From the NCBI GenBank assembly GCA_028714675.1, contig JAQTLV010000005.1, positions 3,475-67,474 of the forward strand: DNA of 64,000 nt, in the 5' to 3' direction. The position numbers were made by a program, and so were the translations under genes. Positions 1 to 64,000 of this stretch are shown here, piece by piece. The notes below the pieces were generated by a model. The model searched no databases. It had not been told where the DNA came from and saw nothing but the letters and a program-made list of their open reading frames with translations. Numbering within the stretch: the first letter of the stretch is position 1; every line of letters begins with the position of its first letter. Source of the stretch: Sulfurovaceae bacterium (GTDB lineage: Bacteria; Campylobacterota; Campylobacteria; Campylobacterales; Sulfurovaceae).

Positions 1-1
1 A

Positions 2-1482
<1,481 letters not shown>

Positions 1483-1484
1483 GA

Positions 1485-2228
1485 TTATCCTTTGGTGGAT
1501 TTTTGGGCAACCAATAGTGTAGATATGCCCATCGAAAATGATTTTGTATATTTTATATCAAAACCACTCTCTTTTAGCTCATCTTCAAGCATTTTTGTTG
1601 TTAAAAAACTCTCAATAGAATCTGGTAAATATCTATAAGCATCATAGTTTTTTGAAACAAGTCCACCAATGGCAGGAAGAATTTTTTTCATATAAAAATC
1701 AACGATTTTAGATATAAAACCACTTTTTTCTTGTTTTGTGAATTCTAAAATTACGACCATTCCGCTTTTCTTTAATACTCTATTAAATTCACTAAAGGCA
1801 CTTTTTCTATCCATAACATTTCTAATTCCATACGATATAGAAACTATCTCACAGCTTGCATCACTTAGCGGCATTGCTTGTGCTTGCCCCTCTATAAACT
1901 CAGCAAATTTGACTTTCTCTTTCGCAACTTCAAGCATTCCGCGCGAAGGATCAATGCCAACAAAACTATCTACTTTTATGCCTTTTTTTTCAGCTCTATC
2001 TTTCCAATAAAGAAGCAAATCGCCTGTACCGCAAGCAACATCTGCAATTTTAGAAATTTTATTAACCCCCAATATCTCAAATGCTTTATCGCAACCTTTC
2101 TTTCTCCATTGCTTATCTATGCCAAAACTCAAAACCCTATTTGCCAAATCATATGTTGGAGCAATATCGTCAAACATTCCAATTATTTTTTTCTGTTTTT
2201 CGTCTTTTGTCATATCTTTTTGCTCCAT
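1485..2228 (-). CDS. ubiE: demethylmenaquinone/ubiquinone methyltransferase
   Basis: 247-aa ORF with FDDIAPTYDLANRVLSFG and the SAM-binding motif DVACGTGDL, as in the UbiE/MenG family. Confidence 0.85.
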   Translation of the reverse strand: MEQKDMTKDEKQKKIIGMFDDIAPTYDLANRVLSFGIDKQWRKKGCDKAFEILGVNKISKIADVACGTGDLLLYWKDRAEKKGIKVDSFVGIDPSRGMLEVAKEKVKFAEFIEGQAQAMPLSDASCEIVSISYGIRNVMDRKSAFSEFNRVLKKSGMVVILEFTKQEKSGFISKIVDFYMKKILPAIGGLVSKNYDAYRYLPDSIESFLTTKMLEDELKESGFDIKYTKSFSMGISTLLVAQKSTKG

Positions 2229-3226
2229 ATTATAATATCCTCTTCCTTTTTATCTATATGTAATGTTTTAAGTCTCAAATCTGTATTGTATGATAACTTG
2301 TTGGCACTTAAAGTTGGTGCTTGATAAACCAAAAGCCAATCAATTTTGTCTCTTAAGGCTTCTAGCATTTCGCCCCCACCTTCAATCATTACAAGTGATG
2401 GAGTGCTTAAAAAATCGAGATTGTCGCCTATCTCAACACTTCTGTTTTCTACATTAAAAAGAGGAATGCTTTTATCTATCATCTTTTCATCTTTTGAATA
2501 TATAAATACATCAGGGGCTTTGCCATCAACTAATCTGCTATCTAGTATCGGTCTATCACTCCTAACTGTTGATCCGCCAATTAAAAGCTTGCTGCAAACA
2601 TTTCTGATGTCATGCATATGAGTTCTTGAAGGAAGTGAACTTATATTTTTGCCGCCTATGCGACCATTTAAACTTTGAGCTAATTTAAAAACAACAAAAG
2701 CACGATTTTGCCAAATAGTAAAAGGCTCAAGAAGTTCTTTGGCTTTGGCTTCTAAAATGCCAAGCTTGACATCAATACCAAGATTGCTAAGATATTCTGC
2801 TCCGCCACTATGCTCCATGATAGGATCTTTACATGCCACATAAACATCAGCTAAATTTAAATCTCCTAAAAGCATTGCACAAGATGGTGTTTTGCCTATA
2901 TGAGAACATGGCTCTAGAGTAACATATATAGAGCATTTTGAAAAAAAATCTTTTGGAAGGCTTCGTAGAAATTCATGTGAAGCAGATGAGTCGTTTTTAT
3001 CAAAACTAACTTTTTTACCACTTTTAGTTTCATAAGCAGAGACAAGAGCTAAAACTTCAGCGTGCGAACTTCCTGCTTTTTTGTGAGCTTCTATACTTAA
3101 AATTTTTCCATCTTCTACGACAACGGCACCTACTGCTGGATTTGGATATGTTAGGAGTTGATTTCCCCATGCCACATCAATGGCAATTTGCATAAAAAAT
3201 TGGTGAGTATTAGAGTCTGTTACCAT
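2210..3226 (-). CDS. ribD: bifunctional riboflavin biosynthesis deaminase/reductase
   Basis: 338-aa ORF with the cytidine-deaminase-type zinc motifs HAEVLAL and PCSHIGKTPSC, followed by a reductase-like C-terminal half. Confidence 0.85.
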   Translation of the reverse strand: MVTDSNTHQFFMQIAIDVAWGNQLLTYPNPAVGAVVVEDGKILSIEAHKKAGSSHAEVLALVSAYETKSGKKVSFDKNDSSASHEFLRSLPKDFFSKCSIYVTLEPCSHIGKTPSCAMLLGDLNLADVYVACKDPIMEHSGGAEYLSNLGIDVKLGILEAKAKELLEPFTIWQNRAFVVFKLAQSLNGRIGGKNISSLPSRTHMHDIRNVCSKLLIGGSTVRSDRPILDSRLVDGKAPDVFIYSKDEKMIDKSIPLFNVENRSVEIGDNLDFLSTPSLVMIEGGGEMLEALRDKIDWLLVYQAPTLSANKLSYNTDLRLKTLHIDKKEEDIIIWSKKI

Positions 3227-3657
3227 TCAAAATATGTACGAGCTTTATTGATTTGTGGATAAGTAAAAGTTTTTGTCTCGCCATCAACCTCTACTGTTAT
3301 CTCTTTTTCATTTGCGTCTTTTAGTAAACCTATGATTTGTCCCACTTCTGTAATTTTTAATTTTACTTTTTCGCCAATTGACTGCATGAAGTGCTTCGGA
3401 TTTATAAGTTTTCTCTCAATTCCTGGTGAGCTTACTTCTAATCTATATTCATTTTCAATAGGGGGATTTACATCTAAAAATGGTGATAATTCGCGTGATA
3501 TGTTAGCACAATCATCAAGATTGATACCACCTTGTTTTGTAATCATAACTCTAAAAATTGTTTCGTCAAATTCACTAACAACTTCTATATCATAAAGAGA
3601 TGCACCAAGACTTTGGACAACTTTTTCTATATTGTCATAAATATCATTTTTCATCAT
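3220..3657 (-). CDS. rimP: ribosome maturation factor RimP
   Basis: 145-aa ORF with an SSPGIERKL motif. It sits directly downstream of rbfA and overlaps it, as in the Campylobacter-type infB-rbfA-rimP cluster. Confidence 0.75.
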   Translation of the reverse strand: MMKNDIYDNIEKVVQSLGASLYDIEVVSEFDETIFRVMITKQGGINLDDCANISRELSPFLDVNPPIENEYRLEVSSPGIERKLINPKHFMQSIGEKVKLKITEVGQIIGLLKDANEKEITVEVDGETKTFTYPQINKARTYFEW

Positions 3658-4015
3658 CGGCCTTTATCTCTTTATGCATTTTTGCAAACAACTCTTCCAT
3701 TTTATTTATAACATCTAATTGTGTATCAAATTCAAAAGTAAAATATGGTGCTTTAAACCATCCTTCACTTTGTTTGCAATGATTTTGTATGTAAGATGAG
3801 AGTGAGTGTAATTTCTTTAAAATCACTTTTTGTTCATCTTCACTTATCATGGTTTTATCAAGATAAACTCTTGCATCACTTCTGCCTTTTGAGCATACAA
3901 CATCAGTAACATTAAGTGTGTTTACCATAGGATCATCCAAGCTTGCCAATGCACTTGGAATTATCTCTTTTAAAACCGATTCGACTCTATGTCGCTTTAT
4001 CTCTTCATGGGTCAT
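3644..4015 (-). CDS. rbfA: ribosome-binding factor A
   Basis: 123-aa ORF overlapping the infB stop by 4 nt. Size and position match RbfA. Confidence 0.75.
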   Translation of the reverse strand: MTHEEIKRHRVESVLKEIIPSALASLDDPMVNTLNVTDVVCSKGRSDARVYLDKTMISEDEQKVILKKLHSLSSYIQNHCKQSEGWFKAPYFTFEFDTQLDVINKMEELFAKMHKEIKADDEK

Positions 4016-6534
4016 AGTGACGCTTGTTCCTCTACGTTTTTAAATACTTCTATAGTATCTCCCGCTTGAATATCATTGAATCCATCAAGTATGATACCAC
4101 ACTCATATCCACTTTTTACTTCTCTTACATCATCGCTAAAGCGTTTGAGTGATGCAATCTTGCCTGTATATACTTCTTCTCCGTTTCTAAGAACTTTAGC
4201 CATACTTCCTCTTGTGATAACACCGTCATTAACCTTACATCCTGCAATTGTTCCGATTTTTGCAACAACAAATGTTTCTCTAACTTCAGCACTTCCAACT
4301 ATCTCTTCACTAATAATTGGACTCATCATTCCACCTAGCATATCTCTTACATCATCAAGTAGTGTATATATAATAGAGTATGTTCTAATATCAACACCAA
4401 GTTCTTTTGATTTTTGTTTTACGCTACTGTTTGGTTTTACATTAAAACCAAGTATTACTATTTTCTCACCTGCCCCAGCAAGTGCAACATCACTTTCGGT
4501 GATACTACCCACACCTTCATGGACTATATTTACTTTTACTTCTTCATTTCTTAGTTTTTCCAAACTAGATTTAATTGCATCAAGTGAGCCTTGAACATCT
4601 GTTTTTATGATTACAGGAAGTGCTTTTAGTTGACCTTCAGCAATTAGTGCCGACAAGTCATCCAAAGACGCTTTTGTTGAACGAGAGAGCTGTTTTGCTC
4701 TATCATATTCTGAAATTTTACCTGCAAGTTCTCTAACTTCTTTTTCACTATCCATAGCAATCATAATCTCACCAGCACTTGGTACTTCGCTAAGTCCAAC
4801 AATTGCTGCAGGAGTACTTGGTCCAATCTCTTTTACATTTACACCATTATCAAGTTTTATAGCTTTTATACGACCATATGTTTTGCCGACTATAACATTG
4901 TCGCCTATTCTAAGTGTTCCATCTTTAACTATAATATTTGCAACTGGTCCAAAACCTTTTTCAACAGAACTCTCTATAACTATAGCTTTAGCATTTCTTT
5001 TTGGGTCTGCTTTGAGTTCCATTATCTCAGCTTGAAGCAAAATAACATCTAGTAAATCTTCAATACCTAACCCTGTATGTGCTGAAACTGGAACAAATTC
5101 ATAACTTCCGCCCCAATCAATTGGTGTAATTCCAAGTTCAGCTAATCCAGCTTTTACCATATCTGGATTTGCAGCCTCTTTGTCCATTTTATTTATAGCT
5201 ACTATTATAGGCACGCCTGCTGCTTTTGCATGATTTATGGCCTCTTTTGTTTGAGGCATAACACCATCATCTGCAGCAACCACAATGATAACTATATCGG
5301 TTGCTTGTGCTCCACGCGATCTCATTTCAGTAAATGCTTCATGCCCTGGAGTATCAATAAATGTAATTTTTTTACCATTTTTTTCAATCTGATAAGCACC
5401 TACATGCTGGGTGATTCCGCCTGCTTCTCTAGAAGCCACCTTGGATGATCTAATTTTATCAAGAAGTGAAGTTTTACCATGGTCTACATGCCCCATGATT
5501 GTTATAACTGGTGGTCTCTCTATTAGTTCAACATCTTCTTTACTATCATAAACACTAACATAGTCAAGTGCATCGAGTGGGTTTATGGTTGTTACTTGAA
5601 CTTCAAATTCATCTGAAAGTATTTCAATAGAGTCTTTATCAAGAAAGTCATTTTTGGTAACCATAGTCCCCAAAGAAAACAATACCTTTACAACTTCTCC
5701 AACGCTTTTTCCAATCTTTTCGGCAAACTCATATACACGAACATTTTCAGGAATTTCTATAGATGTAACCTTCTCTGATGTTTCTTCTATTTTTGTGTAT
5801 CTTTTTCTTTTTCTTCCACCACGACTTAGTCCACCTTGTTGATGATTAAGCGCTTTTGAAAAGATAGTTGGTCTTTTATCTTGTTCTTCTTTTCTTCTTT
5901 GGTCTTGTCTCTTCATCTCTTCATATATATTTTTATCAGAAAAATCGAGTAATACAACTTCTTCTTCATCATAAAGTTCAAAACCATTGCCCATAAATTC
6001 TCTATCATTTATCTCTACTTTGGAGCCACTTTCTTTTTGAACAATAGGTTTTTTATTGACTTTTTTCTTTTTAGCTGCCGATTCTTCTAAAGTTTCTATT
6101 TTTTGTTTTTGGGCGACAGGAACACTTTTTTGTCTTACTATAGTCATGCCAGCCAATATATCAGAATCTTTTTTCTCTATAGTTTTTATATTTGATTTAG
6201 AGGTTACCTTAATGCTTTTTTTAGTAGTCTCTTTAGGAGCTTCTTCCTCAGAAATATCTTCTATAATATCGTTTTTTATATCTTCTTCTTTTGGTTTAGT
6301 CTCTTTATCTTTAACTACTTCTTTTTGTTTTTTTTGTTCTTTCTCTGGTTTGTTAAAACCACTAGGCAATTCGCCAGTTACAATATAATTAAACAAAACT
6401 TCTGCATTTTCCATACTAATAGAGCTAGAAGCCACCTTAACATTAAAACCTAACTCATTTGCCTTATCTAAAACCTCCGAATTGGATAGCCCAGCCTCTT
6501 CAGCAACATCTTGGATTTTTACTTTATCCATCAA
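4012..6534 (-). CDS. infB: translation initiation factor IF-2
   Basis: 840-aa ORF with GTPase motifs [20 protein letters not shown] and NKMD, and a Lys/Glu-rich N-terminal region. Confidence 0.97.
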
Positions 6535-6760
6535 TCTCCTTTAATAACTTTTCAAAAATTTCACTGTTCACTTTAAAACGTTTTCCCAAACCTACTCTTT
6601 TTTTAACATCACCCATACAAGAATGACACACATAAAAACTTCTTCCATATCCTTGAAATAAAAATATATTATCTTCTTTGTGCTGAAGTCTTATGAGAAT
6701 ATCTTGAAAACCCCTTTGTCTACAAACTATACACATTCTGATTGGTTTTCTTTTTAACAT
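6524..6760 (-). CDS. YlxR/DUF448-like RNA-binding protein
   Basis: 78-aa ORF overlapping the infB start. It has the RMCIVCRQ...LIRL signature of the YlxR family and sits immediately upstream of infB. Confidence 0.7.
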   Translation of the reverse strand: MLKRKPIRMCIVCRQRGFQDILIRLQHKEDNIFLFQGYGRSFYVCHSCMGDVKKRVGLGKRFKVNSEIFEKLLKEIDG

Positions 6761-6781
6761 GTCATTATACCCAAAAAGTGT

Positions 6782-7663
6782 TTAACTCTTCACCAATACG
6801 CCATGATTATCTAAATTGCAAGTAATTACTCTAAAGCCTGAAAACTTATTTTCCAGTATTTGAGAAAGTTTTTGACTATCATCTTGATAACAAAGAGAAA
6901 AAAATGTTGAACCGCTACCCGAAAGTGTACTCATCAAAGCACCATTACTTAATGCTGTTTTTTGAACATCAAAAAGTTCTGGCATCATTTTCATTCTTCT
7001 AGTTTGATGTAGTTTGTCTTTAGATGCAATTTTTAGCAAATCCCAAGACTCTGTCATGAAAAGTGCAGTCATATATGCTGAGTGAGAAAGAGAATAAATA
7101 GTTTCATCCTTTGAATATACTTTTGGTAATGTTGTGCGAGATCTAGCTGTACTTATAGTTCTATTTGGAACAACCAAAACCGCTCTAAGATAATCTGGCA
7201 ATCTCCTTTTTTTACTATAAACTTTATCATCTTCAACACATGCTACATTAAACCCGCCCATAACAGCTGGTGTAATATTATCTGGATGTCTTTCATATGT
7301 AAGTGCTAGATTTAGAATTTCTCTTTTTGTATAGTGAACTTCAGCAGCAACATAAGCTGATGCGATAGCTGCAACAATAACGGCAGACGAACTTCCAAGT
7401 CCACGAGATATTGGTATGCGATTTGTAAACTCAAATCTAAAATTGTCTTCTCTGCCAGATAATCTTTTGTAATGGGTATTAAAAATATCCAAAAACAATT
7501 GATTTTTTCTAATTTTAATATTCCCAGCGCCTTCTCCATTGGTAGATAGGCTCAGAAAATTTGATGGCTTAATCAAAATTTCATTTCTCAAATCAATGGA
7601 AAGCCCTAATGAATCAAAACCAGGACCTAAGTTTGCACTTGTTGCAGGAACGCTTATTATCAA
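6782..7663 (-). CDS. thrB: homoserine kinase
   Basis: 293-aa ORF with N-terminal [16 protein letters not shown] and the GHMP-kinase motif [11 protein letters not shown]. Confidence 0.92.
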
Positions 7664-7673
7664 TCAATAACCT

Positions 7674-8141
7674 TTAAACAGCTGGCAAAATATGTATTGG
7701 TTTCTCATTTTCTTCTAACCTAATCATTTTAAGATTCTTTGGCAATAAAAAAGAGTTATTTTGCTCTAGCTCTAATTTTTTTATAATTATATTCTCTTTT
7801 TCTTTGATAAAGTATAGATTACCAAGTGCTTTTATGGGTAAATTGTTATTGCACTCGAAACCAAGAGTTCCTTTGCATTTTATATTTTTTGTTATTTCTA
7901 TAGTTTTTACTATAATATATGCTAACTTAGTGCCCATGTGGCTACCTGGTCCACTAGTATAAATAATGGAATTTATCTCATACTTTTCTATGAGTGGTAC
8001 CAACAATTCCAATAGGGAATCTGATACTTTTTCATTACTCTCAAATGTTTCTATCAACTCTTCATTCTCATACAGACCAACCAAAAATGGTGAAGCCAAT
8101 GATATGATTAGAATGTCATGCTGTTGCGAAGCTTTTTTCAA
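7674..8141 (-). CDS. tsaB: tRNA t6A-modification protein TsaB-like (short form)
   Basis: 155-aa ORF. SGPGSHMGTKLAYIIVKTIE resembles the GPGSFTG.RIG motif of TsaB/YeaZ, but the protein is shorter than the classical form. Confidence 0.55.
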   Translation of the reverse strand: MKKASQQHDILIISLASPFLVGLYENEELIETFESNEKVSDSLLELLVPLIEKYEINSIIYTSGPGSHMGTKLAYIIVKTIEITKNIKCKGTLGFECNNNLPIKALGNLYFIKEKENIIIKKLELEQNNSFLLPKNLKMIRLEENEKPIHILPAV

Positions 8142-9006
8142 ACTCTCTACTTTCCAATGCTTCGACTGATACTATTTCATAACTATCACTATGTTCTTTT
8201 AATTTTGCGATTAGCTGTGAATTTAACTTGTGGCTTCCAGCGAATGACTCATACGCCCCAAGGACCGAACATCCTCCAACCATCATATCTCCCATAGCAT
8301 CAAGTATCTTGTGTCTTACAAATTCATTATCAAATCTAAGACCTTCAGGATTTAATATCTTATGATCATCAAGTCCAATGGCATTTTGTAGATTTGCACC
8401 AAGAGCTAAATTTTTACTTTGTAGATATTGTATATCTTTTGCGAAACCAAAAGTTCTAGCTCTAGCAATTTGCTCAACAAAGTTTTTAGTGCTTAGTGTA
8501 AAAGAGTATGATTGTTCGGAAATTGCTGGATGATCAAAAAATATTTTAAAATCAAATGTTGCTTTTTCGCTTGGCTTAAAACGAACGAATTTATCTCCAT
8601 CTTTTACCTCTATAGGCTTTAAAATTCTTAGGATTTTCTTTGGAGTATCTTGTGTAAGTATGCCTGCTTCATCAAGCAGTAAACAAAATGATATTGCAGA
8701 TCCATCCATAATAGGCATTTCATTGCCATCGACCACAACTCTTAGATTATCTATCCCATAAGCATAGATAGCTGATAAAAAATGTTCTATCGTTGATATA
8801 AAACCTTTTTCATTTCCTATAACTGTTGCCATCTGAGTATCAACAACACTTGATGGTGCAAGAGGTATAGTCAAACCTAAATCTTCTCTATAAAAAACTA
8901 TACCACTATCTGGTTCCAATGGTTCAAGTCTTAGCTTGATAGGTTCACCCTTGTGTAATCCTATACCAACAGCTTCAACTGGTTTTTTGATAGTTCTTTG
9001 TTGCAT
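8116..9006 (-). CDS. lpxC: UDP-3-O-acyl-N-acetylglucosamine deacetylase
   Basis: MQQRTIKKPVEAVGIGLHKGEPIKLRLEP aligns with the canonical LpxC N-terminus. I prefer the ATG at 9006 to the upstream TTG at 9021 used in the ORF track. Confidence 0.93.
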   Translation of the reverse strand: MQQRTIKKPVEAVGIGLHKGEPIKLRLEPLEPDSGIVFYREDLGLTIPLAPSSVVDTQMATVIGNEKGFISTIEHFLSAIYAYGIDNLRVVVDGNEMPIMDGSAISFCLLLDEAGILTQDTPKKILRILKPIEVKDGDKFVRFKPSEKATFDFKIFFDHPAISEQSYSFTLSTKNFVEQIARARTFGFAKDIQYLQSKNLALGANLQNAIGLDDHKILNPEGLRFDNEFVRHKILDAMGDMMVGGCSVLGAYESFAGSHKLNSQLIAKLKEHSDSYEIVSVEALESREFEKSFATA

Positions 9007-9107
9007 TCTACCCACTTTCAAATTTTGTATATTATACTATATAAAATTATATTTTTTTTTAATTAAATAAATTTAATATGTATATAAATAATATGTTAAA
9101 ATAAATT

Positions 9108-10094
9108 ATGAGAAAAATATTAATATATACATTGGTACTATTATTTGCAACTGGGTGCATAGAGATAGTACCTCAAGAAGTACATCAAGATATAAAAATA
9201 TCAAACAATGGTGATGTTTCTGTAACCTATGAAGGAACATTTATGGATCTTTATGATGTTTTGGTAGCAATGGAAAATGAAAAAAAAGGTTCTGAAAAGC
9301 TGCCAAGTATTAGCGAGTATCAAAAATCGACTATAAAAATGTTAAAACAAAGCAAATTTAATAAAAAAGCATACAATATAGCTCCACATAAATATTATGC
9401 AAAATGGCAAGAAGATGCAAATATACATCATCCTACGCCTTATCTAGATAATAAACCATATCTTTTACATTATGATAGTGATTTAAAAATACCAAAACCG
9501 ATAACACTAAATAGTATGCAAAATTTATCAGATAGTGCATTTTCTTTTACATATGATGAGATGAAAGATTTTAAAGAATCTGATGTGAAAAAAGACTCTA
9601 ATGATTGGATGACACCTTTGATAAAAAAATATGCATCAGGCTACAAGGCAAAAGTAAGTATAGAGATAGATAGCGATTTGGTACTAAAATCAAATGCAAC
9701 TACTATGACAAAACTTTCAAATGGCATGAGTCTATATGAGTGGCCTGATATAAAATTTGAAGATAAAGATTCAAAGGTAGATTTTGTATTTAGCTTTGAT
9801 TCTATGGATAGAGAGAGATATAAATTAGCAAGTGCACCAACAGGGACATCATGTAAATCTCTTATAGGAACTGATTGTAAATGTGGTCCATTTTCACTCT
9901 ATAGTTACGATGGAAGTCCTCTTTCTTATAGAGGATATATTATCAAAAGTAATAATATTACAAAGAAAGGTTGTAGTGATGAAAAAGGAAATGTGCCATC
10001 AATAACATCAAAGGTTACTGGTATGTGTACCATAACTATGTTAACAGAAAAAGAATCTTCTAAGTTATGTGGCAACAAAAAACTCAAACATTAG
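9108..10094 (+). CDS. hypothetical lipoprotein with Cys-rich C-terminus
   Basis: 328-aa ORF with a signal peptide and lipobox (LLFATGC). The C-terminal ~90 aa contain 7 Cys. I recognise no family. Confidence 0.6.
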   Translation: MRKILIYTLVLLFATGCIEIVPQEVHQDIKISNNGDVSVTYEGTFMDLYDVLVAMENEKKGSEKLPSISEYQKSTIKMLKQSKFNKKAYNIAPHKYYAKWQEDANIHHPTPYLDNKPYLLHYDSDLKIPKPITLNSMQNLSDSAFSFTYDEMKDFKESDVKKDSNDWMTPLIKKYASGYKAKVSIEIDSDLVLKSNATTMTKLSNGMSLYEWPDIKFEDKDSKVDFVFSFDSMDRERYKLASAPTGTSCKSLIGTDCKCGPFSLYSYDGSPLSYRGYIIKSNNITKKGCSDEKGNVPSITSKVTGMCTITMLTEKESSKLCGNKKLKH

Positions 10095-10115
10095 TTTATG
10101 AGTTTTTTATTTTCT

Positions 10116-10937
10116 TCAAGCTTCTATCTTCATAGATAAATCTATCCAATTTGCCTGATGAATGATGCTTCCAGTAGAAATAGCATCAACACCACATTTG
10201 GCAATATCGCCTATAGTGTCAAGCGTAACATTTCCGCTTGCTTCTAGCAACACATGTGGATATTTACTATTCCTAAAGCTAACTACTTCTTTCATTTGAT
10301 CTATTGTCATATTATCGCACATAACTATATCTGCTCCTACTTCCATAGCCCTTTTAGCAAAATCAACACTCTCAGATTCTATCTCTATTGCAGTAGTAAA
10401 AGGTATATGTTTTCTAGCTTCTTTTATATATTGTGACAAATCATCTATGGTTGCCAAATGAGTATCTTTAAGCATAAGTGCATCATCAAGTCCCATACGA
10501 TGATTTATCCCGCCACCACATCTAACAGCATACTTTTCAAAAATACGAAGCATGGGACGAGTTTTACGAGTATCGAGTAATTTAACTTTTGTCCCATATA
10601 GTGCTTTTGCATATTTGGAAGTCAAAGTAGCAATAGAGCTTGCATGTAAAATTATATTTAAAATTGATCTCTCTAAAGCTAAAATAGTTTTACTCTCACC
10701 TCTGATAAACAAAAGTTTTTCGCCAACAAAAAATTCTTTACCATCTTCTGCAAGCCACTCTATTGTTATAGGATATAATTCAGCAAAAACATCAACATAT
10801 TCTCTACCAGCAAAAACACCATTGCTTTTTGCCAATATATAACCTTCTACATTTTTAGACTCTCCAAAAAAACCAAACAAATCGCCTCTGCCTATATCTT
10901 CAGCTACTACTGATCTAATAAATGACTCTTTATGCAT
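10116..10937 (-). CDS. nadC: nicotinate-nucleotide pyrophosphorylase (quinolinate phosphoribosyltransferase)
   Basis: 273-aa ORF with LLDTRKTRP...EKYAVRCGGGINHRMGLDDALMLKDTH, typical of NadC. It is adjacent to nadA. Confidence 0.92.
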   Translation of the reverse strand: MHKESFIRSVVAEDIGRGDLFGFFGESKNVEGYILAKSNGVFAGREYVDVFAELYPITIEWLAEDGKEFFVGEKLLFIRGESKTILALERSILNIILHASSIATLTSKYAKALYGTKVKLLDTRKTRPMLRIFEKYAVRCGGGINHRMGLDDALMLKDTHLATIDDLSQYIKEARKHIPFTTAIEIESESVDFAKRAMEVGADIVMCDNMTIDQMKEVVSFRNSKYPHVLLEASGNVTLDTIGDIAKCGVDAISTGSIIHQANWIDLSMKIEA

Positions 10938-10946
10938 CTTGCTACC

Positions 10947-11936
10947 TCACACAATTTCTAGCATTCTGTCGAGTGCTAATTTGGCATACTTTATAGTATG
11001 CTCATCTACAAATATTTCATTAATTGGCTTGCCATCTTCTATAGATTTGAGAGTATTGTACAAATCTTCCAAAGTAGTTTCGTTCATGGTTGGACACTCT
11101 GGTTTGGTAGATGAAAGCACATAAGTGTTTTTATCTCTCATGCGATTTACTAAATTATACTCTGTTCCAACTGCTACTTTTTGATTTATATCCAGTTCGT
11201 TTACATATTTTATAAGTTGCGATGTAGAACCAATAAAATCCGCCTTTGCAACAACCGATGGATCACACTCTGGGTGTACTGCTATTTTTATATCTGGATA
11301 TTTAGAACGATAAAAATCTATATCCTTTGTAGTGAATAATTGATGAACCGAACAAAAGCCATTATAACAAATAACATCAGCCTCTCTAGGATCACATTCT
11401 CCTATTCCTATGACACAGGATTTAAGTCCCATTTGATTTGCAAAATTTTGCCCCAAACAACGATCTGGAACAAATAATATTTTCTTACCGCTCTCTAGTC
11501 CCTTTTGTATAATTTTATATGCATTTGCACTTGTACAAACTATACCGCCCATCTCACCAACTTTTGCTTTGACACTTGCATCGGAATTAATATATGTGAT
11601 AGGCAAAATATCTTCTTTTTTTATCCCATGCTTTTGCATATATTCTACATTTTCATCAAAATATGTTCCATCTATCATTTTTGCCATTGCACAACATGCA
11701 ATACGCGGCATAAGAACTCTTTTATTTGGTGATATAACTTTTACACTTTGCCCCATAAACCCAACACCGCAAAACACAATCCACTCATTTGAATCATTTT
11801 GACATTTTCTAGCAAGCTCAAGTGAGTCGCCAACAATATCTGCTATGTCAAATACTTCATCCCTTTGATAATAATGTGCAACAACCGTTACATTTAGCTC
11901 TTTTTTAAGCCTATTGATTTCGGTTTTATAATCCAT
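10947..11936 (-). CDS. nadA: quinolinate synthase A
   Basis: 329-aa ORF with VVAHYYQ and the conserved Cys residues and length of NadA. It forms a nadA-nadC pair. Confidence 0.92.
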   Translation of the reverse strand: MDYKTEINRLKKELNVTVVAHYYQRDEVFDIADIVGDSLELARKCQNDSNEWIVFCGVGFMGQSVKVISPNKRVLMPRIACCAMAKMIDGTYFDENVEYMQKHGIKKEDILPITYINSDASVKAKVGEMGGIVCTSANAYKIIQKGLESGKKILFVPDRCLGQNFANQMGLKSCVIGIGECDPREADVICYNGFCSVHQLFTTKDIDFYRSKYPDIKIAVHPECDPSVVAKADFIGSTSQLIKYVNELDINQKVAVGTEYNLVNRMRDKNTYVLSSTKPECPTMNETTLEDLYNTLKSIEDGKPINEIFVDEHTIKYAKLALDRMLEIV

Positions 11937-12029
11937 ATTTTACCTTTTTGTAATACTATTGATAGTTGAATTAGGCAATTTTATCAAAATTCGGATAAAA
12001 TTAGGCTCTATTTTTGAACAGGGGATTTT

Positions 12030-12641
12030 ATGGACTTTATAAATATCAATATCTTTTTTTATATCTTGGCTTATCTTGTTGGTGGTATTCCTTTTGGATA
12101 TATTTTGGCCAAAAAATTTGCAGGAGTTGATGTAAAAAACTCTGGAAGTGGAAATATAGGTGCTACAAATGTACTTAGAGTTGTAAAAGAAACAAATCCT
12201 GCACTTGCTAAAAAACTAGGAATTGCTACACTCGCCCTTGATGCATTTAAAGGTGCTTTGATAATATTAATTGCAATAGCACTTGGATTAAAAACTGATA
12301 TTTTGTGGACAATAGCAGTTTTAAGTGTTTTAGGACACTGTTTTTCTCCTTATCTAAATTTTGAAGGTGGCAAAGGTGTAGCGACTGCGGCTGGAGTTTT
12401 GGCTATTTTGCTTCCATTACCAACTATTGTTGCTTTAGTTTTTTGGTTTATTTCGGCAAAAGTTTTAAAAATCTCATCTCTTTCATCGCTGATTGCATTA
12501 TCTGCATTATTGTTAGCAAGTTACATTATAACTCCAAATATAGCACATGCACCACTTTGGATAATTGCATGGATAGTATTTTATAAACATATACCAAATA
12601 TAAAAAGAATATTCACCAAAGAAGAAGGTCAAGTCATATAA
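12030..12641 (+). CDS. plsY: glycerol-3-phosphate acyltransferase PlsY
   Basis: 203-aa polytopic membrane ORF with the GSGNIGATNV motif. Confidence 0.92.
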   Translation: MDFININIFFYILAYLVGGIPFGYILAKKFAGVDVKNSGSGNIGATNVLRVVKETNPALAKKLGIATLALDAFKGALIILIAIALGLKTDILWTIAVLSVLGHCFSPYLNFEGGKGVATAAGVLAILLPLPTIVALVFWFISAKVLKISSLSSLIALSALLLASYIITPNIAHAPLWIIAWIVFYKHIPNIKRIFTKEEGQVI

Positions 12642-12967
12642 TGACTATACACATAGAAAATCTCTCAATTCAAGCCATTATTGGTATATTGGATTTTGAG
12701 AGAGAAAAAACACAAAACATAATTATAGACTTAGAGATTGGTTATGAATATAACAAAAATGTATTTTTAGATTATGCCGATATTGTTGAAAGTATAACGG
12801 ATGATATCAAAACAAAAAAATATGGCTTGCTAGAAGATGCTATTGTAGCATTAAAATATATGCTGATTTCAAAATATCCTCAAATAAAAACACTATATAT
12901 AAAACTCTCAAAACCAGATATTTTAAAGAATTGTCGTGTTAGTCTAAGTAAAACTTGGAATTTTTGA
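12641..12967 (+). CDS. folB: dihydroneopterin aldolase
   Basis: 108-aa ORF. IENLSIQAIIGILDFEREKTQNIIIDLEI matches the FolB N-terminal pattern. Its ATG overlaps the plsY stop. Confidence 0.7.
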   Translation: MTIHIENLSIQAIIGILDFEREKTQNIIIDLEIGYEYNKNVFLDYADIVESITDDIKTKKYGLLEDAIVALKYMLISKYPQIKTLYIKLSKPDILKNCRVSLSKTWNF

Positions 12968-13035
12968 AAAAAGTATTGCATTAGTTAAAAATTTTGATAT
13001 AATTAAACAAAACTTAAACGCACAAGGAAATGTGT

Positions 13036-13707
13036 ATGAGAATATTAATCATAGAAGATGAAGTAACACTAAGCAAAACCCTTTCAGATGGGCTAAAAGA
13101 ATTTGGTTATCAAAATGATATTGCTGAGAACCTAAATGATGGTAGATATTATATAGGTATTAGAACTTATGATCTTGTATTATTAGATTGGATGCTTCCT
13201 GATGGGAATGGCATTGATTTGATAAAAGAGATTAGAGCTACAGCACCAAAAACATCTATTGTTGTATTATCAGCTAGAGATGACAGAGAAAGTGAAATAG
13301 AAGCACTTAAGTCTGGTGCTGATGACTATATCAAAAAACCATTTGATTTTGAAATATTGCTAGTTAGGATTGAAGCTAAATTAAGATTTGGTGGATCAAA
13401 TATACTTGAAATTGGAAACCTAATTATTAACCCTGAAGAGGAAAAAATAATATATAACGGTGAAGAGATTGAGTTAAAAGGTAAACCTTTTGAAGTATTG
13501 ACTCATCTAGCAATGCACAAAGATCAAATAGTTTCAAAAGAGCAGCTTTTAGATGCTATTTGGGAAGAACCAGAACTAGTAACTCCCAATGTTATAGAAG
13601 TTGCAATAAATCAAATCAGACAAAAGATGGATAAGCCTCTTGGAATAACAACAATCGAAACAGTGCGAAGACGAGGCTATAGATTTTGTTTTCCAAAAAA
13701 AGCATAA
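13036..13707 (+). CDS. OmpR/PhoB-family response regulator
   Basis: It has a receiver domain (LVLLDWMLPDGNG) and a winged-helix output domain (TVRRRGYRF). AAGGA lies 7 nt upstream of the ATG at 13036, so I prefer that start to 13030. Confidence 0.9.
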   Translation: MRILIIEDEVTLSKTLSDGLKEFGYQNDIAENLNDGRYYIGIRTYDLVLLDWMLPDGNGIDLIKEIRATAPKTSIVVLSARDDRESEIEALKSGADDYIKKPFDFEILLVRIEAKLRFGGSNILEIGNLIINPEEEKIIYNGEEIELKGKPFEVLTHLAMHKDQIVSKEQLLDAIWEEPELVTPNVIEVAINQIRQKMDKPLGITTIETVRRRGYRFCFPKKA

Positions 13708-14990
13708 GGGTCAATTTCCTCATACAACTTAGCATTGCTATGGCAATGCTATTGATGTTTTTTTCTACAATCATATACACATACATAAACTATACTGTTG
13801 ATAAAAGAATGGATGAGCAATTATTTGAGCATGCAAATTATCTATTTGCAACATATCCAAATTTAGAAAAATCACTTCCATCACAAAAAGAAATTTTAAG
13901 ACAAACTTTAAATATAGATGCCAACATAATAACAACCGATTATAAAGCAAAAATAGAAACTTCTGTTATAAAAACTAAAAATATATATAATCAATATTTT
14001 ATAGAGATACACATACCATACCAAATAGATAGAGATACAAAAACAAAAAAATATCTATCCGTAAAAACAAATGTTACCGAATCCAAAGAACTACAAACTG
14101 GGGTTTACAAAAATATTTTGATTGTAAATATTATAGGCATGGTAATAATAGTAATCTACGCTTATTTTTTAAGTAGTATGTTGTTATCCCCCATAAATAC
14201 CATAAAAATGAAATTATCAAATATGGACGAGCATATGCTTAAAAACATAGACTTATCTTCACTCCCAAATGAATTTTATCCAGTAGCAAAAGCTATAAAT
14301 AGTCTTACTGGCAGAATTAGAAATTATATAAAATACCAAAAAGAACTCTTCATTGGTTCCGCACATGAACTAAAAACTCCACTTGCTGTAATGAAGACAA
14401 AAAATCAAGTGACAATGCTAAAAAAAGATTTATCTACGCAAGATTTAAAAGATGCTATAAAACAAAATATAATATCTATCGATGAAATGAACAAAGCAGT
14501 ATCTTCTATTTTAAATTTTGGTCGTCAAGAGGGAGCTCATTTAGAAGAGCCTCAAAATATTGATGTTATAGAGTTCTTGAAAAATAAAATGGAAGGTTTT
14601 AAACTTTTAGCCGAGAGCCAAAAGAAGAATTTTAAATACGACATCAAGCCAGAAAACTTAAATCTCAATATACAACCATTGCTCCTAAATCAAATTATCC
14701 AAAATTTTCTTCAAAATGCTTTTAAATTTACCCCAAAAAATCACAATATTTGGTTTAATACAAAACTTAAAAAAGACAATTTTATTATAGAAGTAATTGA
14801 TGAAGGAATTGGCATCAATGAAGAAAAAGATTTGTTTGCACCATTTGTTAGATCAAAAGAATCTAGTGGGGTTGGGTTGGGACTTTTCCTAGCCAAAAGT
14901 GCCGCAGAAGCCTTGGATGCAAACATAACTTTAAAGAATAGAAACGATGCAAAAGGAACAATAGCAACACTAATTTTGCATATCAAATAA
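13686..14990 (+). CDS. sensor histidine kinase
   Basis: 434-aa ORF with two predicted TM segments, the H-box SAHELKTPLA and ATP-binding boxes DEGIGI and GVGLGLFLAK. The TTG start overlaps the regulator gene by 22 nt. Confidence 0.88.
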   Translation: MFSKKSIRVNFLIQLSIAMAMLLMFFSTIIYTYINYTVDKRMDEQLFEHANYLFATYPNLEKSLPSQKEILRQTLNIDANIITTDYKAKIETSVIKTKNIYNQYFIEIHIPYQIDRDTKTKKYLSVKTNVTESKELQTGVYKNILIVNIIGMVIIVIYAYFLSSMLLSPINTIKMKLSNMDEHMLKNIDLSSLPNEFYPVAKAINSLTGRIRNYIKYQKELFIGSAHELKTPLAVMKTKNQVTMLKKDLSTQDLKDAIKQNIISIDEMNKAVSSILNFGRQEGAHLEEPQNIDVIEFLKNKMEGFKLLAESQKKNFKYDIKPENLNLNIQPLLLNQIIQNFLQNAFKFTPKNHNIWFNTKLKKDNFIIEVIDEGIGINEEKDLFAPFVRSKESSGVGLGLFLAKSAAEALDANITLKNRNDAKGTIATLILHIK

Positions 14991-15078
14991 AGAAAAATAA
15001 AAAATTAAATACATTTTAAATAAACAATAAGCTTTAATGGGTTATAACTCTTTAAATTTTTAAAAAGGAAAACAAAAA

Positions 15079-15330
15079 ATGGCTTTACTTATAGGTGATG
15101 AATGTATAGCATGTGACGCATGTCGCGAAGAGTGTCCAAATGAAGCAATTGAAGAAAATGAACCAGCATATTTTATAGATCCTGATCGTTGCACAGAATG
15201 TGTTGGATACTATGACGAGCCATCTTGTATCGCTGTTTGCCCTGTTGATTGTATTATACCAGATCCAAACAATGTAGAAAACACAGATGAATTGATGTTT
15301 AAATACGAGCAGTTACAAAACGAATATTAA
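15079..15330 (+). CDS. YfhL-type 2x[4Fe-4S] ferredoxin
   Basis: 83-aa ORF with two clusters: CIACDACREECP and CTECVG...CIAVCP. Confidence 0.88.
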   Translation: MALLIGDECIACDACREECPNEAIEENEPAYFIDPDRCTECVGYYDEPSCIAVCPVDCIIPDPNNVENTDELMFKYEQLQNEY

Positions 15331-15332
15331 AA

Positions 15333-16814
15333 ATGTCAAAACGAACCGCAATTATAGATATAGGTTCCAATTCTGCTAGACTTGTAATATATGAACAAAG
15401 TAGCAGATATGGCTTTAGGCTTATTTGCGAACAAAAGAGTAAAGTTAGAATTGGAGAAGGCGCTTATAACAATGGTGGTTTCCTTCAACCAATAGGGATA
15501 GAAAGAGCCTACAATGCCCTTAATTCCTTTAAACAAACTATAGAAAACTACAAAGCCCACAAAACAATCTGCGTTGCCACATCGGCTCTTAGAGACGCTC
15601 CAAACTCAAAAGAATTTATACAAATGATAAAACAAAATCTTAATCTAAGCATTAAGGTTATAGATGGAAAAAAAGAAGCCTTTTATGGTGGCATAGCGGT
15701 ACTAAATCTTTTAACAAAAAAAGATGTTATCACTGTTGATATTGGAGGAGGATCCTCTGATATTACGCTTATTAGAAATGGTAAATTAGAAGATGCATTC
15801 TCTGTAAATATTGGTACCGTAAGGCTCAAGGAGTTATTTTTTGATAATAATAGCTCAATCAAAGATGCTAAAGAATTTATACAAAACGAACTTTCACTGT
15901 TACCAAAAAATTTTCAACTTGACACAATAGTAGCAATTGGTGGGAGTGCTAGAACTATTGCAGATATTATTATAAAAACATCAGACTATCCACTAAATAA
16001 ACTACATGCTTTCAAGTATGAATTAAAAGAATATAACGATTTGCTAAGTCGTATTGTATCAAGTGACATAAAAGACTTATATAATTTTGAAATTAGTCAA
16101 GATAGACATGATACTATAAGAGAAGGTATTTTGATATTTTTAGAAATTGCCAAATATATAGGAGCTAGACAAGTTATAACAAGTGGCGTTGGTGTGAGAG
16201 AGGGTGTATTTTTAACTAGTTTTTTAAAAAAATCAAATTTACAATTTCCAAATAATATAAATCCTAGCATACAAAATATACTTGATAGATTTGACTCTTG
16301 CCAAGGAAGCAAATTTGATAGCAAAAAAAGACAAACTATTAAAAAATTGGTAGAAATTTTCAGTTCAAACTTTGAAATTAAAAAAATATTTTTATTTGAA
16401 CTCCAAAGTGCAATCACAATGAGTGAGATAGGTAAGAACCTAACTATATATAAAGCTCACAAACACTCCTTTTATATAGCTCTGCAAGAGCTTAATTATG
16501 GTTTTACACACAAGCAAATGATTCTCATAGCCATGCTTCTCAAAGCTGGTAAAAAGGCGAAATTAAAAAAATATCTATATAAGAGATATAAATCTATCTT
16601 ACCAAATAAAATCACCCTAAAATGGCATCTGTTTCTATACTCTCTAACGCTCTGTATTTTCGAGTTTTCGAATGATACAAAAATATCTTTTTATTTTGAA
16701 AACAATACTCTTTATATCAAATCAGACCAATCTTTGTATCTACTAAAAGAAAGACTTGAAGAGATAGAAAAACCTGCAGATTTTTCTATAGAAGTGATTG
16801 ATAGCAAGGCATAA
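15333..16814 (+). CDS. ppx: Ppx/GppA family exopolyphosphatase / guanosine pentaphosphate phosphohydrolase
   Basis: 493-aa ORF with the ASKHA motifs IDIGSNSARLV and DIGGGSSD and a C-terminal helical extension. Confidence 0.85.
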   Translation: MSKRTAIIDIGSNSARLVIYEQSSRYGFRLICEQKSKVRIGEGAYNNGGFLQPIGIERAYNALNSFKQTIENYKAHKTICVATSALRDAPNSKEFIQMIKQNLNLSIKVIDGKKEAFYGGIAVLNLLTKKDVITVDIGGGSSDITLIRNGKLEDAFSVNIGTVRLKELFFDNNSSIKDAKEFIQNELSLLPKNFQLDTIVAIGGSARTIADIIIKTSDYPLNKLHAFKYELKEYNDLLSRIVSSDIKDLYNFEISQDRHDTIREGILIFLEIAKYIGARQVITSGVGVREGVFLTSFLKKSNLQFPNNINPSIQNILDRFDSCQGSKFDSKKRQTIKKLVEIFSSNFEIKKIFLFELQSAITMSEIGKNLTIYKAHKHSFYIALQELNYGFTHKQMILIAMLLKAGKKAKLKKYLYKRYKSILPNKITLKWHLFLYSLTLCIFEFSNDTKISFYFENNTLYIKSDQSLYLLKERLEEIEKPADFSIEVIDSKA

Positions 16815-16827
16815 TTAGACTCAGCTT

Positions 16828-17289
16828 CTAATCCTTTTTATTTATACATTCAATTAAGGCTTTGGAAAAATCTTCCAATGCTATATCTGCACCTAAATCC
16901 ATCATAAAAATACCAGTTGCATTTATGCTTATCCATGCATAGGTATCTTCATAATGCACTCGTACTCTTTTACCTATTCGATTTGGAACACCAAATTCAC
17001 CAGTTTCAAATAGTCTTTTACTGAAATCTTTTTTTGTGATATTTTTATCCCAATTTCCTCTACGCCATCCTTCTTCAGTATCAGGTTGAAAATTTTTCAT
17101 ATCACTAACACTATGCAAGGCATATTCAAAACATTGAAACTCTTTTTCCTTGTTATGAGACTTGATGTCAAACTTTCCACTAGCTCTTGGCTCAAATATA
17201 ACTATCAGTGCCTCTGGAAATCTATCGTATTTTGTAAATACAAAAATAATCAACAACCCTATCAGTATCCACTTTAATGCTTTTTTCAC
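16828..17289 (-). CDS. hypothetical exported/membrane-anchored protein (immunity-like module 3)
   Basis: It starts (M)KKALKWILIGLLIIFVF. The 5' end and RBS (AAAGGAGAATTGGTGAAAAAAGCATTAAAGTGGATA) match those of the 18154..18690 gene at 36 of 37 nt. A GTG start at 17289 is inferred from that paralog. Confidence 0.55.
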   Translation of the reverse strand: MKKALKWILIGLLIIFVFTKYDRFPEALIVIFEPRASGKFDIKSHNKEKEFQCFEYALHSVSDMKNFQPDTEEGWRRGNWDKNITKKDFSKRLFETGEFGVPNRIGKRVRVHYEDTYAWISINATGIFMMDLGADIALEDFSKALIECINKKD

Positions 17290-17326
17290 CAATTCTCCTT
17301 TTATATTATTTTGGGTCTGGTATCAT
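17266..17326 (-). repeat. composite inter-module junction repeat (copy A)
   Basis: 17291-17326 matches 17900-17935 at 34 of 36 nt. 17266-17302 matches 18667-18703 at 36 of 37 nt. Confidence 0.85.
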
Positions 17327-17466
17327 CATGAATTGCCACTACCATATAAACCAGTTTGTTCTGGAGCGAAACCATAGCCGTGTTCTATTCCAGTCGCATC
17401 GGTAATAACTAAAAATGTGTGGAGAATCCCTATTACATCCTGTCTAATTTCAACATTATAATTCAT
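17326..17466 (-). pseudogene. 46-codon ORF, probable decayed toxin-gene remnant
   Basis: The ATG at 17466 overlaps the TGA of the upstream 144-aa gene (ATGA). The translation is MNYNVEIRQDVIGILHTFLVITDATGIEHGYGFAPEQTGLYGSGNS. A different frame at its 3' end reads ...HDDTRPKII-stop, matching the YDTRHKII-stop tail of the 17910..18107 ORF. Confidence 0.3.
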
Positions 17467-17897
17467 TTGTTTATCCTTATAAGTTTAATTTCAAAAATTG
17501 GTTTTTCAATGATGAGCTGATATACTATTCCTTTATCTAAGGCTTCTTTATGAGTTTCTTTAAAGGCTTTGTAAATTATTGTTACATCTTGATGTTGATT
17601 AATATATTCTTTTTTTATGATATCAAAAATCTCTTGGAGCATTTTTTTATCTATTATCCCATATGAAGTAATAGAAACATTATTAAATGATGAGTCCCAA
17701 AAGATAATTTCTTTTTTGCTACAATTATTTTGTCTGTACCCTTGTTTGCTAATACTTATAATTTCACAAAATTTATTTTTTATTAATACATTTTCGATAT
17801 CAGATACTATTTTTATAGCACTTTTGTAATATTTTCCACTTGATCCAGCAAATAAAAATATTGAAACCAAAACTATTACTAAAAATATATTCCTCAT
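17463..17897 (-). CDS. hypothetical secreted protein (immunity-like module 2)
   Basis: 144-aa ORF with an N-terminal signal-peptide-like segment (MRNIFLVIVLVSIFLFAGSS). I recognise no family. Confidence 0.55.
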   Translation of the reverse strand: MRNIFLVIVLVSIFLFAGSSGKYYKSAIKIVSDIENVLIKNKFCEIISISKQGYRQNNCSKKEIIFWDSSFNNVSITSYGIIDKKMLQEIFDIIKKEYINQHQDVTIIYKAFKETHKEALDKGIVYQLIIEKPIFEIKLIRINK

Positions 17898-17899
17898 AC

Positions 17900-17935
17900 A
17901 ATTCTACTTTTATATTATTTTGTGTCTGGTATCAT
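17900..17935 (-). repeat. inter-module junction repeat (copy B)
   Basis: aattctacttttatattattttgtgtctggtatcat compared with copy A aattctccttttatattattttgggtctggtatcat. Confidence 0.85.
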
Positions 17936-18107
17936 AATTACTTGCAATTGACCAATTTTTGTTTATTGTTATTTTGCTATAATCCATACTATCGCCAAAA
18001 TATGGTCTTAGCATTGCTATTTCACCAGCAGTTAATCCTCTACTTCCATCACTTGAAATAGGTTCTCTTACATCAATTGTGCCTAAATCTATTATATTAT
18101 TTGCCAT
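17910..18107 (-). pseudogene. truncated DUF4157-like (polymorphic-toxin N-terminal metallopeptidase-like) fragment
   Basis: 65-aa ORF. LTAGEIAMLRPYFGDSMDYSKITINK parallels LTNNEIDMLKPIFSNSINYSIVKIFK of the intact HExxH protein at 22726..23259. This ORF stops before any HExxH motif. Confidence 0.5.
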
Positions 18108-18153
18108 TATTTCTCTTTCTGATAATTAAAATTTGAAACCATTTATTATATAT

Positions 18154-18690
18154 TCATGAACCACGATACTTGACAATTACATCATATTTACCAGTAGATG
18201 GATTTTTTTTAAATAAAATTGTAACTATAATATTTAACATATCTTCCCATTTCTGATTTCTAAAATTATTGCCTTTATATGCTTTGAAACTAAAATGATA
18301 CACTCCCATAGGATCTAACGGCATTGCTTTGTAAAATTTATCCGTACTCAAATTTGTACCATACGGTATGCAATTTTTCATTCCGACAATTGATGATAGC
18401 TTTATTCTCTCTCGAAATATTTTTGTATCATTTGATATATGCCAAAAATTGCTATCATAGATTTTCCATAAACTATTTTGATTATTTTTTGTGCTTTCAA
18501 CCATAATTGCCGTCAAATAATAATTATCAACACCATGAAAATCATCTATATAAAAACATAACTCTTTATTTGCATTGATGGTTACTCTCAAATCTTTTCT
18601 TGGACCGCCTGGTATTTTATCTCCAAAGCACCCACTCAAAAATGATATTGCCAATAATCCGATTATTATCCACTTTAATGCTTTTTTCAC
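18154..18690 (-). CDS. hypothetical lipoprotein (immunity-like module 1)
   Basis: 178-aa ORF with a GTG start, a signal peptide and a lipobox (LLAISFLSGC). Its N-terminus and RBS are shared with the 16828..17289 gene. Confidence 0.6.
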   Translation of the reverse strand: MKKALKWIIIGLLAISFLSGCFGDKIPGGPRKDLRVTINANKELCFYIDDFHGVDNYYLTAIMVESTKNNQNSLWKIYDSNFWHISNDTKIFRERIKLSSIVGMKNCIPYGTNLSTDKFYKAMPLDPMGVYHFSFKAYKGNNFRNQKWEDMLNIIVTILFKKNPSTGKYDVIVKYRGS

Positions 18691-18703
18691 TAATTCTCCT
18701 TTT
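18667..18703 (-). repeat. inter-module junction repeat (copy C)
   Basis: tatccactttaatgcttttttcactaattctcctttt compared with copy A, with one mismatch. Confidence 0.85.
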
Positions 18704-18750
18704 TATGTAAACATTTTACAAGTAGCAGCGATAAATTATCTACTGACATT

Positions 18751-19296
18751 TTACTCCTCTTGTTTATTGCTTGATTGCAATATTTTATAAACTTCACTTA
18801 TAAATAATGAGGCTATGAAAGAAATGTAACTTATTTCTAAGATTGCAAAAACTCCAATTCCAATGTCATTTTGTATAGCTTTATATGCCAAATTTCCTAA
18901 ATGAGATTTTTTAGGAAATGCGATTGTTCCATGAAAAAAACTTGACTCAAGATATAAACCTATCCAAAACTCATTTAGTAGCATTATGCTTAAAAATGTT
19001 ATTATTTTAGCTCTAGAATCATTAGAAAATATCCAATTGCTTTGAAGAATCCATAATAAAACTATAAGGGGCACCAATACCCATACTAATGATATTTCAA
19101 AAGCAACCGTTTGTGGCAACTGACTCACACTTGACATGACGCCAATACCTGGTATTATTGCTGACATTGATTTTATTAAAACTTGACACAACTCACACGA
19201 TGCTATCATGCTTTCCGTTGTAACCAATGGCACAACAAATAAAATAGCTAATATTGTATATATTGCAATATCATATTTGCTTTTTACTTCCTTCAT
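18751..19296 (-). CDS. hypothetical polytopic membrane protein
   Basis: 181-aa ORF with about 5 hydrophobic segments. It has its own AAAGGAGAG RBS and an upstream TGtATAAT box. Confidence 0.6.
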   Translation of the reverse strand: MKEVKSKYDIAIYTILAILFVVPLVTTESMIASCELCQVLIKSMSAIIPGIGVMSSVSQLPQTVAFEISLVWVLVPLIVLLWILQSNWIFSNDSRAKIITFLSIMLLNEFWIGLYLESSFFHGTIAFPKKSHLGNLAYKAIQNDIGIGVFAILEISYISFIASLFISEVYKILQSSNKQEE

Positions 19297-19328
19297 GCAC
19301 TCTCCTTTAAAAATTTAATTTTATAATA

Positions 19329-19336
19329 ATTATACA
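19329..19336 (-). promoter_or_regulatory. extended -10 box (TGtATAAT) upstream of the 181-aa membrane protein gene
   Basis: The reverse complement of attataca is TGTATAAT. It lies about 30 nt upstream of the RBS/ATG at 19296. Confidence 0.4.
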
Positions 19337-19435
19337 GTGCAACTATTCTATTTGCAACATATTATGTCAGTTAAATATTTTATATAATTTTTAAAATGAA
19401 TAGAAGAAATGGTCGTAAAAGATAAGTGGAGATGG

Positions 19436-19455
19436 ATTCCTGCTTTCGCAGGAAT
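19436..19455 (-). terminator. perfect 8-bp palindrome just after the bamA stop (terminator-like / REP-like element)
   Basis: attcctgc-tttc-gcaggaat. There is no clear U-run after it on the transcribed strand. Confidence 0.5.
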
Positions 19456-19474
19456 GACCAAGGGAGAAACCAAT

Positions 19475-21760
19475 TTAGAACTTTGTTCCCATAGTAAATT
19501 CGAAGCTTGAAGTTTTATCTCCAGCTTCAGGATTTATTGCTTTCGAAAAAATAAAATTAATTGGTCCAAATGGCGAGAACCATTCCAAAGATGCACCAGC
19601 AGAACTTCTACTTTCATTGGAAAAACTTTGATTATAATAATCATCACTACCTATAATACCCCAATCAGCAAAAAATGCTAAACGAATTTTTGCCTCTTCG
19701 GAAATCGGAATACTTGCTTCTACAGTATTTGAAAATGTCCAAGTTCCACCAACTTTTCCAACACCAGTAACCTCTGGAGAAATAGACCATGAGTCATAAC
19801 CTCTAACACTTCCAACACCACCTAAGTACAATCTTTCTGCGGCAGGTAAATATCCATTTGAATTCAACCAAGAACCTCTTGCTTTGTATCTCAAAATCAA
19901 ATCATAATCTATCAAATCTTGTAAACCATAATATGCACCAAGTTTTGCATTCAGTTTTACAAAATCGCTAAAATCTGTATAATTGTATGGTGTTGAAGAT
20001 GCCGTTGCATTCGGAGTTCCATCAAGTTGTGCTATTTCTCCATTTAAACTCAAAATAAAACCACTTCTTGGCACATAGTAATCATCTGTATTGTCAAATT
20101 TTATGCCTGCAACTCCAGAAAGTTTTTGATATTTATCATCATAAAAATGTGCATAAGGATCAGCTGGATCAAGTGCTTTTAATACTTTGGATTGATTATC
20201 TGCATAGGCTATTCCTGCGGATGCATAAAAGTTTCTCATAAATTCTCTACCAACAGTTAGGGATGCACCAGTTTGATCTAGCGAATAGTCTGTATAATCA
20301 TATTTTTTCTTATGAACATCCAAAGATACACTATACAAAGAGTCCCAGACTCTTGGATTTGTAAATTGCAAATTAAAATCTGTAGATATTTTTGATAAAT
20401 CTGCTCCTATACTAGCACTTATACCAGTCCCAAATAGATTTCTATCAGAAACACTTGCTTCTAGCATGGCGCCTTCATAACTACTATATCCTCCGCCTAT
20501 CGCAAACGATCCAGTTGGAGCTTCTTTTACATTTACAAGTAAATTCATCGAATTATCATCAAGTTTTTGAGGTGTAAGATCATATTTTTCAAAAAATCCT
20601 GTTCTTCCGATTGCATTTTTGCTGTCTTTTAAATCTGTTTGGCTGTATGTATCGCCAGGAGCTAAATATATATATCTTCTTATAACACTATCTTTTGTTT
20701 CAGTATTCCCAGAGATAAGCACATCATTGATTGTAACTTTAGATCCTGGAGTTATATTGTATTGAATATTGACTATGCCATTTGCTTCGTCTTTATTGAT
20801 TACTGGCTCAACCGTAGCATATGCATACCCCAAGTTTGCTGTTTGCTCTTGGAGATATTGCATATCTTGTCTTAGTTTGCCTACATCAAAATATTTTCCT
20901 TTTTTCAACTTAGGATCATCTTTTAGATTCTCTGCTAGACCTTCTATGTTTTGATTTATAACAACATCGCCAACTTTATATCTCATACCTTCTTCTATTT
21001 GTATTTCTATTTTGGCATTATTTTGTCCATCAACTTGCAATAAAGGTTTGCTCACCCTAGCATCTATATAACCCTCTTTTGCATAAGCATCTTTAATTCT
21101 AAATGCATCTTTTTCAAGTTCTCCCAAATAAGCTGTGCCTCTATCCAAAAACGGAATCCAACCAAACCAGCCCTCTTCTTTATTTGCCATAGCTGATTCT
21201 AAATCAGAATCACTCAATGCATTATTTCCTATAAATTTAATCTCAGTGATTTTTATTTTGTCGCCTTTTTTTACATCAAAAATCAAAGATACACCATCTT
21301 CTCCAACTGTTTTTGTTTGTATATCAACAGTAGCATCATATACACCTTCGCTAGCTAACTTAGCTTGAAAAACACTTTTTGCTTTTTGCATTTTAGCATC
21401 ATCATATAATTCTCCTCTTTTTAGCCCCATCGCTTCAATTAATTGCTTATTTGAATCTTCTGAGCCATATCCATTTATTTCCACATTTGCAATAGCTGGT
21501 TTTTCAATAAAATGGAAAACAACAACTCCACCATTTTTTGTTTCAACTGTCACGTCTTTAAAATAACCTTGAGACATTATATTTTTAACGCCTGCATCAA
21601 GTGAACTTTTTGATAAATTTTCACCAACTTTTACTCCACTAATCTCATTAATAGCACTGGGGGATAAACTATGAAGTCCATCATATTCTATTTTTGTAAT
21701 ATTTTGGGCAAATAAGAATGCACCAAAAGATATCCAGACCAAAGAAGTTTTTTTCAACAT
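19475..21760 (-). CDS. bamA: outer membrane protein assembly factor BamA
   Basis: 761-aa ORF with a signal peptide, repeated POTRA-like N-terminal modules, and a C-terminal beta-barrel ending in ...FEFTMGTKF (terminal aromatic residue). Confidence 0.92.
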   Translation of the reverse strand: MLKKTSLVWISFGAFLFAQNITKIEYDGLHSLSPSAINEISGVKVGENLSKSSLDAGVKNIMSQGYFKDVTVETKNGGVVVFHFIEKPAIANVEINGYGSEDSNKQLIEAMGLKRGELYDDAKMQKAKSVFQAKLASEGVYDATVDIQTKTVGEDGVSLIFDVKKGDKIKITEIKFIGNNALSDSDLESAMANKEEGWFGWIPFLDRGTAYLGELEKDAFRIKDAYAKEGYIDARVSKPLLQVDGQNNAKIEIQIEEGMRYKVGDVVINQNIEGLAENLKDDPKLKKGKYFDVGKLRQDMQYLQEQTANLGYAYATVEPVINKDEANGIVNIQYNITPGSKVTINDVLISGNTETKDSVIRRYIYLAPGDTYSQTDLKDSKNAIGRTGFFEKYDLTPQKLDDNSMNLLVNVKEAPTGSFAIGGGYSSYEGAMLEASVSDRNLFGTGISASIGADLSKISTDFNLQFTNPRVWDSLYSVSLDVHKKKYDYTDYSLDQTGASLTVGREFMRNFYASAGIAYADNQSKVLKALDPADPYAHFYDDKYQKLSGVAGIKFDNTDDYYVPRSGFILSLNGEIAQLDGTPNATASSTPYNYTDFSDFVKLNAKLGAYYGLQDLIDYDLILRYKARGSWLNSNGYLPAAERLYLGGVGSVRGYDSWSISPEVTGVGKVGGTWTFSNTVEASIPISEEAKIRLAFFADWGIIGSDDYYNQSFSNESRSSAGASLEWFSPFGPINFIFSKAINPEAGDKTSSFEFTMGTKF

Positions 21761-21882
21761 GTACTAGCCTTTTATTTTTATATATTAATGTATAAGTTTA
21801 TCTTTTTTTAGCTAACAAATGATTAATAAATTTTATTTTTTTAGCCTTATGCTATAATTTGGAAATTTTTTAAAGGCAATAC

Positions 21883-22725
21883 ATGATTTTAAACTCAGTT
21901 GGTATAGTTGGCTTAGGGCTTATGGGAGGGTCATTTGGACTAAGTTTAAAGCATTTTTTGCCAAATACAAAATTCATTGGATATGATCACAATGAAGCTC
22001 ACAAAAAAGATGCTGTAAAACTTAAACTAGTTGATAGTATAACAACAAATTTGGATGATATTTTTGATTGTGAACTTATTGTTTTAGCTATTCCTGTTGA
22101 TGGGATAATAGAAATGCTCAAAAATATAAAATCTGTTTCTAAAAAAAATACAATAATGGATTTGGGAAGTACAAAAAAACAAATTTGTGAAAATATTCCT
22201 TTAGCGATAAGAGAAAATTTTGTAGCAACACATCCTATGACTGGTACGGAAAAAAATGGCCCAAGTGCAGCATTTGATGGACTGTATGAAAACAAAACAG
22301 TTGTTCTTTGTGACACCCAAAAAAGTGGAAAAGCACAACTTGAGTTAGTAGAAAATGTATATAAAATTTTAAAAATGAATATCATACATATGGATAGCAA
22401 TACACATGATGAAAATGCTGCATTTATATCTCATATGCCTCATGCTATAAGCTTTGCATTGGCAAATAGTGTCATGAAACAAAAAGACCCAAAAAGTATC
22501 ATAGCGCTTGCTGGAGGTGGTTTTAGAGATATGAGTAGAATTGCAAAAAGCTCACCTGATATGTGGGGAGGCATCTTCAAGCAAAACAAAACAAATGTAC
22601 TAGACTCTATTAATTATTTTAAAAAAGAGCTTGAAACTTTTGAAAAACTACTTGAGAGTGATGATTTTGGAGCGCTTAAAAAATGGATGAGCGACGCAAA
22701 TAAGCTTCATGATATACTAAAATAG
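21883..22725 (+). CDS. tyrA: prephenate dehydrogenase
   Basis: 280-aa ORF with the N-terminal Rossmann motif VGIVGLGLMGGS and HPMTG.. in the catalytic region. Confidence 0.88.
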   Translation: MILNSVGIVGLGLMGGSFGLSLKHFLPNTKFIGYDHNEAHKKDAVKLKLVDSITTNLDDIFDCELIVLAIPVDGIIEMLKNIKSVSKKNTIMDLGSTKKQICENIPLAIRENFVATHPMTGTEKNGPSAAFDGLYENKTVVLCDTQKSGKAQLELVENVYKILKMNIIHMDSNTHDENAAFISHMPHAISFALANSVMKQKDPKSIIALAGGGFRDMSRIAKSSPDMWGGIFKQNKTNVLDSINYFKKELETFEKLLESDDFGALKKWMSDANKLHDILK

Positions 22726-23259
22726 ATGTTAAAACTATTCAACAAGAGATATAGACAATTAACAAATAATGAAATAGATATGCTAAAACCAATTTTTAGC
22801 AATAGTATCAACTACAGTATAGTAAAGATTTTCAAAGATAGATATTTGCCATTTCAAAATAAAAATATAGCATTAAGCCCAAATGGAAATATATACTTTG
22901 ATGAAAAACATCATCAAGATGACTTTTCAATATCATCAAATCCAGATAAAATGTGGTTTATCCATGAAATGACACATGTTTGGCAATATCAAAATGGTTT
23001 TAAAATAATCAAAAATGCTTTGAAGCTTTCATTAAAAGGTCAATACAAAAACAATAGAGCATATTGTTATAATCATACTTGTTTGACAATGGATTTTTGT
23101 TCATTTAATTTTGAGCAACAAGCAACTATTGTAGAGCATTACTTTGCGGGAAAATATCTTAATATTAGTAAATATATAGATAGATTGGCATATCTCGAAG
23201 ATGTGCTAAAAGATTTTTTAAAAGATCCAAAAGATAAAAAACTTATCTCATGTATATAA
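22726..23259 (+). CDS. DUF4157-like HExxH zinc-metallopeptidase-fold protein
   Basis: 177-aa ORF with LTNNEIDMLKPIFSNSINYSIVKI...ALSPNGNIYF...WFIHEMTHVWQYQ (HEMTH at 22963-22977). This is the pattern I associate with DUF4157. Its ATG directly abuts the tyrA stop. Confidence 0.6.
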   Translation: MLKLFNKRYRQLTNNEIDMLKPIFSNSINYSIVKIFKDRYLPFQNKNIALSPNGNIYFDEKHHQDDFSISSNPDKMWFIHEMTHVWQYQNGFKIIKNALKLSLKGQYKNNRAYCYNHTCLTMDFCSFNFEQQATIVEHYFAGKYLNISKYIDRLAYLEDVLKDFLKDPKDKKLISCI

Positions 23260-23334
23260 AATATAATTAATCTGATATTATCAACAAAGAAAAATTTGAT
23301 ATAATTTTTATAAATTTTCAATTAAGGTATGTAA

Positions 23335-24027
23335 ATGAAAAATGATGACGGTTTCAATGATTATGATTTTGATATAGGTGAAGTTATTAGGGATGCTTAT
23401 GAGCTTACAAATGGAGTAAAATTAACTTTCTTTCTGTCTTTTTTGTTTTATGTGTTTGTTATAATGGGAGTATCTTTTTTGGTTGGTTTAGTTTATCCTG
23501 GTTTTGCAGAAGATAAAATAAGTCAAGCGGTTTTACAGCTAGTTATTAGTGTTCTTGCAATACCAATGATCGTTGGGATACAAATGCTAGCCCTTAAGCA
23601 TACAAGAGGTGAAGATATAGAATTTAAAGATATTTTTAACTATTATAATAAAACTTTGAAACTTTTTTTTGCTTCTCTGCTTGTTGCCATATTCATATAT
23701 ATACCTTTAATACTCTTTGCCATTCTAGCAGTTGTTGCAAAAATACCTGTAATTATAATACTTTCAATTTTTCCTATTTTGTATATAGCCCTATCTTACA
23801 CATACACTACTCAACTTATTGCAGATAAAGATTTAAAAATTTGGGATGCTATGGAACTTTCTAGAAAAGCTGTCAAAAGACATTGGCTAAAGTTTTTTGG
23901 ATTAGGTTTTATGCTGGGTATAATTTATTTGATTGGTGCTCTTGCTCTTGGTATCGGTTTAATTTGGGCTATACCATTGGTAATGATAGCCATGTCTGGC
24001 ATAGTATATAGAAAAGCATTTGATTAA
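23335..24027 (+). CDS. hypothetical polytopic membrane protein
   Basis: 230-aa ORF with about 5 TM segments after an acidic N-terminus. I recognise no confident family. Confidence 0.6.
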   Translation: MKNDDGFNDYDFDIGEVIRDAYELTNGVKLTFFLSFLFYVFVIMGVSFLVGLVYPGFAEDKISQAVLQLVISVLAIPMIVGIQMLALKHTRGEDIEFKDIFNYYNKTLKLFFASLLVAIFIYIPLILFAILAVVAKIPVIIILSIFPILYIALSYTYTTQLIADKDLKIWDAMELSRKAVKRHWLKFFGLGFMLGIIYLIGALALGIGLIWAIPLVMIAMSGIVYRKAFD

Positions 24028-26963
24028 GCTTGTTTTAGATATCCAAACGCGGTAGCGATGATGTCATCATCGTCTCTACTTGGTGATTTTATAGTTAGTC
24101 TCTCTTTCTTTTCATCGTCAAACTCAAAAAATAGATTTTCATTGTAATTTGAAACTTTCGTTATTCCTTTTACTTTTGCCATGAGTTTTATTGCCATAAC
24201 ATCTATAAATTGCTTGCTTATCTTATCAAGCCTGCCAAACCTATCTTCTATTTCGCTTGAAATCTCATATACTTCGCCTACACTTGTGCTTAAAGATAAC
24301 CTTCTATAAAGCTCAAGCCTTAATCTATCCTCACTTATCAACTCTTCATTTAAATATGCATCAACTGCAAGTTTAACTTCAACACTTTTTTCTTTGTCTT
24401 CTTTTTTGCCACTAAGCTCTTTAATGGCATCTTCTAGCATCCTTAGATACAAACCGTAGCCTATCTGCTTAATGTGTCCACTTTGTGCTTCACCGATGAT
24501 ATTACCGCCACCTCTTATCTCCAAATCATGGAATGCCAATACAGCCCCGCTTCCAAGATCTGAATGTGATTCAAGCGCAATAAGTCTTTTTTTCGCCTGC
24601 TCCGAAAGAGAGAGTTTATCTTCAACCAAAAAGTAACAATAGCCTTCGCGTGAACCTCTCCCAACTCTTCCTCTGAGTTGATGTAAATCAGCCATTCCAA
24701 AATTATCCGAACCATCAACTATCATTGTATTGGCACTTGGTATATGAATGCCTGATTCGACAATGGAAGTAGACAATAATATATCAAATTCACCTTTTTC
24801 AAATTTTATCATCTCATCTTCTGTTTCTTTTGCACTAATTCCAGAGTGAAGAATGGCAATTTTGAGATTTGGTAATATTTTAAGAAGCGATACTTTTTTA
24901 TCTTCTAATGATGCTATGGAATTATGAACATAAAAAATTTGTCCACCTCGTCTAAGCTCACGAAGTATTATCTCTTTTAGCAAAGCTTCATTGTAATTTT
25001 TTATGAAAGTTCGCACCCCAACCCTCTCCATAGGAGGTGTTAATATCTCACTAAATGTTTTAACATTTGATAAAGCAAGATTAAGACTTCTAGGGATTGG
25101 TGTAGCACTCATGCTAAGCAAATGCACATCTTTCGACATCTCTTTTAAAGTCTCTTTTTGCTTAACTCCAAATTTATGTTCTTCGTCAATTACCACAAGA
25201 GCCAATTTTGCAAACTCAACTCCCAAAAGTGCATGTGTACCTATAATTACATCAACTTCACCGCTTTTTGCTCTAGTTATTGCATCTTTTTTTTCTTTTG
25301 CCGTACAAAATCTATCTAACTTTGCAATCCTAATACCATATGGACTTAACCTTGTTATCAAGCTTTTATAGTGTTGAGATGAAAGAAGTGTTGTTGGAGC
25401 TATCATGCAAGTTTGGTATCCATTCTTTACACAAGCAAATATTGCATTCATGGCGACTTCTGTTTTTCCAAAACCAACATCAGCACTCAAGAGTCTATCC
25501 ATGATATTTCCACTTCTCAATTCTTTCAAAGTATCATTTATGGCATCTTCTTGATCACTCGTATGTATAAAGCCAGCACTTGCTAAAAAATCGCTATGCA
25601 CATTTGGATCAAGTTCAATCTTGATTCCTTGACTCATATGTCTAATTGCTGATAAATTAATTATCTGTGATGCAATAGCAAAAAGTTTTTCTTTTACTTT
25701 TTCTTTTAAATTTCTAAAGCTCATCTTGCCAAGTCTATCAAGAACAGGAACACTTCCACCATCACTCATATATCTATCAATAACTTCTAAATTTTCAACA
25801 GGAACCAAAAGCATATCTTCATTTTGATATACAATTACAACAAATTCTCTTGTAGCGCCTAATATATCTCTTTTTTCTATGCCTTTAAAAATACCAACTC
25901 CATGTGTTTCATGAACAACATAATCTCCAGTTTTTAACTCATCAAGTATAATAGAGCTTTTTTTAACTTTTTTTAATTTGGTTGGTTTATTTATAGAAAT
26001 AATAAGTTTATCATTAGCCAAAATATTTATTTGGCCATCTTGATATTTAAATTTTATTCCATCAAAATTATCAAGCAAGCTTCCTCTTACTATACTCTCA
26101 TTTTTTGCTATAACAATTATCTCTTTATTTTTGTGTGTGGATATTAGTTTATTTATATTTGTAACTTCTATATCTTTATATTTTTTGGCTTCTTTGATTG
26201 GCGGTAGACTAATATCACTAGATTCTAACTTGGAGACTGCAAATGGCTTAAAAATATCGAGTGCATTATTACCGCAATCATCTATTACCCACCAACCAAG
26301 AGATGGTATATCTTTTACAAATGTATCTGATTTGAAATCTTTAACTTTTTGACTTATTTGATTGTACTTCACTTCATCGAGAGACAAAAAAGCTGGGAAA
26401 ATAGTAAAACTCTCACACTCTTCTACTATACTTTTTTGACTGCTTACATTAAATCTTCTAATGCTTTCTATTTCATCATCAAAAAGAGAAATTCTGTATG
26501 GACTTTCTTCATTGATAGGATAAATATCTATTATATCGCCCCTAAAAGAAACCTCGCCTTTTGAGGCAACTATATCTACAAAACTATATCCCCAAAAAAA
26601 TAGTTTATCTTTGATATTTTTATCTATCTTATCTGCAAAAGATAATTTTATATTTTGTAAAAAAATTTCATTGGGAAATGTCAATTTTAATGTTTTGTGT
26701 GGGGAGATAAGGACTTTTGGTTCTTGATATGTATAATACGAGCCTAACTCTTTAATAAATTCATATATTTCATCTTGATAAGCTCTTAAGTCTTCACCAA
26801 AATCTACCCTAATATCAGGTAACACAAATGACTTTATGCCAAGCAGCTTTGCTATATCTGATATTTCATTTGCCTCTTTGTTGTTATTACAAACAAAAAG
26901 CAATTTTGCATCTATTTTTTTAAAATTATTTTCTAAATATTCATATATATTGCTTTGAAACAT
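24024..26963 (-). CDS. mfd: transcription-repair coupling factor
   Basis: 979-aa ORF with SF2 helicase motifs (DVGFGKTEVA, DEEHKFG, LSMSATPIPRS, QLRGRVGR) and a CarD-like segment (GDYVVHETHGVG). Confidence 0.95.
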   Translation of the reverse strand: MFQSNIYEYLENNFKKIDAKLLFVCNNNKEANEISDIAKLLGIKSFVLPDIRVDFGEDLRAYQDEIYEFIKELGSYYTYQEPKVLISPHKTLKLTFPNEIFLQNIKLSFADKIDKNIKDKLFFWGYSFVDIVASKGEVSFRGDIIDIYPINEESPYRISLFDDEIESIRRFNVSSQKSIVEECESFTIFPAFLSLDEVKYNQISQKVKDFKSDTFVKDIPSLGWWVIDDCGNNALDIFKPFAVSKLESSDISLPPIKEAKKYKDIEVTNINKLISTHKNKEIIVIAKNESIVRGSLLDNFDGIKFKYQDGQINILANDKLIISINKPTKLKKVKKSSIILDELKTGDYVVHETHGVGIFKGIEKRDILGATREFVVIVYQNEDMLLVPVENLEVIDRYMSDGGSVPVLDRLGKMSFRNLKEKVKEKLFAIASQIINLSAIRHMSQGIKIELDPNVHSDFLASAGFIHTSDQEDAINDTLKELRSGNIMDRLLSADVGFGKTEVAMNAIFACVKNGYQTCMIAPTTLLSSQHYKSLITRLSPYGIRIAKLDRFCTAKEKKDAITRAKSGEVDVIIGTHALLGVEFAKLALVVIDEEHKFGVKQKETLKEMSKDVHLLSMSATPIPRSLNLALSNVKTFSEILTPPMERVGVRTFIKNYNEALLKEIILRELRRGGQIFYVHNSIASLEDKKVSLLKILPNLKIAILHSGISAKETEDEMIKFEKGEFDILLSTSIVESGIHIPSANTMIVDGSDNFGMADLHQLRGRVGRGSREGYCYFLVEDKLSLSEQAKKRLIALESHSDLGSGAVLAFHDLEIRGGGNIIGEAQSGHIKQIGYGLYLRMLEDAIKELSGKKEDKEKSVEVKLAVDAYLNEELISEDRLRLELYRRLSLSTSVGEVYEISSEIEDRFGRLDKISKQFIDVMAIKLMAKVKGITKVSNYNENLFFEFDDEKKERLTIKSPSRDDDDIIATAFGYLKQA

Positions 26964-26978
26964 TAAACCTATTTTTAA

Positions 26979-27431
26979 TTAATCTTTTTTTTGCATATCA
27001 CTATCTAAAATTTTAGTATCAGTTATATTATGATACTTTTGTTCTATTTCAGCATATTTGCTTTGTAAATTGTTACCTTTAACGATGGTTTTCCCATCAA
27101 AAAATCCATTTTCTTCTACTGTAATTTTAGAATAGGTCAATTGTCCTACAACTTTACCAGTAGAAAGTATATGTATTATATTTGCATCAACAACACCATC
27201 AACCAATCCGCCAATAACTATAGCTTCACACTTTATATCACCATAAAGCTCACCTTTTTCACCAACAGTTATTGCCTGTTTAGATGTGACTATACCCTCA
27301 AATCTACCATTAACTACAACATCACTTGAAGTTGTAATACCCCCAACCATTAAACAATCGTCTGATATTATTGTTGCGTTGTAGCTAGGTTTGGATGTTG
27401 TTTTTGTACTAGATTTACTAAAGATGCCCAT
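26979..27431 (-). CDS. ccmA: bactofilin (CcmA-like cytoskeletal protein)
   Basis: 150-aa ORF with the repetitive beta-helical pattern V.G.F.G.V....I.V...G...G typical of bactofilins. It lies downstream of an M23 peptidase and overlaps it. Confidence 0.8.
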   Translation of the reverse strand: MGIFSKSSTKTTSKPSYNATIISDDCLMVGGITTSSDVVVNGRFEGIVTSKQAITVGEKGELYGDIKCEAIVIGGLVDGVVDANIIHILSTGKVVGQLTYSKITVEENGFFDGKTIVKGNNLQSKYAEIEQKYHNITDTKILDSDMQKKD

Positions 27432-28225
27432 GGAATACCTTTTTGAATATTGAAAATTGAGTCATAGTTTACCATATTCCATCTAACAAAATCGATTGGA
27501 TTTATAGGTTTGGCTAAAAAATGAACTTCATAGTGTAGGTGTGGTCCAGTTGATCTTCCACTATTTCCAGACAATGCTATAAGTTGTCCTCTCTTAACTT
27601 TTTGTCCAACACTAACTTTAATACTGCTCAAATGTGCATAAGCAGTATCAAACCCATAGGGGTGTCTTATAACAACAAGTTTACCATATCCACCCGTATC
27701 AGATGAAACTACTCTTGTTACAAATCCATCTGCTGTTGACTTGATGGGAGTTCCAATATTTGTTTTAAAATCAATACCATTATGCATTTTCTTTGTATGA
27801 AAAATAGGATGTATTCTATATCCAAAACTAGAAGTTACACGAGGTCTAGCGACAGGAGAACCATTTGGTAATATTTTCAATATGTATGTCTTTACACTTG
27901 CAATCCTAGCATACTCTTTTGTTTTTTGAAGTGTTATTCTTGCTCCTTCTTCATACATTTTTATATTTTCTTGAAGTTCTTTTAAATCATCATCTACCTT
28001 GTCGTATGCCGTTATTTGTTCTTCTAAATCCTGTTTATACATTTCATTTTTAGTTGCCAAATCCATTATCTTATTTATAAGTATAGGAACTACAATTGCT
28101 CCTATAGATGCTGTTAAAACAATAAAAACTATAACTCTAAGTATATATTTTCGAAGCAATCCAGAAATACTATAAGATTTTGTTCCCTTAATGTCAGAAA
28201 TTGTTATAATAGTTCTATTTTTCAT
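27368..28225 (-). CDS. M23 family (LytM-type) peptidoglycan endopeptidase, Csd1-like
   Basis: 285-aa ORF with an N-terminal TM segment, a coiled region, and the M23 motifs HNGIDF and GPHLHYEVH. Confidence 0.88.
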   Translation of the reverse strand: MKNRTIITISDIKGTKSYSISGLLRKYILRVIVFIVLTASIGAIVVPILINKIMDLATKNEMYKQDLEEQITAYDKVDDDLKELQENIKMYEEGARITLQKTKEYARIASVKTYILKILPNGSPVARPRVTSSFGYRIHPIFHTKKMHNGIDFKTNIGTPIKSTADGFVTRVVSSDTGGYGKLVVIRHPYGFDTAYAHLSSIKVSVGQKVKRGQLIALSGNSGRSTGPHLHYEVHFLAKPINPIDFVRWNMVNYDSIFNIQKGIPWASLVNLVQKQHPNLATTQQ

Positions 28226-29370
28226 TCAAACTCCATAGCTTTCAAAAATGATTCAACGACACTAAAAGATCCGAAAACCAAATATTTTTCATTGTCATGA
28301 ATTGTTTTGTTAAAAAAATCATAATCTATTTTAAATTCTTTCAATACGGTTTCTAATTTTTCTAAACTTAAAGCTCGTGGAGAATCTATTTTTATTATCA
28401 AGAGTTTTTTTATTTTTGGTTTTAAAATTTTTAAAATTTCTCTATATGATTTGTCTTCATATGTGTTATATATTAGTATTGTATCATTTTCTATCATTTT
28501 AAATAAAGCCTGTGCAGCAAGTACATTATGACCGACATCAAGCCTGATATTGGATGCGTAAGCAAAATACCTACCCATCATTTGCCATGAATTTAAATCA
28601 TTTATATTGTATTTTATACCTAATATATCTAAGGCCGTACAAGCACTCTTGGCATTATCGCATAAAAAATCTGCCCAGCTATTTTGTTTGGCTATTTGTG
28701 CTATCTCCTCTTTTTGATAATCTGGCGCTACAAAAACAAGCTTTGTATTTTTCTCTTTTGCTATTTTCTTTGCAACATCAATAACTTCTAAATGAGGTTG
28801 AATACTCACAATTGCTATTTTGTCTATACTATTTATTTTTGTTGTTGCAATATCCTCTATACTACTTCCAAGAAAAACTTGATGATCAAAATCTATAGGA
28901 GTAACAATACTTAAAACTTTTGGTACCACATTTGTTGCATCATTTTCCCCGCCAAGTCCTGCTTCCAAAACTATATAATCACACTCTTCAAAAGCAAATA
29001 ATGCCAAAAGTGTTGTGTATTCAAAATAGCTAAGTTTATCTCTTAATTCGTTATTTAAAATACTATACAATTTATTATGTGCTATCTCAAGAATGTCATT
29101 ATCGCAGTCATTCCCATTTAACCAAAATCTCTCATTAAATTTCAAAATATGTGGAGAAGTATAATGAGCTGTATTAAAACCTGATTTTAGCAACAAATGG
29201 GCAACCATCCTACCTGTACTTCCCTTGCCATTTGTTCCGACTATATGTATAATCTTTGGCAACTTCAAGTTTTTCTCTATAGTATCAAATGCAATCTTTA
29301 TTCTTTTATAATCTATGTGTTTATAATAAAGTGGTTTATTATTTAGAAATGACTCTAACTTTGGAATCAT
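28222..29370 (-). CDS. folC: folylpolyglutamate synthase / dihydrofolate synthase
   Basis: 382-aa ORF with the Mur-ligase P-loop VGTNGKGST and the EAGLGGENDATNV motif. Confidence 0.88.
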   Translation of the reverse strand: MIPKLESFLNNKPLYYKHIDYKRIKIAFDTIEKNLKLPKIIHIVGTNGKGSTGRMVAHLLLKSGFNTAHYTSPHILKFNERFWLNGNDCDNDILEIAHNKLYSILNNELRDKLSYFEYTTLLALFAFEECDYIVLEAGLGGENDATNVVPKVLSIVTPIDFDHQVFLGSSIEDIATTKINSIDKIAIVSIQPHLEVIDVAKKIAKEKNTKLVFVAPDYQKEEIAQIAKQNSWADFLCDNAKSACTALDILGIKYNINDLNSWQMMGRYFAYASNIRLDVGHNVLAAQALFKMIENDTILIYNTYEDKSYREILKILKPKIKKLLIIKIDSPRALSLEKLETVLKEFKIDYDFFNKTIHDNEKYLVFGSFSVVESFLKAMEFE

Positions 29371-29882
29371 TGCGAATTCGCACCAGTTGCACTAATAAAA
29401 GATATAAACTCATCTGATGCTTTTTGTAATCCAAGTTTTATGCTCAAAATTCTTGATGTTGAATTATATAAAGCATTTTCACTTACGCCTTCTTGCGTTG
29501 TTGCAGTTATAGTTTTATGAAAATTTTTACCATTTTTGTCTATTAAATCAAACTCTACTTTTACAATAGTTGCATATCTGGTTATATACCCTGATTTGTC
29601 ATAAGCTATAGGAACAAATCGTGTGCCTTTATATGTTGCAATTATACTGTTTTTGGCTTCATTTTTTGGAGCTACTTTGCCATTGAATCTTTGGATTATT
29701 ATTTTTCTAAGTTCATCTGTAAGATATGGTGCATTTTCTGGTTCAGCTGGATCTACTTTAACTTCAACATAAACACTTTCATCAAAAACATTTCTTACAT
29801 ATTTTGAAGATGGCTGATACCCGCAACCAACTATTATCGAAATCAACGAAACAGATATAAAAAATTTTACAAACTTTAACAT
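29367..29882 (-). CDS. lptE: LptE-like LPS-assembly lipoprotein
   Basis: 171-aa ORF with a lipobox (IIVGC). It is immediately downstream of leuS and overlaps it, which is the conserved leuS-lptE arrangement. Confidence 0.55.
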
Positions 29883-32332
29883 GGTTTTACCACCAGATTT
29901 ATTAATTTATTTGGTACAACTATCTCTTTAACTATAGTCATTCCCTCTAGCCATTTAGAAACTTCGGCTTTTGCTAAGTGTATTATCTCATCATTTGATA
30001 AACCAATGGTTAACTCTATCTCGCCTCTATTCTTGCCATTAATAGAAATGCCGTATTTGATACTATCACTTTGCAGTACCTCATCAACAATTTCTTGACT
30101 GTCAAAATTTTTGAGATTAAAATATTTTTGGGATATTTCATGACATATATGAGGAATTACAGGTTCTAGCATAGAAGTTAGAATCCAATATCCTTCAGTT
30201 AATACATCACTATTGTTTTGTGAAGTTAGTGCATTCATAGCCTCCATTGCTCCAGCTATCATGGTATTGAAAGTATATTTATTGTTATATACATCAGTAG
30301 CTCTAATGAGTGCTTCATAAACTTTTTTTCTAGCAAATTTTTCGTCTTTGTTTAGTTTTGAATGATCAATTGCAGGTTTAGTTGTAGTTTTATACACTCC
30401 GTTTGATTTATCATAAAATCTTTTTATAAATCTAAATGCACCCTCAACAGCACTATCGTTCCATTCAAGTTCTTGTGTTGGAGGAGCAGCAAAAAGGATA
30501 AATAGCCTTGCTGTATCAGCACCATATTTTGCTATTATCTCATCTGGATCTACTGTGTTGCCTTTTGATTTACTCATCTTGGCACCATCTTTTAAAACCA
30601 TACCTTGAGTAAGAAGTCTAAGGAATGGCTCATCAAAATCAACATAACCCAAATCTCTAAAAACTTTAGTAAAAAATCTAGCATAAAGTAGATGAAGAAC
30701 TGCATGTTCAATGCCACCTATATAGTGATCGACTTCCATCCAATACTTTATTTGCTCACTTGAGAAAGGTTCTTTTTCCCAATTTGTCTTATCTGCACAG
30801 AATCTTAAAAAATACCAACTCGATTCTACAAATGTATCCATAGTATCAGTTTCTCTGATTGCGTCACCACCACATTTTGGACATTTGCAATACTTCCAAG
30901 TTGGATGAAGATCAAGTGGATTTCCTTCTCCTGTTATGTCTATATCACTTGGAAGAGCAACTGGAAGATTTTCTTTTTTCTCCATAACAAGTCCACATTT
31001 TTGACAATGAATAAAAGGTATAGGTGCGCCCCAATATCTCTGTCTTGAAACACCCCAATCTTTTAATTTATAATTTGTTGTTTTTTTGCCAATTTTTAGA
31101 GTTTCAAAATACTCTATAATTTTTCCTTTTGCCTCATTTGAATCAAAACCACTAAATTCATTGGAATCAAATAAAACTCCAGCTTCCGTGTATGCTTCAT
31201 TTTTGTTTAACTCACTATCATTTGGTTTTATAACATATTTTAGAGGCAAACTATATTTTTTTGCAAAATCAAAATCTCTTTCATCATGTGCAGGAACAGC
31301 CATTACTGCACCACTTCCATATTCTATCAAAACAAAATTTGCAACCCATAAAGGAACACTTTGTCCAGTTAAAGGATGAATAACATCTACGCCCAGCGAA
31401 ACACCGCTTTTTTCTTTTTGTCTATCTATGTTTGAAGAATTTTTCATATCTTTTATCTGACTAATAGCATCTTTGTCTAAAAGATTATTGTCACACAAAT
31501 ACTTTACTATATCATGCTCTGGAGCAAGAGCCACATAAGTAACACCATAGATAGTGTCAGGTCTTGTTGTAAAAACTGTAAATGAGTTAAATTTATCATT
31601 TAACTTAGCTTTACTCTCCTTACTTAACTCAAAATCAAACTCAAGTCCATTTGATTTGCCTATCCAATTTTCTTGCATAGTCAAAACTTGTTTTGGCCAA
31701 CCATTCTCTAACTTAGCCAAATCACTTAAAAGCTCATCAGCATATTGTGTGATTTTAAAGTAATATTGATTCATCTCTTTTTTAACTATCGGTGTATCAC
31801 ATCTCCAACAACATCCGTCAATAACTTGCTCATTTGCCAAAACTGTCTGATCATGCGGACACCAATTGAGAAGTCCTTCTTTTCTATAAAGAAGTCCTTT
31901 TTCATACATATCTATGATAAAACCTTGTTCGAACTTTGTATAAAGTTCATCACTAGTTGCAAGTTCTCTCTCTTTTGAAAAAGAAAATCCAAGAGAATAA
32001 AACTCTTTTTTCATATAGTCGATATTATCATAAGTCCAAGTTTTTGGGTGAGATCCATTTTTGATAGCTGCATTTTCAGCTGGCATACCAAAACTATCAA
32101 AACCTATCGGGTGAAGAACATTAAATCCTTGTTGACGGTAAAATCTAGCGAATGCATCACTGATAGTATAATTTCTAACATGCCCCATATGAAGTCTTCC
32201 ACTTGGAAATGGAAACATACTTAGTATATATTTTTTGGGCAAATCAAAATTATCACTTGGCTCAAAACTTCTGTTTTCACTCCAATATTTTTGCCATTTT
32301 TGCTCAACAGCCGATGGATCATAACTCATCAC
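29876..32332 (-). CDS. leuS: leucyl-tRNA synthetase
   Basis: 818-aa ORF with the HIGH-type motif ([13 protein letters not shown]) and KMSKS ([10 protein letters not shown]). Confidence 0.97.
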
Positions 32333-32411
32333 TACTCCAAATTATAAATTGGTTAGATTATACCAAAGAGTGGCTAAAGAGGTGGTAAGCTAGATAATTA
32401 GATGAAGAAAC

Positions 32412-32433
32412 TTTCGTCCCAGAAGAGACGAAA
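32412..32433 (-). terminator. 7-bp stem hairpin between the 72-aa gene and leuS
   Basis: tttcgtc-ccagaaga-gacgaaa, followed on the transcribed strand by GTTTCTTC. Confidence 0.4.
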
Positions 32434-32463
32434 TTGGCTTTATATTTGATAAGTGCTAAAAAA

Positions 32464-32682
32464 TTAAAGTATTTCTTTCACAGCTTTTAAAGCCTCGATG
32501 ACATCATCGATATTTGCTTTTGGAATATGAACTTTCCAATCTACATTATGTGAATCACTATTTAATGCAACTGCAATGCTTGCAACACTATCACTATTTA
32601 TCCCATAAGGCTCATCTATAATTCCTACAGAAATTTCACCATGGCTAGTTCCATCTAATCTAATCTCTTTTATAACTTTCAT
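32464..32682 (-). CDS. hypothetical small protein
   Basis: 72-aa ORF between lpxD and leuS. I recognise no family. Confidence 0.45.
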   Translation of the reverse strand: MKVIKEIRLDGTSHGEISVGIIDEPYGINSDSVASIAVALNSDSHNVDWKVHIPKANIDDVIEALKAVKEIL

Positions 32683-32721
32683 TTATTCGTCCATAACCTT
32701 TCTTTTAAAAATATTATAGCA

Positions 32722-33675
32722 CTATTTTTTACTCTTAAGCAATAGATTTAATTTCGCTTGATTTCTAAGCCACTCTTTTTGCTCAATCGCTGGAAAGCCT
32801 CCATAAACTTTGTTACCGTCAAGCGATTTTGTAACACCTGCCATGCCTGCAATTTGAGCAAAATCACCTATTTTTAGATGTCCAGCAGATGCACTTTGTC
32901 CGCCCATTACAACATTCCTGCCAAGTATCGTTGAGCCAGCAAGCCCAACTTGTGCTGTCATGATAGAGTACTCTCCTATCTCGCAATTATGTGCTATTTG
33001 TATAAGATTATCTAGTTTTGCACCTTTTTTGATGGTTGTGCTTCCAAATACAGCTCTATCAATTGCACAGCTTGCGCCTATTTCTACATCATCTTCTATA
33101 ATAACATTTCCATTTTGATATATTTTTACATGTTCGCCCATTTTTGTATGAGCAAAACCAAACCCATCACTACCTATAACTGTTCCACTATGTATTATAC
33201 AGTTTGAGCCTATATGGCAATGATGATAGATGGATACATTTGGATTTATGATAGTATTGTCCCCTACTGTTACATCGTCTCCGATATATACCCCAGCCAT
33301 TACTGTGACATTATCTCCCAAGGTTACATTGACACCAAAGGTTGCTTTTGATGATATATCACAATTTGTGCCTGTCATTGGTTTTTCTTCTTTTGTTTGA
33401 AGCTTATATGCAAAAAACCTTGAAGCAAGAGCGAGTTTCAGATATGGCTCGTCTGTAATAAGTGCTATTGTAGTTTTGGGTAGCAGACTGGCATATTTTG
33501 ATTCTATAAAAACAGCTGCTGCTTTTGTATCTGGCAAACTATCTTTGTATTTTTCATTATTAAAAAAACTAAGTTCACAATTTCTAGCTTCACTCAATGT
33601 ATGAATACCAGATATTTCTAAATCGTTGTTAATTAACTTAAGCCCTATCTCTTTACATATTTCACTTAATAACAT
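32722..33675 (-). CDS. lpxD: UDP-3-O-acylglucosamine N-acyltransferase
   Basis: 317-aa ORF with many hexapeptide repeats (left-handed beta-helix) and an LpxD-type N-terminal domain. Confidence 0.9.
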
Positions 33676-33678
33676 GGG

Positions 33679-34152
33679 CTATCTCTCAATGGCTACAACA
33701 CCGCCTCTAACAATTTCCAATGGATTGTATCTTTGTGCTGCACTTATAAAATACTCTACTCTTTTTGATTCATCTGCAACCATAGCTATTACACTATTTT
33801 CGCCTGCATTTACTATGCCGCCGTTGTATGCATCACAAAGAGCTTTTATGTCTGATAAACTTTCATTGGATGAAAACTTTATCAAAACCATCTCTTTTTC
33901 AACCATATTCTCATCTTGCTCTATAACTTTAAGTGTTGAGATAAGTTTATTTAACTGCTTAGTTATCTGTTCTATAACCTTTGCATTACCCTTGGTAACT
34001 ATAGTAAATCTTGAAAGATTGCTTTTTGGTATTGGTGCAACAGTAAGTGATTCTATATTGTAACCTCTTCCTGCAAAAAGTCCAGAAACCCTAGCAAGAA
34101 CAGAACTTTCATTCATGGCTATTACGGATATTACTCTTCTAACTTCTTGCAT
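33679..34152 (-). CDS. ilvH: acetolactate synthase small (regulatory) subunit
   Basis: 157-aa ORF with an ACT domain start (NESSVLARVSGLFAGRGYNIESLTV). It directly follows the large subunit. Confidence 0.9.
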   Translation of the reverse strand: MQEVRRVISVIAMNESSVLARVSGLFAGRGYNIESLTVAPIPKSNLSRFTIVTKGNAKVIEQITKQLNKLISTLKVIEQDENMVEKEMVLIKFSSNESLSDIKALCDAYNGGIVNAGENSVIAMVADESKRVEYFISAAQRYNPLEIVRGGVVAIER

Positions 34153-35846
34153 TATTTATCCTTGTGTTCAAGTAACATATTATACAAAGCTCCGCCTGCT
34201 GGTACCATAGGCAAAACATTTTCAAATCTACTTATTATTACATTCATAAAACAAACTTTATTTTGTTTTATAGCATCTTTTAGTGCTTCATCAAACTCTT
34301 TTTTTGTCGTAACATCATATCCTATGCCGCCACATGCCTCAGCCAAAGCTTTAAAATTTGGTTGAAAACTTAAATCAGTCTCAGAATATCTTTTATCATA
34401 AAAGAAAGTCTGCCACTGTCTAACCATCCCTAAAAAGTGATTATTTAATATAATATTTATAACTGGTATTTTATACTCGGATGCCGTTACAAGCTCTTGC
34501 ATATTCATAAGTATTGAACCATCCCCAGTAAAATTTACAACAACTTTATCTGGAACGCCTCTTTTTGCTCCAATAGCTGCTGGAAAACCAAATCCCATAG
34601 TTCCAAGACCACCGGAATTTATCCATTGTCTTGGTCTATCAAAAGGATAAAATTGAGCAGTCCACATTTGATGTTGTCCAACATCTGATGTGATTATCGC
34701 ATCTTTTCCTAATATCTCTCCTACCCTTTGTATAACCCATTGTGGCTTTAAAACTTCATCACTATCTTCATATTTTAGCGGATGAAGCCCATTGTATCTA
34801 TCGAGTATTTCTCTCCAAGGCTGATATCTATCTGGATTTATATGATGTTTCAAAAGAGACAACATCTTTTCTACAACATCTTTAACCGATCCAACTATAG
34901 GATAATCAACATCTACAAGCTTACCTATATTTGCTGGATCTATATCAACATGTATAACATCTGCATATTTTGCAAATTCACTTAGCTTTCCTGTAACCCT
35001 ATCATCAAATCTAGCACCTAAAGAGATAATCAAATCAGATTCACTCATCGCCATATTTGAAGAATAATTTCCATGCATTCCAGGCATACCTAAAAGTAAT
35101 GGATTATCATACCCCATAATACCTCTTGCCATCAGTGTTTCAACAGCAGGTATTTGCGTAAGATTTGCAAACTCTTTTACAAGTTCGCTAGAGTTACTTA
35201 AAATTACCCCACCACCAAGATAAAGCAATGGTTTTTTAGCATTCAAAATAGCATCAACAGCTTTTTTGATTTGTCTATCATTGCCTTTATAACTAGGTTT
35301 ATATGTAGGTATATTTACCTCTTTTGGATAATTAAACTCACCCATTTCTGCTGTTATATCTTTTGGTATATCAACCAAAACTGGGCCTGGTCTACCTGAA
35401 CTAGCTATATAAAATGCCTCTTTCATTATTCTAGGTAACTCTTCAAGCGAGCTAACCAAATAATTATGTTTTGTACAAGGTCTTGATATGCCAACTGCAT
35501 CAATCTCTTGAAAACCATCAGTGCCGATAAGAGATAATGATACTTGTCCAGAAATAACAACTAGAGGAATAGAATCTGTAAAAGCAGTAGCTATCCCTGT
35601 GACAGCATTTGTAAAGCCTGGTCCGCTTGTAACCATTGCGACACCGACTTTACCTGTTGCTCTAGCATATCCATCTGCAGCATGAACTGCAGCTTGTTCG
35701 TGACGAGTCAATATATGTTCAAATCCATCTTGTTTATAGATGGCATCATATACATTCATTATAGCACCACCAGGGTAACCAAAAACTGTAGTTACGCCTT
35801 CGGCGATGAGGGCTTCGCACACCATTTGTGCACCACTCATTTTCAT
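34152..35846 (-). CDS. ilvI: acetolactate synthase large subunit
   Basis: 564-aa ThDP enzyme with GYPGGAI, GGLGTMGFGFPAAIGA and GDGSILMN motifs. Confidence 0.95.
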   Translation of the reverse strand: MKMSGAQMVCEALIAEGVTTVFGYPGGAIMNVYDAIYKQDGFEHILTRHEQAAVHAADGYARATGKVGVAMVTSGPGFTNAVTGIATAFTDSIPLVVISGQVSLSLIGTDGFQEIDAVGISRPCTKHNYLVSSLEELPRIMKEAFYIASSGRPGPVLVDIPKDITAEMGEFNYPKEVNIPTYKPSYKGNDRQIKKAVDAILNAKKPLLYLGGGVILSNSSELVKEFANLTQIPAVETLMARGIMGYDNPLLLGMPGMHGNYSSNMAMSESDLIISLGARFDDRVTGKLSEFAKYADVIHVDIDPANIGKLVDVDYPIVGSVKDVVEKMLSLLKHHINPDRYQPWREILDRYNGLHPLKYEDSDEVLKPQWVIQRVGEILGKDAIITSDVGQHQMWTAQFYPFDRPRQWINSGGLGTMGFGFPAAIGAKRGVPDKVVVNFTGDGSILMNMQELVTASEYKIPVINIILNNHFLGMVRQWQTFFYDKRYSETDLSFQPNFKALAEACGGIGYDVTTKKEFDEALKDAIKQNKVCFMNVIISRFENVLPMVPAGGALYNMLLEHKDK

Positions 35847-36002
35847 GATTTCTTCTCCAAAATATAATTTTCAATCATTATAACAAAAAATTATTAGATT
35901 TAATATGATTTATAGCCCACCAGATTGATATTTACTTACAATATTTCAAATCTATAACATCAATCGGATTCAAATTGTTTTCCCATTTAGCAAAATGTAA
36001 AT

Positions 36003-36902
36003 TTAAACCTTCTGGCACTCTTCTAACGCTACGCCTTCTCTTAATCCATCATCTATGACAATGCACTCTTTAAAACCTGCTGATTTGAGGATAAACTTAA
36101 GTATCAAAACACCAGTAGTTATCAAATCTTCTCTACCTACTCCAACACTTTTTTTTCTTGTTTTTTCATCCATAGATAACAATTTATTAAATTCTACATC
36201 TATATCATCGATTGTTATAGTAACTCCATTTATTTTTTTACTATCATAACTTTCATAGCTCATTCCTAGCTTCATGGCAGCTATAGTAGTTGGAGTACCT
36301 GCTGTTGCAACAAAAATATCTAAACTTCCAAATGTCTCTTTTGTGCTTTTTATAAAATCAACCATACTCACTTTGTCCTGATTTATTTCATAATTAATTT
36401 CGTCTAAGCTATCGTATTTTTGAGTTAGTGTAACAATTCCAAGTGGAAAACTTTTGGATATATAGTTATTGTCAGAATAAAAAATTATTTCTGTAGAACC
36501 TCCACCAATATCAACAAGCATAAAACTCTTTTTAATACCTAATGTATTTAGTCTATATTTTACGGCAAACAATGTTAGTCTTGCCTCTTCATCGCCATCT
36601 ATAACTTCAAATTTTATACCAGTTTGATTTTCTATAGTTTCTAATACTTCTGAAGCATTTTTGGCTCGTCTTAAAGCCTCTGTAGTTACTGCTTTTATTT
36701 TATTATTGACAAGGTCATATTTTGAACCAATTAGCAAAATAGCATCTATAATTCTTTTTATGGCATCATCACTTATATTACCACTTTTGGCTATTCCATC
36801 AGCAGATTTGACAATAATACTATCTTCAAAAATTATCTCTAATGTAACACAATCAATAACAACACATCTAAGTGTATTTGAGCCCAAATCAAAAGCTATC
36901 AT
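36003..36902 (-). CDS. Ppx/GppA-family phosphatase, short form (N-terminal ASKHA domains only)
   Basis: 299-aa ORF with the FDLGSNTLRCVV and VDIGGGSTE motifs. It lacks the C-terminal extension of the 15333..16814 paralog. Confidence 0.7.
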   Translation of the reverse strand: MIAFDLGSNTLRCVVIDCVTLEIIFEDSIIVKSADGIAKSGNISDDAIKRIIDAILLIGSKYDLVNNKIKAVTTEALRRAKNASEVLETIENQTGIKFEVIDGDEEARLTLFAVKYRLNTLGIKKSFMLVDIGGGSTEIIFYSDNNYISKSFPLGIVTLTQKYDSLDEINYEINQDKVSMVDFIKSTKETFGSLDIFVATAGTPTTIAAMKLGMSYESYDSKKINGVTITIDDIDVEFNKLLSMDEKTRKKSVGVGREDLITTGVLILKFILKSAGFKECIVIDDGLREGVALEECQKV

Positions 36903-38114
36903 TTAGTGAATTTCTCTGAAACTAAATCCCGCCTCTTTTAGCTTAGCTCTTATCTCCTCTTGATGCTCAATTCCTTTGGTTTCAAGAGAAACAGACACAT
37001 GAGCATCTCCAAATTCTAAATCAATAGATGTTCTATCATACCCTATTTGAACTATATTAGCAGAAATATCTCTTAAAATTTCTGTGAACCTCATCAAAGC
37101 ACCCGGTCTATCAACTAAAGTTACTATCAATTTCATTTTTCTAGCACTTTTCATGAGTCCTTTTTCTATGATTAGTGAAAGCATAGTTACATCTATATTT
37201 CCGCCACTCACCACTATGCCTATATTTGTATTTTTTGGCATATCTATCTTGCCATGCATTAGTGCTGCAACGCCAACAGCTCCAGCACCTTCAACTAAAA
37301 GTTTTTGTTTTTCTAACAAAAAAAGTATAGCATTTGCAATTTCATCTTCACATACCGTTATCATCTCATCAACATTTTGAAGTATATACTCTAATGTAAA
37401 AGGAGATGTGTCTCTAACTGCAATTCCATCAGCAATAGTTCTAACACTTAAACTATCAATCGGTTTTTTAGCCTCGAATGACTCCTTCATAGCAGGAGCA
37501 CCCTCGGCACTAATACCGATGATTTTTATTTTTGGGTTGAGTTGTTTTGCAGCAAATGCCACTCCACTAATAAGTCCTCCGCCACCAACTGGCACTACTA
37601 TAGCATCAAGATTATCTATCTCTTCGAGCATCTCAAGTGCTATAGTTCCTTGTCCTGCGATGACATCATCATCTGCAAACGGATGAACAAAAACAGCTCC
37701 ATTTTCTTTGGCATATGATATAGCTTTTGCATATGCTTCATCATAATTCATTCCATGCAATATTACTTCTGCACCAAGTGCTATTACACCTTGTATCTTT
37801 GTAAGTGGAGTCGATTCTGGCATAACTATAGTTGCAAGCAAACCAAAATAACTTGCAGCAAATGCCACTCCTTGAGCATGATTTCCTGCACTTGATGCAA
37901 CTACATTTGCATTTTTATTTTCTTTTGCAACTAATGCGATTTTATTGAAAGCGCCTCTTAGTTTAAATGAACCTGTTATCTGAAGGTTCTCTTTTTTAAG
38001 ATATATATTGTATCCGCTTAGTTTGCTTAGATTTGGTGCAAATGAAAAGGGGGTTTTAGACACAACACCATTTAGGCATACTTTGGCATCTTTGAAATTT
38101 TCAAAGTTTAACAT
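36903..38114 (-). CDS. ilvA: threonine ammonia-lyase (threonine dehydratase)
   Basis: 403-aa ORF with the PLP lysine motif TGSFKLRGA, SAGNHAQG, and a single C-terminal ACT-like domain. Confidence 0.92.
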   Translation of the reverse strand: MLNFENFKDAKVCLNGVVSKTPFSFAPNLSKLSGYNIYLKKENLQITGSFKLRGAFNKIALVAKENKNANVVASSAGNHAQGVAFAASYFGLLATIVMPESTPLTKIQGVIALGAEVILHGMNYDEAYAKAISYAKENGAVFVHPFADDDVIAGQGTIALEMLEEIDNLDAIVVPVGGGGLISGVAFAAKQLNPKIKIIGISAEGAPAMKESFEAKKPIDSLSVRTIADGIAVRDTSPFTLEYILQNVDEMITVCEDEIANAILFLLEKQKLLVEGAGAVGVAALMHGKIDMPKNTNIGIVVSGGNIDVTMLSLIIEKGLMKSARKMKLIVTLVDRPGALMRFTEILRDISANIVQIGYDRTSIDLEFGDAHVSVSLETKGIEHQEEIRAKLKEAGFSFREIH

Positions 38115-38238
38115 TTAATTTTCCTGTTATATAAATAAAAGGTATCTCTAAAATTTATCCTTCTATGAATTGAATAAATTTTTAAAGATGCTTTTGGATA
38201 AAATTATAACGAAAAGATACTGCAAACAAGGACTAAAT

Positions 38239-38664
38239 ATGGAGTGTGAATTTCCAACTGTCAATATTGACCCGCAAGAGATGAAAGAAATTTTTCAAAA
38301 TACCAAAACAATTGCAATTATTGGATGTTCTCCAGATCCAAGTAAAGCAAGTAATATGGTAGCATCTTATCTAAAAAATGTAGGTTTTAAAATAGTACCA
38401 GTTTATCCAAAAGAAGATACTATTTTAGGCGAAAAAGTATATAGAAGTTTAAGTGAAATTCCTTTTAAAGTGGATATGGTTGATATTTTCAGAAAACCTG
38501 CAGAGATAGCAAATGTAGTTGATGAATGTATCAAAAGAGGCAATGTACAATATGTATGGACACAGCTCGGTTTAGTTAATAATGAAGCAGCTCAAAAAGC
38601 ACAAGATGCTGGCATAAAAGTTGTACAAAGCAGATGTACGAAAATAGAGCATCAAAAGTTATAA
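38239..38664 (+). CDS. CoA-binding domain protein (YccU/YneT-like)
   Basis: KTIAIIGCSPDPSKASNMVASYL...VPVYP...VDIFR pattern. I prefer the ATG at 38239, which has AAGGA upstream, to the TTG at 38170. Confidence 0.75.
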   Translation: MECEFPTVNIDPQEMKEIFQNTKTIAIIGCSPDPSKASNMVASYLKNVGFKIVPVYPKEDTILGEKVYRSLSEIPFKVDMVDIFRKPAEIANVVDECIKRGNVQYVWTQLGLVNNEAAQKAQDAGIKVVQSRCTKIEHQKL

Positions 38665-38681
38665 ATATTTTATCCACACTG

Positions 38682-39380
38682 TCAATCTAAAAATATCCAT
38701 TTGCCACTCTCTAATGAATTTGGCAATATGTATTCTCCTACGCTAATTCTGTGTAATTTCTCTACTCTATTGCCGACTGCCGATATCATTCTTTTTACCT
38801 GATGATATTTACCTTCACCAATAGATAACTCTATCTCATGGGTTGATTTTCGCTTTACTAATAATGCTTGTATATCTTTCTTTTCTTGGTGTAGTAAAAC
38901 TCCATTCATTAGTGCTTCTATCATTTCACTACTAATCTCATGTTTGCACTCTACTTTATATGTTTTGGGGATATGATTTTTTGGCGATGTATATTTGTGT
39001 ATAAAATCTCCATCATCACTAAAAAGCAAAAGTCCAGTAGTGTCTGCATCAAGTCTGCCAACACATTGCAAGTTCCTAACTAAAAACTCATTTGGAAATA
39101 GTGAAAAAATGCTAGGATAATGACTGGGATTGTGTGAACATTCATATCCATCTGGCTTGTTCATCATAATATACAATTTATCTCTATAGTATGACTTTTT
39201 ACCATCAACTTCTAATTCTAGATTTTCAAGCTCAAAAAGCTTATCTTTTTCATAACATGTCAGACCATTTGCATTTACCATGCCCATTTTTATCATCTTT
39301 GTGCATACACTTCTACTGCCAAAACCTTGGCTTTGAAGTATTTTTATTAAACTCATTGTGCCTTGTGTTTTTTTACTCAT
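38682..39380 (-). CDS. RsuA/RluB-family rRNA pseudouridine synthase
   Basis: 232-aa ORF with an S4-like N-terminus and the catalytic motif GRLDADTTGLLLFSDDG. Confidence 0.85.
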   Translation of the reverse strand: MSKKTQGTMSLIKILQSQGFGSRSVCTKMIKMGMVNANGLTCYEKDKLFELENLELEVDGKKSYYRDKLYIMMNKPDGYECSHNPSHYPSIFSLFPNEFLVRNLQCVGRLDADTTGLLLFSDDGDFIHKYTSPKNHIPKTYKVECKHEISSEMIEALMNGVLLHQEKKDIQALLVKRKSTHEIELSIGEGKYHQVKRMISAVGNRVEKLHRISVGEYILPNSLESGKWIFLD

Positions 39381-40486
39381 TTTGAAAACCTTTTCAAAAA
39401 TACCCCGCTCTCTATATGATTTGTATATGGAAACTGATCAAACACAGCACCATCTAAAATATTATGAGTCGTAGTGAGAGTTTCTAAATCTCTAGCAAGA
39501 GTTTGAGGATTGCAAGAAATGTATATAATATACTCTATTTTTGAAATCAAATTTATAGTATCACTGTCAAGTCCTGCACGAGGAGGATCTACAAGCACAC
39601 AAGAAAAATTAAACTCTTTTAGATTTATATCTTTTAGTCGATTAAACTCCCTATCCCCGCTCAAAGCTTCACTCATCTCTTCACTGGATAATCTTATAAA
39701 GCTTATATTGTGTATATCATTTATCTTGCAATTTTCAAGTGCATTATAAATAGATTTTTTTGAAACTTCAGTTGCCAATACTTTATCAAAGCAAGATGAA
39801 AGTGGCAATGTAAAATTACCAAGCCCACAATAGCTCTCAAGCAAGTCACCATAACCAACACTAGATGCTTTCTCTTTTGCCCAACTTATCATCTTTTCAT
39901 TTACTTTTGGATTTGGCTGGGTAAATCCTCCATCATATTGAATGTATCTATATTTACTATTATCTACATTCAACTCTTCGGCTATATATTCTTTTGAAAG
40001 AACTAGTTTTTGCCCCCTACTTCTGCCTATAATTTTTACTTTCAAAATCTTTTCTAGCTCTTTTGCTTGTGCTATCCAATCATCATCAAGTTTTTTATGA
40101 TAAAGCATCGTCACAAGAACATCATCAAGAGTAGAACTTAAAAATTCTACGCCAAAAAGTTTTCTTTTTAAAATCTCAGATGAATTGATAATCTCAAGTA
40201 ATTTCCACATACGATTTATTATCGGCTTTAAAACCATTTTACACTCTTGGATTTTTATAACTCCATTTTTATCCATATTTGTCATGGCATAACTACACTC
40301 ATCACCATCATGCCAAATCCTAAACTCTGCTCTTGCTCTATAATTTTGTTTAGGTGAATCAAAAATGGTAATATTTTCATACTCTATAAGTTCTGAAACT
40401 TTTTTGCTCTTTTCTTGAAGTTGCTTTTCATAATCTAAATTATACAAATTACAAGCACCACAAAATCCAAAGTGTTTACACTGCAT
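39377..40486 (-). CDS. trmA: tRNA (uracil-5-)-methyltransferase TrmA-like
   Basis: 369-aa ORF with FTQPN, the SAM motif LLESYCGLGNFTL, VDPPRAGLD, and ISCNPQTLARD containing the catalytic Cys. Confidence 0.85.
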   Translation of the reverse strand: MQCKHFGFCGACNLYNLDYEKQLQEKSKKVSELIEYENITIFDSPKQNYRARAEFRIWHDGDECSYAMTNMDKNGVIKIQECKMVLKPIINRMWKLLEIINSSEILKRKLFGVEFLSSTLDDVLVTMLYHKKLDDDWIAQAKELEKILKVKIIGRSRGQKLVLSKEYIAEELNVDNSKYRYIQYDGGFTQPNPKVNEKMISWAKEKASSVGYGDLLESYCGLGNFTLPLSSCFDKVLATEVSKKSIYNALENCKINDIHNISFIRLSSEEMSEALSGDREFNRLKDINLKEFNFSCVLVDPPRAGLDSDTINLISKIEYIIYISCNPQTLARDLETLTTTHNILDGAVFDQFPYTNHIESGVFLKRFSK

Positions 40487-40573
40487 TTTTAGCCTTTTTG
40501 TGTCATTTTAATTACAACTAAGATATAATCACGATAATTAGTATATTTTATTTTACCCAACAAAGGCTAAAAA

Positions 40574-41869
40574 GTGAATGTAAGTGTTGTAATTCTAGCT
40601 GCTGGACAAGGCACGAGAATGAAATCAAATTTACCAAAAGTTCTTCATGAAATATCAGGTAAACCTATGTTGTTTCATGCCATCGAAGTTGCTCAAAAAA
40701 TAAGTGATGACATAACTATTATACTTTTTCATGAAGCTGATATGATAAAATCAAAGATTAAAGAGATTTATTCCAATATAAATTTTCATATCCAAGATGC
40801 TGTAAATTTCCCAGGTACTGGTGGGGCTATGATGGGAGTATCTACAAAATATGAAAAAACTTTGATACTCAATGGTGATATGCCGCTAGTTACAGATGAA
40901 GCACTTCATAATCTAATAGGCCAAAAAAGCGATATAACAATGAGTGTTATAAAGCTTGTCAATCCAAGTGGATATGGAAGAGTTGTTATAGAAAATGAGG
41001 AAGTGAAACATATTGTTGAACAAAAAGACTGCAACGAAGAGCAACTAAAAATAAACGATGTTAATGCTGGTGTTTACTGCATCAAAAGTGAGCTTTTAAA
41101 AAAATATATTCCGACATTAAAAAATGATAATGCTCAAAAAGAATATTATTTAACAGACATTATCGAAATGGCAGTAAATGATAATCTGCATATTAAACCA
41201 ATATTTGTTAATGAAGAAGAATTCAAAGGAGTCAATTCTAAACTTGACTTATCACACGCCGAAGACATTATGCAAACAAGAATTCGTTCACATTGGATGA
41301 GAGAAGGGGTAATCATGAGATTACCTAACACTATATATATTGATTCAAGAGCTATTTTTGAAGGTGAATGTAATATAGAAAATGGTGTTAGTATAATAGG
41401 AAATTGTCATATCAAAAATTCTCACATAAAAGCAGGAAGTGTAATAGAAAATTCCAAAATAACCCATAGCGATATAGGTCCAATGGCAAGAGTACGGCCA
41501 GATAGTGATCTGATTGACACACACATTGGTAATTTTGTTGAGATAAAAAAATCAACTCTTAATGGTGTAAAGGCAGGTCATCTGAGTTACATCGGTGATG
41601 CAAGTGTTGAGGCTGGAACAAATATAGGAGCTGGAACAATCACTTGCAACTATGATGGAAAAGCTAAGCATAAAACTGTTATAGGTAAAAATGTATTTAT
41701 CGGAAGTGACTCTCAACTTGTGGCTCCAGTAAATATTCCAGATAATGTTATGATAGCAGCAGGCACTACGGTAACAAAAAATCCAAGTAGTGGTGATTTG
41801 GTATTGAGTAGAACAACGCAAAAAAGTATAGCAAACTTTTTTTATAAATTTTTTGGTACAAAAAAATGA
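40574..41869 (+). CDS. glmU: bifunctional GlcNAc-1-P uridyltransferase / GlcN-1-P acetyltransferase
   Basis: 431-aa ORF with a GTG start, LAAGQGTRMKS, and C-terminal hexapeptide repeats. Confidence 0.93.
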   Translation: MNVSVVILAAGQGTRMKSNLPKVLHEISGKPMLFHAIEVAQKISDDITIILFHEADMIKSKIKEIYSNINFHIQDAVNFPGTGGAMMGVSTKYEKTLILNGDMPLVTDEALHNLIGQKSDITMSVIKLVNPSGYGRVVIENEEVKHIVEQKDCNEEQLKINDVNAGVYCIKSELLKKYIPTLKNDNAQKEYYLTDIIEMAVNDNLHIKPIFVNEEEFKGVNSKLDLSHAEDIMQTRIRSHWMREGVIMRLPNTIYIDSRAIFEGECNIENGVSIIGNCHIKNSHIKAGSVIENSKITHSDIGPMARVRPDSDLIDTHIGNFVEIKKSTLNGVKAGHLSYIGDASVEAGTNIGAGTITCNYDGKAKHKTVIGKNVFIGSDSQLVAPVNIPDNVMIAAGTTVTKNPSSGDLVLSRTTQKSIANFFYKFFGTKK

Positions 41870-43131
41870 ATATAGATTTAACCGGTAAAAAAATAGTAAT
41901 AGGTGTAACTGGAAGCATTTCAGTATACAAAGCATGTGATATTGCAAGACTTTTTATAAAAGCTGGAGCAAATGTACAAGTAGTAATGAGCGAAGCTGCA
42001 AAGAGATTTGTAACTCCTCTTACTTTTGAAGCATTAACGAGAAATATTGTTCTTCATGAAGGCAGTGAGAGTTGGGCAAGCAATCTAAATCATATAGAGA
42101 TAACTAAAGATTGTGATTTACTACTCATTGCTCCTGCCACTGCAAATACAATAAATAAGATGGCAAAAGGGATATGCGACAATATACTGCTTGAAACTAT
42201 TATTGCTTTTAATAAACCAATTGCAATTGCACCTGCGGCAAATACAAATATGCTAGAAAATCATCAAACTAAAAACTCACTAAAAATGTTAGCTGTTAGT
42301 GATATAACTATCATAGAACCTCAAAATAAACTACTTGCTTGTGGCGATACTGGCAGTGGAGCATTGGCTGAGCCAAGTGAAATTTTTTGGGAATGCTCTA
42401 AAATACTCCTAAAAGATAGTTTCTGGGAAAACCGAAGAGTAGTGGTAACTGGTGGTGGAACTAGAGAAAAAATAGATGATGTAAGATTTATCTCAAATTA
42501 TTCTAGTGGTAAAATGGCAAATTCTATCGCAACTGCATTGCACTTGAAAGGTGCCGATGTATGCTTAATTACAACTGCAAAACACGACAGTATCCCTAAA
42601 AATATTTATACTATAGATGTAGAAAGTGCTACAGAAATGATGGACTTTACTATAGATGCCATCAGAGTTGCAAAAAAAGGTGTTATGAGCAAACCCAGCA
42701 TAAGCAACCCTGATTCTATTGCTTTGATACAAAAAGAACCATATCTTTTTATGGTTGCGGCTATTGCTGATTTTACTCCAACATATCCACAAGTTGGCAA
42801 AATCAAAAAAAGTGACATTGGAGAGCATTGGGAAATTAAATTAAAACAAAATCCTGATATTTTAAATTCAATAGATAAAAATGGGATTAAAACTGTTGCA
42901 TTTAAAGCAGAAATGAACAAAGAAAATGGTTTAAAAAATGCATATAGTTTAATGAAGCAAAAAAGTGTGGATGCTGTGTGTTACAATCATATCTCAGAAG
43001 AAAATAACTTTGGGAGTGATGAAAATAAAATCGTTTGGATAACAGATAACGAAGAGGTAAACTTTGATAAAAAAGATAAACTCTCTCTCGCATTTGATGT
43101 ATTAGAAACATCCAAGAAGTTATCTAAATGA
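41866..43131 (+). CDS. coaBC: phosphopantothenoylcysteine decarboxylase / phosphopantothenate-cysteine ligase
   Basis: 421-aa ORF with the flavoprotein N-terminal domain (GVTGSISVYK, PATANTINKMA) and a DFP C-terminal domain (ISNYSSGKM). Confidence 0.92.
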   Translation: MNIDLTGKKIVIGVTGSISVYKACDIARLFIKAGANVQVVMSEAAKRFVTPLTFEALTRNIVLHEGSESWASNLNHIEITKDCDLLLIAPATANTINKMAKGICDNILLETIIAFNKPIAIAPAANTNMLENHQTKNSLKMLAVSDITIIEPQNKLLACGDTGSGALAEPSEIFWECSKILLKDSFWENRRVVVTGGGTREKIDDVRFISNYSSGKMANSIATALHLKGADVCLITTAKHDSIPKNIYTIDVESATEMMDFTIDAIRVAKKGVMSKPSISNPDSIALIQKEPYLFMVAAIADFTPTYPQVGKIKKSDIGEHWEIKLKQNPDILNSIDKNGIKTVAFKAEMNKENGLKNAYSLMKQKSVDAVCYNHISEENNFGSDENKIVWITDNEEVNFDKKDKLSLAFDVLETSKKLSK

Positions 43132-43811
43132 AACAAAATTCTCTTGTAAATTTAGCCATCATAATGGATGGTAATGGCAGATGGGCAAAAGAGAGAGGAT
43201 TATCAAGATCCGCTGGACATGAAAAAGGTGCTGAAACTATAAGAGATATCACAGAGTATTGCTCAAAGCATAATACAATTAAAACACTAACTCTGTATGC
43301 TTTTAGTACTGAAAATTGGAAAAGACCCAAGCTAGAAGTAGATTTCTTGATGAAGCTACTTGAAAAATATCTTGAACGAGAATTTGAAACCTATAAAAAA
43401 TTTGATATAAAATTTGAAACTATTGGTGATTTATCAAAATTTTCAACCAAACTTCAAAAAAAAATTGAAAATGTAAAAAATGAAACCAAAAACAACCAAA
43501 AACTAACTCAGATATTAGCATTAAATTATGGTTCAAGAGATGAGATAATTAGAGCTGTCAATAAACTAATAAAACAAAATATAGAGATAACAGAAAAAAA
43601 TATATCAAGTGCATTAGATACACCTTATAGTGATATAGATTTGCTTATCAGAACAAGTGGCGAACAGAGAATGAGCAATTTTTTACTTTGGCAAACTATC
43701 TATAGTGAGCTTTTTTTCACTCCTACTCTATGGCCAGATTTTACATCTCAAGAGCTTGATGATATCATAAATGAATATTATGAAATTGATAGAAAATTTG
43801 GGGGACTCTAA
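43128..43811 (+). CDS. uppS: undecaprenyl diphosphate synthase
   Basis: 227-aa ORF with the IIMDGNGRWA, YAFSTENWKRP and RTSGEQRMSNFLLWQ motifs. Confidence 0.95.
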   Translation: MKQNSLVNLAIIMDGNGRWAKERGLSRSAGHEKGAETIRDITEYCSKHNTIKTLTLYAFSTENWKRPKLEVDFLMKLLEKYLEREFETYKKFDIKFETIGDLSKFSTKLQKKIENVKNETKNNQKLTQILALNYGSRDEIIRAVNKLIKQNIEITEKNISSALDTPYSDIDLLIRTSGEQRMSNFLLWQTIYSELFFTPTLWPDFTSQELDDIINEYYEIDRKFGGL

Positions 43812-44536
43812 TGATAAGTTTATTGATATTTATTTTTGGTATTGCGATAGGTTCTTTTTTAAATGTGGTGATATACAGGATTCCGTTGGAGCAAAATATT
43901 GTATTTCCTGCATCGCATTGTCCAAAGTGTAAAACACCTCTAAAGTGGTGGCACAATATACCAATATTTTCATGGATATTTTTAAGAGGAAAATGTGCAT
44001 TTTGCCAAACAAAAATATCGGCTAGATATCCTTTGATTGAAATTATTACTGGTTTATTATTTGTATGTTTATACTATAAAATTGGACTTACATGGTATCT
44101 CCCATTTGTATTTTTATCTTTTGCTTCCTTGCTCGCTCTTAGCATGATAGATTTTGACTACATGGCAGTTCCTGATAGTGTAAATCTTGCGGCACTATTT
44201 TTTGCTATCATCAATCCTACTTTTTTAAACTCTATTATCAACGGTGTAATAGCAGCACTTGGGCTATTTGCAATATCTTGGATTAGCTCCAAAATAGCCA
44301 AAAAAGAGACAATGGGAGAAGCTGATATCATAGTGGCAGCAACTATGGGCGCATTACTTGGTTTTCCGCTATTTTTTATAGCTATATTTTTATCTGCAAT
44401 TTTAGCAATGATACCATCACTCATATATAGAGATAAAGGTGTGCCATTCGTTCCATTCTTGGCACTTGCCACTTTTATAGTATATATATTTGATGCTACA
44501 GCTTATAAAATAATAGAAATGATTATGCATGGTTAG
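43811..44536 (+). CDS. A24-family prepilin peptidase
   Basis: 241-aa membrane ORF with a CPKC...CAFC zinc-binding segment and two Asp-containing motifs (MIDFDY.., GEADI). Confidence 0.88.
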   Translation: MISLLIFIFGIAIGSFLNVVIYRIPLEQNIVFPASHCPKCKTPLKWWHNIPIFSWIFLRGKCAFCQTKISARYPLIEIITGLLFVCLYYKIGLTWYLPFVFLSFASLLALSMIDFDYMAVPDSVNLAALFFAIINPTFLNSIINGVIAALGLFAISWISSKIAKKETMGEADIIVAATMGALLGFPLFFIAIFLSAILAMIPSLIYRDKGVPFVPFLALATFIVYIFDATAYKIIEMIMHG

Positions 44537-45551
44537 AATAAAAGATTACCTATCATCAAACTTTAGTAGAACATTTTTTATGATATTTTTGCCATTTTTT
44601 GCAATTATTTCTCTAGTTTATTTTATAAGAATTTCTATGCTTACAAATCAAATTCAACTAGATTTTTTTGATGTACTAAAATTATACGCTTACTTTTTGC
44701 CCTCTATTATTTTTTATACTTTGCCGGTTTCATTTGTTGCAACTATATCATTAACTCTCGTTAGACTATCAAATGATAATGAGTTAGGTGCTTTATATTC
44801 TTTTGGGGTAAGCTCATCTAGCATTGTAAAAAAATATTTTACTCTATCAATTCTTTTTTCTATGCTCTTATTTGCTATCTCTTTTTTTGCGATGCCTGTA
44901 TCAAAACAGTTATATAATTCATTTAAAATCACAAAGCTATCAGAAGCAAAACTAAATGTAGATCCAAACTCTTTAGGGCAAAAATTTGATGATTATTATC
45001 TATTTATAAATTCACAAGATGCAACACAATATCATGATATTGTTATATATAATCCAAATGCAAAAAAAGGTGAGCAGATTTTTTTAGCAAAAAATGGAAA
45101 AATAGTTAACAATCCACAATCACAAGGTTACTTTATGCTTGAAGATGGCTTTGCATATACTTATGATAAAGAAAAACTTAGACAAGCTAAATTTAAACAA
45201 CTAATCGCTTATGATACCAGCAATAAAGGTGAGATAAGTTTTCAAACAATAAGTGAATATTGGAGCGATACCCTAAAAGATAAAAAAGAAAAAAGCAGAA
45301 TATTTTTCTTTATATTTATAAGTCTTATGCCTATAATAACACTATATACAATTGCATCATTTAGTATGATTCATTCTAGATACCAATCAAATAATTCTTA
45401 TACCGTTATATTTGCAGTAAGTTTAGGCTCTTATATATATGCATCTTTCCTAGAAAAATATGGTAATACTTTTTGGCTTATTCTTGGAATACTAACTGTT
45501 GTTATATTTGGGAAAATGACTTTTAAACGTAGGGTTGAGAAAGTTTTCTAA
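44529..45551 (+). CDS. LptF/LptG (YjgP/YjgQ) family permease
   Basis: 340-aa ORF whose topology (3 TM, large loop, 3 TM) and size match LPS export permeases. Confidence 0.7.
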   Translation: MVRIKDYLSSNFSRTFFMIFLPFFAIISLVYFIRISMLTNQIQLDFFDVLKLYAYFLPSIIFYTLPVSFVATISLTLVRLSNDNELGALYSFGVSSSSIVKKYFTLSILFSMLLFAISFFAMPVSKQLYNSFKITKLSEAKLNVDPNSLGQKFDDYYLFINSQDATQYHDIVIYNPNAKKGEQIFLAKNGKIVNNPQSQGYFMLEDGFAYTYDKEKLRQAKFKQLIAYDTSNKGEISFQTISEYWSDTLKDKKEKSRIFFFIFISLMPIITLYTIASFSMIHSRYQSNNSYTVIFAVSLGSYIYASFLEKYGNTFWLILGILTVVIFGKMTFKRRVEKVF

Positions 45552-46273
45552 TGCGAGTTTGTATGATTTTTGGCTACGATGGCTCACATTTTTTTGGATT
45601 CCAAAGCCAAAAAACTAAACATAATACAGTAATTGATAGCTTGAAATATGCACTTAAGAATTTGGGCATAGATTCAAATATTATAGGAGCAGGAAGAACA
45701 GATAAAGGTGTACATGCTACAAATCAAGTGGTATCTTTTGACTTGCCACCTTTTTGGAATGATCTGATAAAATTAAAAAATGAGTTAAATCAAAAACTCC
45801 AATATATAAAAATAAAAAAAATTATTCCAACAAATGATAACTTTCATGCTAGATTTGATGCCAAAAAAAGAGAGTATCTCTATATATACAAAACTAAACA
45901 ATTAAATGTTTTTGAACAAAATTATATTGGATATTATAATGAATTTGATACACAAAAACTAAAATCTGCTTTAGGGATATTTGAAGGAAAACATGATTTT
46001 AAGCTATTTTGCAAAACTGATTTAAGTCAAACTAATACTATTTGTACGATATATAAAAATAGATATAAAAAATACAAAAATTACCACATTATAAAAATAT
46101 CAGCAAATAGATTTCTTCGTTCTCAAGTTAGAATGATTGTTGAAGCGTCTATGAAATATGCAATGAATCAAATATCCATAGAAATGCTAACTGAACAATT
46201 GGAAGGGCAAAAAAAACACTCATCTTCTTTGGCACCTGCAGCAGGTCTTTATCTCTCAAAAGTTTATTATTAA
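45551..46273 (+). CDS. truA: tRNA pseudouridine(38-40) synthase
   Basis: 240-aa ORF with YDGSHFFGFQ and the catalytic GAGRTDKGVHA motif. Confidence 0.93.
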   Translation: MRVCMIFGYDGSHFFGFQSQKTKHNTVIDSLKYALKNLGIDSNIIGAGRTDKGVHATNQVVSFDLPPFWNDLIKLKNELNQKLQYIKIKKIIPTNDNFHARFDAKKREYLYIYKTKQLNVFEQNYIGYYNEFDTQKLKSALGIFEGKHDFKLFCKTDLSQTNTICTIYKNRYKKYKNYHIIKISANRFLRSQVRMIVEASMKYAMNQISIEMLTEQLEGQKKHSSSLAPAAGLYLSKVYY

Positions 46274-46935
46274 ATATCTTTTTTTGCTAAAGGCATTGGT
46301 GCAACAGTCGCATTTATATCTTTTAGTGATTTTGGTGCTGTCGTATTTATATCAACCGTTGCATTGTTTTCTTTAACTTTTAGTGCATTATAAGAGCTGT
46401 TTAAATCATCATACTTCATCTGTAGATCAAAAAGCTTATCTTCTAATATTTTTGCTTTTTGTACATTAACTCCATATGTATTCACAAGCTCACCACCATC
46501 TTTACCTTGCTTAAGAGTAGCAGCAATAAGTAAGGCTAAAATTGCAATATAAAGAATTTTGTAATATACTTTATTGGTTATTAAACTCAAAATCTTAAAT
46601 AAGGCAACGATAGTAAACCCAAAAAGTATTATATATGTCCCCAAAATCTTATGCGACTTCAGAGCTTCTTGCCCTTTGCTATCCAACAATTCAAATGCTT
46701 CTTTGCCATCAGTCAATCCAGATATATAAACTCCAATCAAAATAAATAGAAATATCCAAAAAAGTCCAAATGTTACAATATCAACGATTCTTCTTTTTGG
46801 AAATAGATTAAATATCTCTATGAGTAAAATAATAATTGGTAAACTTACTGCAAAATGCACAATTGCTGGGTGAATATGAAAAGGCATCGATGTAATGTTT
46901 TCTAAAAATGTTAAATTTATTTCAGGCAATCCCAT
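46270..46935 (-). CDS. hypothetical membrane protein (possibly DUF2231-like) with C-terminal coiled segment
   Basis: 221-aa ORF with HPAIVHFAVSLPI at the first TM segment, four TM segments, and a hydrophilic tail. Confidence 0.5.
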   Translation of the reverse strand: MGLPEINLTFLENITSMPFHIHPAIVHFAVSLPIIILLIEIFNLFPKRRIVDIVTFGLFWIFLFILIGVYISGLTDGKEAFELLDSKGQEALKSHKILGTYIILFGFTIVALFKILSLITNKVYYKILYIAILALLIAATLKQGKDGGELVNTYGVNVQKAKILEDKLFDLQMKYDDLNSSYNALKVKENNATVDINTTAPKSLKDINATVAPMPLAKKDI

Positions 46936-46989
46936 AGCATATCCTTTATTTTTTATTTCATTGTAGCATAAAATAAATGATAATTTATA

Positions 46990-47421
46990 CTAAAATGGTT
47001 TAACTACAACCAGGATAACAATAACCATACTTAAAAGCGTTGGAACTTCATTATAAAATCTAAAAAACTTTCCGCTTTTGAAATTTGCATCACTTGCTAA
47101 AGCAATTCTGAAATAATCAAGTGAAAAACTATAAGCTAAAAGTAAAATTACAAATACTATTTTCACATAAAACCAACTACCTTGAAAAACACTTTGATTC
47201 ATTAGAGCAAGTCCTAATCCACTTCCAATAGTAGCCCATAATGCAGGCAAACCTATGTATTTGTACAATTTATACTCTTGTATTTTTATAACTTCTAAAA
47301 ACCCTTCATTGTCACTATGCTCTCTATGATAAACAAACAATCTAGGTAAGTAAAAAAGCATAGCCATCCAACTAAGAAAGCTAAGCACATGAAAAGAAAG
47401 TACCCAAGTATAATAAGCCAT
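46990..47421 (-). CDS. hemJ: protoporphyrinogen IX oxidase HemJ
   Basis: 143-aa ORF. FHVLSFLSWMAMLFYLPRLFVYH matches the HemJ (UPF0093) signature. Confidence 0.85.
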   Translation of the reverse strand: MAYYTWVLSFHVLSFLSWMAMLFYLPRLFVYHREHSDNEGFLEVIKIQEYKLYKYIGLPALWATIGSGLGLALMNQSVFQGSWFYVKIVFVILLLAYSFSLDYFRIALASDANFKSGKFFRFYNEVPTLLSMVIVILVVVKPF

Positions 47422-47423
47422 TT

Positions 47424-48983
47424 TTACTCCATAATCTCAATATCATTTTTGTCATATATGACAATTTCAACTCCTTTATAGTACCCCAAATGTCCATAAA
47501 GTATCTTTACTTTTGAGTCCTCTTCTATCACAAAATTTTTAATTTTAAAGAAAATTGGTAATGATTTACCACTAGCAAAGTATATTTTATGATTTTTATA
47601 TACACCAACTACATCTTTTAAAATCTCATTTTGATTTATTGGAAAATTTAAACTTTTACTATTTTTATAAAAAGGTGTTATATTTACTATACATTTTAAT
47701 TTACTAGGTGTAATACTTGTTATCTCTTTTAAGCCTTTATAGTTTTTTATCTCGTGAACAGCAATATCATACTTGCCCCCAACCTTTAAGCCATTTTGAC
47801 ATTTATATAATACTATCCCTTTGCCATTTGGTGTTTGTTTTATTAAAGCAATATTTTTTCTAGCCCATACTACAGTTACATTTTCGAGTAATATATCATT
47901 TGTGATACTATCTACCTCGTATAAATAATCTATTGGTTTTTTTACTATAGAAAATGGTATAGCTTTTTTTGTAAGATTAAATGGCTTGGTTGTAAAAAAA
48001 GCTTTTATGGGCAAATGATCTGAGTACCCAACACCTGTATGATTGCCATTTGTGGCCTTCCAGCGATTTATCGTGCCATTTTTATTCATCAGATATTTTG
48101 GAGCAAAAACACCAAAAGAGCTGTCTTTGTATTCTATATCATGTCCATTAAATAAACTAGGAGGAATAATTATATGATCTATGGCACTTTTTTGATTTCT
48201 AAAGCCATGACTCCATCTTTTATTTGGGGGTAATTCGTTCCATAAGTTATAATGAAATCCTTTGGGGAGACTTGCAATCTCATTTTTGGTTATAGGTTTT
48301 GAATTTTTATATGTATGTATAATATCTCCTATGGCAGTGATGCCATTTGTGTCATTTAATGCACCCTCCAATGAATTTGGTGCATCATATTTGCTATTTA
48401 AATCGCCTAAGATAACATATTCGCTATTTTGATTTAACTCAAAAATTCTTTTTGCCAAAACTTTTGCAGATTTTATTCTGAAGCTCTCTTTCCCACCACT
48501 TGATTTTGATTTCCAGTGATTAACAAAAATTATAAATGGATGAGAATCAATATCCACACTAACCTCTAAAATATTTCTAACTTTTGGGCTAGAAGAAATA
48601 ACAAGCTCTCTTTGTAAAATAATAGGATATTTAGATAATAATGCAACTTGAATAGGAGAAAAAGGTTTTTTTGTTATAGCACTATACTTGTATTCACACC
48701 CCACAACACGAAGCAATTTTTGAAGTTCATCAAATACATATTTGTTTTCAATCTCTTGAAGACCTATAATATCGCTGTTGGCATCACATATAACTTCTGC
48801 TGTATGATATAACTTTGTTTTTGCTGTCTTTTCATTCCAATTATGTTTTCCAGGTATATAATCATCATATTCACTACTTTGATATTTTGCATCAAAAAGA
48901 TTCTGTACATTATAAGAAGCAACACTAAATTCATTAGAAAATAAAATGGATGAAAAAAGAAATAAGAAAAAAAGAAATCGCAA
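47424..48983 (-). CDS. secreted endonuclease/exonuclease/phosphatase (EEP) family nuclease
   Basis: 519-aa ORF with a signal peptide, the EEP motifs ASYNVQNLF, GLQEIEN, GDLNS and SDHLPI, and an extra C-terminal ~190-aa domain. Confidence 0.82.
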   Translation of the reverse strand: MRFLFFLFLFSSILFSNEFSVASYNVQNLFDAKYQSSEYDDYIPGKHNWNEKTAKTKLYHTAEVICDANSDIIGLQEIENKYVFDELQKLLRVVGCEYKYSAITKKPFSPIQVALLSKYPIILQRELVISSSPKVRNILEVSVDIDSHPFIIFVNHWKSKSSGGKESFRIKSAKVLAKRIFELNQNSEYVILGDLNSKYDAPNSLEGALNDTNGITAIGDIIHTYKNSKPITKNEIASLPKGFHYNLWNELPPNKRWSHGFRNQKSAIDHIIIPPSLFNGHDIEYKDSSFGVFAPKYLMNKNGTINRWKATNGNHTGVGYSDHLPIKAFFTTKPFNLTKKAIPFSIVKKPIDYLYEVDSITNDILLENVTVVWARKNIALIKQTPNGKGIVLYKCQNGLKVGGKYDIAVHEIKNYKGLKEITSITPSKLKCIVNITPFYKNSKSLNFPINQNEILKDVVGVYKNHKIYFASGKSLPIFFKIKNFVIEEDSKVKILYGHLGYYKGVEIVIYDKNDIEIME

Positions 48984-49043
48984 ATAATATCCTAATAAAA
49001 AACTAAAATATTATACAAAAAAATAAAGTCAAATTACAATATA

Positions 49044-49622
49044 TTACTTAAAATTTTGCGACACAAATTCCCAATTTATAACAGCCCAAAAACATTCTAA
49101 ATATTTTGCTCTTGCATTTTGATAGTCAAGATAATACGCATGTTCCCAAACATCACAAACCATTAAAGGCTTTAGTTTGTGAAGTATCGGGGTATCTGCA
49201 TTTGAGGTGTTTATTATTGCTAAACTTCCATCATCTTTTTTAACTAGCCAAGTCCAGCCTGAACCAAAAAGAGAAGTAGCGGATGCTATAAATTCTTTTT
49301 TAAAGTTATCTATAGATTCAAACTCTTTTTCTATATTGTTTTTTAAACTATCACTAATCTTTGTTTCGTTTGGAGTTAAGCAGTTCCAGTAAAAAGTATG
49401 ATTATAAACTTGTGCAGCATTGTTGAAAAGTCCGCCTTTGGCATTCATTATAATTTCTTCTAAACTTTTATCCTCGAACTCTGTATCTTTTTTTAGATTG
49501 TTAACATTGTTCACATATGTGGCATGATGTTTGTCATGATGAAAAGTTAAAGTTTGTGTTGATATGAAAGGCTCTAGTGAATCATAATCGAATGGCAAAG
49601 GCGGTAAAATTATTGTTGACAT
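49044..49622 (-). CDS. sodB: Fe/Mn superoxide dismutase
   Basis: LPPLPFDYDSLEP...HHDKHH...DVWEHAYYLDYQN. The ATG at 49622 is preceded by GGAGGA, so the upstream extension in the ORF track is unlikely. Confidence 0.95.
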   Translation of the reverse strand: MSTIILPPLPFDYDSLEPFISTQTLTFHHDKHHATYVNNVNNLKKDTEFEDKSLEEIIMNAKGGLFNNAAQVYNHTFYWNCLTPNETKISDSLKNNIEKEFESIDNFKKEFIASATSLFGSGWTWLVKKDDGSLAIINTSNADTPILHKLKPLMVCDVWEHAYYLDYQNARAKYLECFWAVINWEFVSQNFK

Positions 49623-49691
49623 TTTTCTATCCTCCATATTGATATCTAGACTATTGTAGCACAAATTTTTAACTTATTTATAAAAAAATTT

Positions 49692-50531
49692 CTAAATTAA
49701 TGTTATCTTATTTTCGTGCAAAGTTATAATTTTATTTTCTATAAGTTTTGTTAATGTTTTTTTGAAATTCTTTTTGCTCATGCCAAATATTTGGTATATT
49801 TTATCACTATCACTTTTATATGTACACTCTATTTCACTATTGTTTTGTTTTAAAACATCAACTACTTTTTGAGACATTTCATCATCATCCATTTTAGAAC
49901 TTTTAAGCAAACAATCCAATTTGCCATCATCTCTTATATTTTTAATAACTCCATATTTTGAATCTCCAACTTGTAATAACTCAAACACTTCATTATCAAA
50001 CAGCATTCCCTCAAAAAGATTATTAACTACAACTTTAAATCCAAGTGGTGTTTTTGCAATAACAAGCATATTTACCTCTTGACATAAAAATAATCCATTC
50101 GTATTATTTGATAACCACTTGCCTATCTTTTGAGTTCCATAGAGTCTGCCTGTTTGCTCATCAATACAAATCCTCAATATAAACCAATCATCTATATGGA
50201 AATAATCTTTTTGCTCTTTTAGGGGCACAAATAAATCTTTTGGTAAATCCCAATCCACAAATGCGCCATATTGTTTATAACTAACCACTCTAAAGTATCC
50301 GAATTCACCAAGCATTGCTTTTGGTTTTTGTGTAGTTGCGACTATTCTATCTTCAGAATCGGTATACAAAAAAACATCTACTAACTCTCCAACCCCCATA
50401 GTATCTCTATCAATATAAGCATTTGGTAGCAATACTTCACTTTCGTCTTTTGCCCTTAAGTAAGCTCCATTATCTGTAAATCTTGAAACTTCAAGTATAT
50501 TTGGTTTTCCTATTTGAAGTGTTTTATTCAT
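49692..50531 (-). CDS. S1-like RNA-binding domain protein (CvfB/YitL family)
   Basis: 279-aa ORF with repeated S1-like modules and a C-terminal winged-helix-like tail. Confidence 0.65.
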   Translation of the reverse strand: MNKTLQIGKPNILEVSRFTDNGAYLRAKDESEVLLPNAYIDRDTMGVGELVDVFLYTDSEDRIVATTQKPKAMLGEFGYFRVVSYKQYGAFVDWDLPKDLFVPLKEQKDYFHIDDWFILRICIDEQTGRLYGTQKIGKWLSNNTNGLFLCQEVNMLVIAKTPLGFKVVVNNLFEGMLFDNEVFELLQVGDSKYGVIKNIRDDGKLDCLLKSSKMDDDEMSQKVVDVLKQNNSEIECTYKSDSDKIYQIFGMSKKNFKKTLTKLIENKIITLHENKITLI

Positions 50532-52324
50532 TTTATACTTTTTAAGTGTTGCATCAAATCATCTGGAGAAATAAATCCTGTTATAGTTTTATCTTTTAGC
50601 AATTGACCATTTTTATCAAAAAATAGAATATTTGGCGTTCCAAAAATATCAAAATGTTTCAACATTTCTTGGTCTTGCTCTGTATTGTCTGTCAAATCAA
50701 CCTGTATAAAAGTATAATTTTTAAATGCCTCTTTTACTTTAGGATTTACGAAAGTAACCACATCTAACTCTTTGCAAGCTGCACATGCCTCTTTTGTAAA
50801 ATCAACAATTACTGGTTTTTTAGAAGCCTTTACTTCATCAAGCAACATATCAACACTATAACCTTTTTTGGCATGAGATAAACATTCTTCTGACTTGCTT
50901 ATTGGCTTATCAGATAATATTTGAGTCAAGCTATTATCATTTGAGCATTCTGGCTTAAGTGGTGTCAATGTTGATGCCCCGCCAGTAGCTGCCCCAATTA
51001 TCCAAACAATAGATAATGATATTGAAACAATAGAAATTAATATGGCAAATAATTTTATAGTAATACTTCGAAACAAATCTCTATTTTTATATATACCATA
51101 AACTGTAAAAAGCGAGAGTGAACTAGAAAGTAACATAGTAACCATTGGTGTTGTTATTCTAGATGCCATCATGATAGCAAGTGCTAGCATAATTATGCCA
51201 AAAAAACGACTAACTAAAGTCATCCATCTGCCTGGTTTAGGCATCCATTTACCAGCCCCTATACCCATAAGCAACAAAGGAACCCCCATGCCTATACTCA
51301 TAACAAAAAGGGCCAGCCCGCCCAATAGTGTATCTCCAGTTTGAGATATAAATAAAATAGCACCTCCCAATGCTGGAGCTACGCATGGTCCGACTATAAG
51401 AGCGGATAAAAATCCCATGATTGCAGTTCCTATAATACCACCTCTACTACTTGCATTATCACTTATTTTTGAGAGTTTATTTTGCCACCTGACAGGAATT
51501 CCTATCTCGTAAAATCCAAAAAGTGACATAGCCAATGCCACAAAAACTACTGAAAATAATATAATAATCCATGGATTTTGCATAGCTGTTTGCATATCTA
51601 CGCCCAATCTACCAGCAACCATACCTGCAATTGCATAGGTAAGAGACATGGAAAGTACATAAATCAATGAAATGAAAAAGGTACGCATGATGCTTGGTTT
51701 CGTACTATAAGACTGCGATACAATAATGGCAGAAAGTATGGGAATCATTGGCAAAATACAAGGAGTAAGTGCTAAAAGTAATCCGACTATAAAAAATAAT
51801 AATAATACAAACCAATAACTCTCGCCACCTATGGCTTTAACAATATCTGCCACATTTGTTGTATGTGCTAAACTTGATAACTTGGATAAAAAACTAGCAT
51901 TTTTACCCTCAAAAGTAAAATTCTTGCTCACTGGAGCATAACAAACTCCAGTTTTTGCACAACCTTCAAAACTTATATTTATTTCATATTCATCTTTGCC
52001 AAAATTTTTTAATAAAGATTTCGGGATATTTAAAAATAATACATTTTCATATATTTTTTGGTTATGAAAGATTGTTGGTTTAGGCAAAACGATATCCAAT
52101 ATTTTCGTTTCTGGTTTGGAAAGACTAATTTTTATAGAATCTTGATATATGTATATATCTTTCCCTAGTGTTATATTTGCTTCTAATCCTGTATCAATTT
52201 TTTTAATATTAACTTTAAATGCTTCTTCTGGTTTTAAAAAAACTTGTTGTTTGGCTTGACCAAAACCTTCAGCCGAAACAAAAGAAATTATAGCTACAAA
52301 TAATAAAATAATTTTTTTTATCAT
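50528..52324 (-). CDS. dsbD: thiol:disulfide interchange protein DsbD
   Basis: 598-aa ORF with a signal peptide, an N-terminal periplasmic domain, a central multi-TM core (LTPCILPMIP, VGPCVAP) and a C-terminal thioredoxin fold (CAACKELD). Confidence 0.9.
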   Translation of the reverse strand: MIKKIILLFVAIISFVSAEGFGQAKQQVFLKPEEAFKVNIKKIDTGLEANITLGKDIYIYQDSIKISLSKPETKILDIVLPKPTIFHNQKIYENVLFLNIPKSLLKNFGKDEYEINISFEGCAKTGVCYAPVSKNFTFEGKNASFLSKLSSLAHTTNVADIVKAIGGESYWFVLLLFFIVGLLLALTPCILPMIPILSAIIVSQSYSTKPSIMRTFFISLIYVLSMSLTYAIAGMVAGRLGVDMQTAMQNPWIIILFSVVFVALAMSLFGFYEIGIPVRWQNKLSKISDNASSRGGIIGTAIMGFLSALIVGPCVAPALGGAILFISQTGDTLLGGLALFVMSIGMGVPLLLMGIGAGKWMPKPGRWMTLVSRFFGIIMLALAIMMASRITTPMVTMLLSSSLSLFTVYGIYKNRDLFRSITIKLFAILISIVSISLSIVWIIGAATGGASTLTPLKPECSNDNSLTQILSDKPISKSEECLSHAKKGYSVDMLLDEVKASKKPVIVDFTKEACAACKELDVVTFVNPKVKEAFKNYTFIQVDLTDNTEQDQEMLKHFDIFGTPNILFFDKNGQLLKDKTITGFISPDDLMQHLKSIK

Positions 52325-52423
52325 AAAATACCTTGCTGTTTAAACATTTTTATTGTATAAAACTTTTGTATTGTAAAATTGTATCCTATATTGACTAATC
52401 AAACATTAATAAAAAGGTTTAAA

Positions 52424-54346
52424 ATGCCAAATCATCTAATAAATGAAACATCTCCATACCTATTGGCTCATGCTAATAATCCAGTAGAGTGGTATCCTTG
52501 GGGAAGTGAATCAATAAATAAAGCGGTGATGGAAAATAAACCTATTTTTGTTTCCATTGGTTACAGTAGCTGTCACTGGTGTCATGTCATGGAAGAAGAA
52601 TCATTTGAAAATAAAGATATTGCAAAAATACTAAATGAAAATTTCATATCGATAAAGGTTGATCGTGAGGAAAGACCAGACATTGATAAATATTTTCAAG
52701 AAGTATATTCACTAATGAATGGAAGAAGTGGAGGATGGCCAACATCTATATTTTTAACTCCGGACTTAAAACCATTTTATAGTGCCACATATATACCCCC
52801 AACTCCAAAATATGGAATAATGGGTTTTAGTGAACTTCTTGATGTGATAACTAAAAGATACAAAGAAAATGAATCTCTATTGAGAGAAAAGGGGAGAGAA
52901 GTTTTAGAATTTTTAAGTCCAAAAAACATAAAAATCGAAGCCACAAAATTAGACTTGAGTATAATAGATAGATACACAACTCAAGCGAAATCATTATATG
53001 ATAAAAACTTTGGAGGCTTTGGGGATAGCCCAAAATTTCCACAAGTTTCTACATATACAACATTGATAGATTTTTATAAATTTAATAATGATAATGATTT
53101 ACTTATACTTATTAAAAACTCTTTAGATTCTATGATAAAAGGTGGATTTTATGATCTTGTTGATGGTGGGTTTTGCAGATATAGTACCGATGAAAAATGG
53201 CTCATACCACATTTTGAAAAGATGACATATGACAATGCACTTCTTTGTGAACTTTATCTAAAAACTTACATTTTAACAGATGATGTTAGATATAAAAAAA
53301 TTGCTCTTGATACTGCTGATTTTATGTTGAAATTTATGGGTGATGGAAAACTTTTTTATAGTGCAAGCGATGCTGATAGCAAGGATGGAGAGGGAGAGTA
53401 TTTTATATATGATTATGACGAAGCGATATTAGCATTTAAAGATGCTGGCATAAAAGATGCCAAAACTTTAGCAAAGCAATTAGATATCACAAAAAATGGA
53501 AATTTTGAAGGAAAGTCTATCGTAAATTGCAAAGAAAAAGATATGCCAAACTACGATATTGCAATCAATGCCTTAAAAGGAATAAGAGAGAGAAAAGAAT
53601 ATCCATTTATAGATAAAAAAATAATTGTTGCGTGGAATGCAATGATGATAAATTCATTATTTTTATTAGGTCAAATTGATGAAATTTACATCAATCAAGC
53701 CAAAGATTCTCTCGCATATTTGATAAAAAAACTCTATATAAACCATACACTTTATCACTCCACTATCGAAGAAAATGAACCAAAAATTGAAGCATTTCTA
53801 GAAGATTATGCTTATTTAGCAAACACTTTACTTGTAGCTTATAATACAACTTATGAAAAAAGTTATATTGATTTTGCGATTATTTTAGCTAATGATGCAA
53901 TCAAAAAATTTTATAGAAATTATGAATGGGAATTTGCAAATGGAGAATTTACAACAAAAGCTGAAATTTATGATACTTCATATCCATCAGCACTTGCAGT
54001 TATGATTGATGTACTTTTAAGACTTGATACATTGAGTGAACTTGATTATAGTGAAATTATATTTAAATCCATCGAACGACATTCACACTCACTTATGAGA
54101 CAACCAATTTCAAGTCCATTAATGAGTTCGGTGGTATCAAAATACCTTAAAAAATATGTGATTCTTAAAACATCAAAAGATAATTTGATAAATTTCAAAA
54201 ATGAAATACTAAAACTCAACTATCCGTATATTATATTGGAAGCAAATAATGATGATAGCTGGTCGGCTTGCGGTAAGGGAGCATGCTTTGCGCATGCTCC
54301 AAATTTCAATGAGATAAAGATGGAACTAGATAAATTAAATAGCTAA
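52424..54346 (+). CDS. thioredoxin-domain (DUF255, YyaL-like) protein
   Basis: [21 protein letters not shown]...[18 protein letters not shown] followed by a six-hairpin-glycosidase-like region. I prefer the ATG at 52424. Confidence 0.88.
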
Positions 54347-54361
54347 AAGAGATATAAATCT

Positions 54362-54661
54362 TTATAGGCTTTTAGCGTTTTTGAACTCCGCTATTTCGCT
54401 CTCCACCATATCATCAATCATTCTAACATAAAGATCATTTATGAGATTTGGTGACAAATCAAGAGAGATAGCTTTAGCCCTAACACTAGAAATTACATCC
54501 CTGATACGATCATCCGCCTTTATCTCTTCTATGCTATTTTTAAAGTGAGCAATTTGCTTAATATATTCGTTTCTTTTGGCTATAAGTTCAACGATTTGCA
54601 TATCAAGCACATCAATTTCATCCCTAGCTTCTTTTAGTGTATTGCACTTTTTAATATTCAT
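54362..54661 (-). CDS. AroQ-class chorismate mutase
   Basis: 99-aa all-helical ORF. LKEARDEIDVLDMQIVELIAKRNEYIKQIAHFK matches the CM_2 pattern. Confidence 0.8.
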   Translation of the reverse strand: MNIKKCNTLKEARDEIDVLDMQIVELIAKRNEYIKQIAHFKNSIEEIKADDRIRDVISSVRAKAISLDLSPNLINDLYVRMIDDMVESEIAEFKNAKSL

Positions 54662-54726
54662 AGAGCTTCCTTGTTTGGTTTATATTTATTATATCATTAT
54701 GAGTTGACAAAATAAATTTGATTTGT

Positions 54727-55347
54727 TTATTTTGCATCTTCTAAATCATCTATTATATTAGAGTCCTCAACAATACTTTTCAATTTATCCATTTCGATAC
54801 CTTGTGCTTCAAAAGTAACTAAAAATCTATCCCCAACAACAAGAGTAACTTTATTTGTAACATTACTTCCATCACTTGATTTCTCTTGTTCTTCAACTCC
54901 TTGAGAGTCGCCTAAAGAAAATGGCTTCATATACCCATTTTCATTTTCACTTTCTCCACCAGCACTTATTCCCATTTTAGTCATACCTATCATCGCAGCA
55001 CCAGCCTCACCTGCTCCATCTAGAATTGATAATGATATTTTTTTACTATCTGCTTTATATTCTGCTTCTGCAGCATGAAAGCCCATTTGACCTATATGAA
55101 AACTTTTTCTTTCAATCCCATCTACGCTTTTTGGCAGCAACTCTTTTAATTTATCATTCGACAAAGGCGTTGCTTTTTTTAAATCTTCGGATGTATATTT
55201 GCTTATTTCTTTAGCTGCCTCTTGCATACTTTCTTTCATATCTTTAACTTCATTAGTTGCTATATTTTCTTCTGAATTAGCATCTTTCTTGTCACATCCT
55301 CCAAACATTAAAACCATAGCCAATATTAATGCGTATCTTTTTTTCAT
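54727..55347 (-). CDS. hypothetical lipoprotein
   Basis: 206-aa ORF with a signal peptide and lipobox (LMFGGC). I recognise no family. Confidence 0.6.
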   Translation of the reverse strand: MKKRYALILAMVLMFGGCDKKDANSEENIATNEVKDMKESMQEAAKEISKYTSEDLKKATPLSNDKLKELLPKSVDGIERKSFHIGQMGFHAAEAEYKADSKKISLSILDGAGEAGAAMIGMTKMGISAGGESENENGYMKPFSLGDSQGVEEQEKSSDGSNVTNKVTLVVGDRFLVTFEAQGIEMDKLKSIVEDSNIIDDLEDAK

Positions 55348-55393
55348 TTCATACTCCTTGTAATTTTAAGAAATTATATCATATTAATAAAAC

Positions 55394-55807
55394 TCATTTT
55401 ATCCGATACCAAGTCTGTTTTCTGCCTATACTAAATGCGCCCCAGCCTATATAGCCTTTGACTATCATTTTATCACCATCTTCTATTAATGTTACTTTAT
55501 ATTCTTTATCATCTTTTGGATCAGTAATCGTTCCACCGCCATATGTTTTAGAGTCTTCTTTTTTTACATTTTTAATTACAATAACACCTACTAAACTTTT
55601 ATTTTTGTATTTACCTTCACAAACACTACAGACTTTTTCTCCAGTCAATACCTTTCGTATAGTTCCACTATAAACTCCAGCATTATTGGTAATAGCAACA
55701 AGTGATTTCTCTTTACCACTTTTTTCATCTACTGTTTTCCAAATTCCTACTATATCCCCAAAAAGCAAACTACACCCAACAAAAAGCAAAAGGGTCATTT
55801 TTTTCAT
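55394..55807 (-). CDS. DUF2147 domain periplasmic protein
   Basis: 137-aa ORF with a signal peptide. GIWKTVDEKSGKEKS...DPKDDKEYKVTL...VKGY.G....GRKQTWYRI matches the DUF2147 pattern. Confidence 0.78.
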   Translation of the reverse strand: MKKMTLLLFVGCSLLFGDIVGIWKTVDEKSGKEKSLVAITNNAGVYSGTIRKVLTGEKVCSVCEGKYKNKSLVGVIVIKNVKKEDSKTYGGGTITDPKDDKEYKVTLIEDGDKMIVKGYIGWGAFSIGRKQTWYRIK

Positions 55808-55834
55808 AACAATCCTCCAAAGTTAATATAAAAA

Positions 55835-55872
55835 ATTATAGCAGTTTTTTTTGTTTTTATTATAGAGTTTTT
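55835..55872. repeat. left boundary direct repeat (contains the TGcTATAAT promoter of the DUF2147 gene on the minus strand)
   Basis: ATTATAGCAGTTTTTTTTGTTTTTATTATAGAGTTTTT. The 16-nt core ATTATAGCAGTTTTTT and TAGAGTTTTT are shared with 58141-58177. Confidence 0.55.
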
Positions 55873-56025
55873 ACAACAGCCACACGCATCCATTTCATTT
55901 TGAGTCTTTGAGGTATCAAATGTGCCTGTTAACTTACCGCTGTTTGCTTGAACCTAGTCTGTTGTGGTGTTGGTGCGAAAAAATAGTTTACTCATTTTAT
56001 TTGTAGGATTTTACAGTTATCATTG

Positions 56026-56097
56026 TTACCTAACCCCTATGTCTGATTCGCCCAAATACTTTTTCAGTTCTTCGTTAAGTTTATTAATATCTGCCAT
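56026..56097 (-). pseudogene. 23-codon ORF, possible stub of a third cassette
   Basis: MADINKLNEELKKYLGESDIGVR. It is preceded by GAGGTAAAAATGG, the same RBS/start context as the 369-aa gene, 24 nt after the attC-like element. Confidence 0.25.
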
Positions 56098-56121
56098 TTT
56101 TACCTCATTTGAACATCTGTT

Positions 56122-56190
56122 ACATAACGTTTGAGTTGAGAAATATTTGAGCCGCAGGGTCAAATATTTCTCTCCAATGGTTTGTTATGT
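56122..56190 (-). repeat. attC-like imperfect palindrome 2
   Basis: In the gene sense it reads ACATAAC-AAACCATTGGA-GAGAAATATTTGA-CCCTGCGGC-TCAAATATTTCTC-AACTCAAAC-GTTATGT. It has a 13-bp perfect inner stem and 7-bp complementary ends containing AAC and GTT. It starts 2 nt after the stop codon of the 369-aa gene. Confidence 0.6.
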
Positions 56191-56192
56191 GT

Positions 56193-57302
56193 TTAATAGT
56201 CTGCATTTTCAATCATATCTCTATAACTTTGTTCGGCATGAATAAAGTCTTGAAAGTTCTCAATATCATCAAGATATGAAGACACTCTATTAAAAAAATC
56301 ATCTGAAAATGATAACGACAATCCACTTTCTGCATATTTCCATGCAAATTGAGAAGATTCATACTCAAGCCAATTATCTATCTTATCAAATTGCTCGCAC
56401 AACTCTTCATATTTAATATCATCCGTAGGTACAAAATTAAAGTGTGGACTATCTTTAAATTTTGATAGGTTTGCAGGTATCATACCAGCATTATCAAGTT
56501 GAAAATAAAATGGTTCACCATTTTTACTGAACATACCATGAGAAAATGTATTTCTATATTTTTCTTTTATAATATTGATTTCATCGTAAAATAGTTTATT
56601 TTCTTGTATATTTAATGGAAATATGATCTTAAATTTTTCAGAAAAATCTTTTTTATAAAAATCATAAATATTAATTGTTCTATCTGTATTAAAAAATAAA
56701 CAATAAGCTAAAAAATGTTCAAAACGGCTAAAATAAGCTTCTATCATGGAAAAAGTATTATAAAATCCAGTATTGTTTTTTGTCATCATAGTATTTAAAA
56801 AGCTTGACATATCATCTATATTAAAATCAGGTTCTCTTTTGCCATAAATTTTATTTGCTTCTTCTTTGAAATGATAATACATATTTGACAACATATTGAA
56901 ATGATTTGAAATTGTTAAATTACCATATTGCATTTGTTCTTTTGCATAATCTTGTAATATTTTTTTCTCGATATAATTGACAGCTTTATTGATTTTCTTA
57001 ATTATATTTTCATAGTTATCTTTATTCTCAAGATAAAATCTTAATCCAAACTTTTCTAAAGCAACTGCACATTTTGTATTATCATAAGAAAAATACAAAA
57101 TCCAATGCATTTTATCGTATCTGTATCCTAATTTATATTGCATTACTTTGTTTAACAAAAAAAATATAAGCTGTGGAATAGGAAGAGATTCTCTTTCTAC
57201 TTTTACTCTAGTTTCATTTTGATAAATATTTGATTCATCACTATGTGCAAATCCATTTAAAATTTTTTTTATAGCATTAATATGGGTTTCTGATATTTCC
57301 AT
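56193..57302 (-). CDS. hypothetical 369-aa protein with RNxxxH (HEPN-like) motif
   Basis: The ATG at 57302 is preceded by GAAGAGGTAAAA. YRNTFSHG (R250-H255) is encoded at 56538-56555. I recognise no other family. The first 50 codons of the track ORF overlap the upstream gene and the attC-like element and are discounted. Confidence 0.7.
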   Translation of the reverse strand: MEISETHINAIKKILNGFAHSDESNIYQNETRVKVERESLPIPQLIFFLLNKVMQYKLGYRYDKMHWILYFSYDNTKCAVALEKFGLRFYLENKDNYENIIKKINKAVNYIEKKILQDYAKEQMQYGNLTISNHFNMLSNMYYHFKEEANKIYGKREPDFNIDDMSSFLNTMMTKNNTGFYNTFSMIEAYFSRFEHFLAYCLFFNTDRTINIYDFYKKDFSEKFKIIFPLNIQENKLFYDEINIIKEKYRNTFSHGMFSKNGEPFYFQLDNAGMIPANLSKFKDSPHFNFVPTDDIKYEELCEQFDKIDNWLEYESSQFAWKYAESGLSLSFSDDFFNRVSSYLDDIENFQDFIHAEQSYRDMIENADY

Positions 57303-57314
57303 TTTTACCTCTTC

Positions 57315-57388
57315 ACATAACGTTTGAAATGACCAATAAAAAAAACCCGTGGGCGGCTTTTTGATTGGTCTCCTTTGGTTTGCTATAC
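57315..57388 (-). repeat. attC-like imperfect palindrome 1
   Basis: On the plus strand it reads ACATAACGTTTGAaat-GACCAAT-(26-nt partly self-pairing loop)-ATTGGTC-TCCTTTGGTTTGCTATAC. The flanks are conserved with element 2 (13 of 13 on the left, about 15 of 20 on the right). It overlaps the TAG stop of the DUF4145 gene by 1 nt. Confidence 0.55.
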
Positions 57389-58011
57389 TAGGTGTCTCTC
57401 GTAATGATTGCATCTTTTTTGTCGTCAGGTAAAGTATCATATAGAGCGGCAATTTCTTTCGGTTGTGTAATCATTACGTGGGCAATTAGATTGATTAATT
57501 CAAAAAGTTTATGTGCTATTTCTTGATTGTCTTTTAAATCAATTTGTCCTGGATGTACCGCATCATTTCCTACTACTCTTACAATGTCTAAAGCTTTTTG
57601 AATTGTAGGTGGCAGTCCTTTCTGCACTAAACTTGCAATATCGCTATTGATATTTTTTCCACTTTCTCCCAGTTGCTTACACAATTTTTGTATTGCTAAC
57701 CTTAATAAGGCAGCAGCTCCTCTTGGAGACTTATTAACTATGGTGGCAGCTTCTGAATAGTCATTAATGATATCTTGTTCCAAATCAGTATTCGGCGGCT
57801 GAATGCCAGTGGTTTCAGGATATATCATCTTTTCATCTAGCCAAATTGAAAAGTTATTACAATGAGTGCAGAAAGCAATTTTTTCCCTTGGCATATTGCT
57901 ATAGCCTCCACGATAGTAAAATGCATCCGTCCAAATCTGGTGAGAAAATGCATTACAGTATGGGCAATTAAAGCTAGTTTTCTTGAATGCTGGCGGAACT
58001 ATTTTATGCAT
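57388..58011 (-). CDS. Zn-ribbon + DUF4145 domain protein
   Basis: 207 aa from the ATG at 58011, with an N-terminal CPYC-x28-CTHC zinc ribbon. The C-terminal PRGAAALLRLAIQKL...DIVRVVGNDAVHPG matches my memory of the DUF4145 signature (R..GN.A.H). Confidence 0.7.
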   Translation of the reverse strand: MHKIVPPAFKKTSFNCPYCNAFSHQIWTDAFYYRGGYSNMPREKIAFCTHCNNFSIWLDEKMIYPETTGIQPPNTDLEQDIINDYSEAATIVNKSPRGAAALLRLAIQKLCKQLGESGKNINSDIASLVQKGLPPTIQKALDIVRVVGNDAVHPGQIDLKDNQEIAHKLFELINLIAHVMITQPKEIAALYDTLPDDKKDAIITRDT

Positions 58012-58140
58012 ATCTTTTCTTTGAAATTTTAGGGTCAGGTGATGAAAATAAACCACTACTCATAACTTTTCCTTGCTTTTGGACTCACTCCAAGATATCT
58101 TGCTATATCTGCTTGTTTATATCTATCATTTTATGCTTTT

Positions 58141-58177
58141 ATTATAGCAGTTTTTTGGGATTTTGTAGAGTTTTTTT
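58141..58177. repeat. right boundary direct repeat (second copy of the TGcTATAAT box, facing into the island)
   Basis: ATTATAGCAGTTTTTTGGGATTTTGTAGAGTTTTTTT. Confidence 0.55.
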
Positions 58178-58264
58178 AAAAAGATAAAAGTGGAAGTTCA
58201 ACGCCTGAACCGTAAAAATAGAGTGTGGTGAAACTACCCCAAGGGGGGGGATAGTTGAGTAGTT

Positions 58265-60142
58265 TTATTCTACCTCTGCGTCGATGACATCGTCATCTTT
58301 TGGAGTGCTTGAGCCTTCAGCAGCAGCACCGCCTTGCTCTTTTGCATAAAGTGCTTCAGCTAATTTATGGCTTTTTTCTGTTAAAGTTTTTACTTTAGCT
58401 TCTATTTCCTCTTTTGTTGCATTGTCATTTTTAAGTGTAGTTTCCAAATCACTTATAGCCTCTTCTATGTTTGCTTTTTCTGTTGCATCAAAATTTTCAC
58501 CAAGTTCACCCATAGATTTTCTAGTTTGATGAATCAAAGCATCTGCTTGATTTTTTATTTCAACCAAAGCTTTTCTTTGCTCATCTTCTGCTTTATGTGC
58601 TTCAGCATCTGCTACCATTTTTGATATTTCTTCATCGCTAAGTCCAGACGAACCAGTGATTTTAATCTCTTGTGATTTACCAGTACCTTTGTCAAGGGCT
58701 GATACTGTCAAGATTCCATTTGCATCTATATCAAATGTAACTTCGATTTGAGGAACTCCTCTAGGAGCTGCTGGAATATCTCTAAGTTCAAACATACCAA
58801 GAGATTTATTGTCTTTTGCAAATTCTCTTTCACCTTGAAGTACATGGATGCTAACTGCTGGTTGATTATCTTCTGCAGTTGAAAATACTTGTGACTTTTT
58901 AGCAGGTATAGTTGTACCTTTTTCTATAATCTTAGTAGTAACTCCACCTAGAGTTTCAATCCCAAGACTAAGTGGTGTAACATCAAGAAGCAATACATCT
59001 TTAACATCACCAGCTAGTACTCCACCTTGAATTGCAGCACCAAGCGCAACAACTTCATCTGGATTTACTGATTTATTGAGATCTTTACCAAAGAATTTTT
59101 TAACTTCTTCTTGAACAAGTGGTACACGAGTTGATCCTCCAACCATTACCACTTCGTTAATATCGCCTTTTTTAACACCTGCATCTTTTAAAACGCTTTC
59201 TATCGTTTTGATTGTATTTGCAACCAAATCAGAAATCAATGATTCAAATTTTGCTCTTGTAACTTTCATAACAAGGTGTTTTGGACCACTTGCATCTGCT
59301 GTGATAAACGGTAAGTTTATCTCTGTTTCAGTTGCACTAGAGAGCTCTTTTTTTGCATTTTCTGCTGCATCTTTTAATCTTTGAAGAGCCATTACATCGC
59401 TTTTTATGTCAACTCCAGTTTCATTTTTAAATTCGCTTGCAACAAAGTCAATAAGTCTATTGTCAAAGTCATCACCACCCAAAAATGCATCACCACCTGT
59501 TGCCATAACCTCTACTACATTATCGCCTGTCTCCAAGGTTGTAACATCAAATGTACCACCACCCAAATCATAAACAACGATTTGCTCTGCATTTTTCTTA
59601 TCCAATCCATAAGAAAGTGCGGCTGATGTTGGTTCATTTATAATACGAAGAACATTAAGACCTGCTATTGTTCCAGCCTCTTTGGTTGCTTTTCTTTGTG
59701 CATCATTAAAATAAGCAGGAACAGTAATAACTGCATCTGTTATCTTCTCTCCAAGATAAGCTTCTGCATCCTCTTTTAGTTTCATTAAAACTTTTGCAGA
59801 AATCTCTTGAGGAGTATAAGTTTTACCAGCAACCTCGATAGCACAAGCTCCATTTCTATCAATAATATGATATGGAAGTCTCGTTTTTGCCTCTTTTGCT
59901 TTTGGCTCATCACACATTAGACCCATAATTCTTTTTATAGAGTATATTGTTTTTTCAGGATTTGTAACTGCTTGTCTTTTTGCAGTATCTCCAACTAAAA
60001 TTTCACCTTTATCTGTAAAAGCAACAACTGATGGAGTTGTATTTTTACCTTCTTTATTTACAATTATTTTTGCTTCACCATGGTCAAATATTGCCATAGC
60101 TGAATTTGTAGTACCTAAGTCTATTCCTAATACTTTTGCCAT
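58265..60142 (-). CDS. dnaK: molecular chaperone DnaK (Hsp70)
   Basis: 625-aa ORF with [17 protein letters not shown] and the other canonical Hsp70 signatures. Confidence 0.98.
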
Positions 60143-60172
60143 TTATATTTCCTTTTTTTATTTTTTTACTAA

Positions 60173-60198
60173 TTATAACGCCAACAGAGCAAAGCTCT
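60173..60198. repeat. 26-nt direct repeat, copy 1, in the grpE-dnaK spacer
   Basis: TTATAACGCCAACAGAGCAAAGCTCT. On the minus strand it contributes TTGGCGTTATAAT about 30 nt upstream of the dnaK ATG. Confidence 0.8.
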
Positions 60199-60250
60199 TT
60201 TTGGCTACGCTAACCGCTGAGACACTAAAGCTTCGGCTAAAGCCTCAGAT

Positions 60251-60276
60251 TTATAACGCCAACACAGCATTGCTCT
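60251..60276. repeat. 26-nt direct repeat, copy 2 (overlaps the grpE stop codon)
   Basis: TTATAACGCCAACACAGCATTGCTCT, 78 nt from copy 1. Confidence 0.8.
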
Positions 60277-60817
60277 ATTTTGCAGTGCTTACCATTGCTG
60301 GGCGGAGAACTTGATCTTTCATACTATAACCCTTTTGTAGGATTTGTACAATTTCACCGCTTTGTTTTTCTTCATGCTCAACTTGCATAATTGCTTGATG
60401 AACATCTGGGTTAAAGCATCCCTCGCACTCTATCTCGCTAATGCCATGTTTTTCTAAAACTTTTTTGAGCTGTTCGTAGGTTTTTAAGATGCCTTCTTTG
60501 ATTTTTTCCAATACTTCAGATTGCTCATCTGAGTTGGCAATATCAATAGATGCAATAGCACCATCGAATGAATCCATAACACTAAGCAAATCTTTTGCGA
60601 AACTACTGTTTGCGTAAGTTACCGCAGTTATTTTATCTTTTTCAAGACGCTTTTTTGTATTTTCAAAATCAGCATAAGCTCTTAAATATTTATCTTTATA
60701 CTCCTGAACTTCATTTTGAAGCAGAGAAAGTTCGTCCGTAACACCAGTTTGTTCGGCTTCACTTATTTCTACCTCTTCATTTATTTGTTCAGAAGTTTCT
60801 TTTTCTTCTTTAGACAA
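60275..60817 (-). CDS. grpE: nucleotide exchange factor GrpE
   Basis: 180-aa ORF with an acidic N-terminus, a coiled coil (YLRAYADFENTKKR) and a C-terminal beta domain. The TTG start is preceded by a strong AAGGAGG. Confidence 0.92.
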   Translation of the reverse strand: MSKEEKETSEQINEEVEISEAEQTGVTDELSLLQNEVQEYKDKYLRAYADFENTKKRLEKDKITAVTYANSSFAKDLLSVMDSFDGAIASIDIANSDEQSEVLEKIKEGILKTYEQLKKVLEKHGISEIECEGCFNPDVHQAIMQVEHEEKQSGEIVQILQKGYSMKDQVLRPAMVSTAK

Positions 60818-60879
60818 ATAAGCCTCCTTGAATAAAAATTTATGGCAAGTTTTATTTGCTAAAAACTATGCTTAAAAGG

Positions 60880-60909
60880 ATTATACAACTTTGAGTTATT
60901 GTTTGTCAA
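60880..60909 (-). promoter_or_regulatory. near-consensus sigma-70-type promoter for grpE-dnaK
   Basis: The minus strand reads TTGACA, 18 nt, TATAAT. It lies about 60 nt upstream of the grpE start. Confidence 0.6.
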
Positions 60910-60910
60910 G
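60889..60910 (-). promoter_or_regulatory. HAIR-like (HspR-type) inverted repeat overlapping the -35 box
   Basis: The minus strand reads CTTGACA-AACAATA-ACTCAAA, compared with the HAIR consensus CTTGAGT-N7-ACTCAAG as I recall it. Confidence 0.45.
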
Positions 60911-61069
60911 TCTTATGTGAATTTTTTTATGTAATAAACTTTAGCTACTTTGACTAAACTTTATTTATATACTATAATAAATAATACATTTTTGAGAATA
61001 TATGTAATATATGTAATGATATTTGAAGCTATGTTAGTAATAAAAGTAAATATTGAGTGTGATTTGAAG

Positions 61070-61088
61070 TTGCCACACAAGGTGGCAA
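61070..61088 (-). terminator. hairpin downstream of rpsO
   Basis: ttgccac-acaag-gtggcaa, a 7-bp stem 14 nt after the rpsO stop. The U-tract is weak. Confidence 0.5.
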
Positions 61089-61101
61089 TAGAAAGTTTGA
61101 A

Positions 61102-61371
61102 TTAGTTTCTGATTCCTAGTGCATCTTTAACAGTATGCCATCTAGTGATATCAACATTTTTAAGATATCTCATCAATCTTCTTCTTTGACCAACTAATTT
61201 CAAAAGTCCAACTCTTGATGAGTGATCTTTTTTGTTAGTTTTAAGGTGTTCCGTTAGATAAGTAATTCTTTCTGTTAAAAGTGCTACTTGTACTTCTGTT
61301 GAACCTGTATCTTTTTCATTTTTAGCAAACTTAGAGATTATCTCTTGTTTTTTCGCCGTATCTAAAGCCAT
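61102..61371 (-). CDS. rpsO: 30S ribosomal protein S15
   Basis: MALDTAKKQEIISKFAKNEKDTGSTEVQVALLTERI... gives 89 aa from the ATG at 61371. The upstream extension in the ORF track is unlikely. Confidence 0.95.
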   Translation of the reverse strand: MALDTAKKQEIISKFAKNEKDTGSTEVQVALLTERITYLTEHLKTNKKDHSSRVGLLKLVGQRRRLMRYLKNVDITRWHTVKDALGIRN

Positions 61372-61502
61372 AATGACCTCCTGATTGGTATAAATTTTTA
61401 GAATGCAATTATATCTCAAGAAACTTATTTATTGGTTAAACAAAAAAGATAACTCTAAATAAAGTTATTTTAGAGTAAAATAGTCCTAATATAATTCAAG
61501 GA

Positions 61503-61913
61503 ATGGATATGCTACTAACTCGTGCTACAGAATATGCTTTATTATCTCTAGAAATAATTAAAAATGCAAAACACCCCATTGGCGTTGAATTTATAGCAAA
61601 TGAATTGAATATCCCAAAAAGTTTTTTGGCAAAAATCTTACAAAATTTAGCAAAAAGTGAGATTCTTGTCTCTAAAAAGGGTGCGAAGGGTGGTTTTATA
61701 TTGATTAAACCGATTAATGAAATTACTCTTTTTTCTATAGTAGTAGCAGCTGAGAGTAAGCATCCTACTGTTTTTGATTGTGCTCAATATGGAGAAACTT
61801 GTCCAAATGGCGCAATTGGTATGTGTGCCATCTCACCATTCATTGCTAAATTTCAATCCGAAGTAAATTCATTTTTAAAAAATATGACTTTAGGAGATAT
61901 ATTTGAGCAATAA
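61503..61913 (+). CDS. Rrf2-family transcriptional regulator
   Basis: 136-aa ORF with an N-terminal winged HTH (LTRATEYALLSL...SFLAKILQNLAKSEILVSKKGAKGGF). Cys residues in the C-terminal half (CAQYGETCPNG..C) could ligate a cluster. Confidence 0.85.
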   Translation: MDMLLTRATEYALLSLEIIKNAKHPIGVEFIANELNIPKSFLAKILQNLAKSEILVSKKGAKGGFILIKPINEITLFSIVVAAESKHPTVFDCAQYGETCPNGAIGMCAISPFIAKFQSEVNSFLKNMTLGDIFEQ

Positions 61914-62931
61914 TGTTTTTCATCTTTCTCATATAGATTTAGATGGCTATGGATGTCAATACCTAACAAATATTGCTTTTGATAATATTAGATTTTACAA
62001 TGCCAACTATGGTCCAGAAGTAAGTGCTAGACTTAAAGAGATAATATTGGATATCAAAAATGCTAATAATGCTACCATACTTATTACAGATCTTAATCTA
62101 ACACCAAAAGAAGCTATATGGATAGAAAAAGAAGCGAGAGAGGTAAATGCCTCGTTAATTCTTTTAGACCACCATATAACTGGGAAAAGCAGTAGTGAAA
62201 AACACGAATGGTATCATCTAGATATATCACACTGTGGTACTTGGCTGACATATGATTGGCTACAAAAGAATTACAACTTTGACACAAATAGTGAACTTAA
62301 AACAATAGTTGATGCCATAAATGATGTTGATATGTGGCATAGTAAAAATGACTATTTTGAATATGGTAAAGTTATGATGAGTATGATATCTTCAGCAAAA
62401 GAAATAAATCGCATTATGTTTCAAAAAGATGATATAAATTATAAACACTTTTTGATAGATAGTGCGAAAAAACTCTTGAGCGGTGATGATGCAAATATAA
62501 AACTCGATGATAATGTTCATGCCCTCAAAAAAGAGTTTTTCATGGTTGACAAAAATGACACCAAAGACAATTTAATAGCATCATATGTATCATCTCTCCT
62601 TTCACAAAACAAAGATAGATTTACCATAAATTACAAAGGTTACAAAGGACTGCTAGGTTACAACATTGGTAACTCATCAATAATAGGCAATACATTTTTG
62701 GTGCAAAATCCAGACTTCAATTTTTATATGGATGTAAACTTTAGAGGTATATTTTCGCTTAGAGGTAATGACACTCTTGATTTGTCACAAATGGCTGGAG
62801 TTATAGGCAATGGTGGCGGACACAAAAATGCAAGTGGTGGAAAAATCGAAGAGTTTAGAGACTCTTTTGTATATGAAGATATAAAAGATTTTGTACAACG
62901 ATATATTAATGATAAGAGTTTTGGAAGTTAA
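61903..62931 (+). CDS. DHH/DHHA1-family phosphoesterase (NrnA-like)
   Basis: 342-aa ORF with HIDLDGYG, LLDHH and GGGHKNASGG motifs. A non-ATG (TTG) start is required because the first motif precedes any Met. It overlaps the Rrf2 gene by 11 nt. Confidence 0.8.
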   Translation: MSNNVFHLSHIDLDGYGCQYLTNIAFDNIRFYNANYGPEVSARLKEIILDIKNANNATILITDLNLTPKEAIWIEKEAREVNASLILLDHHITGKSSSEKHEWYHLDISHCGTWLTYDWLQKNYNFDTNSELKTIVDAINDVDMWHSKNDYFEYGKVMMSMISSAKEINRIMFQKDDINYKHFLIDSAKKLLSGDDANIKLDDNVHALKKEFFMVDKNDTKDNLIASYVSSLLSQNKDRFTINYKGYKGLLGYNIGNSSIIGNTFLVQNPDFNFYMDVNFRGIFSLRGNDTLDLSQMAGVIGNGGGHKNASGGKIEEFRDSFVYEDIKDFVQRYINDKSFGS

Positions 62932-62996
62932 ACTCTTATCATTCTATTCATTGCTTTAGCAAAAAATGGTTTTTAAATTATGTTATAATTATTTGA

Positions 62997-63182
62997 TTGA
63001 AAAAGACAGAAAGAGTTATAAACATTGATTTATTTTCATCATCTAACCATAATTTTAGAGGTCAAGTAGAGCTACTAGAGGACTCCCATGGCTATACCTT
63101 TATTCGATATAATGATTCATATTTGATTTTAGGTACAAATGTAGCTTTTAATGATAAACGATACACATCTGATACAGCTTAA
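62997..63182 (+). CDS. hypothetical small protein (TTG start), doubtful
   Basis: 61-codon ORF upstream of the peptidase gene. It has no clear RBS and I recognise no family. Confidence 0.25.
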   Translation: MKKTERVINIDLFSSSNHNFRGQVELLEDSHGYTFIRYNDSYLILGTNVAFNDKRYTSDTA

Positions 63183-63214
63183 CAAAATAATCATATATCA
63201 AAAAGGAGACGACA

Positions 63215-64000
63215 ATGAATGATTCAATCCTTAACATAGGGCCCATGAAAGATTGGGTTACCCCTTCAATAAATACTTACAAAAGATTAGATGCGCTGCT
63301 TACAAAGTCTAATGATTTTCCATCCCAATTCGACCTACGTAAACTTGGCAGAATCACACCAGCAAGAACTGGTAGTGGGTGTGCTAGTTGCTGGTCTGTA
63401 GCGGCTACTGGTGCTTTGGAAAGTGCATTATTACCAGAAGGTACACTCAAAACATTTTCTGAAGACCATATGCAGATGAGTATGTCTGTCTGTGGAGGTG
63501 GCGGTCACTGGATATTGGCAGCAGGCTACTATGCATCGTGGTCAGGTCCTGTCAAATACACAGATTTCGATTATCAAATAAATAATATCGGCCAAAATAT
63601 TCCATTACAAAAACATATTCAAAAAATTATTTTTATACCTACTAGAAAAGATTCTTTAGATAATGATCTGATTAAGTTTCATCTTATTCATTATGGTGGA
63701 GTATATGCTTCAGTCAGTTATCGTGGCATAACTAACCCCTCTGAAAATACGTATTATTGGCCTGAAGAAGGAAGTGTACATGCTGTAGTCATTGTGGGCT
63801 GGGATGATACATTTGATAAAAATAAATTTACATATACCTATAATTCTGATACAGGACCTAAGACATTGACGCCTCCTGGGAATGGAGCCTTTATTGTAAA
63901 AAACAATGGTGGTCCCGACTTTGGCAATGAGGGATATTATTATATCTCTTATTATGATGGTACCATCGGGTATAGCGGACTTGCTATTTATTTGCCAGAA
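63215..64000 (+). CDS. papain-like (C1 family) cysteine peptidase, N-terminal 262 codons (3' end outside the window)
   Basis: The ATG at 63215 is preceded by AAAGGAGA. It has the catalytic Cys motif GSGCASCWSVAATGALES, His in HAVVIVGWDD, and NNGGPDFGNEGYYYISY. Confidence 0.8.
   Translation, partial: MNDSILNIGPMKDWVTPSINTYKRLDALLTKSNDFPSQFDLRKLGRITPARTGSGCASCWSVAATGALESALLPEGTLKTFSEDHMQMSMSVCGGGGHWILAAGYYASWSGPVKYTDFDYQINNIGQNIPLQKHIQKIIFIPTRKDSLDNDLIKFHLIHYGGVYASVSYRGITNPSENTYYWPEEGSVHAVVIVGWDDTFDKNKFTYTYNSDTGPKTLTPPGNGAFIVKNNGGPDFGNEGYYYISYYDGTIGYSGLAIYLPE

Follow-up and report, generated by a model that had tools for sequence, protein, structure and literature searches.

The six minus-strand open reading frames (ORFs) between bamA and ppx in this Sulfurovum genome are likely to be a decayed polymorphic-toxin locus that consists of orphan immunity genes and stubs of toxin genes. 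Every immunity-type gene of the island has a homologue that is paired with a toxin elsewhere (p178 in metagenome contig L039, p154 in L045-47, p144 in L043, and p181 in L050, where the toxin is incomplete). The cognate toxins are truncated or absent in the array: p65 retains 52 toxin codons, p46 retains approximately 45, and none follow p154. The original prediction of a toxin/immunity island built by recombination was right as to the kind of locus, orphan immunity genes with remnants, but its Rhs/CDI-like polarity is reversed. The remnants, which had been taken for toxin tips, are the 5' (N-terminal) ends of toxin genes, and the immunity gene comes first.

Organization of the island

The window, which is the whole 64-kb stretch of DNA that was analysed, contains the island at positions 16828-19296, flanked by bamA, tyrA, ppx and a ferredoxin-like gene. 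The ORF list of the window confirmed six tightly packed genes between the bamA palindrome and ppx exactly as described at the outset, and their coordinates are given in Table 1. The start of p46 overlaps the stop of p144 (ATGA), and gene callers begin p154 one codon later, at a GTG, giving a product of 153 aa. No Pfam or NCBIfam family annotation was found for p181, p154 or p144. None of the six products could be given an ordinary envelope function, although the fold search with p154 was uninformative.

Table 1. Genes, repeats and signals of the island (positions are those of the 64-kb window).
Feature	Position	Strand	Description
p181	18751-19296	minus	181 aa; polytopic membrane protein
p178	18154-18690	minus	178 aa; lipoprotein, LSGC lipobox
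p65	17910-18107	minus	65 aa; toxin-gene remnant
p144	17463-17897	minus	144 aa; exported, two cysteines
p46	17326-17466	minus	46 aa; remnant of toxin-like gene
p154	16828-17292	minus	154 aa; signal-anchored, two cysteines
Promoter-like site	19329-19357	minus	TTGCAA, 17 nt, TATAAT, TG upstream; score 10/12
Palindrome CATTCCTGCGAAAGCAGGAATC	19435-19456		G+C-rich; downstream of bamA
Mini-ORF MSVDNLSLLLVKCLHKKEN	18690-18749	minus	19 codons; between p181 and p178; runs into repeat D1a
D1a	18652-18703	minus	RBS and first p178 codons (MKKALKWI..), the alpha leader
D2a	17899-17945	minus	ends p65 stub (..DTRHKII-stop); supplies p144 RBS
D2b	17290-17336	minus	ends p46 stub out of frame; supplies p154 RBS
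D1b	17251-17302	minus	alpha leader of p154

The predicted box TGTATAAT is present at 19329-19336 as part of the promoter-like site. The orthologous contig L005 has the box with 100% conservation (window 19316-19336 equals L005 nt 1-21), and there it lies directly 5' of a p178-like gene that is followed by a p154-like gene, and the promoter-like site probably drives the entire island. The palindrome is also found after bamA in L008 and opens contig L045; it is the upstream edge of the variable locus.

Comparison across relatives showed that gene order is not conserved and that the island is strain-specific. Sister Sulfurovum genomes carry none, one or two of the island genes at this locus. In L007, L009 and L010 the locus is empty and ppx directly abuts bamA, and p181 is absent from the orthologous locus of L005. 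A p154 homologue is the sole gene between bamA and ppx in L008, and P0037, which is 67% identical to p154, occupies the same locus in L045-47, making p154 the resident gene of the locus.

No recombinase gene is present between bamA and ppx or next to them. A scan of the ten largest other ORFs of the window gave housekeeping genes and no type I secretion genes, and no T6SS genes were found in the window or in the Campylobacterota contigs examined that carry these gene families. Genes for ABC transporter, membrane-fusion or TolC proteins were likewise not present on the relatives' contigs that were read. The original prediction had noted neither secretion machinery nor a full-length toxin nearby, and this held among the window ORFs scanned, the toxin genes of the window being the p65 and p46 stubs or gone.

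Junction repeats

The near-identical junctions between the genes proved real, and both repeats could be extended: a repeat search gave 47 nt with 89% identity for D2 and 52 nt with 88% identity for D1. With variable positions wild-carded, the core pairs 17291-17324/17900-17933 and 17266-17302/18667-18703 match, and each core has exactly two copies in the 64 kb, compared with 0 expected from 100 shuffles. As far as could be checked, the junction is not a generic or genome-wide repeat: the rest of the window and the 49 other loci examined yielded no additional copy. D2b and D1b overlap by 13 nt at the RBS (17290-17302). Junction A (17251-17336) thus consists of a D2 copy and an overlapping D1 copy and is therefore chimeric, a combination of junctions B and C as proposed.

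Part of the conserved block originally described also stands, since the RBS and the MKKALKWI leader lie in the repeats. The DTR[H/P]KII-stop belongs to the reading frame of p65, whereas in p46 it is shifted by +1. Its reading as a conserved toxin end was not borne out; it sits in the 47-nt element beyond the toxin homology. Detectable similarity between p65 and its toxin family extends to residue 50-52 (nt 17952-17958), beside the repeat edge at 17945, and the family homology of p46 stops at about residue 45 (nt ~17332), with the repeat edge at 17336. Both clear stubs are cut off where the 47-nt element begins. The tail of p65 may originate from Tpe. The D2 elements bound the p144-p46 unit on both sides with a spacing of 609 nt, and the D1 elements bound a larger p178-to-p46 unit with a spacing of 1401 nt. 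The 47-nt element, present in just two copies, is a putative substrate of recombination.

No part of D2 falls within a signal peptide, and D1 includes the alpha leader. The stretch from 18645 to 18700 is 94.6% identical to the leader of P0037, the p154-type gene in L045, and since P0037 has both the alpha leader and the TKYDRFPE N-terminus of p154, the leader is native to the p154 subfamily. L006 has the same p178 body with a different leader, and p178 and p154 are alike only in the signal-peptide region. Leaders have been swapped between gene bodies, as seen in the L006 and L045 comparisons.

p178 and p65, a Tpi-like gene and a Tpe stub

A structure and profile search for toxin and immunity families, which had been proposed with the original prediction, gave assignments for p65 and p178. 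Against NCBIfam NF045617, p178 scored 39 bits (E 7e-10), which is below the curated cutoff of 43 bits; about half of this score is due to the signal peptide and lipobox, and the mature part alone scored 20.8 bits (E 3e-4). Plasmid loci confirmed both the name of the NF045617 family and its position beside Tpe genes. When the p178 family was compared with seven Tpe-adjacent downstream genes using hhalign, a probability of 95.9% was obtained (E 5.6e-9, 118 columns), with ELCFYI and NCIPYG of p178 aligned with both Cys motifs of the Tpi family. The gene adjoins the Tpe stub p65 in the window, and its L039 homologue is directly upstream of a full Tpe-RTX gene. By these similarities p178 is a PA0261/Tpi-type lipoprotein, predicted to be an orphan immunity protein against a Tpe metallopeptidase.

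In p65, codons 1-52 (18107-17952) encode the N-terminal end of a metallopeptidase domain of the Tpe type, and the final 13 codons are at or within the junction element. An hhalign comparison with a 21-sequence Tpe family alignment gave 97.5% probability (E 8e-12), and p65 has the Tpe N-terminal motif R-x-L-T-x-G-E-I...F-G-D-S-I-D-Y-x-x-V-x-I. A paralogue in the window matched by BLASTP with E 2e-7, and the best match in the PDB was 6H56, the VgrG2b effector domain. The N-terminus of a 1271-aa protein in L039 is 60% identical over 47 aa (E 5e-15). No full-length match to p65 was found among 5.8 billion proteins. The HExxH zinc-binding motif is absent, as p65 ends approximately 25 residues before the HEMTH position of its relatives; it is a remnant and no functional member of the Tpe family.

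Experiments have established the Tpe/VgrG2b C-terminal metallopeptidase as a T6SS effector whose immunity gene, of the PA0261 type, lies downstream (PMC6899460). This pair resembles the Sulfurovum genes in the N-terminal motif of the toxin, in the lipobox and two Cys motifs of the immunity protein, and in a toxin that acts in the periplasm, which fits an exported immunity protein as originally suggested. It differs in that p65 has no HExxH catalytic part, p178 falls below the curated cutoff, and the immunity gene is upstream here but downstream in the Tpe loci examined and in PMC6899460. In addition, the Tpe domain of L039 fronts an RTX giant and is neither a VgrG/PAAR end nor a small cargo protein.

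RTX giants in relatives

In contig L039, the p178 homologue lies immediately upstream of the gene for the 1271-aa protein, which contains, in order, a p65-like Tpe domain, an FrpC self-processing module and RTX repeats. Its N-terminus matched 6H56 with E 2.7e-17, its central region matched the FrpC self-processing module 6SJW with E 1.1e-28, and its repeats matched HemolysinCabind with E 4.5e-60. The end of the ORF is present, and the C-terminal region resembles, by eye, a type I secretion signal. The N-terminal domains of the giants are polymorphic: those of L039 and L045 align, with 41% identity, only from about residue 256 on. The 6SJW alignment begins at a Pro corresponding to P415 of FrpC, and the Asp-Pro scissile site of FrpC is replaced by Phe-Pro in the giants (DLF-P in L039 and WSF-P in L045), which makes release of the toxin domain uncertain. 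A related fragment in L050 reads HD-P at the scissile position.

The parental toxins identified for the p178-p65 and p154 modules are FrpC-like RTX giants, which implies type I secretion; they are neither Rhs or CDI proteins nor plain T6SS cargo.

p154 and p181

In L045-47, P0037 is followed after 3 nt by the ORF of a giant (at least 1269 aa) that contains FrpC-like as well as RTX regions. L041 has, next to ppx, a fragment of a lipase-like toxin joined to the final 33 codons of the p154 gene. No toxin gene follows p154 in the window. An AF2 model of p154 (pLDDT 85) had only weak and uninformative fold matches, to helix-grip and small-lipoprotein folds. Judged from its context on short metagenomic contigs, p154 is probably the immunity protein of a giant RTX toxin no longer present at this locus, directed at the toxin's N-terminal domain.

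Seventeen distant relatives of p181 were found. In L050, an incomplete toxin ORF that begins with a glycine-zipper-rich domain overlaps the 3' end of one of these, P0045. Another, P0041 in L049, lies downstream of a toxin gene that breaks off within its FrpC-type module. From this context on short metagenomic contigs, p181 is probably an orphan immunity protein whose target is a toxin domain of the membrane-inserting, glycine-zipper kind. The 19-codon mini-ORF resembles, by eye, the N-terminus of the L050 toxin (MDSESSFLDGIDSLADLC...) and is too short for testing; calling it a third toxin stub is possible but weak.

p144 and p46

Twelve relatives of p144 were found. A 135-aa homologue in L043 (E 3e-10, with the cysteines aligned) directly precedes P0068, a full-length member of the p46 family, and in L044 a p144 homologue is followed by an ATGA-overlapping p46-like stub, showing that the toxin side decays there as well. 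Gene context on these short metagenomic contigs suggests that p144 is probably the orphan immunity protein of a p144-p46 module.

By family alignment, p46 comprises the opening ~45 codons of a domain of about 130 aa, including its H-box. The domain is complete in P0068 (132 aa) and in P0063, a protein of 250 aa in which a Peptidase_M15_3-like domain is fused to it. p46 keeps the His (LHTF) and ends before the (N/Q)CxxW that is present in P0068, P0063 and P0084. The AF2 model of P0068 (pLDDT 81) matched the Aichivirus 2A protein best in the PDB, with a probability of up to 0.93, although this match is weak (E 0.09, TM 0.43-0.53). H-box/NC enzymes (LRAT/PLAAT-like, permuted NlpC/P60; 7ZV1 and 7ZV6 are Aichivirus 2A) are thus the closest fold to the model, and in the p46 family, too, the His of PHTF is conserved and a Cys follows later in (N/Q)CxxW, but p46 itself holds the His part only. 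p46 is the front-end remnant of a putative H-box/NC enzyme, without the catalytic Cys. No fusion of the p46 family to RTX repeats was seen, and the family was found only as small proteins.

Proposed origin and function

An intact module, as seen in relatives, is an immunity gene with its toxin gene right after it. For two of the four modules the toxin is a giant with a variable N-terminal toxin domain, an FrpC-type module, calcium-binding RTX repeats and, in L039, the C-terminal region resembling a type I secretion signal; because the export signal is C-terminal, the poison domain is N-terminal and the immunity gene upstream. Modules may have been added or replaced by recombination, with crossovers in short shared sequences, namely the RBS with the signal-peptide leader and the junction element. 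In the window, four co-directional immunity-type genes (p181, p178, p144 and p154) survive behind one promoter-like site, and the toxin genes have been reduced to 5' stubs (p65, p46 and perhaps the 19-codon ORF) or lost, with the 47-nt element ending each clear stub and carrying the RBS of the next gene. The exported, lipid- or membrane-anchored products may bind and neutralise the toxin domains of relatives in the periplasm or membrane, the target of p178 presumably being a Tpe-type metallopeptidase, and the strain would keep immunity without the cost of the toxins. Judged from sequence and context, defence against the toxins of relatives is the most likely function.

Orphan arrays such as the V. 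cholerae T6SS auxiliary clusters (PMC5361080) and orphan Rhs/CDI tip modules similarly retain immunity genes whose homologues occur in complete toxin-immunity pairs elsewhere, have truncated or lost toxin genes, vary strongly in content among close relatives, and have short shared sequences at module borders with no dedicated recombinase. The Sulfurovum locus differs from them in its mirrored polarity, with immunity upstream and the toxin 5' end left over, in having no main toxin or secretion cluster, and in parental toxins that are FrpC-like RTX proteins and not T6SS, Rhs or CDI proteins.

Alternative explanations

The proven T6SS delivery of Tpe with its PA0261-type immunity gene (PMC6899460), a plasmid Tpe homologue situated among tssH, hcp and vgrG, the NCBI family name for p178 (T6SS immunity lipoprotein) and a p46 family found only as small proteins would all suit a classical T6SS orphan immunity island, in which the stubs are remnants of small cargo effectors and RTX or type I secretion plays no role. 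We consider this unlikely: p65 is most similar to the front of an RTX giant that has a p178 homologue upstream, the order of immunity gene then toxin gene is opposite to the Tpe-then-Tpi order, the same locus in L045 has a second RTX giant, and no T6SS genes were seen in the window or in the Campylobacterota contigs examined that carry these families. That the island is instead an ordinary envelope-lipoprotein operon, with short ORFs arising by chance and repeats reflecting gene conversion of paralogous signal peptides, is very improbable. The restriction of p178/p154 similarity to the signal peptide, the lack of family annotation for p154, p144 and p181, and the weak fold matches of p154 would agree with such an operon, but p65 and p46 are specifically homologous to the N-termini of larger enzyme or toxin proteins, the genes are missing at the locus in sister species, homologues of each body gene adjoin or precede toxin-type genes elsewhere, and the D2 repeat is not part of a signal peptide.

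Bacteroidales carry recombinase-linked cassette arrays of orphan immunity genes, and the junctions could similarly be recombinase sites of cassettes (integron-like or rAID-like) instead of by-products of homologous or illegitimate recombination. In favour of this, the 47-nt element flanks the p144-p46 unit and the 52-nt element the p178-to-p46 unit, and the two toxin stubs stop precisely where the 47-nt element starts. Site-specific recombination nevertheless seems improbable, given that no recombinase gene was found in or beside the island, that each element has two copies and none in the other loci examined, that these copies are only 88-89% identical, and that the breakpoints of relatives fall elsewhere, at the lipobox (L006), inside p154 (L041) and inside the self-processing module (L049 and L050). 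A decayed polymorphic-toxin locus remains the preferred reading.

Relation to FrpC and FrpD

[quoted passage not shown] The modules described here share with FrpD-FrpC a lipoprotein gene directly upstream of a giant RTX gene, and a giant whose variable N-terminal domain precedes the self-processing module (6SJW) and RTX repeats. They differ from that system in several respects: p178 and p154 showed no detectable resemblance to FrpD in sequence or fold, Phe-Pro replaces Asp-Pro in the L039 and L045 giants, and the window has no RTX gene. The chances appear evenly balanced that Sulfurovum and other bacteria carry a class of type I-secreted FrpC-like toxins with a variable N-terminal domain, an immunity gene upstream and mirror-image orphan arrays. 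The domains in this class would include a metallopeptidase proven in T6SS, lipase-like and glycine-zipper domains, and unknown folds, and if the class exists, the long-unexplained FrpC and FrpD of Neisseria would be a toxin-immunity pair as hypothesised.

Organization of the island and its junction repeats

An ORF listing returned the six minus-strand ORFs that the original prediction had placed between bamA and the convergent ppx gene, and their products are named here by length, from p181 nearest bamA through p178, p65, p144 and p46 to p154. The window has a G+C content of 31.6%, and the island (26-28%) is slightly more AT-rich than bamA (33-34%). The relatives of ppx put this DNA in Sulfurovum, and it is also present in MAG GCA_028716645.1.

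Near-identical gene junctions had also been described, and a repeat search of the window showed that they are real and somewhat longer than first given. They comprise a 52-nt repeat, D1, at p178 (D1a) and p154 (D1b), and a 47-nt repeat, D2, which ends both p65 (D2a) and p46 (D2b). The 64 kb contain two copies of each core and no more, with 0 expected in shuffles; neither core has a copy in any other fetched locus, and a source for D2 was sought among all of these loci and not found. The junction at 17251-17336 contains one copy of each repeat, the two sharing 13 nt at the ribosome-binding site; it is therefore a chimera of the other two junctions, as had been proposed.

Coordinates of the island flanks, the junction repeats and the second Tpe-family locus in the window
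Feature	Position	Strand	Remarks
bamA	19475-21760	minus	flank of island
ppx	15333-16814	plus	flank, convergent with island
D2	17290-17336 and 17899-17945		47 nt, 89% identical; repeat search
D1	17251-17302 and 18652-18703		52 nt, 88% identical; repeat search
177-aa HExxH protein, VgrG2b/Tpe family	22726-23259	plus	just downstream of tyrA
Polytopic membrane protein	23335-24027	plus	weak, below-cutoff matches to DUF975 and the BPSS1780 family

The profile match between p65 and its toxin family stops at residue 50, and identity to the giant toxin-like protein of contig L039 (described below) at residue 52; these positions correspond to nt 17952-17958, and the D2a edge is at 17945. Family homology of p46 stops near residue 45 (nt ~17332), and the D2b edge is at 17336. 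Since both ends coincide with D2 edges, the two putative toxin stubs appear to have been cut off by the same 47-nt element, which also provides the ribosome-binding site for the next gene. The ending DTR.KII-stop, originally read as the shared last codons of the upstream fragments, is in frame for p65 but not for p46. As the alignments are very short, these codons may derive from either of two sources, the YFDEKH region of a Tpe gene or the NDTLH region of the p46 family; for the p65 tail a Tpe origin is possible, as the gapped blastp alignment of p65 with the Tpe paralogue in the window extends into it.

D1 is an "alpha leader" made up of a ribosome-binding site and MKKALKWI, and belongs natively to the p154 subfamily. 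The p178 copy shares 94.6% identity with the leader of P0037, a p154 homologue in contig L045, while the p178 body bears other leaders in L006, from a relative, and in L039. The p144-p46 unit is flanked by D2 on both sides, and the block from p178 to p46 by D1. A 23-nt stretch in the interior of p181 (19000-19022) is 83% identical to the D2 core, encoding NDSRAKII where p65 has YDTRHKII; this third D2-like copy is probably due to chance, repeats of such quality being numerous in this AT-rich region.

Assignment of p178 and p65 to the Tpi and Tpe families

The Tpe family, metallopeptidase toxins of the VgrG2b C-terminal type, has a second representative in the window, a 177-aa HExxH protein that matches crystal structure 6H56 (E 4.5e-21), the Pseudomonas aeruginosa VgrG2b effector domain. 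Residues 18-50 of p65 bear the Tpe N-terminal signature (hhalign probability 97.5%, E 8e-12), p65 is similar to the paralogue in the window (blastp E 2e-7), and its best PDB match is again 6H56. p65 stops ahead of the HExxH motif, and a word-index search of 5.8 billion proteins returned only p65 itself. The VgrG2b domain was shown by Wood et al. to be a periplasm-acting T6SS metallopeptidase toxin; the same authors assigned it to the Tpe family, which takes its name from Acinetobacter baylyi Tpe1-Tpi1, and showed its neutralisation by PA0261, a small exported protein of the Tpi family, whose members are lipoproteins in Enterobacteriaceae, are cysteine-dependent and were in every case found beside the toxin gene (PMC6899460).

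Among the six island products Pfam gave nothing usable and NCBIfam matched p178 only, to NF045617 ("putative T6SS immunity periplasmic lipoprotein"), at 39 bits with a cutoff of 43; p178 still matched without its signal peptide (E 3e-4). In plasmid-borne loci, the gene that immediately follows a Tpe homologue bears the NF045617 name and scores 68-70 bits. When the p178 family was compared with a reference alignment of seven genes adjoining Tpe genes, the two matched with 95.9% probability (E 5.6e-9) over 118 columns, with both cysteine motifs in register. The profile match, the cysteine register and the signature in p65 together argue strongly that p178 is a divergent Tpi-type immunity lipoprotein and p65 the remnant of a Tpe toxin.

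The relationship of p178 to Tpi is visible to profile methods only; p178 and one Pantoea Tpi gave no pairwise alignment, and PDB sequence searches with the p178 family gave chance-level matches only. The family is rare, since no relatives were found in 185,579 species genomes (a collection without this MAG). On a different Campylobacterota contig (L003, 8895-10504; same contig as L040) a p178-family lipoprotein gene lies within a hydrogenase maturation (hyp) cluster, where its neighbours are a PemK toxin gene and a gene for a further small exported protein, so the immunity family also occurs as isolated insertions.

The parental module

L039 was found by a metagenome scan with the p178 family. 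It contains a p178 homologue followed, after 15 nt, by a 1271-aa ORF. The first 50 residues of this giant are 60% identical to p65 (E 5e-15), and its N-terminal 150 residues match 6H56 (E 2.7e-17), HEMTH included. In the centre there is a match to the FrpC self-processing module of Neisseria (6SJW, E 1.1e-28), aligned from the proline equivalent to FrpC P415 onward, and the remainder consists of RTX calcium-binding repeats (E 4.5e-60) with a C-terminus that, by eye, resembles a type I secretion signal. From this architecture, p178-p65 appear to be the remains of a module in which an immunity gene was followed by a giant toxin gene, and the predicted parental toxin is a giant whose toxin domain is N-terminal. 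L039 also holds, ahead of its p178-like gene, a further lipoprotein of 176 aa that weakly matches DUF5625 and an ORF of 62 aa (729-1259); these may be another orphan module.

Variability of the bamA-ppx locus

Comparison of this locus across related strains, which the original prediction had suggested, revealed gain and loss of modules as well as leader swaps. In three Sulfurovaceae genomes (L007, L009 and L010) the ends of ppx and bamA are tens of bases apart with no gene between them. The closest genome (L008, ppx 84-92% identical) has a single gene at the locus, for a 132-aa lipoprotein homologous to mature p154. L005, a short contig with the locus of another relative, holds only p178-like and p154-like genes; its first 21 nt equal window 19316-19336, including the TGTATAAT box, and its end matches the ppx tail. 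In L006 the p178 body has 97% nucleotide identity from the lipobox onward, the ribosome-binding site and signal peptide differ, and the p65 that follows is reduced to its first nine codons. Genes have therefore been gained, lost and re-headed at this site. Just 3' of bamA, a palindrome, CATTCCTGCGAAAGCAGGAATC, is conserved across strains (window 19435-19456, L008 1738-1759, L045 5-26); it resembles a terminator or a REP-type element and delimits the variable locus.

The modules would have come in by recombination, with crossovers in the short shared sequences D1 and D2. Relatives have their breakpoints elsewhere, within conserved stretches that are likewise short: in the lipobox, in the p154 tail and in the FrpC module. 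No recombinase gene was found near the island. Scattered breakpoints and the lack of a nearby recombinase favour homology-facilitated recombination over a dedicated cassette system.

Families of p154, p144, p46 and p181

A search of 1.84 billion representative proteins with the concatenated sequences of p46, p144, p154 and p181 gave a small family for each, and we infer their assignments from gene context in short contigs. P0037 (contigs L045-47) shares 67% identity and an unusual N-terminus with p154. These contigs represent the same locus, since they open with the intergenic sequence found after bamA in L008, palindrome included. P0037 is followed, after 3 nt, by an ORF of at least 1269 aa. 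Similarity between this L045 giant and the L039 giant (41% identity) begins only at about residue 256; the N-terminal domain formed by the preceding 255 residues is unrelated and had no Pfam or PDB match. On sequence comparison the two giants appear to be built like a polymorphic toxin whose N-terminal domain varies.

In L041 (354-1325), adjoining ppx, a lipase-like domain (GHSLGG; Mbeg1-like, E 4.6e-9) runs in frame into the final 33 codons of a p154-type gene, and its linker resembles the segment after the N-terminal domain of the L045 giant. This fusion is a trace of deletion or recombination inside the locus. The ppx tail of this strain matches L008, and its p154 tail is of the window type. 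A fold search with the p154 model gave weak mixed matches (helix-grip, Flpp3, BamC), and PDB sequence searches with the p154 family and p46 gave chance-level matches only. We considered whether p154 or p144 might be paralogous to p178 or Tpi and rejected this, as the profile comparisons align signal peptides only.

A p144 homologue (E 3e-10, cysteines aligned) lies in L043 directly before the gene for P0068, a 132-aa protein with a p46-like N-terminus, and in L044 another is followed by an ATGA-overlapping, p46-like stub of ~12 codons. L044 (1-640) is a small tandem array of the p144-p46 module at an unrelated locus, beside an inositol-monophosphatase-like gene, with the tail of one p144-like gene preceding the second, complete copy and its 12-codon stub. 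Conserved residues of the p46 family are the His in PHTF and the Cys in (N/Q)CxxW, and one member is fused to an M15-like peptidase. The AlphaFold model of P0068 (pLDDT 81) is closest to the Aichivirus 2A protein, which has an H-box/NC, LRAT-like fold, in a weak match (E 0.09). p46 keeps only the His-containing part of the family domain. Relatives of p181 occur downstream of a giant-type gene truncated within its FrpC module (L049), and directly ahead of an ORF opening with a glycine-zipper-rich domain (L050); the latter neighbour would suit a polytopic membrane immunity protein.

Function, delivery and relation to known systems

Homologies, gene orders, truncations and variability between relatives are all observed, and the reading as a toxin/immunity island was supported, with a polarity that is reversed and a toxin class that differs from the Rhs and CDI loci invoked originally. 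We infer that the four body genes (p181, p178, p144 and p154) encode immunity proteins; they would be expressed from a promoter-like site at 19329-19357, and their products would shield the periplasm and the membrane from toxin domains that related strains deliver. The RTX repeats would imply type I secretion of the parental giants. No secretion apparatus was seen in the window, in agreement with the earlier reading, and the ten largest other ORFs are housekeeping genes. Release of the toxin domain is uncertain in the L039 and L045 giants, in which the Asp-Pro cleavage site of FrpC is Phe-Pro (~aa 455-462 and ~aa 423-428, respectively). A related truncated fragment (L050, 1-624) has Asp-Pro before the FrpC-type module, and with this variation the calcium-triggered "clip" activity may differ among these toxins.

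Arrays of orphan immunity genes are well established for T6SS, Rhs and CDI toxins, whose poison is in all three cases C-terminal. Such arrays arise by effector displacement (PMC5361080), and the island follows the logic of these and of orphan Rhs/CDI modules, but mirrored. The locus suggests that the same arms race extends to reversed toxins, with the poison in front, an FrpC-type module and RTX repeats behind, and the immunity gene upstream. Our literature search found no paper on polymorphic N-terminal toxin domains of such giants or on mirrored orphan arrays, and nothing relevant on Sulfurovum T6SS.

The p178-p65 module belongs to the Tpe and Tpi families (PMC6899460), and the parental gene architecture, an upstream lipoprotein followed by an RTX giant, matches Neisseria frpD-frpC. 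There the upstream lipoprotein FrpD binds the variable N-terminal part of the RTX protein FrpC, whose function is unresolved (PMC7078468, PMC5472700), and Bayer-Santos et al. proposed that FrpC is an antibacterial toxin exported by type I secretion and FrpD the matching immunity protein (PMC6759196). The locus links RTX giants to Tpe, a toxin domain validated as acting in the periplasm, and to the Tpe immunity family, and gives this proposal independent comparative support through a toxin domain of proven activity. That FrpC-like proteins are antibacterial toxins neutralised by upstream lipoproteins is now directly testable with the candidate pairs named here, and free-living sulfur-oxidising Campylobacterota appear to engage in such warfare.

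The second Tpe-family gene in the window is followed by a gene for a polytopic membrane protein rather than a Tpi lipoprotein, and the two could be either a second toxin-immunity pair or a locus with a housekeeping peptidase. Several Sulfurovum contigs retain the pair; in L007 only 63 codons of it are left, and L010 lacks it.

Follow-up and report, generated by a model that had tools for sequence, protein, structure and literature searches.

A probable small integron cassette array, bracketed by copies of a promoter, in the dnaK-DUF2147 spacer of a Sulfurovaceae bacterium

How does a segment of accessory DNA come to lie between dnaK and a neighbouring housekeeping gene, with a promoter sequence repeated at each of its edges? 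The locus lies in a 64 kb window, the whole stretch of 64,000 nucleotides of a Sulfurovaceae contig that was analysed. The segment of 2306 nt in the dnaK-DUF2147 spacer is very probably a small integron cassette array without an integrase of its own (CALIN). The island is an example of a kind of element already known, not of a new kind. Read on the minus strand, the segment begins with a copy of the DUF2147 promoter, followed by a 129-nt leader, a RAZR gene, a first attC site (attC1), a gene encoding 369 aa and a second attC site (attC2). After attC2 come a probable remnant of 249 nt, the second promoter copy and the DUF2147 gene.

Is the segment an insertion? The resident genes are dnaK, a heat-shock gene upstream (58265-60142, minus strand), and the DUF2147 gene downstream (55394-55807, minus strand, ATG at 55807), in a neighbourhood of dnaK, grpE, the DUF2147 gene, a lipoprotein gene and a chorismate mutase gene. 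Locus comparison shows that the 2306 nt between the repeats are missing from related genomes. The empty allele consists of dnaK, a spacer of 151-152 nt with a single promoter, and the DUF2147 gene, and is present in at least 12 contigs of related species (L007-L018, L152 and L157). These sites were located through protein homologues and the contigs that carry them; a contig scan with the DUF2147 protein as query gave matches from distant phyla only. In the window, the distance from the dnaK stop to the right TATAAT is 124 nt and that from the left TATAAT to the ATG is 27 nt, a sum of 151. Because related genomes keep 151-152 nt between dnaK and the DUF2147 gene, the segment can be recognized, at the level of sequence comparison, as foreign DNA inserted in this spacer. 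The initial annotation had proposed an insertion of ~2.3 kb at this point and had predicted that an empty site would show dnaK, one repeat copy and the DUF2147 gene; the insertion is backed by the empty sites in those contigs, and alleles of the predicted form do exist in relatives. The right junction is known from the window's own assembly alone, as 58058-58889 is absent from the others; two other assemblies of the same genome end at 58057 and 58890. An Rfam search of the island region and of the whole window gave no match. A second hot spot, from a gene for a 342-aa protein to recR, has cargo that varies among relatives.

What brackets the insertion? An exact 16-mer, ATTATAGCAGTTTTTT, is found on the plus strand at 55835-55850 and 58141-58156. 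These are its only copies in the window, where the next best match has two mismatches (0.45 matches with two or fewer mismatches are expected by chance). A second block, TAGAGTTTTT, occurs at 55863-55872 and 58166-58175, with the order kept. Gapped alignment resolves the two edges into one imperfect direct repeat of 35-38 nt in which the 16-mer is embedded, and which on the minus strand reads AAAAACTCT[ATA]A.AAAA.C..AAAAAACTGCTATAAT (31 identities, 4 mismatches, one 3-nt gap). The alignment scores 44, compared with 17.0 +/- 3.2 (maximum 36) in 1000 shuffles. Both coordinates and shuffles thus confirm the earlier observation of a perfect 16-mer and a second block in the same order at both edges. 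A comparison with ~1 Mb of related and integron loci turned up no copy of the 16-mer, which is thus not a common motif; with two exact copies in 64 kb and none in that DNA, the concern that the repeat might be a genome-wide motif is answered. On the minus strand both copies carry the extended -10 box that had been pointed out, reading TGCTATAAT. The left copy (55835-55872, minus strand) lies 27 nt upstream of the DUF2147 ATG, as first annotated. The right, dnaK-side copy (58141-58175, minus strand; TCTACA-17-TGCTATAAT) is promoter-like and does face the island; a promoter scan places TCTACA-17-TATAAT there, with TG upstream and 10/12 matches (a predicted promoter).

It is the promoter -10 region of the DUF2147 gene that is duplicated at both island edges. 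Full identity between the copies covers just the 16-17 nt of the extended -10 box; upstream they are ~25% different, with an indel in addition. The possibility that the repeat is the visible part of a longer, decayed duplication was ruled out, as similarity ends at the repeat edges. Perfect identity limited to the extended -10 box fits selection on two working promoters. Alternatively, it fits a crossover within a short shared core of non-identical partners.

What lies between the repeats? Two genes of unknown function and three structured elements had been described. One of the genes proves to be a known RAZR/PD-T7-4 defence RNase, and the 369-aa gene stays unmatched; two of the elements are integron attC sites, and the third has no significant fold. 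Sites of the attC type have an R'' box RYYYAAC and an R' box GTTRRRY with conserved AAC/GTT, in an imperfect palindrome of 57-141 nt. In the window, covariance models detect two sites and no more, each just 3' of an open reading frame on the coding strand, and both begin at or right after the stop codon. attC1 (57315-57388, minus strand, 74 nt) has R'' GTATAGC and R' GTTATGT, with the crossover at G57321|T57320, and scores 62 bits (E 1.5e-9) with model R1 and 44 bits with R2. attC2 (56122-56190, minus strand, 69 nt) has R'' ACATAAC and R' GTTATGT, with the crossover at G56128|T56127, and scores 79 bits (E 8e-13) and 76 bits, respectively. Each is built from a 7-bp R box, unpaired spacers of 5 nt, an L box containing a single mismatch and a variable stem of 13-14 bp; DNA fold z-scores are -3.0 to -5.1 over both sites and -4.2 to -5.1 for attC2. 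The conserved core is present in attC2 (ACATAAC/GTTATGT). attC1 deviates once, with AGC for AAC in R'', a single change that may impair the site; because the Sulfurimonas version of attC1 reads TATAAC, the G is a point change. The same TATAAC counterpart ruled out a pairing of the attC1 R'' TATAGC with the promoter GCTATA (a G|CT crossover).

The genomic setting of these sites points in the same direction. Homology of the gene 2 cassette to another locus (L019) starts at T57320, after the G of G|TTATGTG, i.e. at the cassette boundary. attC2 is 93-98% identical to attC sites in many arrays and in Aliarcobacter plasmids, and 97% identical to an attC in the L053 array, which carries intI. In Sulfurimonas sp. 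HSL3-7, a DUF4145 homologue has attC1-type sites on both sides. The two hairpin elements are identified by these sequence features as attC sites of a Campylobacterota integron family. The family occurs in same-strand arrays at more than 120 metagenome loci, for instance with 10 sites in L080 and 6 in L053, and is also present in Sulfurimonas and Aliarcobacter. Over 143 distinct attC sites, compensatory changes are seen at 13/14 stem pairs, in an alignment that was fitted to the model and so favours structure. Cells of the alignment are paired in 86% of cases vs 23-43% in slid controls, none of 500 shuffles reaches the observed score, and the AAC/GTT core is retained in 136-142 of the 143 sites. 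Divergent open reading frames upstream of four arrays (L053, L041, L049 and L094) match the TIGR02249 integron integrase at 405-414 bits, where the cut-off is 265 bits. In the Aliarcobacter faecis plasmid pAFAEC, no annotated intI is found in the ~46 kb inspected.

The gene of the first cassette (57388-58011, minus strand) encodes 207 aa, with a Cys4 zinc ribbon at the N terminus and, at the C terminus, a DUF4145/HEPN domain that bears the catalytic R...H, the architecture of RAZR. The protein matches Pfam DUF4145, the PADLOC PD-T7-4 model at E 2e-90 over its full length (model positions 1-208 of 211), and PDB 9y9c at E 1.8e-57 over residues 4-207, with about half of the residues identical as judged by eye. 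The RAZR motifs are aligned: CPYC and CTHC (CxxC..CxxC) and RVVGNDAVH (the R-x7-H HEPN motif). RAZR / PD-T7-4 is a single-protein, abortive-infection RNase (Nature 2026, PMC13017515; PDB 9y9c). The cassette 1 protein resembles it in its full-length alignment, with zinc ribbon and R-x7-H kept, and differs from characterised RAZR in about half of its residues; phage trigger and activity are only predicted in a Sulfurovaceae host. Its sequence marks it as a full-length homologue of this known anti-phage RNase family. It would provide abortive-infection defence through RNA cleavage once a phage ring protein assembles RAZR. Among the defence cassettes that chromosomal integrons carry, PD-T7-4 ranks with the most frequent (10.1101/2024.07.02.601686; 10.1101/2024.07.02.601719). 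The island shares with the defence cassettes of sedentary chromosomal and mobile integrons a compact, single-gene PD-T7-4 as cassette, but here it lies outside any platform, and in a Sulfurovaceae host rather than Vibrio or Enterobacteria. In a BLAST comparison of the island with plasmids and phages, the DUF4145 gene and attC sites gave matches and nothing else did. Look-ups of the exact dnaK and RAZR proteins gave no record.

The gene of the second cassette (56193-57302, minus strand) encodes the 369-aa protein, a member of a small, cassette-borne family. No match was found in Pfam, NCBIfam, PADLOC, PDB sequences or PDB folds; the predicted fold is confident but unmatched. Relatives occur in cassette arrays and defence islands. 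As it accompanies RAZR here and is found in defence islands at other loci, the gene is a candidate new defence gene.

The rest of the island consists of a leader and a trailing segment. The non-coding leader (58012-58140, minus strand, 129 nt), from the promoter copy to the RAZR gene, is not an attC; it contains an HTH-like stub without a start codon and a 52-nt module, L (58034-58085), 75% identical to 63001-63052. The stub region (58061-58146) was considered as a degenerate attC and ruled out: it has no fold and no covariance match, and its GTTATGAG string belongs to a block that has a paralogue at another position. The trailing segment (55873-56121, minus strand, 249 nt) is probably a cassette remnant. 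It has a 23-aa open reading frame (56026-56097), whose RBS/start 13-mer is also that of gene 2, and a second module, R, at 56015-56038. The third structured element (55873-55965, extended to 56045) was ruled out as an attC: its z-scores are -0.4 to +0.9, and neither covariance model matched it, including with filters off.

How, then, is the island to be classified? A complete integron has an intI-attI-Pc platform by its first cassette. Upstream of the first cassette here are the dnaK 3' flank and the copy of the DUF2147 promoter; there is no intI in the window, and tblastn with four IntI proteins against all 64 kb gave nothing better than E 0.5. A CALIN, as defined in 2016 (PMC4889954), is a cluster of two or more attC sites on the same strand, with no intI or intI pseudogene within 4-10 kb. 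The island has two minus-strand attC sites 1.2 kb apart, each after a co-oriented open reading frame, with no intI within that distance or in the 64 kb window. CALINs of two cassettes are the commonest size class, and small ones can stem from cassettes that insert outside integrons and are expressed near resident promoters (10.1101/2022.09.11.507474). The island departs from a typical CALIN in being set precisely in a housekeeping promoter region, bracketed by the 35-38 nt promoter repeat, and in having both outer edges without attC.

These departures bear on how the island arrived. Chemistry of the attI x attC type duplicates nothing, so arrival was not by the classical route. The promoter duplication is not explained by integrase chemistry, as IntI leaves no duplication of 35-38 nt. 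The covariance models find no attC at either outer edge, and the outer boundaries of the block are therefore not cassette boundaries. A block arrival is envisaged, by recombination inside or beside the 16-nt promoter core. Once in place, the right promoter copy would act as an integron Pc and transcribe the cassettes, and the left copy would keep the DUF2147 gene expressed. An integron integrase acting in trans could still cut each cassette out, or swap it, at G|TT.

By what means did the block come? It is quite possible that the islet was built elsewhere and arrived by natural transformation, the site being a replacement hot spot. One end would be anchored by homology in flanking genes or the promoter and the other joined at a short identity, through homology-facilitated illegitimate recombination or a Campbell-type crossover in the 16-nt core. 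Campylobacterota are naturally competent. In a closer relative (JGI 3300075153), a different cargo of five genes occupies this spacer, a further locus (L153) lacks the DUF2147 gene, and the hot spot next to recR also differs in cargo among relatives. Identity confined to the 16-nt core, with ~25% difference upstream, is what would be expected of non-identical partners. However, transformation accounts for spread and not for the first insertion, a donor locus with the same junctions was sought and none found, and 16 nt is very short for RecA-dependent exchange.

Could IntI itself have inserted a circle of several cassettes cleanly at an attG-type (GWT) site, the spacer being already equipped with two tandem promoter copies, so that the repeat predates the insertion and is unrelated to it? 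Loot et al. reported that IntI often inserts cassettes at GWT sites of the genome, and that these are expressed when near a promoter (10.1101/2022.09.11.507474), and the island likewise has cassettes away from attI, beside a resident promoter able to express them. R'-like strings occur at plausible junctions (AAAAG|TTATGAG at 58066/58065 and GGCTG|TTGTAA at 55877/55876), and a Logan contig break lies 8 nt from the first of these. Nevertheless this course is unlikely. An attG insertion proceeds by single-strand exchange at G|WT, with no duplication and with a distal attC (genome-G|TT-cassette ... attC-G|WT-genome), whereas the island has a duplication and no terminal attC, and its distal junction lacks the abutting attC that the model requires. 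It also needs an ancestral spacer of ~270 nt with two promoters, but in all relatives sampled the spacer is 151-152 nt long and has a single promoter. The GTTATGAG string is not a junction made here, because it lies inside the 52-nt block that has a paralogue at 63001-63052.

That paralogue belongs to a second islet 5 kb away, from 62932 onwards, whose cargo is a peptidase C1 gene. Both islets have the 52-nt module close to the promoter end and a 25-nt module directly behind the last gene, and in each case the islet's own target, imperfectly duplicated, stands on either side. A search for modules L and R in viral contigs gave chance-level matches only. It is conceivable, though rather improbable, that the two islets mark an undescribed carrier that duplicates its target, has no integrase of its own and moves cargo into intergenic hot spots. 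If true, the cargo of the carrier would include integron cassettes, and the carrier would supply or copy a promoter.

The initial annotation had read the repeat as a target-site duplication, and direct repeats exactly at both edges do recall a transposon, an IS-type element or the att pair of a Xer/dif-type element (IMEX). An origin of this type is very unlikely and the duplication mechanism is not supported: the copies match over 16-17 nt only, the island has no transposase or recombinase gene, no terminal inverted repeats and no short perfect duplication, and a target-site duplication would be shorter and more exact than these 35-38 nt. The left copy is loosely like the A-tract-CTATAA-T-tract of difH, but classical dif is the site used in Sulfurovum-group genomes and the second arm is missing from the right copy, and a difH/XerH origin was ruled out on these grounds. 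An identical short core within partly similar flanks is also seen in attL/attR of tyrosine-recombinase islands; the present island differs from these in encoding no integrase and in having a promoter -10 box as core, not a tRNA or another usual target. Loss of intI and attI from a complete integron at the dnaK locus is a known origin of CALINs (PMC4889954), but is highly improbable here, given that no intI fragment is found in island, flanks or whole window, that the island is flanked by the intact dnaK terminator region and by the DUF2147 promoter, and that relatives have empty sites. Chance or convergence of two strong promoters, unrelated to the insertion, is scarcely credible: promoters of Campylobacterota usually have the form TGnTATAAT after A-tracts, and a near-match to the 16-mer lies at another promoter-like site (32713), but the exact 16-mer occurs in the window only at the island edges and not in the 1 Mb of related DNA, the second block is in the same order, and the alignment score is above all 1000 shuffles.

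The reading of the island as a small CALIN gives the locus its significance. It represents a clean, dated case, since empty sites can be compared, of integron cassettes that left an integron and settled before a housekeeping gene. The resident promoter appears to have been copied so that the newcomers and the DUF2147 gene both stay expressed. The locus thus bears on the origin of CALINs and on the expression of CALIN genes. To our knowledge, integrons of Campylobacterota have been little studied. The analysis documents an attC family with its cognate integrases that is widespread in this phylum, in Sulfurovaceae, Sulfurimonas and Aliarcobacter plasmids.

The 2306-nt segment between dnaK and the DUF2147 gene is an insertion. 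The minus strand is the coding strand for every gene surrounding it, and in that direction grpE (60275-60817) and dnaK (58265-60142) are followed by a hairpin 3' of dnaK (~58225-58255), the right copy of a direct repeat (58141-58175), a non-coding leader of 129 nt (58012-58140), the DUF4145 gene (57388-58011), hairpin element 1 (57315-57388), a 369-aa gene (56193-57302), hairpin element 2 (56122-56190), a trailing segment of 249 nt with a 23-aa open reading frame (55873-56121), the left repeat copy (55835-55872) and the DUF2147 gene (55394-55807), after which come genes for a lipoprotein and a chorismate mutase. Empty sites exist, as the initial annotation had predicted: among contigs with DUF2147 homologues or an identical S15 protein, at least 12 carry dnaK, 151-152 nt with one TATAAT box, and the DUF2147 gene. 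The DUF2147 protein has homologues at 84% and 93% identity, and dnaK is ~89% identical to that of relatives at the nucleotide level. In the window, the 124 nt up to the end of the right TATAAT and the 27 nt that follow the left one total 151. That this equals the relatives' spacer length suggests insertion but does not settle it, since the spacer sequence has greatly diverged.

A closer relative, JGI 3300075153 (a contig of 345,728 nt), has dnaK and DUF2147 proteins equal in length to those of the window (625 and 137 aa) and, between their genes, five unrelated ones (for proteins of 192, 473 and 215 aa, an isochorismatase encoded on the opposite strand, and a MerR), which makes the dnaK-DUF2147 spacer a hot spot for insertion. 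The comparison locus from GCA_001493195.1 (L153) is without the DUF2147 gene, and 204 nt after dnaK (13255-13458) comes the lipoprotein gene. Two independent assemblies of the same genome, a Logan contig of SRR22315509 and a GCA_028716645.1 contig, are 100% identical to the window and end at 58057 and 58890, so that only the window's own assembly covers the 3' part of dnaK and the right junction (58058-58889). A GTTATGAG string is 8 nt away from the break at 58057.

The repeat claimed for both edges of the island is real. The exact 16-mer ATTATAGCAGTTTTTT is present at 55835 and 58141, its only two copies in 64 kb, and it is not a common motif, with 0 copies in ~1 Mb of related loci. A gapped alignment extends the repeat to 35-38 nt (AAAAACTCT to TGCTATAAT on the minus strand): 31 positions are identical, four mismatch, and one indel is 3 nt long. 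Its score is above 1000 of 1000 shuffles; alignment found no similarity flanking either copy beyond it. Identity of 100% is confined to the extended -10 box and the preceding A-tract, and the distal half has diverged by ~25%. In a promoter scan, the right copy is the sole good promoter-like site upstream of the island genes on the minus strand.

What are the hairpins? Elements 1 and 2 have common conserved ends and a variable stem between, (C/T)ATA(A/G)CAAACC..GGAG ... TCAAACGTTATGT, an architecture that is that of integron attC sites: a 7-bp R box (R'' ACATAAC / R' GTTATGT), unpaired spacers of 5 nt, an L box, and a variable stem and loop. Because Rfam has no family matching these elements, the attC idea was put to four further tests. 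Arrays with the same hairpins contain relatives of the 369-aa gene, and the homology between the window and one comparison locus (L019) starts exactly at T57320; the base before it is the G of G|TTATGTG, which places the start at the canonical crossover point of cassettes. A covariance model from six elements matches only elements 1 and 2 in the window, each just 3' of an open reading frame on the coding strand; a broader model (150 sites, filters off) returns the same two and no others. A pattern scan of metagenomes gave at least 120 loci with the element family, where the covariance model reveals same-strand arrays at 0.4-1.5 kb spacing, with 10 sites in L080 and six in L053. Among 143 distinct sites, 13 of the 14 central stem pairs covary, and AAC/GTT is almost invariant. 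Clustering of the open reading frames around the arrays yielded one recurrent family, upstream of the array and divergent; four members match the TIGR02249 integron integrase at 405-414 bits (cut-off 265), and three further array loci carry integrase fragments. Sites in many of these arrays, among them the integrase-bearing L053, and on Aliarcobacter plasmids share 93-98% identity with element 2, and on the Sulfurimonas sp. HSL3-7 chromosome a DUF4145 gene 75% identical to that of the window has element 1-type sites on both flanks. Elements 1 and 2 are attC sites, and both island genes are therefore integron cassettes.

Of the three structured elements initially described, these two are attC sites; the third, like the stub region, was ruled out as attC, as neither has a significant fold or a model match. 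The trailing segment, which shares with the 369-aa gene only a 13-mer at the ribosome binding site and start, probably represents what is left of a third cassette. No tyrosine recombinase of any sort is present in the whole window, and the island is therefore a CALIN, an attC cluster without integrase as defined in PMC4889954.

Related sites occur in other settings. Aliarcobacter faecis plasmid pAFAEC (L161/L162, NZ_CP053838.1) has element 2-type sites, up to 95% identical, in four places of a long gene run (~20.7-51.7 kb), mostly on one strand and mainly hypothetical and defence-like (DUF262, HNH, DUF2971, HipA); no integron integrase annotation was found in ~46 kb of it. Directly 5' of a DUF4145 homologue, at L105:4790-4806 (-), AAAACGTATAACAAATCA looks like a collapsed attC of which the R' end remains, joined to an R'' start.

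Both cassette genes had been described as of unknown function, which holds for one. The DUF4145 protein has an identical NCBI entry assigned to a Sulfurovaceae bacterium MAG. Over its full length it fits the PADLOC model of PD-T7-4 (E 2e-90); it also matches PDB 9y9c, a 24-chain entry (E 1.8e-57), and keeps both the Cys4 and R-x7-H motifs; these sequence matches identify its gene as a RAZR homologue. RAZR, the new name of PD-T7-4, is an RNase with a zinc ribbon and a HEPN domain; it aborts infection and assembles around portal-like rings of phages (PMC13017515). PD-T7-4 is among the commonest defence cassettes in chromosomal integrons (10.1101/2024.07.02.601686; 10.1101/2024.07.02.601719). AlphaFold models the 369-aa protein confidently (pLDDT 82, pTM 0.73), but at E <= 0.001 the model matches no PDB fold, and the protein belongs to no known family. 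Its family (17 clusters) neighbours MmeI, Fic, DUF4011-helicase, DUF5677 and toxin-antitoxin genes, and on account of this company it is a candidate for a new defence gene. It occurs without an upstream attC in L019 (7954-8001; junction CCAAAA|TTATGTGAAG) and without any attC in L023-L026, between hrpB and a PhdYeFM/ParE pair, and so moves or persists outside the cassette context too.

A second lineage-specific islet lies between a 342-aa gene (61903-62931) and recR, at 62932-64000 (+) and on into L155:6314-8440. Its cargo is a peptidase C1 gene, which has a TGTTATAAT box of its own (62980-62988), and imperfect copies of the islet's target lie on either side (TAAACTCTTATC / TAAACCTTAGTCC); no attC sites were found in the islet. 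In relatives this site is empty, with two convergent genes overlapping, or holds different cargo. The islets share a 52-nt block between promoter and first gene (63001-63052 (+) and 58034-58085 (-); 39/52 identical, 75%; alignment score 44 against 20.4 +/- 2.8 in shuffles) and a 25-nt block directly 3' of the last gene (L155:6428-6451 and 56015-56038 (-); 21/25, 84%), neither of which occurs in ~1 Mb of other loci. These modules could point to one donor for both islets, to a regulatory leader that they share, or to an unknown carrier.

How did the dnaK island arrive? An element was proposed to have inserted into the DUF2147 promoter and duplicated its target; the insertion and the promoter copies stand, but known integron chemistry does not give the duplication. 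IntI puts cassettes into GWT genome sites, where those near resident promoters get expressed, and small CALINs may originate in this way (Loot et al., 10.1101/2022.09.11.507474). Such insertion, however, duplicates nothing and should leave an attC at the distal junction, whereas the island has a duplicated promoter and no attC there. The perfect core and diverged flanks of the repeat fit an old duplication under selection for two working promoters, and equally suit a crossover in a short core common to non-identical partners, e.g. by natural transformation at the hot spot. Transposon, Xer/dif and lost-integron origins were rejected.

The element is a two-cassette CALIN with RAZR, inserted into the DUF2147 promoter with promoter copies on both sides, and the promoter duplication is the one feature beyond the reach of current integron mechanisms. 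The right copy would drive the cassettes in the manner of a Pc promoter, the left would keep up expression of the DUF2147 gene, and IntI acting in trans could still mobilise the cassettes.

Follow-up and report, generated by a model that had tools for sequence, protein, structure and literature searches.

A small CALIN with a predicted PD-T7-4 phage-defence cassette beside dnaK in a Sulfurovum bacterium

Integron cassettes can be cut out as circles or taken up at attI. The bottom strand of the attC site folds into an imperfect hairpin, and it is the shape of this hairpin (an R box, an unpaired spacer, an L box and extrahelical bases) that the tyrosine recombinase IntI reads, the choice of strand being set by extrahelical bases that lie on the L'' side when the bottom strand is folded. 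IntI cleaves the AAC triplet between its A and C, which corresponds to G|TT in the top strand, so that a cassette spans the sequence from TTRRRY... to the G of its attC.

CALINs were described in 2016, as summarised in PMC8618304 and bioRxiv 10.1101/2022.09.11.507474, and those with two cassettes form the commonest size class (1362 of 2961). In sedentary chromosomal integrons PD-T7-4 is among the most frequent defence systems carried by cassettes (bioRxiv 10.1101/2024.07.02.601686). The literature already covers integrons of Campylobacterota, CALINs and PD-T7-4 cassettes, and the element reported here is of a well-described type, not a new system; the picture of integrons as known is left unchanged. 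What we add is the assignment of 2.3 kb of DNA beside dnaK, in a 64-kb window (the whole stretch of DNA analysed here), to horizontally acquired integron DNA with a predicted phage-defence gene, which is neither housekeeping DNA nor a new class of repeat.

As in a CALIN, two like-oriented attC sites follow one another at a distance of 1.2 kb, both behind a promoterless ORF and with no intI in reach. Nothing essential sets the locus apart from this type, its peculiarities being a truncated third cassette, a host promoter duplicated at both ends and one mutated R'' box. A single-gene PD-T7-4 cassette is also found in the defence-cassette sedentary integrons; there, however, it is part of a large array with an integrase, whereas the window holds a two-cassette remnant in Sulfurovum. 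The integrons of Sulfurimonas, Arcobacter and related Campylobacterota have the same attC family, with sites of the type of our site A near-identical in one complete integron (L064), but they possess intI, an attI core that is conserved and a promoter, and the window is without all three.

The two elements lie at 57315..57388 (site B, 74 nt) and 56122..56190 (site A, 69 nt), where an earlier, sequence-only reading had placed them, and in gene sense both run on the minus strand (B from 57388 to 57315, A from 56190 to 56122), with 1193 nt between corresponding positions and the same orientation. The plus-strand left flank ACATAACGTTTGA, which had been noted as identical in both, occurs exactly twice in the 64-kb window, starting at 56122 and 57315. 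The right flanks and the inner stems also agree with that description, the latter being GAGAAATATTTGA/TCAAATATTTCTC in one site and GACCAAT/ATTGGTC with an A5/T5 and a CCG/CGG stem in the other. Site B ends cassette 1 at its 3' side, shares 1 nt with the TAG stop codon at the end of the 207-aa ORF (57388..58011) and leaves a gap of 12 nt to the ATG at 57302. Site A ends cassette 2, begins 2 nt past the TAA of the 369-aa ORF (56193..57302) and is separated by 24 nt from the ATG at 56097. Both have the position of an attC site: each immediately follows a promoterless ORF, points the same way as that ORF and has the next ORF close by. Judged from the sequence comparisons given below, they are very probably bona fide integron attC sites, and together with their upstream ORFs they would constitute two complete cassettes and the stump of a third.

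The layout of both sites is R''(7) - 5 nt - L''/stem ... stem/L' - 6 nt - R'(7). Boxes resembling RYYYAAC and GTTRRRY had been proposed for both, and this holds for site A (R'' = ACATAAC, R' = GTTATGT, with one departure each, at the third and fifth position, respectively) and for the R' of site B (GTTATGT), but not for the R'' of site B, GTATAGC, in which AGC stands for AAC and the invariant triplet is broken. Of the 183 sites of the attC family to which the two belong, over half have A:T at this third/fifth R-box position. The AAC triplet of R'' deviates in just 4 of these 183, as it does in site B. As a consequence of this mutation site B is probably weakened, with a recombination activity that is probably reduced. 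The crossover points would fall between G57321 and T57320 in site B and between G56128 and T56127 in site A.

Folding of the single strands is in agreement with an imperfect palindrome, the bottom strand being the plus strand of the window. For site A the folding energy is -13.8 kcal/mol with z = -5.6 for the gene strand and -16.0 kcal/mol with z = -6.7 for the plus strand, and none of 200 shuffles was as good. Site B is weaker, with -12.3 kcal/mol (z = -2.8) and -10.5 kcal/mol (z = -1.9), respectively, and folds just modestly better than its shuffles. Both sites possess L''/L' boxes, unpaired spacers of 5 nt and 6 nt as in attC_aadA1 and a variable central stem-loop. The spacers had been read as 11 and 9 unpaired nucleotides; unpaired spacers of unequal length are indeed present, but 5 and 6 nt is the better reading. 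The 'GGAG' beside the stem is partly paired, and its GAG/CTC covaries to CAC/GTG in relatives. In both window sites a 3-nt TCC bulge is predicted in the 3' arm of the bottom strand, which is not textbook geometry; among related sites, those of B and C type are predicted to have single-base bulges, one or two each, in that same arm.

Across the family the hairpin is kept by compensatory change. Among 140 distinct family sites, 17 of 23 pairs show double changes, and 92.3% of the cells in the family alignment are paired, compared to 24-48% in slid controls; none of 500 shuffles reached the observed values. From a plain MAFFT alignment in which the subtypes were mixed, RNAalifold recovered no more than 11 pairs, because the subtypes were out of register; alignment to a covariance model removed this problem. 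The inner stems of the family fall into a few conserved subtypes, as is also the case in sedentary chromosomal integrons.

For the recognition of attC sites we used covariance models of the family as a surrogate for the curated attC model of IntegronFinder. Model R1 was built from 30 related sites of another subtype and contained neither window sequence nor any site of type A or B; its sole matches in the 64-kb window were site A (51.3 bits, E = 1e-8) and site B (36.6 bits, E = 4.5e-5). With the broader family model R2, likewise built from relatives and run with filters off, the scores rose to 69.5 bits (E = 5e-13) and 47.6 bits (E = 5.5e-8), and the next best match in the window had E = 1.6. 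The earlier reading had seen a resemblance of the 3' part to the end of classical attC sites, and such sites are recognised by R2: with filters off and on both strands, 24 kb of DNA from class 1 integrons was searched, and the model matched only attC_aadA1 (34.3 bits, E = 2e-5, two loci) and attC_dfrA1 (21.2 bits, E = 0.023), with full-length alignments to both. The aadA1 attC sequence was verified by a 100% match in R100 and by 1955 plasmid records at 99% identity or more. An Rfam scan of the island gave no match, Rfam being without an attC family.

The order and spacing of the parts are those of the class 1 sites attC_aadA1 and attC_dfrA1: R'' RYYYAAC, a 5-nt spacer, an imperfect palindrome with an L''-side bulge, AAC, a 6-nt spacer and R' GTTRRRY. 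Written out, the aadA1 site reads GTCTAAC-AATTC-...-AAC-TCAAGC-GTTAGAT and site A reads ACATAAC-AAACC-...-AAC-TCAAAC-GTTATGT, and the 3' end is AACTCAAACGTTATGT in the window sites compared to AACTCAAGCGTTAGAT in aadA1. In contrast to the class 1 sites the window family is AT-rich and often has A, not Y, at the third R'' position, and the bulge predicted for the two window sites has 3 nt (TCC, bottom strand) where aadA-type sites have single extrahelical bases.

The 207-aa ORF of cassette 1 (57388..58011, minus strand) encodes a predicted PD-T7-4 anti-phage defence protein. It matches the PADLOC profile PD-T7-4 (PDLC04109) with E = 2.1e-90, residues 1-207 covering profile positions 1-208 of 211, and the Pfam family DUF4145 (PF13643) with E = 5.9e-16 and 58.7 bits, the cutoff being 23.1. 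Homologues with 48-57% identity are found in three other loci (L034, L049 and L077) as cassettes with the same attC family behind them.

Cassette 2 (56128..57320, minus strand, 1193 nt) extends from TTATGT... through the G of the R' of site A. Its 369-aa protein belongs to no Pfam or PADLOC family. Homologues with 81-88% identity occur in defence islands, and some of them share the cassette start or a flanking attC. The AF2 model has a pLDDT of 80.8, and a PDB fold search yielded nothing significant (best E = 0.33); exact look-ups with both cassette proteins returned no record. A confidently predicted fold without a known relative, encoded near defence genes, makes this protein a lead for further work. 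If the cassettes are functional, cassette 1 would supply a PD-T7-4 anti-phage gene and cassette 2 a protein that keeps company with defence genes.

The start of a third, truncated cassette (TTATGTAACAG...) occupies 56062..56127 on the minus strand and has an SD sequence and an ATG at 56097. After approximately 12 codons it joins unrelated sequence, leaving a 'gene' that is a 23-codon stump, and model R2 found no attC behind it. The placement of the two elements at the 3' ends of consecutive genes, as originally put forward, stands for the two complete cassettes.

The host is a Sulfurovum, its DnaK being 95-96% identical to proteins named as such. The 2.3-kb island occupies the spacer between dnaK and the DUF2147 gene, a spacer that is empty in relatives (151 nt). 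A direct repeat of 35/38 nt marks both ends. Copy U (58141..58175, minus strand) contains an extended -10 promoter, TGCTATAAT, aimed into the cassettes, with a promoter-like site of the form TCTACA-17-TATAAT with TG, whose -10 element lies at 58146..58141; copy D (55835..55872, minus strand) is the promoter before the native DUF2147 gene (55394..55807). Both copies have an exact 16-mer, AAAAAACTGCTATAAT, in common, and their local alignment score of 47 compares to 24.4 +/- 4.1 for shuffles, none of 500 being as high. A duplication of the whole dnaK-DUF2147 spacer was also considered; beyond the 35/38 nt the similarity is borderline, with 18 of 500 shuffles as good, and for this reason it is not claimed. 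Copy U is likely to act as a surrogate for Pc, and the promoterless cassettes would most likely be transcribed from this duplicated host promoter.

Between copy U and cassette 1 a fragment of about 25 codons (58056..58130, minus strand; ..YKQADIARYLGVSPKARKSYE*) can be read from the sequence. It has no start codon, presumably resembles a helix-turn-helix of the Xre type and appears to be the scar of an earlier rearrangement. Neither attC nor attI was found upstream of cassette 1. Its 5' boundary is uncertain: the sole R'-like motif upstream is GTTATGA at 58066..58060, to which the R'' of site B matches in 3 of 6 bases, and this motif and GCTATAAT, which lies in the promoter, were both rejected as boundary candidates for their poor match to that R''.

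On the other side the island ends in a tail (55922..56061, minus strand) that is common to the closest relative, L150, and represents the conserved right flank of the variable region. Positions 3289-3428 of L150 align locally with 56061-55922 of the window, and the homology begins at 56061. In L150 the tail follows a different gene, which is itself downstream of an attI-like site. This relative thus has an attI-like module at the same place, shares both flanks and is also without intI. A blastn search of leader and tail segments against 147 loci had returned nothing, and the tail was later found in L150 alone.

An integrase had been reported as missing, and our searches agree: tblastn with IntI1 and four Campylobacterota IntI proteins revealed no intI in the 64-kb window (best E = 0.47), four cognate IntI proteins, used at E <= 50 to look for a decayed intI, gave noise alone, and the family attI core had no match with up to 5 mismatches in 28. 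A tRNA search of the window was negative. Having neither intI nor an attI core the window does not hold a complete integron, and with two attC sites close together the array is a small CALIN, as had been suggested from the missing integrase. For the same reason it would be mobile only if an IntI encoded elsewhere acts in trans.

The dnaK-DUF2147 spacer is empty in more distant relatives. We propose that integron-derived DNA was acquired there in this lineage, and that the present arrangement would be a remnant left after rearrangement and not a fresh insertion by IntI. It is conceivable, if unlikely, that a trans-acting integrase inserted the cassettes in place by attC x attG recombination at a genomic GWT site, in which case the CALIN never had an intI of its own. 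Loot et al. showed that GWT sites all over the genome can receive cassettes through IntI, and the same authors propose this route for many two-cassette CALINs; a position directly behind a host promoter would favor retention, and the window has no intI pseudogene. Such an insertion should, however, leave an attC at the right junction, where a truncated cassette is fused to the tail shared with L150. Nor does IntI make a 35/38-nt direct repeat at the flanks or the HTH-like fragment at the left end, and as the repeat is not an IntI product another process must have had part in the history. The attI-like module of L150 at the same locus argues for an older platform rather than a one-off off-target event.

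Strong support for the integron origin of the sites comes from relatives, in which the earlier reading had recommended a search for further copies. The window-type attC family builds cassette arrays in contigs of Sulfurovum, Sulfurimonas and Arcobacter type and is present in at least 120 metagenome contigs. A contig of a Sulfurovum MAG carries 11 full sites in 8 kb and, where the contig ends, a twelfth that is truncated. Arrays of Sulfurovum and Sulfurimonas MAGs contain near-identical B-type sites, and the inner sequence of site A has an identical copy in L009 and almost identical copies in the complete integron L064. This suggests that one cassette pool with a common attC family serves Sulfurovum, Sulfurimonas and Arcobacter-type bacteria, which fits the current view of integrons as stores of defence genes. 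Two of six genome-contig pattern matches (L004, L006) were set aside as chance matches, as were the three matches of a pattern scan of viral contigs, which all lie in coding sequence without palindromes.

The arrays also bear the signature of the crossover. Among 69 adjacent pairs, 44 have in the next site an R'' fully complementary to the four variable bases of R', compared to 11 of 183 (6%) for a site's own R' and 5.6% for random pairs; in L007 it holds in 9 of 10 transitions. In the window the R'' of site A (ACATAAC) complements the GTTATGT at the start of cassette 2 in 7 of 7 bases. For cassette 1 this boundary signature is absent, the upstream site being missing. The crossover inferred for the family from cassette boundaries is the canonical G|TT.

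A divergently oriented intI adjoins family arrays in five metagenomic contigs (L041, L045, L064, L076 and L116); that of L041 is frameshifted and the other four are intact. The intact proteins score 403-415 bits with NCBIfam TIGR02249 (cutoff 265), the array-associated IntI is approximately 44% identical to IntI1 over 316 aa, and members of these IntI clusters carry the name 'integron integrase' in Sulfurimonas and Arcobacter records. Beside the arrays lies a conserved attI core, TATATAATGT..GTTGAATAAATAG|TTA. The association with intI and attI is a property of the family in related loci and not of the window.

These findings leave very little room for a different, undescribed cassette system with attC-like sites and a non-IntI recombinase, which the earlier reading had considered. 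The absence of an integrase from the window, the frequent A/T at the third/fifth R-box position and the 3-nt TCC bulge in place of a single extrahelical G might be taken as hints towards it; the enzyme adjoining the arrays is nevertheless a standard integron integrase, above the TIGR02249 cutoff, and the crossover is the canonical one. Even less probable, and effectively refuted, is the idea that REP-like or terminator hairpins merely resemble attC and stop transcription or stabilise mRNA, since, for all that strong hairpins stand right behind stop codons and a T8 run lies within the 3' arm of site B, only two copies occur in 64 kb, both in the 2.3-kb island and none behind approximately 55 housekeeping genes, a terminator scan flags neither site, Rfam has no match, the copies in relatives form dense arrays beside integron integrases with the crossover signature, and the family model recognises canonical attC sites.

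A further lead arises from attI-like modules that occur without integrases. Their core has the form TATATAATGT..GTTGAATAAATAGTTA. A speculative reading, to which we give a small chance, is that the spacer downstream of dnaK may be a working secondary cassette platform without its own integrase in this Sulfurovum lineage, where cassettes (in relatives, promoter-bearing attI-like modules) would be delivered and exchanged in trans by IntI encoded elsewhere or on incoming DNA and expressed from the duplicated host promoter. If this were true, the integrons of Campylobacterota would be distributed systems with orphan attI sites, and not one intI-attI pair per array. The hint towards this idea is that 15 of the 20 attI-like cores whose upstream sequence is long enough to judge lack an adjoining integrase, and that some cores are present twice inside one array.

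On the minus strand, site B (57388..57315, 74 nt) reads GTATAGC-AAACC-AAAGGAGACCAAT...ATTGGTCATT-TCAAAC-GTTATGT in gene sense and site A (56190..56122, 69 nt) reads ACATAAC-AAACC-ATTGGAGAGAAATATTTGA...TCAAATATTTCTCAAC-TCAAAC-GTTATGT. The 13-mer ACATAACGTTTGA occurs exactly twice in the 64-kb window, at these two sites only. The sequence-only reading had placed attC-like palindromes at the 3' ends of consecutive genes, and this placement holds, with stop codons within 1-2 nt and the next ATG 12 or 24 nt on: the TAG of the 207-aa ORF (57388..58011) shares one base with site B, whose end precedes the ATG of the 369-aa ORF (56193..57302) by 12 nt; the TAA of the latter is separated by 2 nt from the start of site A, and from the end of site A it is 24 nt to an ATG at 56097. 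As single-stranded DNA, site A folds with -13.8 and -16.0 kcal/mol (z = -5.6 and -6.7), and site B with -12.3 and -10.5 kcal/mol (z = -2.8 and -1.9).

The end of a canonical attC site quoted in the sequence-only reading was confirmed: a 64-nt sequence with ...AACTCAAGCGTTAGAT is 100% identical to the aadA1 3' end in plasmid R100 and has matches of at least 99% identity in 1955 plasmid records. The layout of attC_aadA1 (7 - 5 - palindrome - AAC - 6 - 7) is identical to that of the window sites. A covariance model trained on 30 sites of a single subtype from relatives, with the window sequence excluded, gave exactly two matches in the window, namely the two elements (51.3 bits, E = 1e-8, and 36.6 bits, E = 4.5e-5). 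If the best 150 matches were aligned to the covariance model, 92.3% of the cells were paired, a value that leans toward structure because the alignment was fitted to it, and 17 of 23 pairs showed changes on both sides; none of 500 shuffles reached the observed values, and slid controls gave 24-48%. A second model, built from these 150 aligned matches and run with filters off, found the two sites in the whole window at E = 5e-13 and 5.5e-8, the third-best match having E = 1.6. In class 1 integron DNA of R100 and pSE08-00436-1 (24 kb), the second model, again with filters off, yielded three matches and no others: attC_aadA1 in each locus (34.3 bits, E = 2e-5) and attC_dfrA1 (21.2 bits, E = 0.023). 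All of them were full length, on the correct strand and immediately 3' of resistance genes. The two models stand in for the curated attC model of IntegronFinder, the check proposed by the sequence-only reading.

In our judgement the most telling test is the complementarity of cassette boundaries. Strand exchange by IntI takes place between the G and the TT of the R' box, so that TTRRRY stands at the start of a cassette and its attC plus G at the end. The R'' box of a cassette's attC should therefore complement the R' box upstream of the cassette and not its own. This was found in 9 of 10 transitions in a Sulfurovum array (L007). Taken over all loci, adjacent pairs were perfect at all four variable positions in 44 of 69 cases; for the same positions the own R' agreed in 11 of 183 sites and random pairs in 5.6%. 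In the window, R'' of site A (ACATAAC) complements the terminal GTTATGT of site B at 7 of 7 positions, which marks cassette 2 (57320..56128) as a clean cassette. The R'' box of site B (57382-57388) is GTATAGC, with AGC where the AAC triplet is expected. As the triplet is altered in just four of the 183 family sites (site B and three others, with L133 among the loci), site B is, judged by its sequence, probably weakened; sites with an AGC-type R'' may be decaying or represent a tolerated variant.

The search for further copies in relatives, which the earlier reading had called for, returned arrays of the same attC family. A pattern scan with one genome per species gave four true matches, in MAG contigs of Sulfurovum, Sulfurimonas and 'Bacteroidetes' and in an unclassified marine biofilm MAG. 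The inner sequence of the last (L009 3184-3252) is that of site A (56122-56190), only the R boxes being different, and it lies 3' of a gene unrelated to that of cassette 2. That one attC follows unrelated genes in two genomes fits sedentary chromosomal integrons, whose attC sites are homogeneous. In the Sulfurovum contig L007, 8 kb contain 11 full attC sites, each 3' of a short ORF; a twelfth, at the end of the contig, is truncated. A metagenome scan extended the family to at least 120 contigs. Across all loci the total from a simple finder is 183 sites; these fall into a few subtypes by inner stem and have conserved ends. The 'Bacteroidetes bacterium' contig (L005, JANTGP010000305.1, 2659 nt) holds a B-type site of this Campylobacterota family at 2499-2570, either through a binning error or in a cassette that crossed phyla.

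Using tblastn with IntI1, full-length integrases (43-44% identity, 316 aa) were found in L045, L064, L076 and L116, and a frameshifted copy in L041. The four intact proteins score 403-415 bits against NCBIfam TIGR02249 'integron integrase' (cutoff 265); records from Sulfurimonas sp., Arcobacter sp. and Arcobacteraceae already use this name for members of the clusters to which these integrases belong. As in classical integrons, all these genes are divergent from arrays, here of the same attC family. L064 includes A-type attC sites near-identical to site A. The first cassette of L064 begins at G|TTATGT, matched by the R'' of that cassette. Regions next to intI have a common conserved core, TATATAATGT..GTTGAATAAATAG|TTA, which we take as a putative attI with promoter. 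In the 64-kb window neither intI, as had been said before, nor an intI remnant nor the attI core was found.

Covariance models, crossover signature and IntI-linked arrays in relatives bear out the proposed integrase-less cluster, and the window elements are very probably genuine attC sites forming a CALIN. Integrons in Campylobacterota as well as CALINs and their possible origins have been described (PMC8618304), and one study lists PD-T7-4 with the most frequent defence systems of chromosomal integron cassettes (bioRxiv 10.1101/2024.07.02.601686); the two-site cluster is a further example.

The 207-aa protein of cassette 1 contains a DUF4145 domain and is matched along its entire length by the PADLOC profile of the anti-phage system PD-T7-4 (E = 2.1e-90). 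Three other contigs have PD-T7-4-like genes (48-57% identity) as cassettes with a same-family attC behind them; in two of the three, the gene stands directly after an attI-like core. The 369-aa protein of cassette 2 (56193-57302, minus strand) matches no Pfam or PADLOC family, and its confident AlphaFold model (pLDDT 80.8, pTM 0.71) has no significant fold match in the PDB (best E = 0.33). Its homologues (P0001-P0017; loci L010-L017 and L078) share 81-88% identity and come from Arcobacter sp. and Sulfurovaceae records. A full same-family attC precedes the homologue in L011-L013 and L078; L010 has the same cassette start, TTATGTGAAG, and a truncated attC. The homologues recur beside genes for CBASS, MmeI-type restriction, a DUF4011 helicase and DUF5677, and the protein is therefore a candidate for an unknown defence gene.

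The space between dnaK (58265..60142) and a DUF2147 gene (55394..55807) is occupied by a 2.3-kb island that holds both sites; GrpE, S15, chorismate mutase and DUF255 thioredoxin genes are nearby. DnaK identities of 96% to Sulfurovum sp. enrichment culture clone C5 and 95% to Sulfurovum sp. AS07-7 assign the window to a Sulfurovum; the G+C content is 31.6%. In more distant relatives the dnaK-DUF2147 spacer is 151 nt long and otherwise empty, and the same length results in the window from 124 nt (dnaK stop to the TGCTATAAT box) plus 27 nt (second TGCTATAAT box to the DUF2147 start). The closest relative, L150 (DnaK 97%), has the dnaK terminator in common with the window as far as 58209. Beyond it comes a stretch of about 230 nt with homology to the spacer between intI and attI in complete integrons, attI core included. 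This attI-like site is followed by a 367-aa gene (2199-3302) with a faint match to Peptidase_U49, a family that includes the phage-exclusion protease Lit. The last segment of L150 is shared with window 56061..55922 and comprises the final 14 nt of the 367-aa gene and the next 126 nt; intI is absent from L150. These comparisons indicate a variable spot with integron-derived DNA in this lineage, which may be a defence-gene hotspot.

The island is bounded by an imperfect direct repeat (35/38 nt, 58141-58175 and 55835-55872; 0 of 500 shuffles as high) whose copies both contain, without a mismatch, the 16-mer AAAAAACTGCTATAAT, which is an extended -10 promoter; similarity past the repeat is no more than borderline. 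The first copy points into the cassettes and, being a good extended -10 promoter, could serve as theirs; the second faces the native DUF2147 gene. Upstream of cassette 1 there is no attC site. A fragment of about 25 codons (58056-58130, minus strand) lacks a start codon, ends in ..YKQADIARYLGVSPKARKSYE and a stop just beyond GTTATGA, and seems to resemble an Xre-type helix-turn-helix; probably it is a scar left by an earlier gene. The putative R'-like GTTATGA (58066..58060) is mismatched to R'' of site B. After site A, the third ORF is a stump of 23 codons, its cassette cut after about 12. IntI recombination is not known to produce 35-nt repeats or gene fragments, so other recombination contributed to the island, which looks like a rearranged remnant. 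That it derives from an integron-derived platform at the dnaK-DUF2147 locus we consider about an even chance. A fresh off-target insertion at this locus appears unlikely; insertion at genomic GWT sites has been described as a source of small CALINs and single cassettes (bioRxiv 10.1101/2022.09.11.507474).

The attI-like core occurs in 32 copies in about 150 loci, among others at L150 2157-2184, L008 371-398 and L011/L012 8836-8863. Where the upstream sequence extends for at least 1.3 kb (20 copies), an integrase is adjacent in just five. Some contigs hold two cores in one array, as L034 (362-389 and 3972-3999, the second about 225 nt past an attC) and L101 (1762-1789 and 2829-2856), and orphan or cassette-borne attI modules seem to be common in these bacteria.

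Follow-up and report, generated by a model that had tools for sequence, protein, structure and literature searches.

Two short genes lie side by side next to dnaK in a Sulfurovaceae genome, and the question raised by this locus is whether they make up one new defence system or are two independent mobile units that have come to stand next to each other. In the window, by which we mean the whole stretch of 64,000 nucleotides that was analysed, gene 1 (57388..58011, minus strand) encodes 207 aa from its ATG and gene 2 (56193..57302, minus strand) encodes 369 aa, likewise from an ATG; the genes have the same orientation and the spacer between them (57303-57387) measures 85 nt. The first-pass annotation of this DNA had given these open reading frames, their sizes, their co-direction and the 85-nt spacer, all of which are borne out by the coordinates, and had interpreted the genes as a novel defence pair. 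As an overall interpretation this survived in part: the domains, the motifs, the cassettes and the defence flavour stood, the novel pair did not, and the HEPN fold expected for gene 2 is unconfirmed.

The dnaK gene (58265-60142) adjoins the block that holds both genes, 253 nt separating its stop codon from the start of gene 1. The G+C content is 36.5% in gene 1 and 24.5% in gene 2, against 31.6% in the whole window, and neither module stands beside dnaK in any other locus examined. The low G+C of gene 2 relative to the window and the lack of dnaK adjacency elsewhere lend indirect support, and indirect support only, to the reading of the 2.3-kb block downstream of dnaK as a putative insertion. 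Two copies of a promoter-like direct repeat, 81-88% identical, enclose this block, the left one at 58129-58164 and the right one (AAAAACTCTAyAA...AAAACTGCTATAAT, repeat families D3 and D5) at 55835..55872 on the minus strand. A promoter-like site with an extended -10 (TCTACA-17-TGnTATAAT, 10/12 with TG, a consensus match only) lies upstream of gene 1 at 58141..58169 on the minus strand. At the other end, a remnant of a third cassette (55873..56118, minus strand) contains a 23-codon ORF (56026-56097) with the same GAGGTAAAAATGG start context; it is without a terminal attC and showed no homology to any locus compared. For the downstream 137-aa gene the sole close metagenome match (98%, L032) ends at the contig end.

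Gene 1 and the RAZR family

Judged from its sequence, gene 1 is homologous over its full length to PD-T7-4, now named RAZR, and is an already characterised protein, not a new one. RAZR (ring-activated zinc-finger RNase) is PD-T7-4 of E. coli UMB1727 (Vassallo 2022, PMC9519451; Zhang 2026, PMC13017515). The PADLOC profile of PD-T7-4 matches gene 1 at E=2.1e-90, residues 1-207 falling on positions 1-208 of the 211 in the profile, and the RAZR-Gp77 complex determined by cryo-EM (PDB 9y9c) matches it at E=1.8e-57 with 45% identity over 204 columns, gene 1 residues 4-206 being aligned with 4-207. The novelty that had been supposed for gene 1 does not withstand these matches.

The architecture read by the first-pass annotation from the translation, a Zn ribbon joined to a DUF4145 domain, is correct. 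An N-terminal Cys4 zinc ribbon, with all four cysteines in place (C16, C19, C48 and C51, CxxC-x28-CxxC; 57859..57966, minus strand), is followed by a C-terminal DUF4145/HEPN RNase domain, the Pfam DUF4145 match covering residues 86-164 at E=5.9e-16. The assignment of DUF4145 to the HEPN superfamily agrees with the literature (PMC3710099). The predicted RNase active site, R145 to H153 (RVVGNDAVH; 57553..57579, minus strand), was placed by alignment to RAZR, and the proposed catalytic pair is upheld by it: R145 and H153 align with R146 and H154 of the E. coli protein, and replacing the latter by alanine abolishes both defence and RNA cleavage (PMC13017515). The four cysteines, R145 and H153 are invariant among 22 homologues.

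RAZR has been studied as a single protein, which defends when expressed alone and is active in cells as well as in assays of purified components (PMC13017515). By homology to it, the zinc-finger domain of gene 1 would recognise large ring-shaped phage proteins, such as a portal or a recombinase ring, around which the protein would assemble as a 24-mer; its DUF4145/HEPN domain would then cleave single-stranded RNA non-specifically by means of R145 and H153, translation would stop and the infection would abort. The ring-triggered assembly and the non-specific cleavage of single-stranded RNA are known only for E. coli RAZR (PMC13017515), and it is from there that we infer any activity of gene 1 in the Sulfurovaceae host.

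Gene 2, an unannotated family with an HEPN-like motif

Homologues of gene 2 that are also 369 aa long begin with MEISE or MTISE, which indicates that the ATG start, not the upstream TTG, is right. No Pfam, NCBIfam, PHROG or PADLOC family was matched by this protein. Its own family comprises 1,032 representative clusters (50% identity) at E<=1e-3, with members that are nearly all full-length, about 380 aa, and come from many phyla, ranging from Campylobacterota to Parcubacteria, Chloroflexota and Bacillota; relatives are absent from the phage, IMG/VR and E. coli collections. Disrupted copies are found in 2 of 15 genome copies (L020, L031).

An AF2 model (pLDDT 82.6) divides the protein into an N-terminal alpha/beta domain of about 93 aa and a helical domain that carries the RNxxxH motif. 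K64, W67, K84 and G86 are conserved in the N-terminal domain, for which no recognised relative was found, the Foldseek matches being weak and non-significant (profilin-like and LAMTOR-like). Two candidates for this domain were rejected: neither an RnlA/LsoA-type toxin nor a PD-(D/E)xK nuclease has Pfam or Foldseek support, and K64, K84 and G86 do not form the motif of the latter. In the helical domain, KYRNTFSHG corresponds to residues 248-256, so that R250-N251-T-F-S-H255, an HEPN-type Rx4H motif, falls exactly on 56538..56555 (minus strand), where the first-pass annotation had located it. The motif is kept across 120 diverse members, which share 21-88% identity with gene 2: none departs from H255 or G256, and R250 and N251 are each conserved in 97%. 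Further invariant residues, outside the minimal HEPN site, are K64, G86, Y142 and H196.

The hallmark of HEPN proteins is a conserved Rx4-6H whose arginine is followed by a polar residue (N, D or H); it lies at the end of core helix 3 and the beginning of the loop that leads to helix 4, and an acidic residue is conserved in helix 2 (PMC3710099). Gene 2 agrees with the motif definition in its conserved R250, polar N251 and H255. In the AF2 model the helix 233-252 holds R250 near its end and H255 lies in the next loop (loop pLDDT <50). The invariant acidic residue E195 (FSRFEH; 56718..56720, minus strand; 120 sequences) is part of the long helix 162-205 and could represent the upstream acidic residue known from HEPN active sites; the correspondence to HEPN helix numbers was assigned in this analysis, and the surroundings of E195 differ from the usual Ex3[K/R] form. 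The insert between the gene 2 helices also fits the published HEPN description.

The fold itself was recovered neither by structure nor by profile search. Foldseek against the PDB with the whole model and with residues 94-369 gave nothing at E<=0.001, the best HEPN match being HepT 6m6u at a non-significant E of 3.7-5.3; since remote all-helical folds are a weakness of Foldseek, this result does not firmly exclude HEPN. Profiles of gene 2 made from 16 and from 120 sequences found nothing among PDB sequences, and hhalign returned a probability of 0.5% for the gene 2 family against the RAZR (DUF4145) family and nothing against single ApeA, AbiV, Swt1 and DUF5677 sequences, a comparison of low power with single sequences. 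The sub-threshold matches of gene 2 members nevertheless return repeatedly to Csx1_HEPN, Csm6_HEPN, HEPN_Swt1 and CARF_HEPN. Csx1_HEPN is matched, below threshold, by 5 of the 120 members (best E=0.0064), and the best E with PADLOC Csx1/Csm6 is 2.3e-5, for one member; among the families matched sub-threshold by at least two members, HEPN accounts for three of five in Pfam and for most of the PADLOC models. The family consensus, too, has only motif-sized HEPN matches in Pfam and PADLOC. These weak matches span only ~17-50 residues around the motif and are therefore not independent of it, and the HEPN fold of gene 2 is not confirmed.

It may accordingly be asked whether gene 2 is an HEPN RNase at all, or whether RNxxxH, E195 and H196 serve some other, unrecognised helical enzyme or binding protein, in defence or elsewhere. 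The failure of any HEPN to give a significant structural or profile match, the motif-sized HMM matches and the extra invariant residues would all fit such a protein. We consider it on balance unlikely, because the composition of the motif, its position at a helix end, the upstream acidic residue and the inter-helix insert fit HEPN (PMC3710099), and because HEPN prevails among the recurrent sub-threshold Pfam families and PADLOC models.

Relatives of gene 2 usually adjoin other defence or toxin-antitoxin genes: MmeI, Fic and DEAD+T5orf172 in one context, KAP NTPase+HNH in an Aeromonas-type prophage, DUF1156+DUF499, PDC-S13 or an AbiV-type HEPN protein in others, SoFic in three Marinomonas species, and Phd-YoeB or ParE pairs. 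In the aggregated PADLOC scan of 107 neighbours, matches to GajA, AriA and PtuA were left out as defence neighbours since they are probably generic ABC/AAA ATPases, and no obvious defence neighbour was seen in four loci (L019, L024, L025, L028). The defence and toxin-antitoxin neighbours make a stand-alone HEPN-like abortive-infection role plausible, and gene 2 probably acts on its own, as a defence gene or as a toxin. Its defence role is weakly grounded, in genomic association only, and for this protein we infer the fold, the RNase activity and the role in defence alike, as well as any activity in its Sulfurovaceae host.

The same neighbourhoods could also be those of a selfish toxin or an addiction gene, or of some other gene without an anti-phage role, which travels as a passenger in cassette arrays and islands and owes its defence-like surroundings to shared mobility only. 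Type II toxin-antitoxin pairs adjoin its relatives in L002, L013, L017 and L088, plasmid-borne relatives lie beside replication and partition genes, and the disrupted copies mentioned above would also suit a gene of this kind; yet no conserved small antitoxin-like partner gene accompanies the family across contexts, and many of the neighbours are bona fide defence genes, not toxin-antitoxin pairs, which makes this explanation quite unlikely in our estimation.

The most likely reading of gene 2 is that of a stand-alone, HEPN-like and metal-independent RNase toxin or abortive-infection protein. Its helical domain would supply the active site, R250-N251-x3-H255 together with E195, which would probably be completed by dimerisation, and the N-terminal alpha/beta domain with its four conserved residues may detect a trigger or keep the enzyme inactive. 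That gene 2 founds a new and widespread family of single-protein immunity, in which a new N-terminal sensor is joined to a very divergent HEPN-type RNase and which is spread by attC in Campylobacterota, is a possibility that we put forward tentatively.

Cassette boundaries and the question of a pair

Each gene is directly followed on its 3' side by an attC-like site. Site 1 (57312..57389, minus strand), behind gene 1, has the inner stem GAGACCAATCAAAAA/TTTTTTATTGGTC and ends in AAACGTTATGT; site 2 (56119..56191, minus strand), behind gene 2, runs from ACATAAC through a 13-bp stem to AAACGTTATGT. Both take the form of an imperfect palindrome of 73-78 nt located 3' of an ORF and bounded by ACATAAC...GTTATGT boxes; an attC is expected to measure ~57-141 nt and to have R''(..AAC)/R'(GTT..) boxes, unpaired spacers and a central stem that varies. 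Site 2 is much more stably folded than its shuffled counterparts (z = -5.4 and -6.4 for the two strands), scores 82.2 bits with the covariance model and is 97% identical to the sites flanking the RAZR gene in L094. Site 1, with a degenerate outer stem, is weaker (z = -3.5 and -2.6 for the two strands, 68.9 bits) and has ~80-83% DNA identity to the attC-like sites of a Sulfurimonas array in L093.

The covariance model was built from four copies and finds seven further ones outside the training set, in other Campylobacterota loci, so that 11 sites in 5 loci are known. In the alignment 89% of the cells are paired, as against 33-46% when the partners are slid, and 28 cells are changed on both sides, a value reached by none of 500 shuffles. 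The sites form co-oriented arrays, with four in 2 kb in L093 and two or three each in L094 and L010. Covariation thus supports the pairing, and the claim that each gene is packaged in its own attC-like cassette stands.

The boundaries implied by these sites coincide with the limits of homology to other genomes. Against L001, L010, L013 and L017, DNA homology of the gene 2 module sets in at the R' box or shortly behind it (57305-57340) and stops within site 2 or shortly ahead of it (56166-56192), and against L093 that of the gene 1 module extends from 58011 to 57318; the break at 57318-57320 is a cassette boundary at the R' box. The sequence (A)AAnGTTATG has only three matches in the block (58061-58070, 57316-57325 and 56123-56132), and the R'-like box GTTATGA upstream of gene 1 (58060..58066, minus strand) is a possible left boundary of the first cassette. 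A regex search for tyrosine-recombinase box motifs in ORFs of at least 150 aa, covering the 64-kb window and L001-L031, found none. An attC-like site separates the two genes, which do not lie inside one mobile unit, and separate attC-bounded cassettes speak against a single system and for units that are independent of each other. We regard the 2.3-kb block as a probable short cluster of integron-like cassettes, made of two single-gene modules that function independently.

The first-pass annotation had itself named a lack of co-occurrence in other genomes as refuting its pair, and the two families were found together in none of the loci compared. A tblastn search with RAZR over about 8 kb around the gene 2 relatives (L001-L031 and two plasmid loci) gave no RAZR homologue in any of the 33 loci, which represent about 20 distinct contexts, and no gene 2 homologue occurs in the five RAZR-relative loci; precomputed Pfam annotation showed no DUF4145 neighbour of gene 2 relatives in six contexts. 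Among the RAZR relatives with 72-79% identity, that in L091 has no neighbours, that in L093 is accompanied by an ApeA-type HEPN protein, and that in L094 by a ParE toxin-antitoxin pair; none of the three has gene 2. The reading of the two genes as one system is largely refuted by this test.

A single novel two-component, defence or toxin-antitoxin-like system, with two HEPN-like proteins cooperating or regulating each other, would agree with the adjacency, co-direction and 85-nt spacing of the genes, the presence of just one clear promoter-like site, ahead of gene 1, the R...H motifs of both proteins and the HEPN protein of ApeA type that also follows the RAZR homologue of Sulfurimonas sp. HSL3-7 (CP147919), but it is most improbable given the lack of co-occurrence, the attC-like site that each gene has of its own and at which homology to other genomes breaks, the activity of RAZR as a single protein (PMC13017515), and the fact that L093 has as its second HEPN gene a member of another family, which points to clustering of independent cassettes and not to a fixed pair. 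The evidence is comparative, and the two neighbours may still act in synergy in this particular strain. In all likelihood, then, genes 1 and 2 are two separate mobile defence cassettes and not a new two-gene system, and their adjacency would be an accidental pairing in which one partner is an already characterised defence protein.

Relation to known systems

Gene 1 differs from E. coli RAZR in its host, a member of Sulfurovaceae (Campylobacterota), and in its zinc-finger domain, the most divergent part of the protein. Since this domain sets the trigger specificity of RAZR, the phage trigger of gene 1 may differ from that of its E. coli counterpart. The two proteins share their length, the Cys4 ribbon followed by DUF4145/HEPN, 45% end-to-end identity, the catalytic arginine and histidine, and occurrence as a lone gene within cassettes or islands.

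The closest kind to gene 2 are the single-protein HEPN defence systems, namely AbiV, AbiD/F, ApeA, DS-11 of DefensePredictor and Esos of a V. cholerae integron cassette. It has no significant sequence or structure match to AbiV, AbiD/F, ApeA and the others, and is likened to Esos, which consists of an HEPN-like domain only, and to the DS systems by description only. In common with this group it is a stand-alone protein (~370 aa) with R-N-x3-H in a helical domain and a variable or novel N-terminal domain, and is met in defence islands, prophages and attC cassettes. As a member of a sizeable and wholly unannotated family with an invariant HEPN-like catalytic signature, found in defence-island, prophage and cassette contexts, gene 2 is a reasonable candidate for a single-gene abortive-infection system.

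The block differs from integrons in that no intI, attI or Pc was identified here, and in having only two complete sites, of which site 1 has a degenerate 5' box. The likeness to cassettes of integrons, CALINs and sedentary integrons lies in short co-oriented ORFs, each followed by an imperfect palindrome of 73-78 nt with AAC/GTT core boxes, in a conserved structure with a variable central stem, and in repeats that are near-identical within a clade. IntegronFinder In0 and CALIN elements have been reported in Sulfurimonas autotrophica (PMC10295459), and PD-T7-4 is reported to be among the defence systems met most often in integron cassettes (bioRxiv 10.1101/2024.07.02.601686). The genomes of Sulfurovaceae, Sulfurimonas and Arcobacter type contain homogeneous attC-like arrays that shuttle RAZR, ApeA-type HEPN proteins, toxin-antitoxin pairs and the gene 2 family, and these arrays would extend to Campylobacterota the picture of integrons as biobanks of defence.

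Gene models and the identity of gene 1

The two minus-strand genes follow grpE-dnaK (dnaK, 58265-60142) and precede a 137-aa gene (55394-55807). Gene 1 runs from an ATG at 58011 to 57388 (207 aa) and gene 2 from an ATG at 57302 to 56193 (369 aa), with a spacer of 85 nt between them. The gene 1 product contains C16-x2-C19, C48-x2-C51, R145 and H153, and its residues 86-164 match DUF4145 (Pfam, E=5.9e-16); in gene 2 KYRNTFSHG occupies residues 248-256, the R...H motif corresponding to 56538-56555. On re-reading, the first-pass annotation was exact in all details of these sequence observations (motif coordinates, spacer, Cys pairs and DUF4145). Two mechanically listed ORFs, of 222 aa (GTG start) and 419 aa (TTG start), were rejected because the homologues and the PD-T7-4 profile begin at the ATGs.

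A C8-run hairpin (ACTATCCCCCCCCTTGGGGTAGT, 58235-58262), presumably the dnaK terminator, is located directly 3' of the dnaK stop codon, and its C8 homopolymer tract might be variable in length. The whole 2.3-kb block is bracketed by a promoter-like direct repeat (AAAAACTCTAyAA...AAAACTGCTATAAT, extended -10), whose left copy (58129-58164) precedes gene 1 and whose right copy (55835-55872), 81-88% identical to it, precedes the 137-aa gene. The repeat may have arisen by duplication of a target or a promoter, or its copies may simply be two AT-rich promoters that resemble each other.

Judged by its sequence, gene 1 is RAZR (PD-T7-4), an already known single-gene system, and it therefore drops out of the novel system to which it had been assigned: the PADLOC model of PD-T7-4 covers it end to end (E=2.1e-90). 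The sole PDB sequence match of gene 1 is 9y9c (E=1.8e-57, 45% identity, 204 columns), which was taken as the RAZR-Gp77 cryo-EM complex on the grounds that 24 of its chains have the matched sequence, with R146/H154. PD-T7-4 was reportedly discovered by functional selection in E. coli, in work attributed to Vassallo in 2022. The gene 1 family is very large (at least 7,857 proteins at E<=1e-30), and the database entry that is 100% identical to gene 1 is named 'DUF4145 domain-containing protein [Sulfurovaceae bacterium]'.

Zhang and colleagues (Nature 2026; PMC13017515) introduced the name RAZR and describe the protein as an N-terminal Cys4 zinc-finger domain followed by a divergent HEPN RNase, the DUF4145 domain. 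The earlier placement of DUF4145 within HEPN holds. The 24-mer of RAZR forms around rings of a phage recombinase-like protein or portal, and the assembled enzyme cleaves ssRNA non-specifically (mRNA, tRNA and rRNA), leading to a translation block in an abortive-infection manner (PMC13017515). Defence is abolished in the R146A and H154A mutants (PMC13017515). These two residues of E. coli RAZR align with R145 and H153 of gene 1, which are invariant, as are all four of its cysteines, in 22 homologues.

Pairing of the two genes and their neighbourhoods

Genes 1 and 2 are not one system. Of the proposed novel defence pair, the defence flavour and the cassettes stood, and the central two-gene claim did not, as the two families were not found to co-occur elsewhere in either direction, a result that the first-pass annotation had itself named as one that would refute it. 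The gene-2 relatives were surveyed in 33 loci representing ~20 distinct contexts; no DUF4145 neighbour was present in the Pfam tables of six of these contexts, and tblastn with the RAZR protein gave zero matches in the loci L001-L031 and the plasmid loci that carry gene-2 relatives. Conversely, there is no gene-2 relative in three loci with RAZR relatives of 72-79% identity, where the latter is alone between housekeeping genes (L091), precedes an ApeA_NTD1+HEPN_Apea gene (L093, Sulfurimonas sp. HSL3-7) or has DUF1848 on one side and a ParE pair on the other (L094). The location of the two genes in separate cassettes, opposite to what is expected of an obligate two-gene system, also argues against the pair.

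Gene-2 relatives have many defence or toxin-antitoxin genes around them, the RAZR of the window included. The six contexts read from Pfam tables are an MmeI/Fic/DEAD+T5orf172 island, a cassette-like array where the gene follows an RHH-ParE pair, an Aeromonas-type prophage where it is beside KAP-NTPase+HNH, and positions after DUF1156+DUF499, between DUF5677 and a 453-aa unknown protein, and between hrpB and Phd-ParE. The toxin-antitoxin neighbours are Phd-YoeB, RHH-ParE or Phd-ParE pairs; SoFic (PADLOC E=8.8e-45) adjoins gene-2 relatives in three Marinomonas species, and in a Chloroflexota MAG an AbiV-type HEPN protein is encoded directly upstream. In a Verrucomicrobiota locus (L021, 6968-9017) the gene-2 homologue overlaps a PDC-S13 gene by 11 nt (E=1.8e-117). 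The neighbours differ between this locus and two Parcubacteria MAGs (L029 and L030), and the partners of gene 2 therefore vary by lineage; no conserved small partner gene was seen across the gene-2 contexts.

Several of these loci deserve a separate description. PDC-S13 of L021 is a PADLOC candidate and is Bro-N-like. In the Parcubacteria MAGs (L029, 6040-7892; L030, 7186-9038) a 234-aa protein of unknown family is followed, after a 2-nt gap that suggests an operon, by the gene-2 homologue. The Marinomonas homologues (L020, L022 and L023, about 7900-10300) occupy the same position, with pgi on one side and a convergent Fic gene of the SoFic type on the other, that of M. hwangdonensis (L020) being disrupted; the disrupted genome copies are two (L020 and L031). 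On repABC plasmids of Sinorhizobium (L088) and Rhizobium (L089) a distant homologue (27-29% identity, 403 aa) is found near the replication genes, directly after an 'RHE_PE00001 family' protein (DUF1612 + HTH_13).

The gene 2 family and its possible HEPN nature

Gene 2 had no match among Pfam, NCBIfam, PHROG and PADLOC models, and a word-indexed search returned only 17 clusters. Exhaustive profile search of 1.84 billion representatives yielded 1,032 proteins at E<=1e-3, of which 417 pass E<=1e-30; almost all of the 1,032 are full-length (~380 aa). The family is present in genomes of Campylobacterota, Polaromonas, the three Marinomonas species, Wohlfahrtiimonas, Acinetobacter, Thiococcus, Verrucomicrobiota, Chloroflexota, Syntrophobacter, Parcubacteria and Gracilibacillus and on four plasmids, where it is annotated 'hypothetical protein' every time, as is a Sulfurovaceae entry in cluster P0001, the representative of which is 88% identical to gene 2. 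Among 120 members with 21-88% identity to the query, K64, G86, Y142, E195, H255 and G256 are invariant and R250, N251, F191, S192, H196, K84, W67, N133 and R146 are at least 90% conserved; the RNxxxH motif noticed initially is thus a conserved feature.

The AF2 model of gene 2 (pLDDT 82.6, pTM 0.73) predicts an N-terminal alpha/beta domain of ~93 residues and then a helical domain, in which R250 is at the end of helix 233-252, H255 in the next loop (pLDDT of the motif loop below 50) and E195 in the preceding long helix, with short helices inserted between and a beta-hairpin following. This predicted layout would fit the published description of HEPN, which has an acidic residue in helix 2 and frequent inserts between helices 2 and 3 (PMC3710099). 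Several of the sub-threshold families matched by more than one gene-2 member are HEPN families, namely Csx1_HEPN (5), HEPN_Swt1 (2) and Csm6_HEPN (2) in Pfam; those in PADLOC include CARF_HEPN_TM (7) and Csx1/Csm6 (5, best E=2.3e-5). In the family-consensus scan the HEPN matches narrow to 17-50 residues around the motif, and they therefore restate the motif and are not independent evidence. Foldseek against PDB gave nothing significant for the whole model or for the separately modelled residues 94-369, HepT 6m6u appearing only at E ~4-5 amid many unrelated helical bundles. Profile searches of PDB sequences gave no match, and hhalign of the gene 2 family against the RAZR/DUF4145 family gave 0.5% probability. 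An HEPN-like RNase is the best single hypothesis for gene 2, with roughly even chances of being right, and is not established.

Gene 2 represents an uncharacterised family, probably a new member of the broad single-protein HEPN-type defence/toxin class. In the most economical model, which we infer from the motif, the predicted topology and the genomic association only, it would be a sensor-effector protein working on its own, with sensing or inhibition assigned to the N-terminal domain and HEPN-like RNase activity to the helical domain; the RNase would become active by dimerisation and, on infection, cause growth arrest. The remaining value of the finding lies in gene 2 as a candidate for experimental validation.

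The attC-like cassettes

On its 3' side each gene is flanked by an imperfect palindrome of 73-78 nt built as ACATAAC-AAAyC-...-13/14-bp stem-loop-...-AAAC-GTTATGT, site 1 (57312-57389) following gene 1 and site 2 (56119-56191) following gene 2. The ssDNA folding of site 2 and a related site of L010, a locus with a gene-2 relative, far exceeds that of shuffled controls (z = -5.4 to -7.4); for site 1, with its degenerate outer stem, the excess is smaller (z = -3.5 and -2.6). A covariance model based on four copies found seven further copies outside the building set, one after the 453-aa gene of L010 and the others flanking the RAZR genes of L093 (four) and L094 (two); across the 64-kb window it found no copy besides sites 1 and 2. 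In the alignment of 12 matches (11 distinct sites) 89% of the cells are paired versus 33-46% with slid partners, and both-side changes occur in 28 cells, a value reached in 0/500 shuffles. The DNA homology of the gene-2 module to four other contexts sets in at the R' box or immediately past it (57305-57340) and stops within site 2 or immediately short of it (56166-56192), that of the gene-1 module to L093 extends from 58011 to 57318, and an R'-like box GTTATGA is present upstream of gene 1 (58060-58066). The sites, the covariation and the homology boundaries bear out the suggestion that each gene is packaged as its own attC-like cassette.

Short co-oriented gene arrays divided by the same attC-like repeat occur in L093 (CP147919, 4740-6709), with four sites within 2 kb, and L094 (3850-6705), where the RAZR homologue has DpnII-MboI/methyltransferase/DUF1848 genes on one side and the ParE pair on the other. 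The 453-aa cassette protein of L010 (7242-8603) lies between two attC-like sites beside the gene-2 homologue, is flanked by DUF5677 and DUF5710 cassettes and has no Pfam or PADLOC match. In L001/L018 only the 5' half of a site is left downstream of the gene-2 homologue (9112-9131, plus strand), and a complete site of opposite orientation (11267-11339, minus strand) follows a 147-aa gene at a distance of 2.1 kb, the interval holding seven small ORFs on the minus strand; an attC site may have undergone inversion or taken up an insertion here. In the window, 3' of site 2, gene 2's GAGGTAAAAATGG start context opens only a 23-codon ORF (MADINKLNEELKKYLGESDIGVR, 56026-56097); the ~150 nt beyond it have no homologue in any fetched locus and no closing attC, and 55873-56118 looks like a truncated third cassette.

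A regex search of the window found no tyrosine recombinase motif, and 'CALIN-like' is the appropriate label for the cassette block. For Sulfurimonas autotrophica, In0 and CALIN elements called by IntegronFinder are on report (PMC10295459). Integron cassettes are reported to be enriched in single-gene systems, with PD-T7-4 among their commonest defence systems (bioRxiv 10.1101/2024.07.02.601686). The window also exemplifies the carriage of defence cassettes by attC arrays of Campylobacterota, and the palindromes, covariation and boundaries of its modules are properties of integron cassettes.
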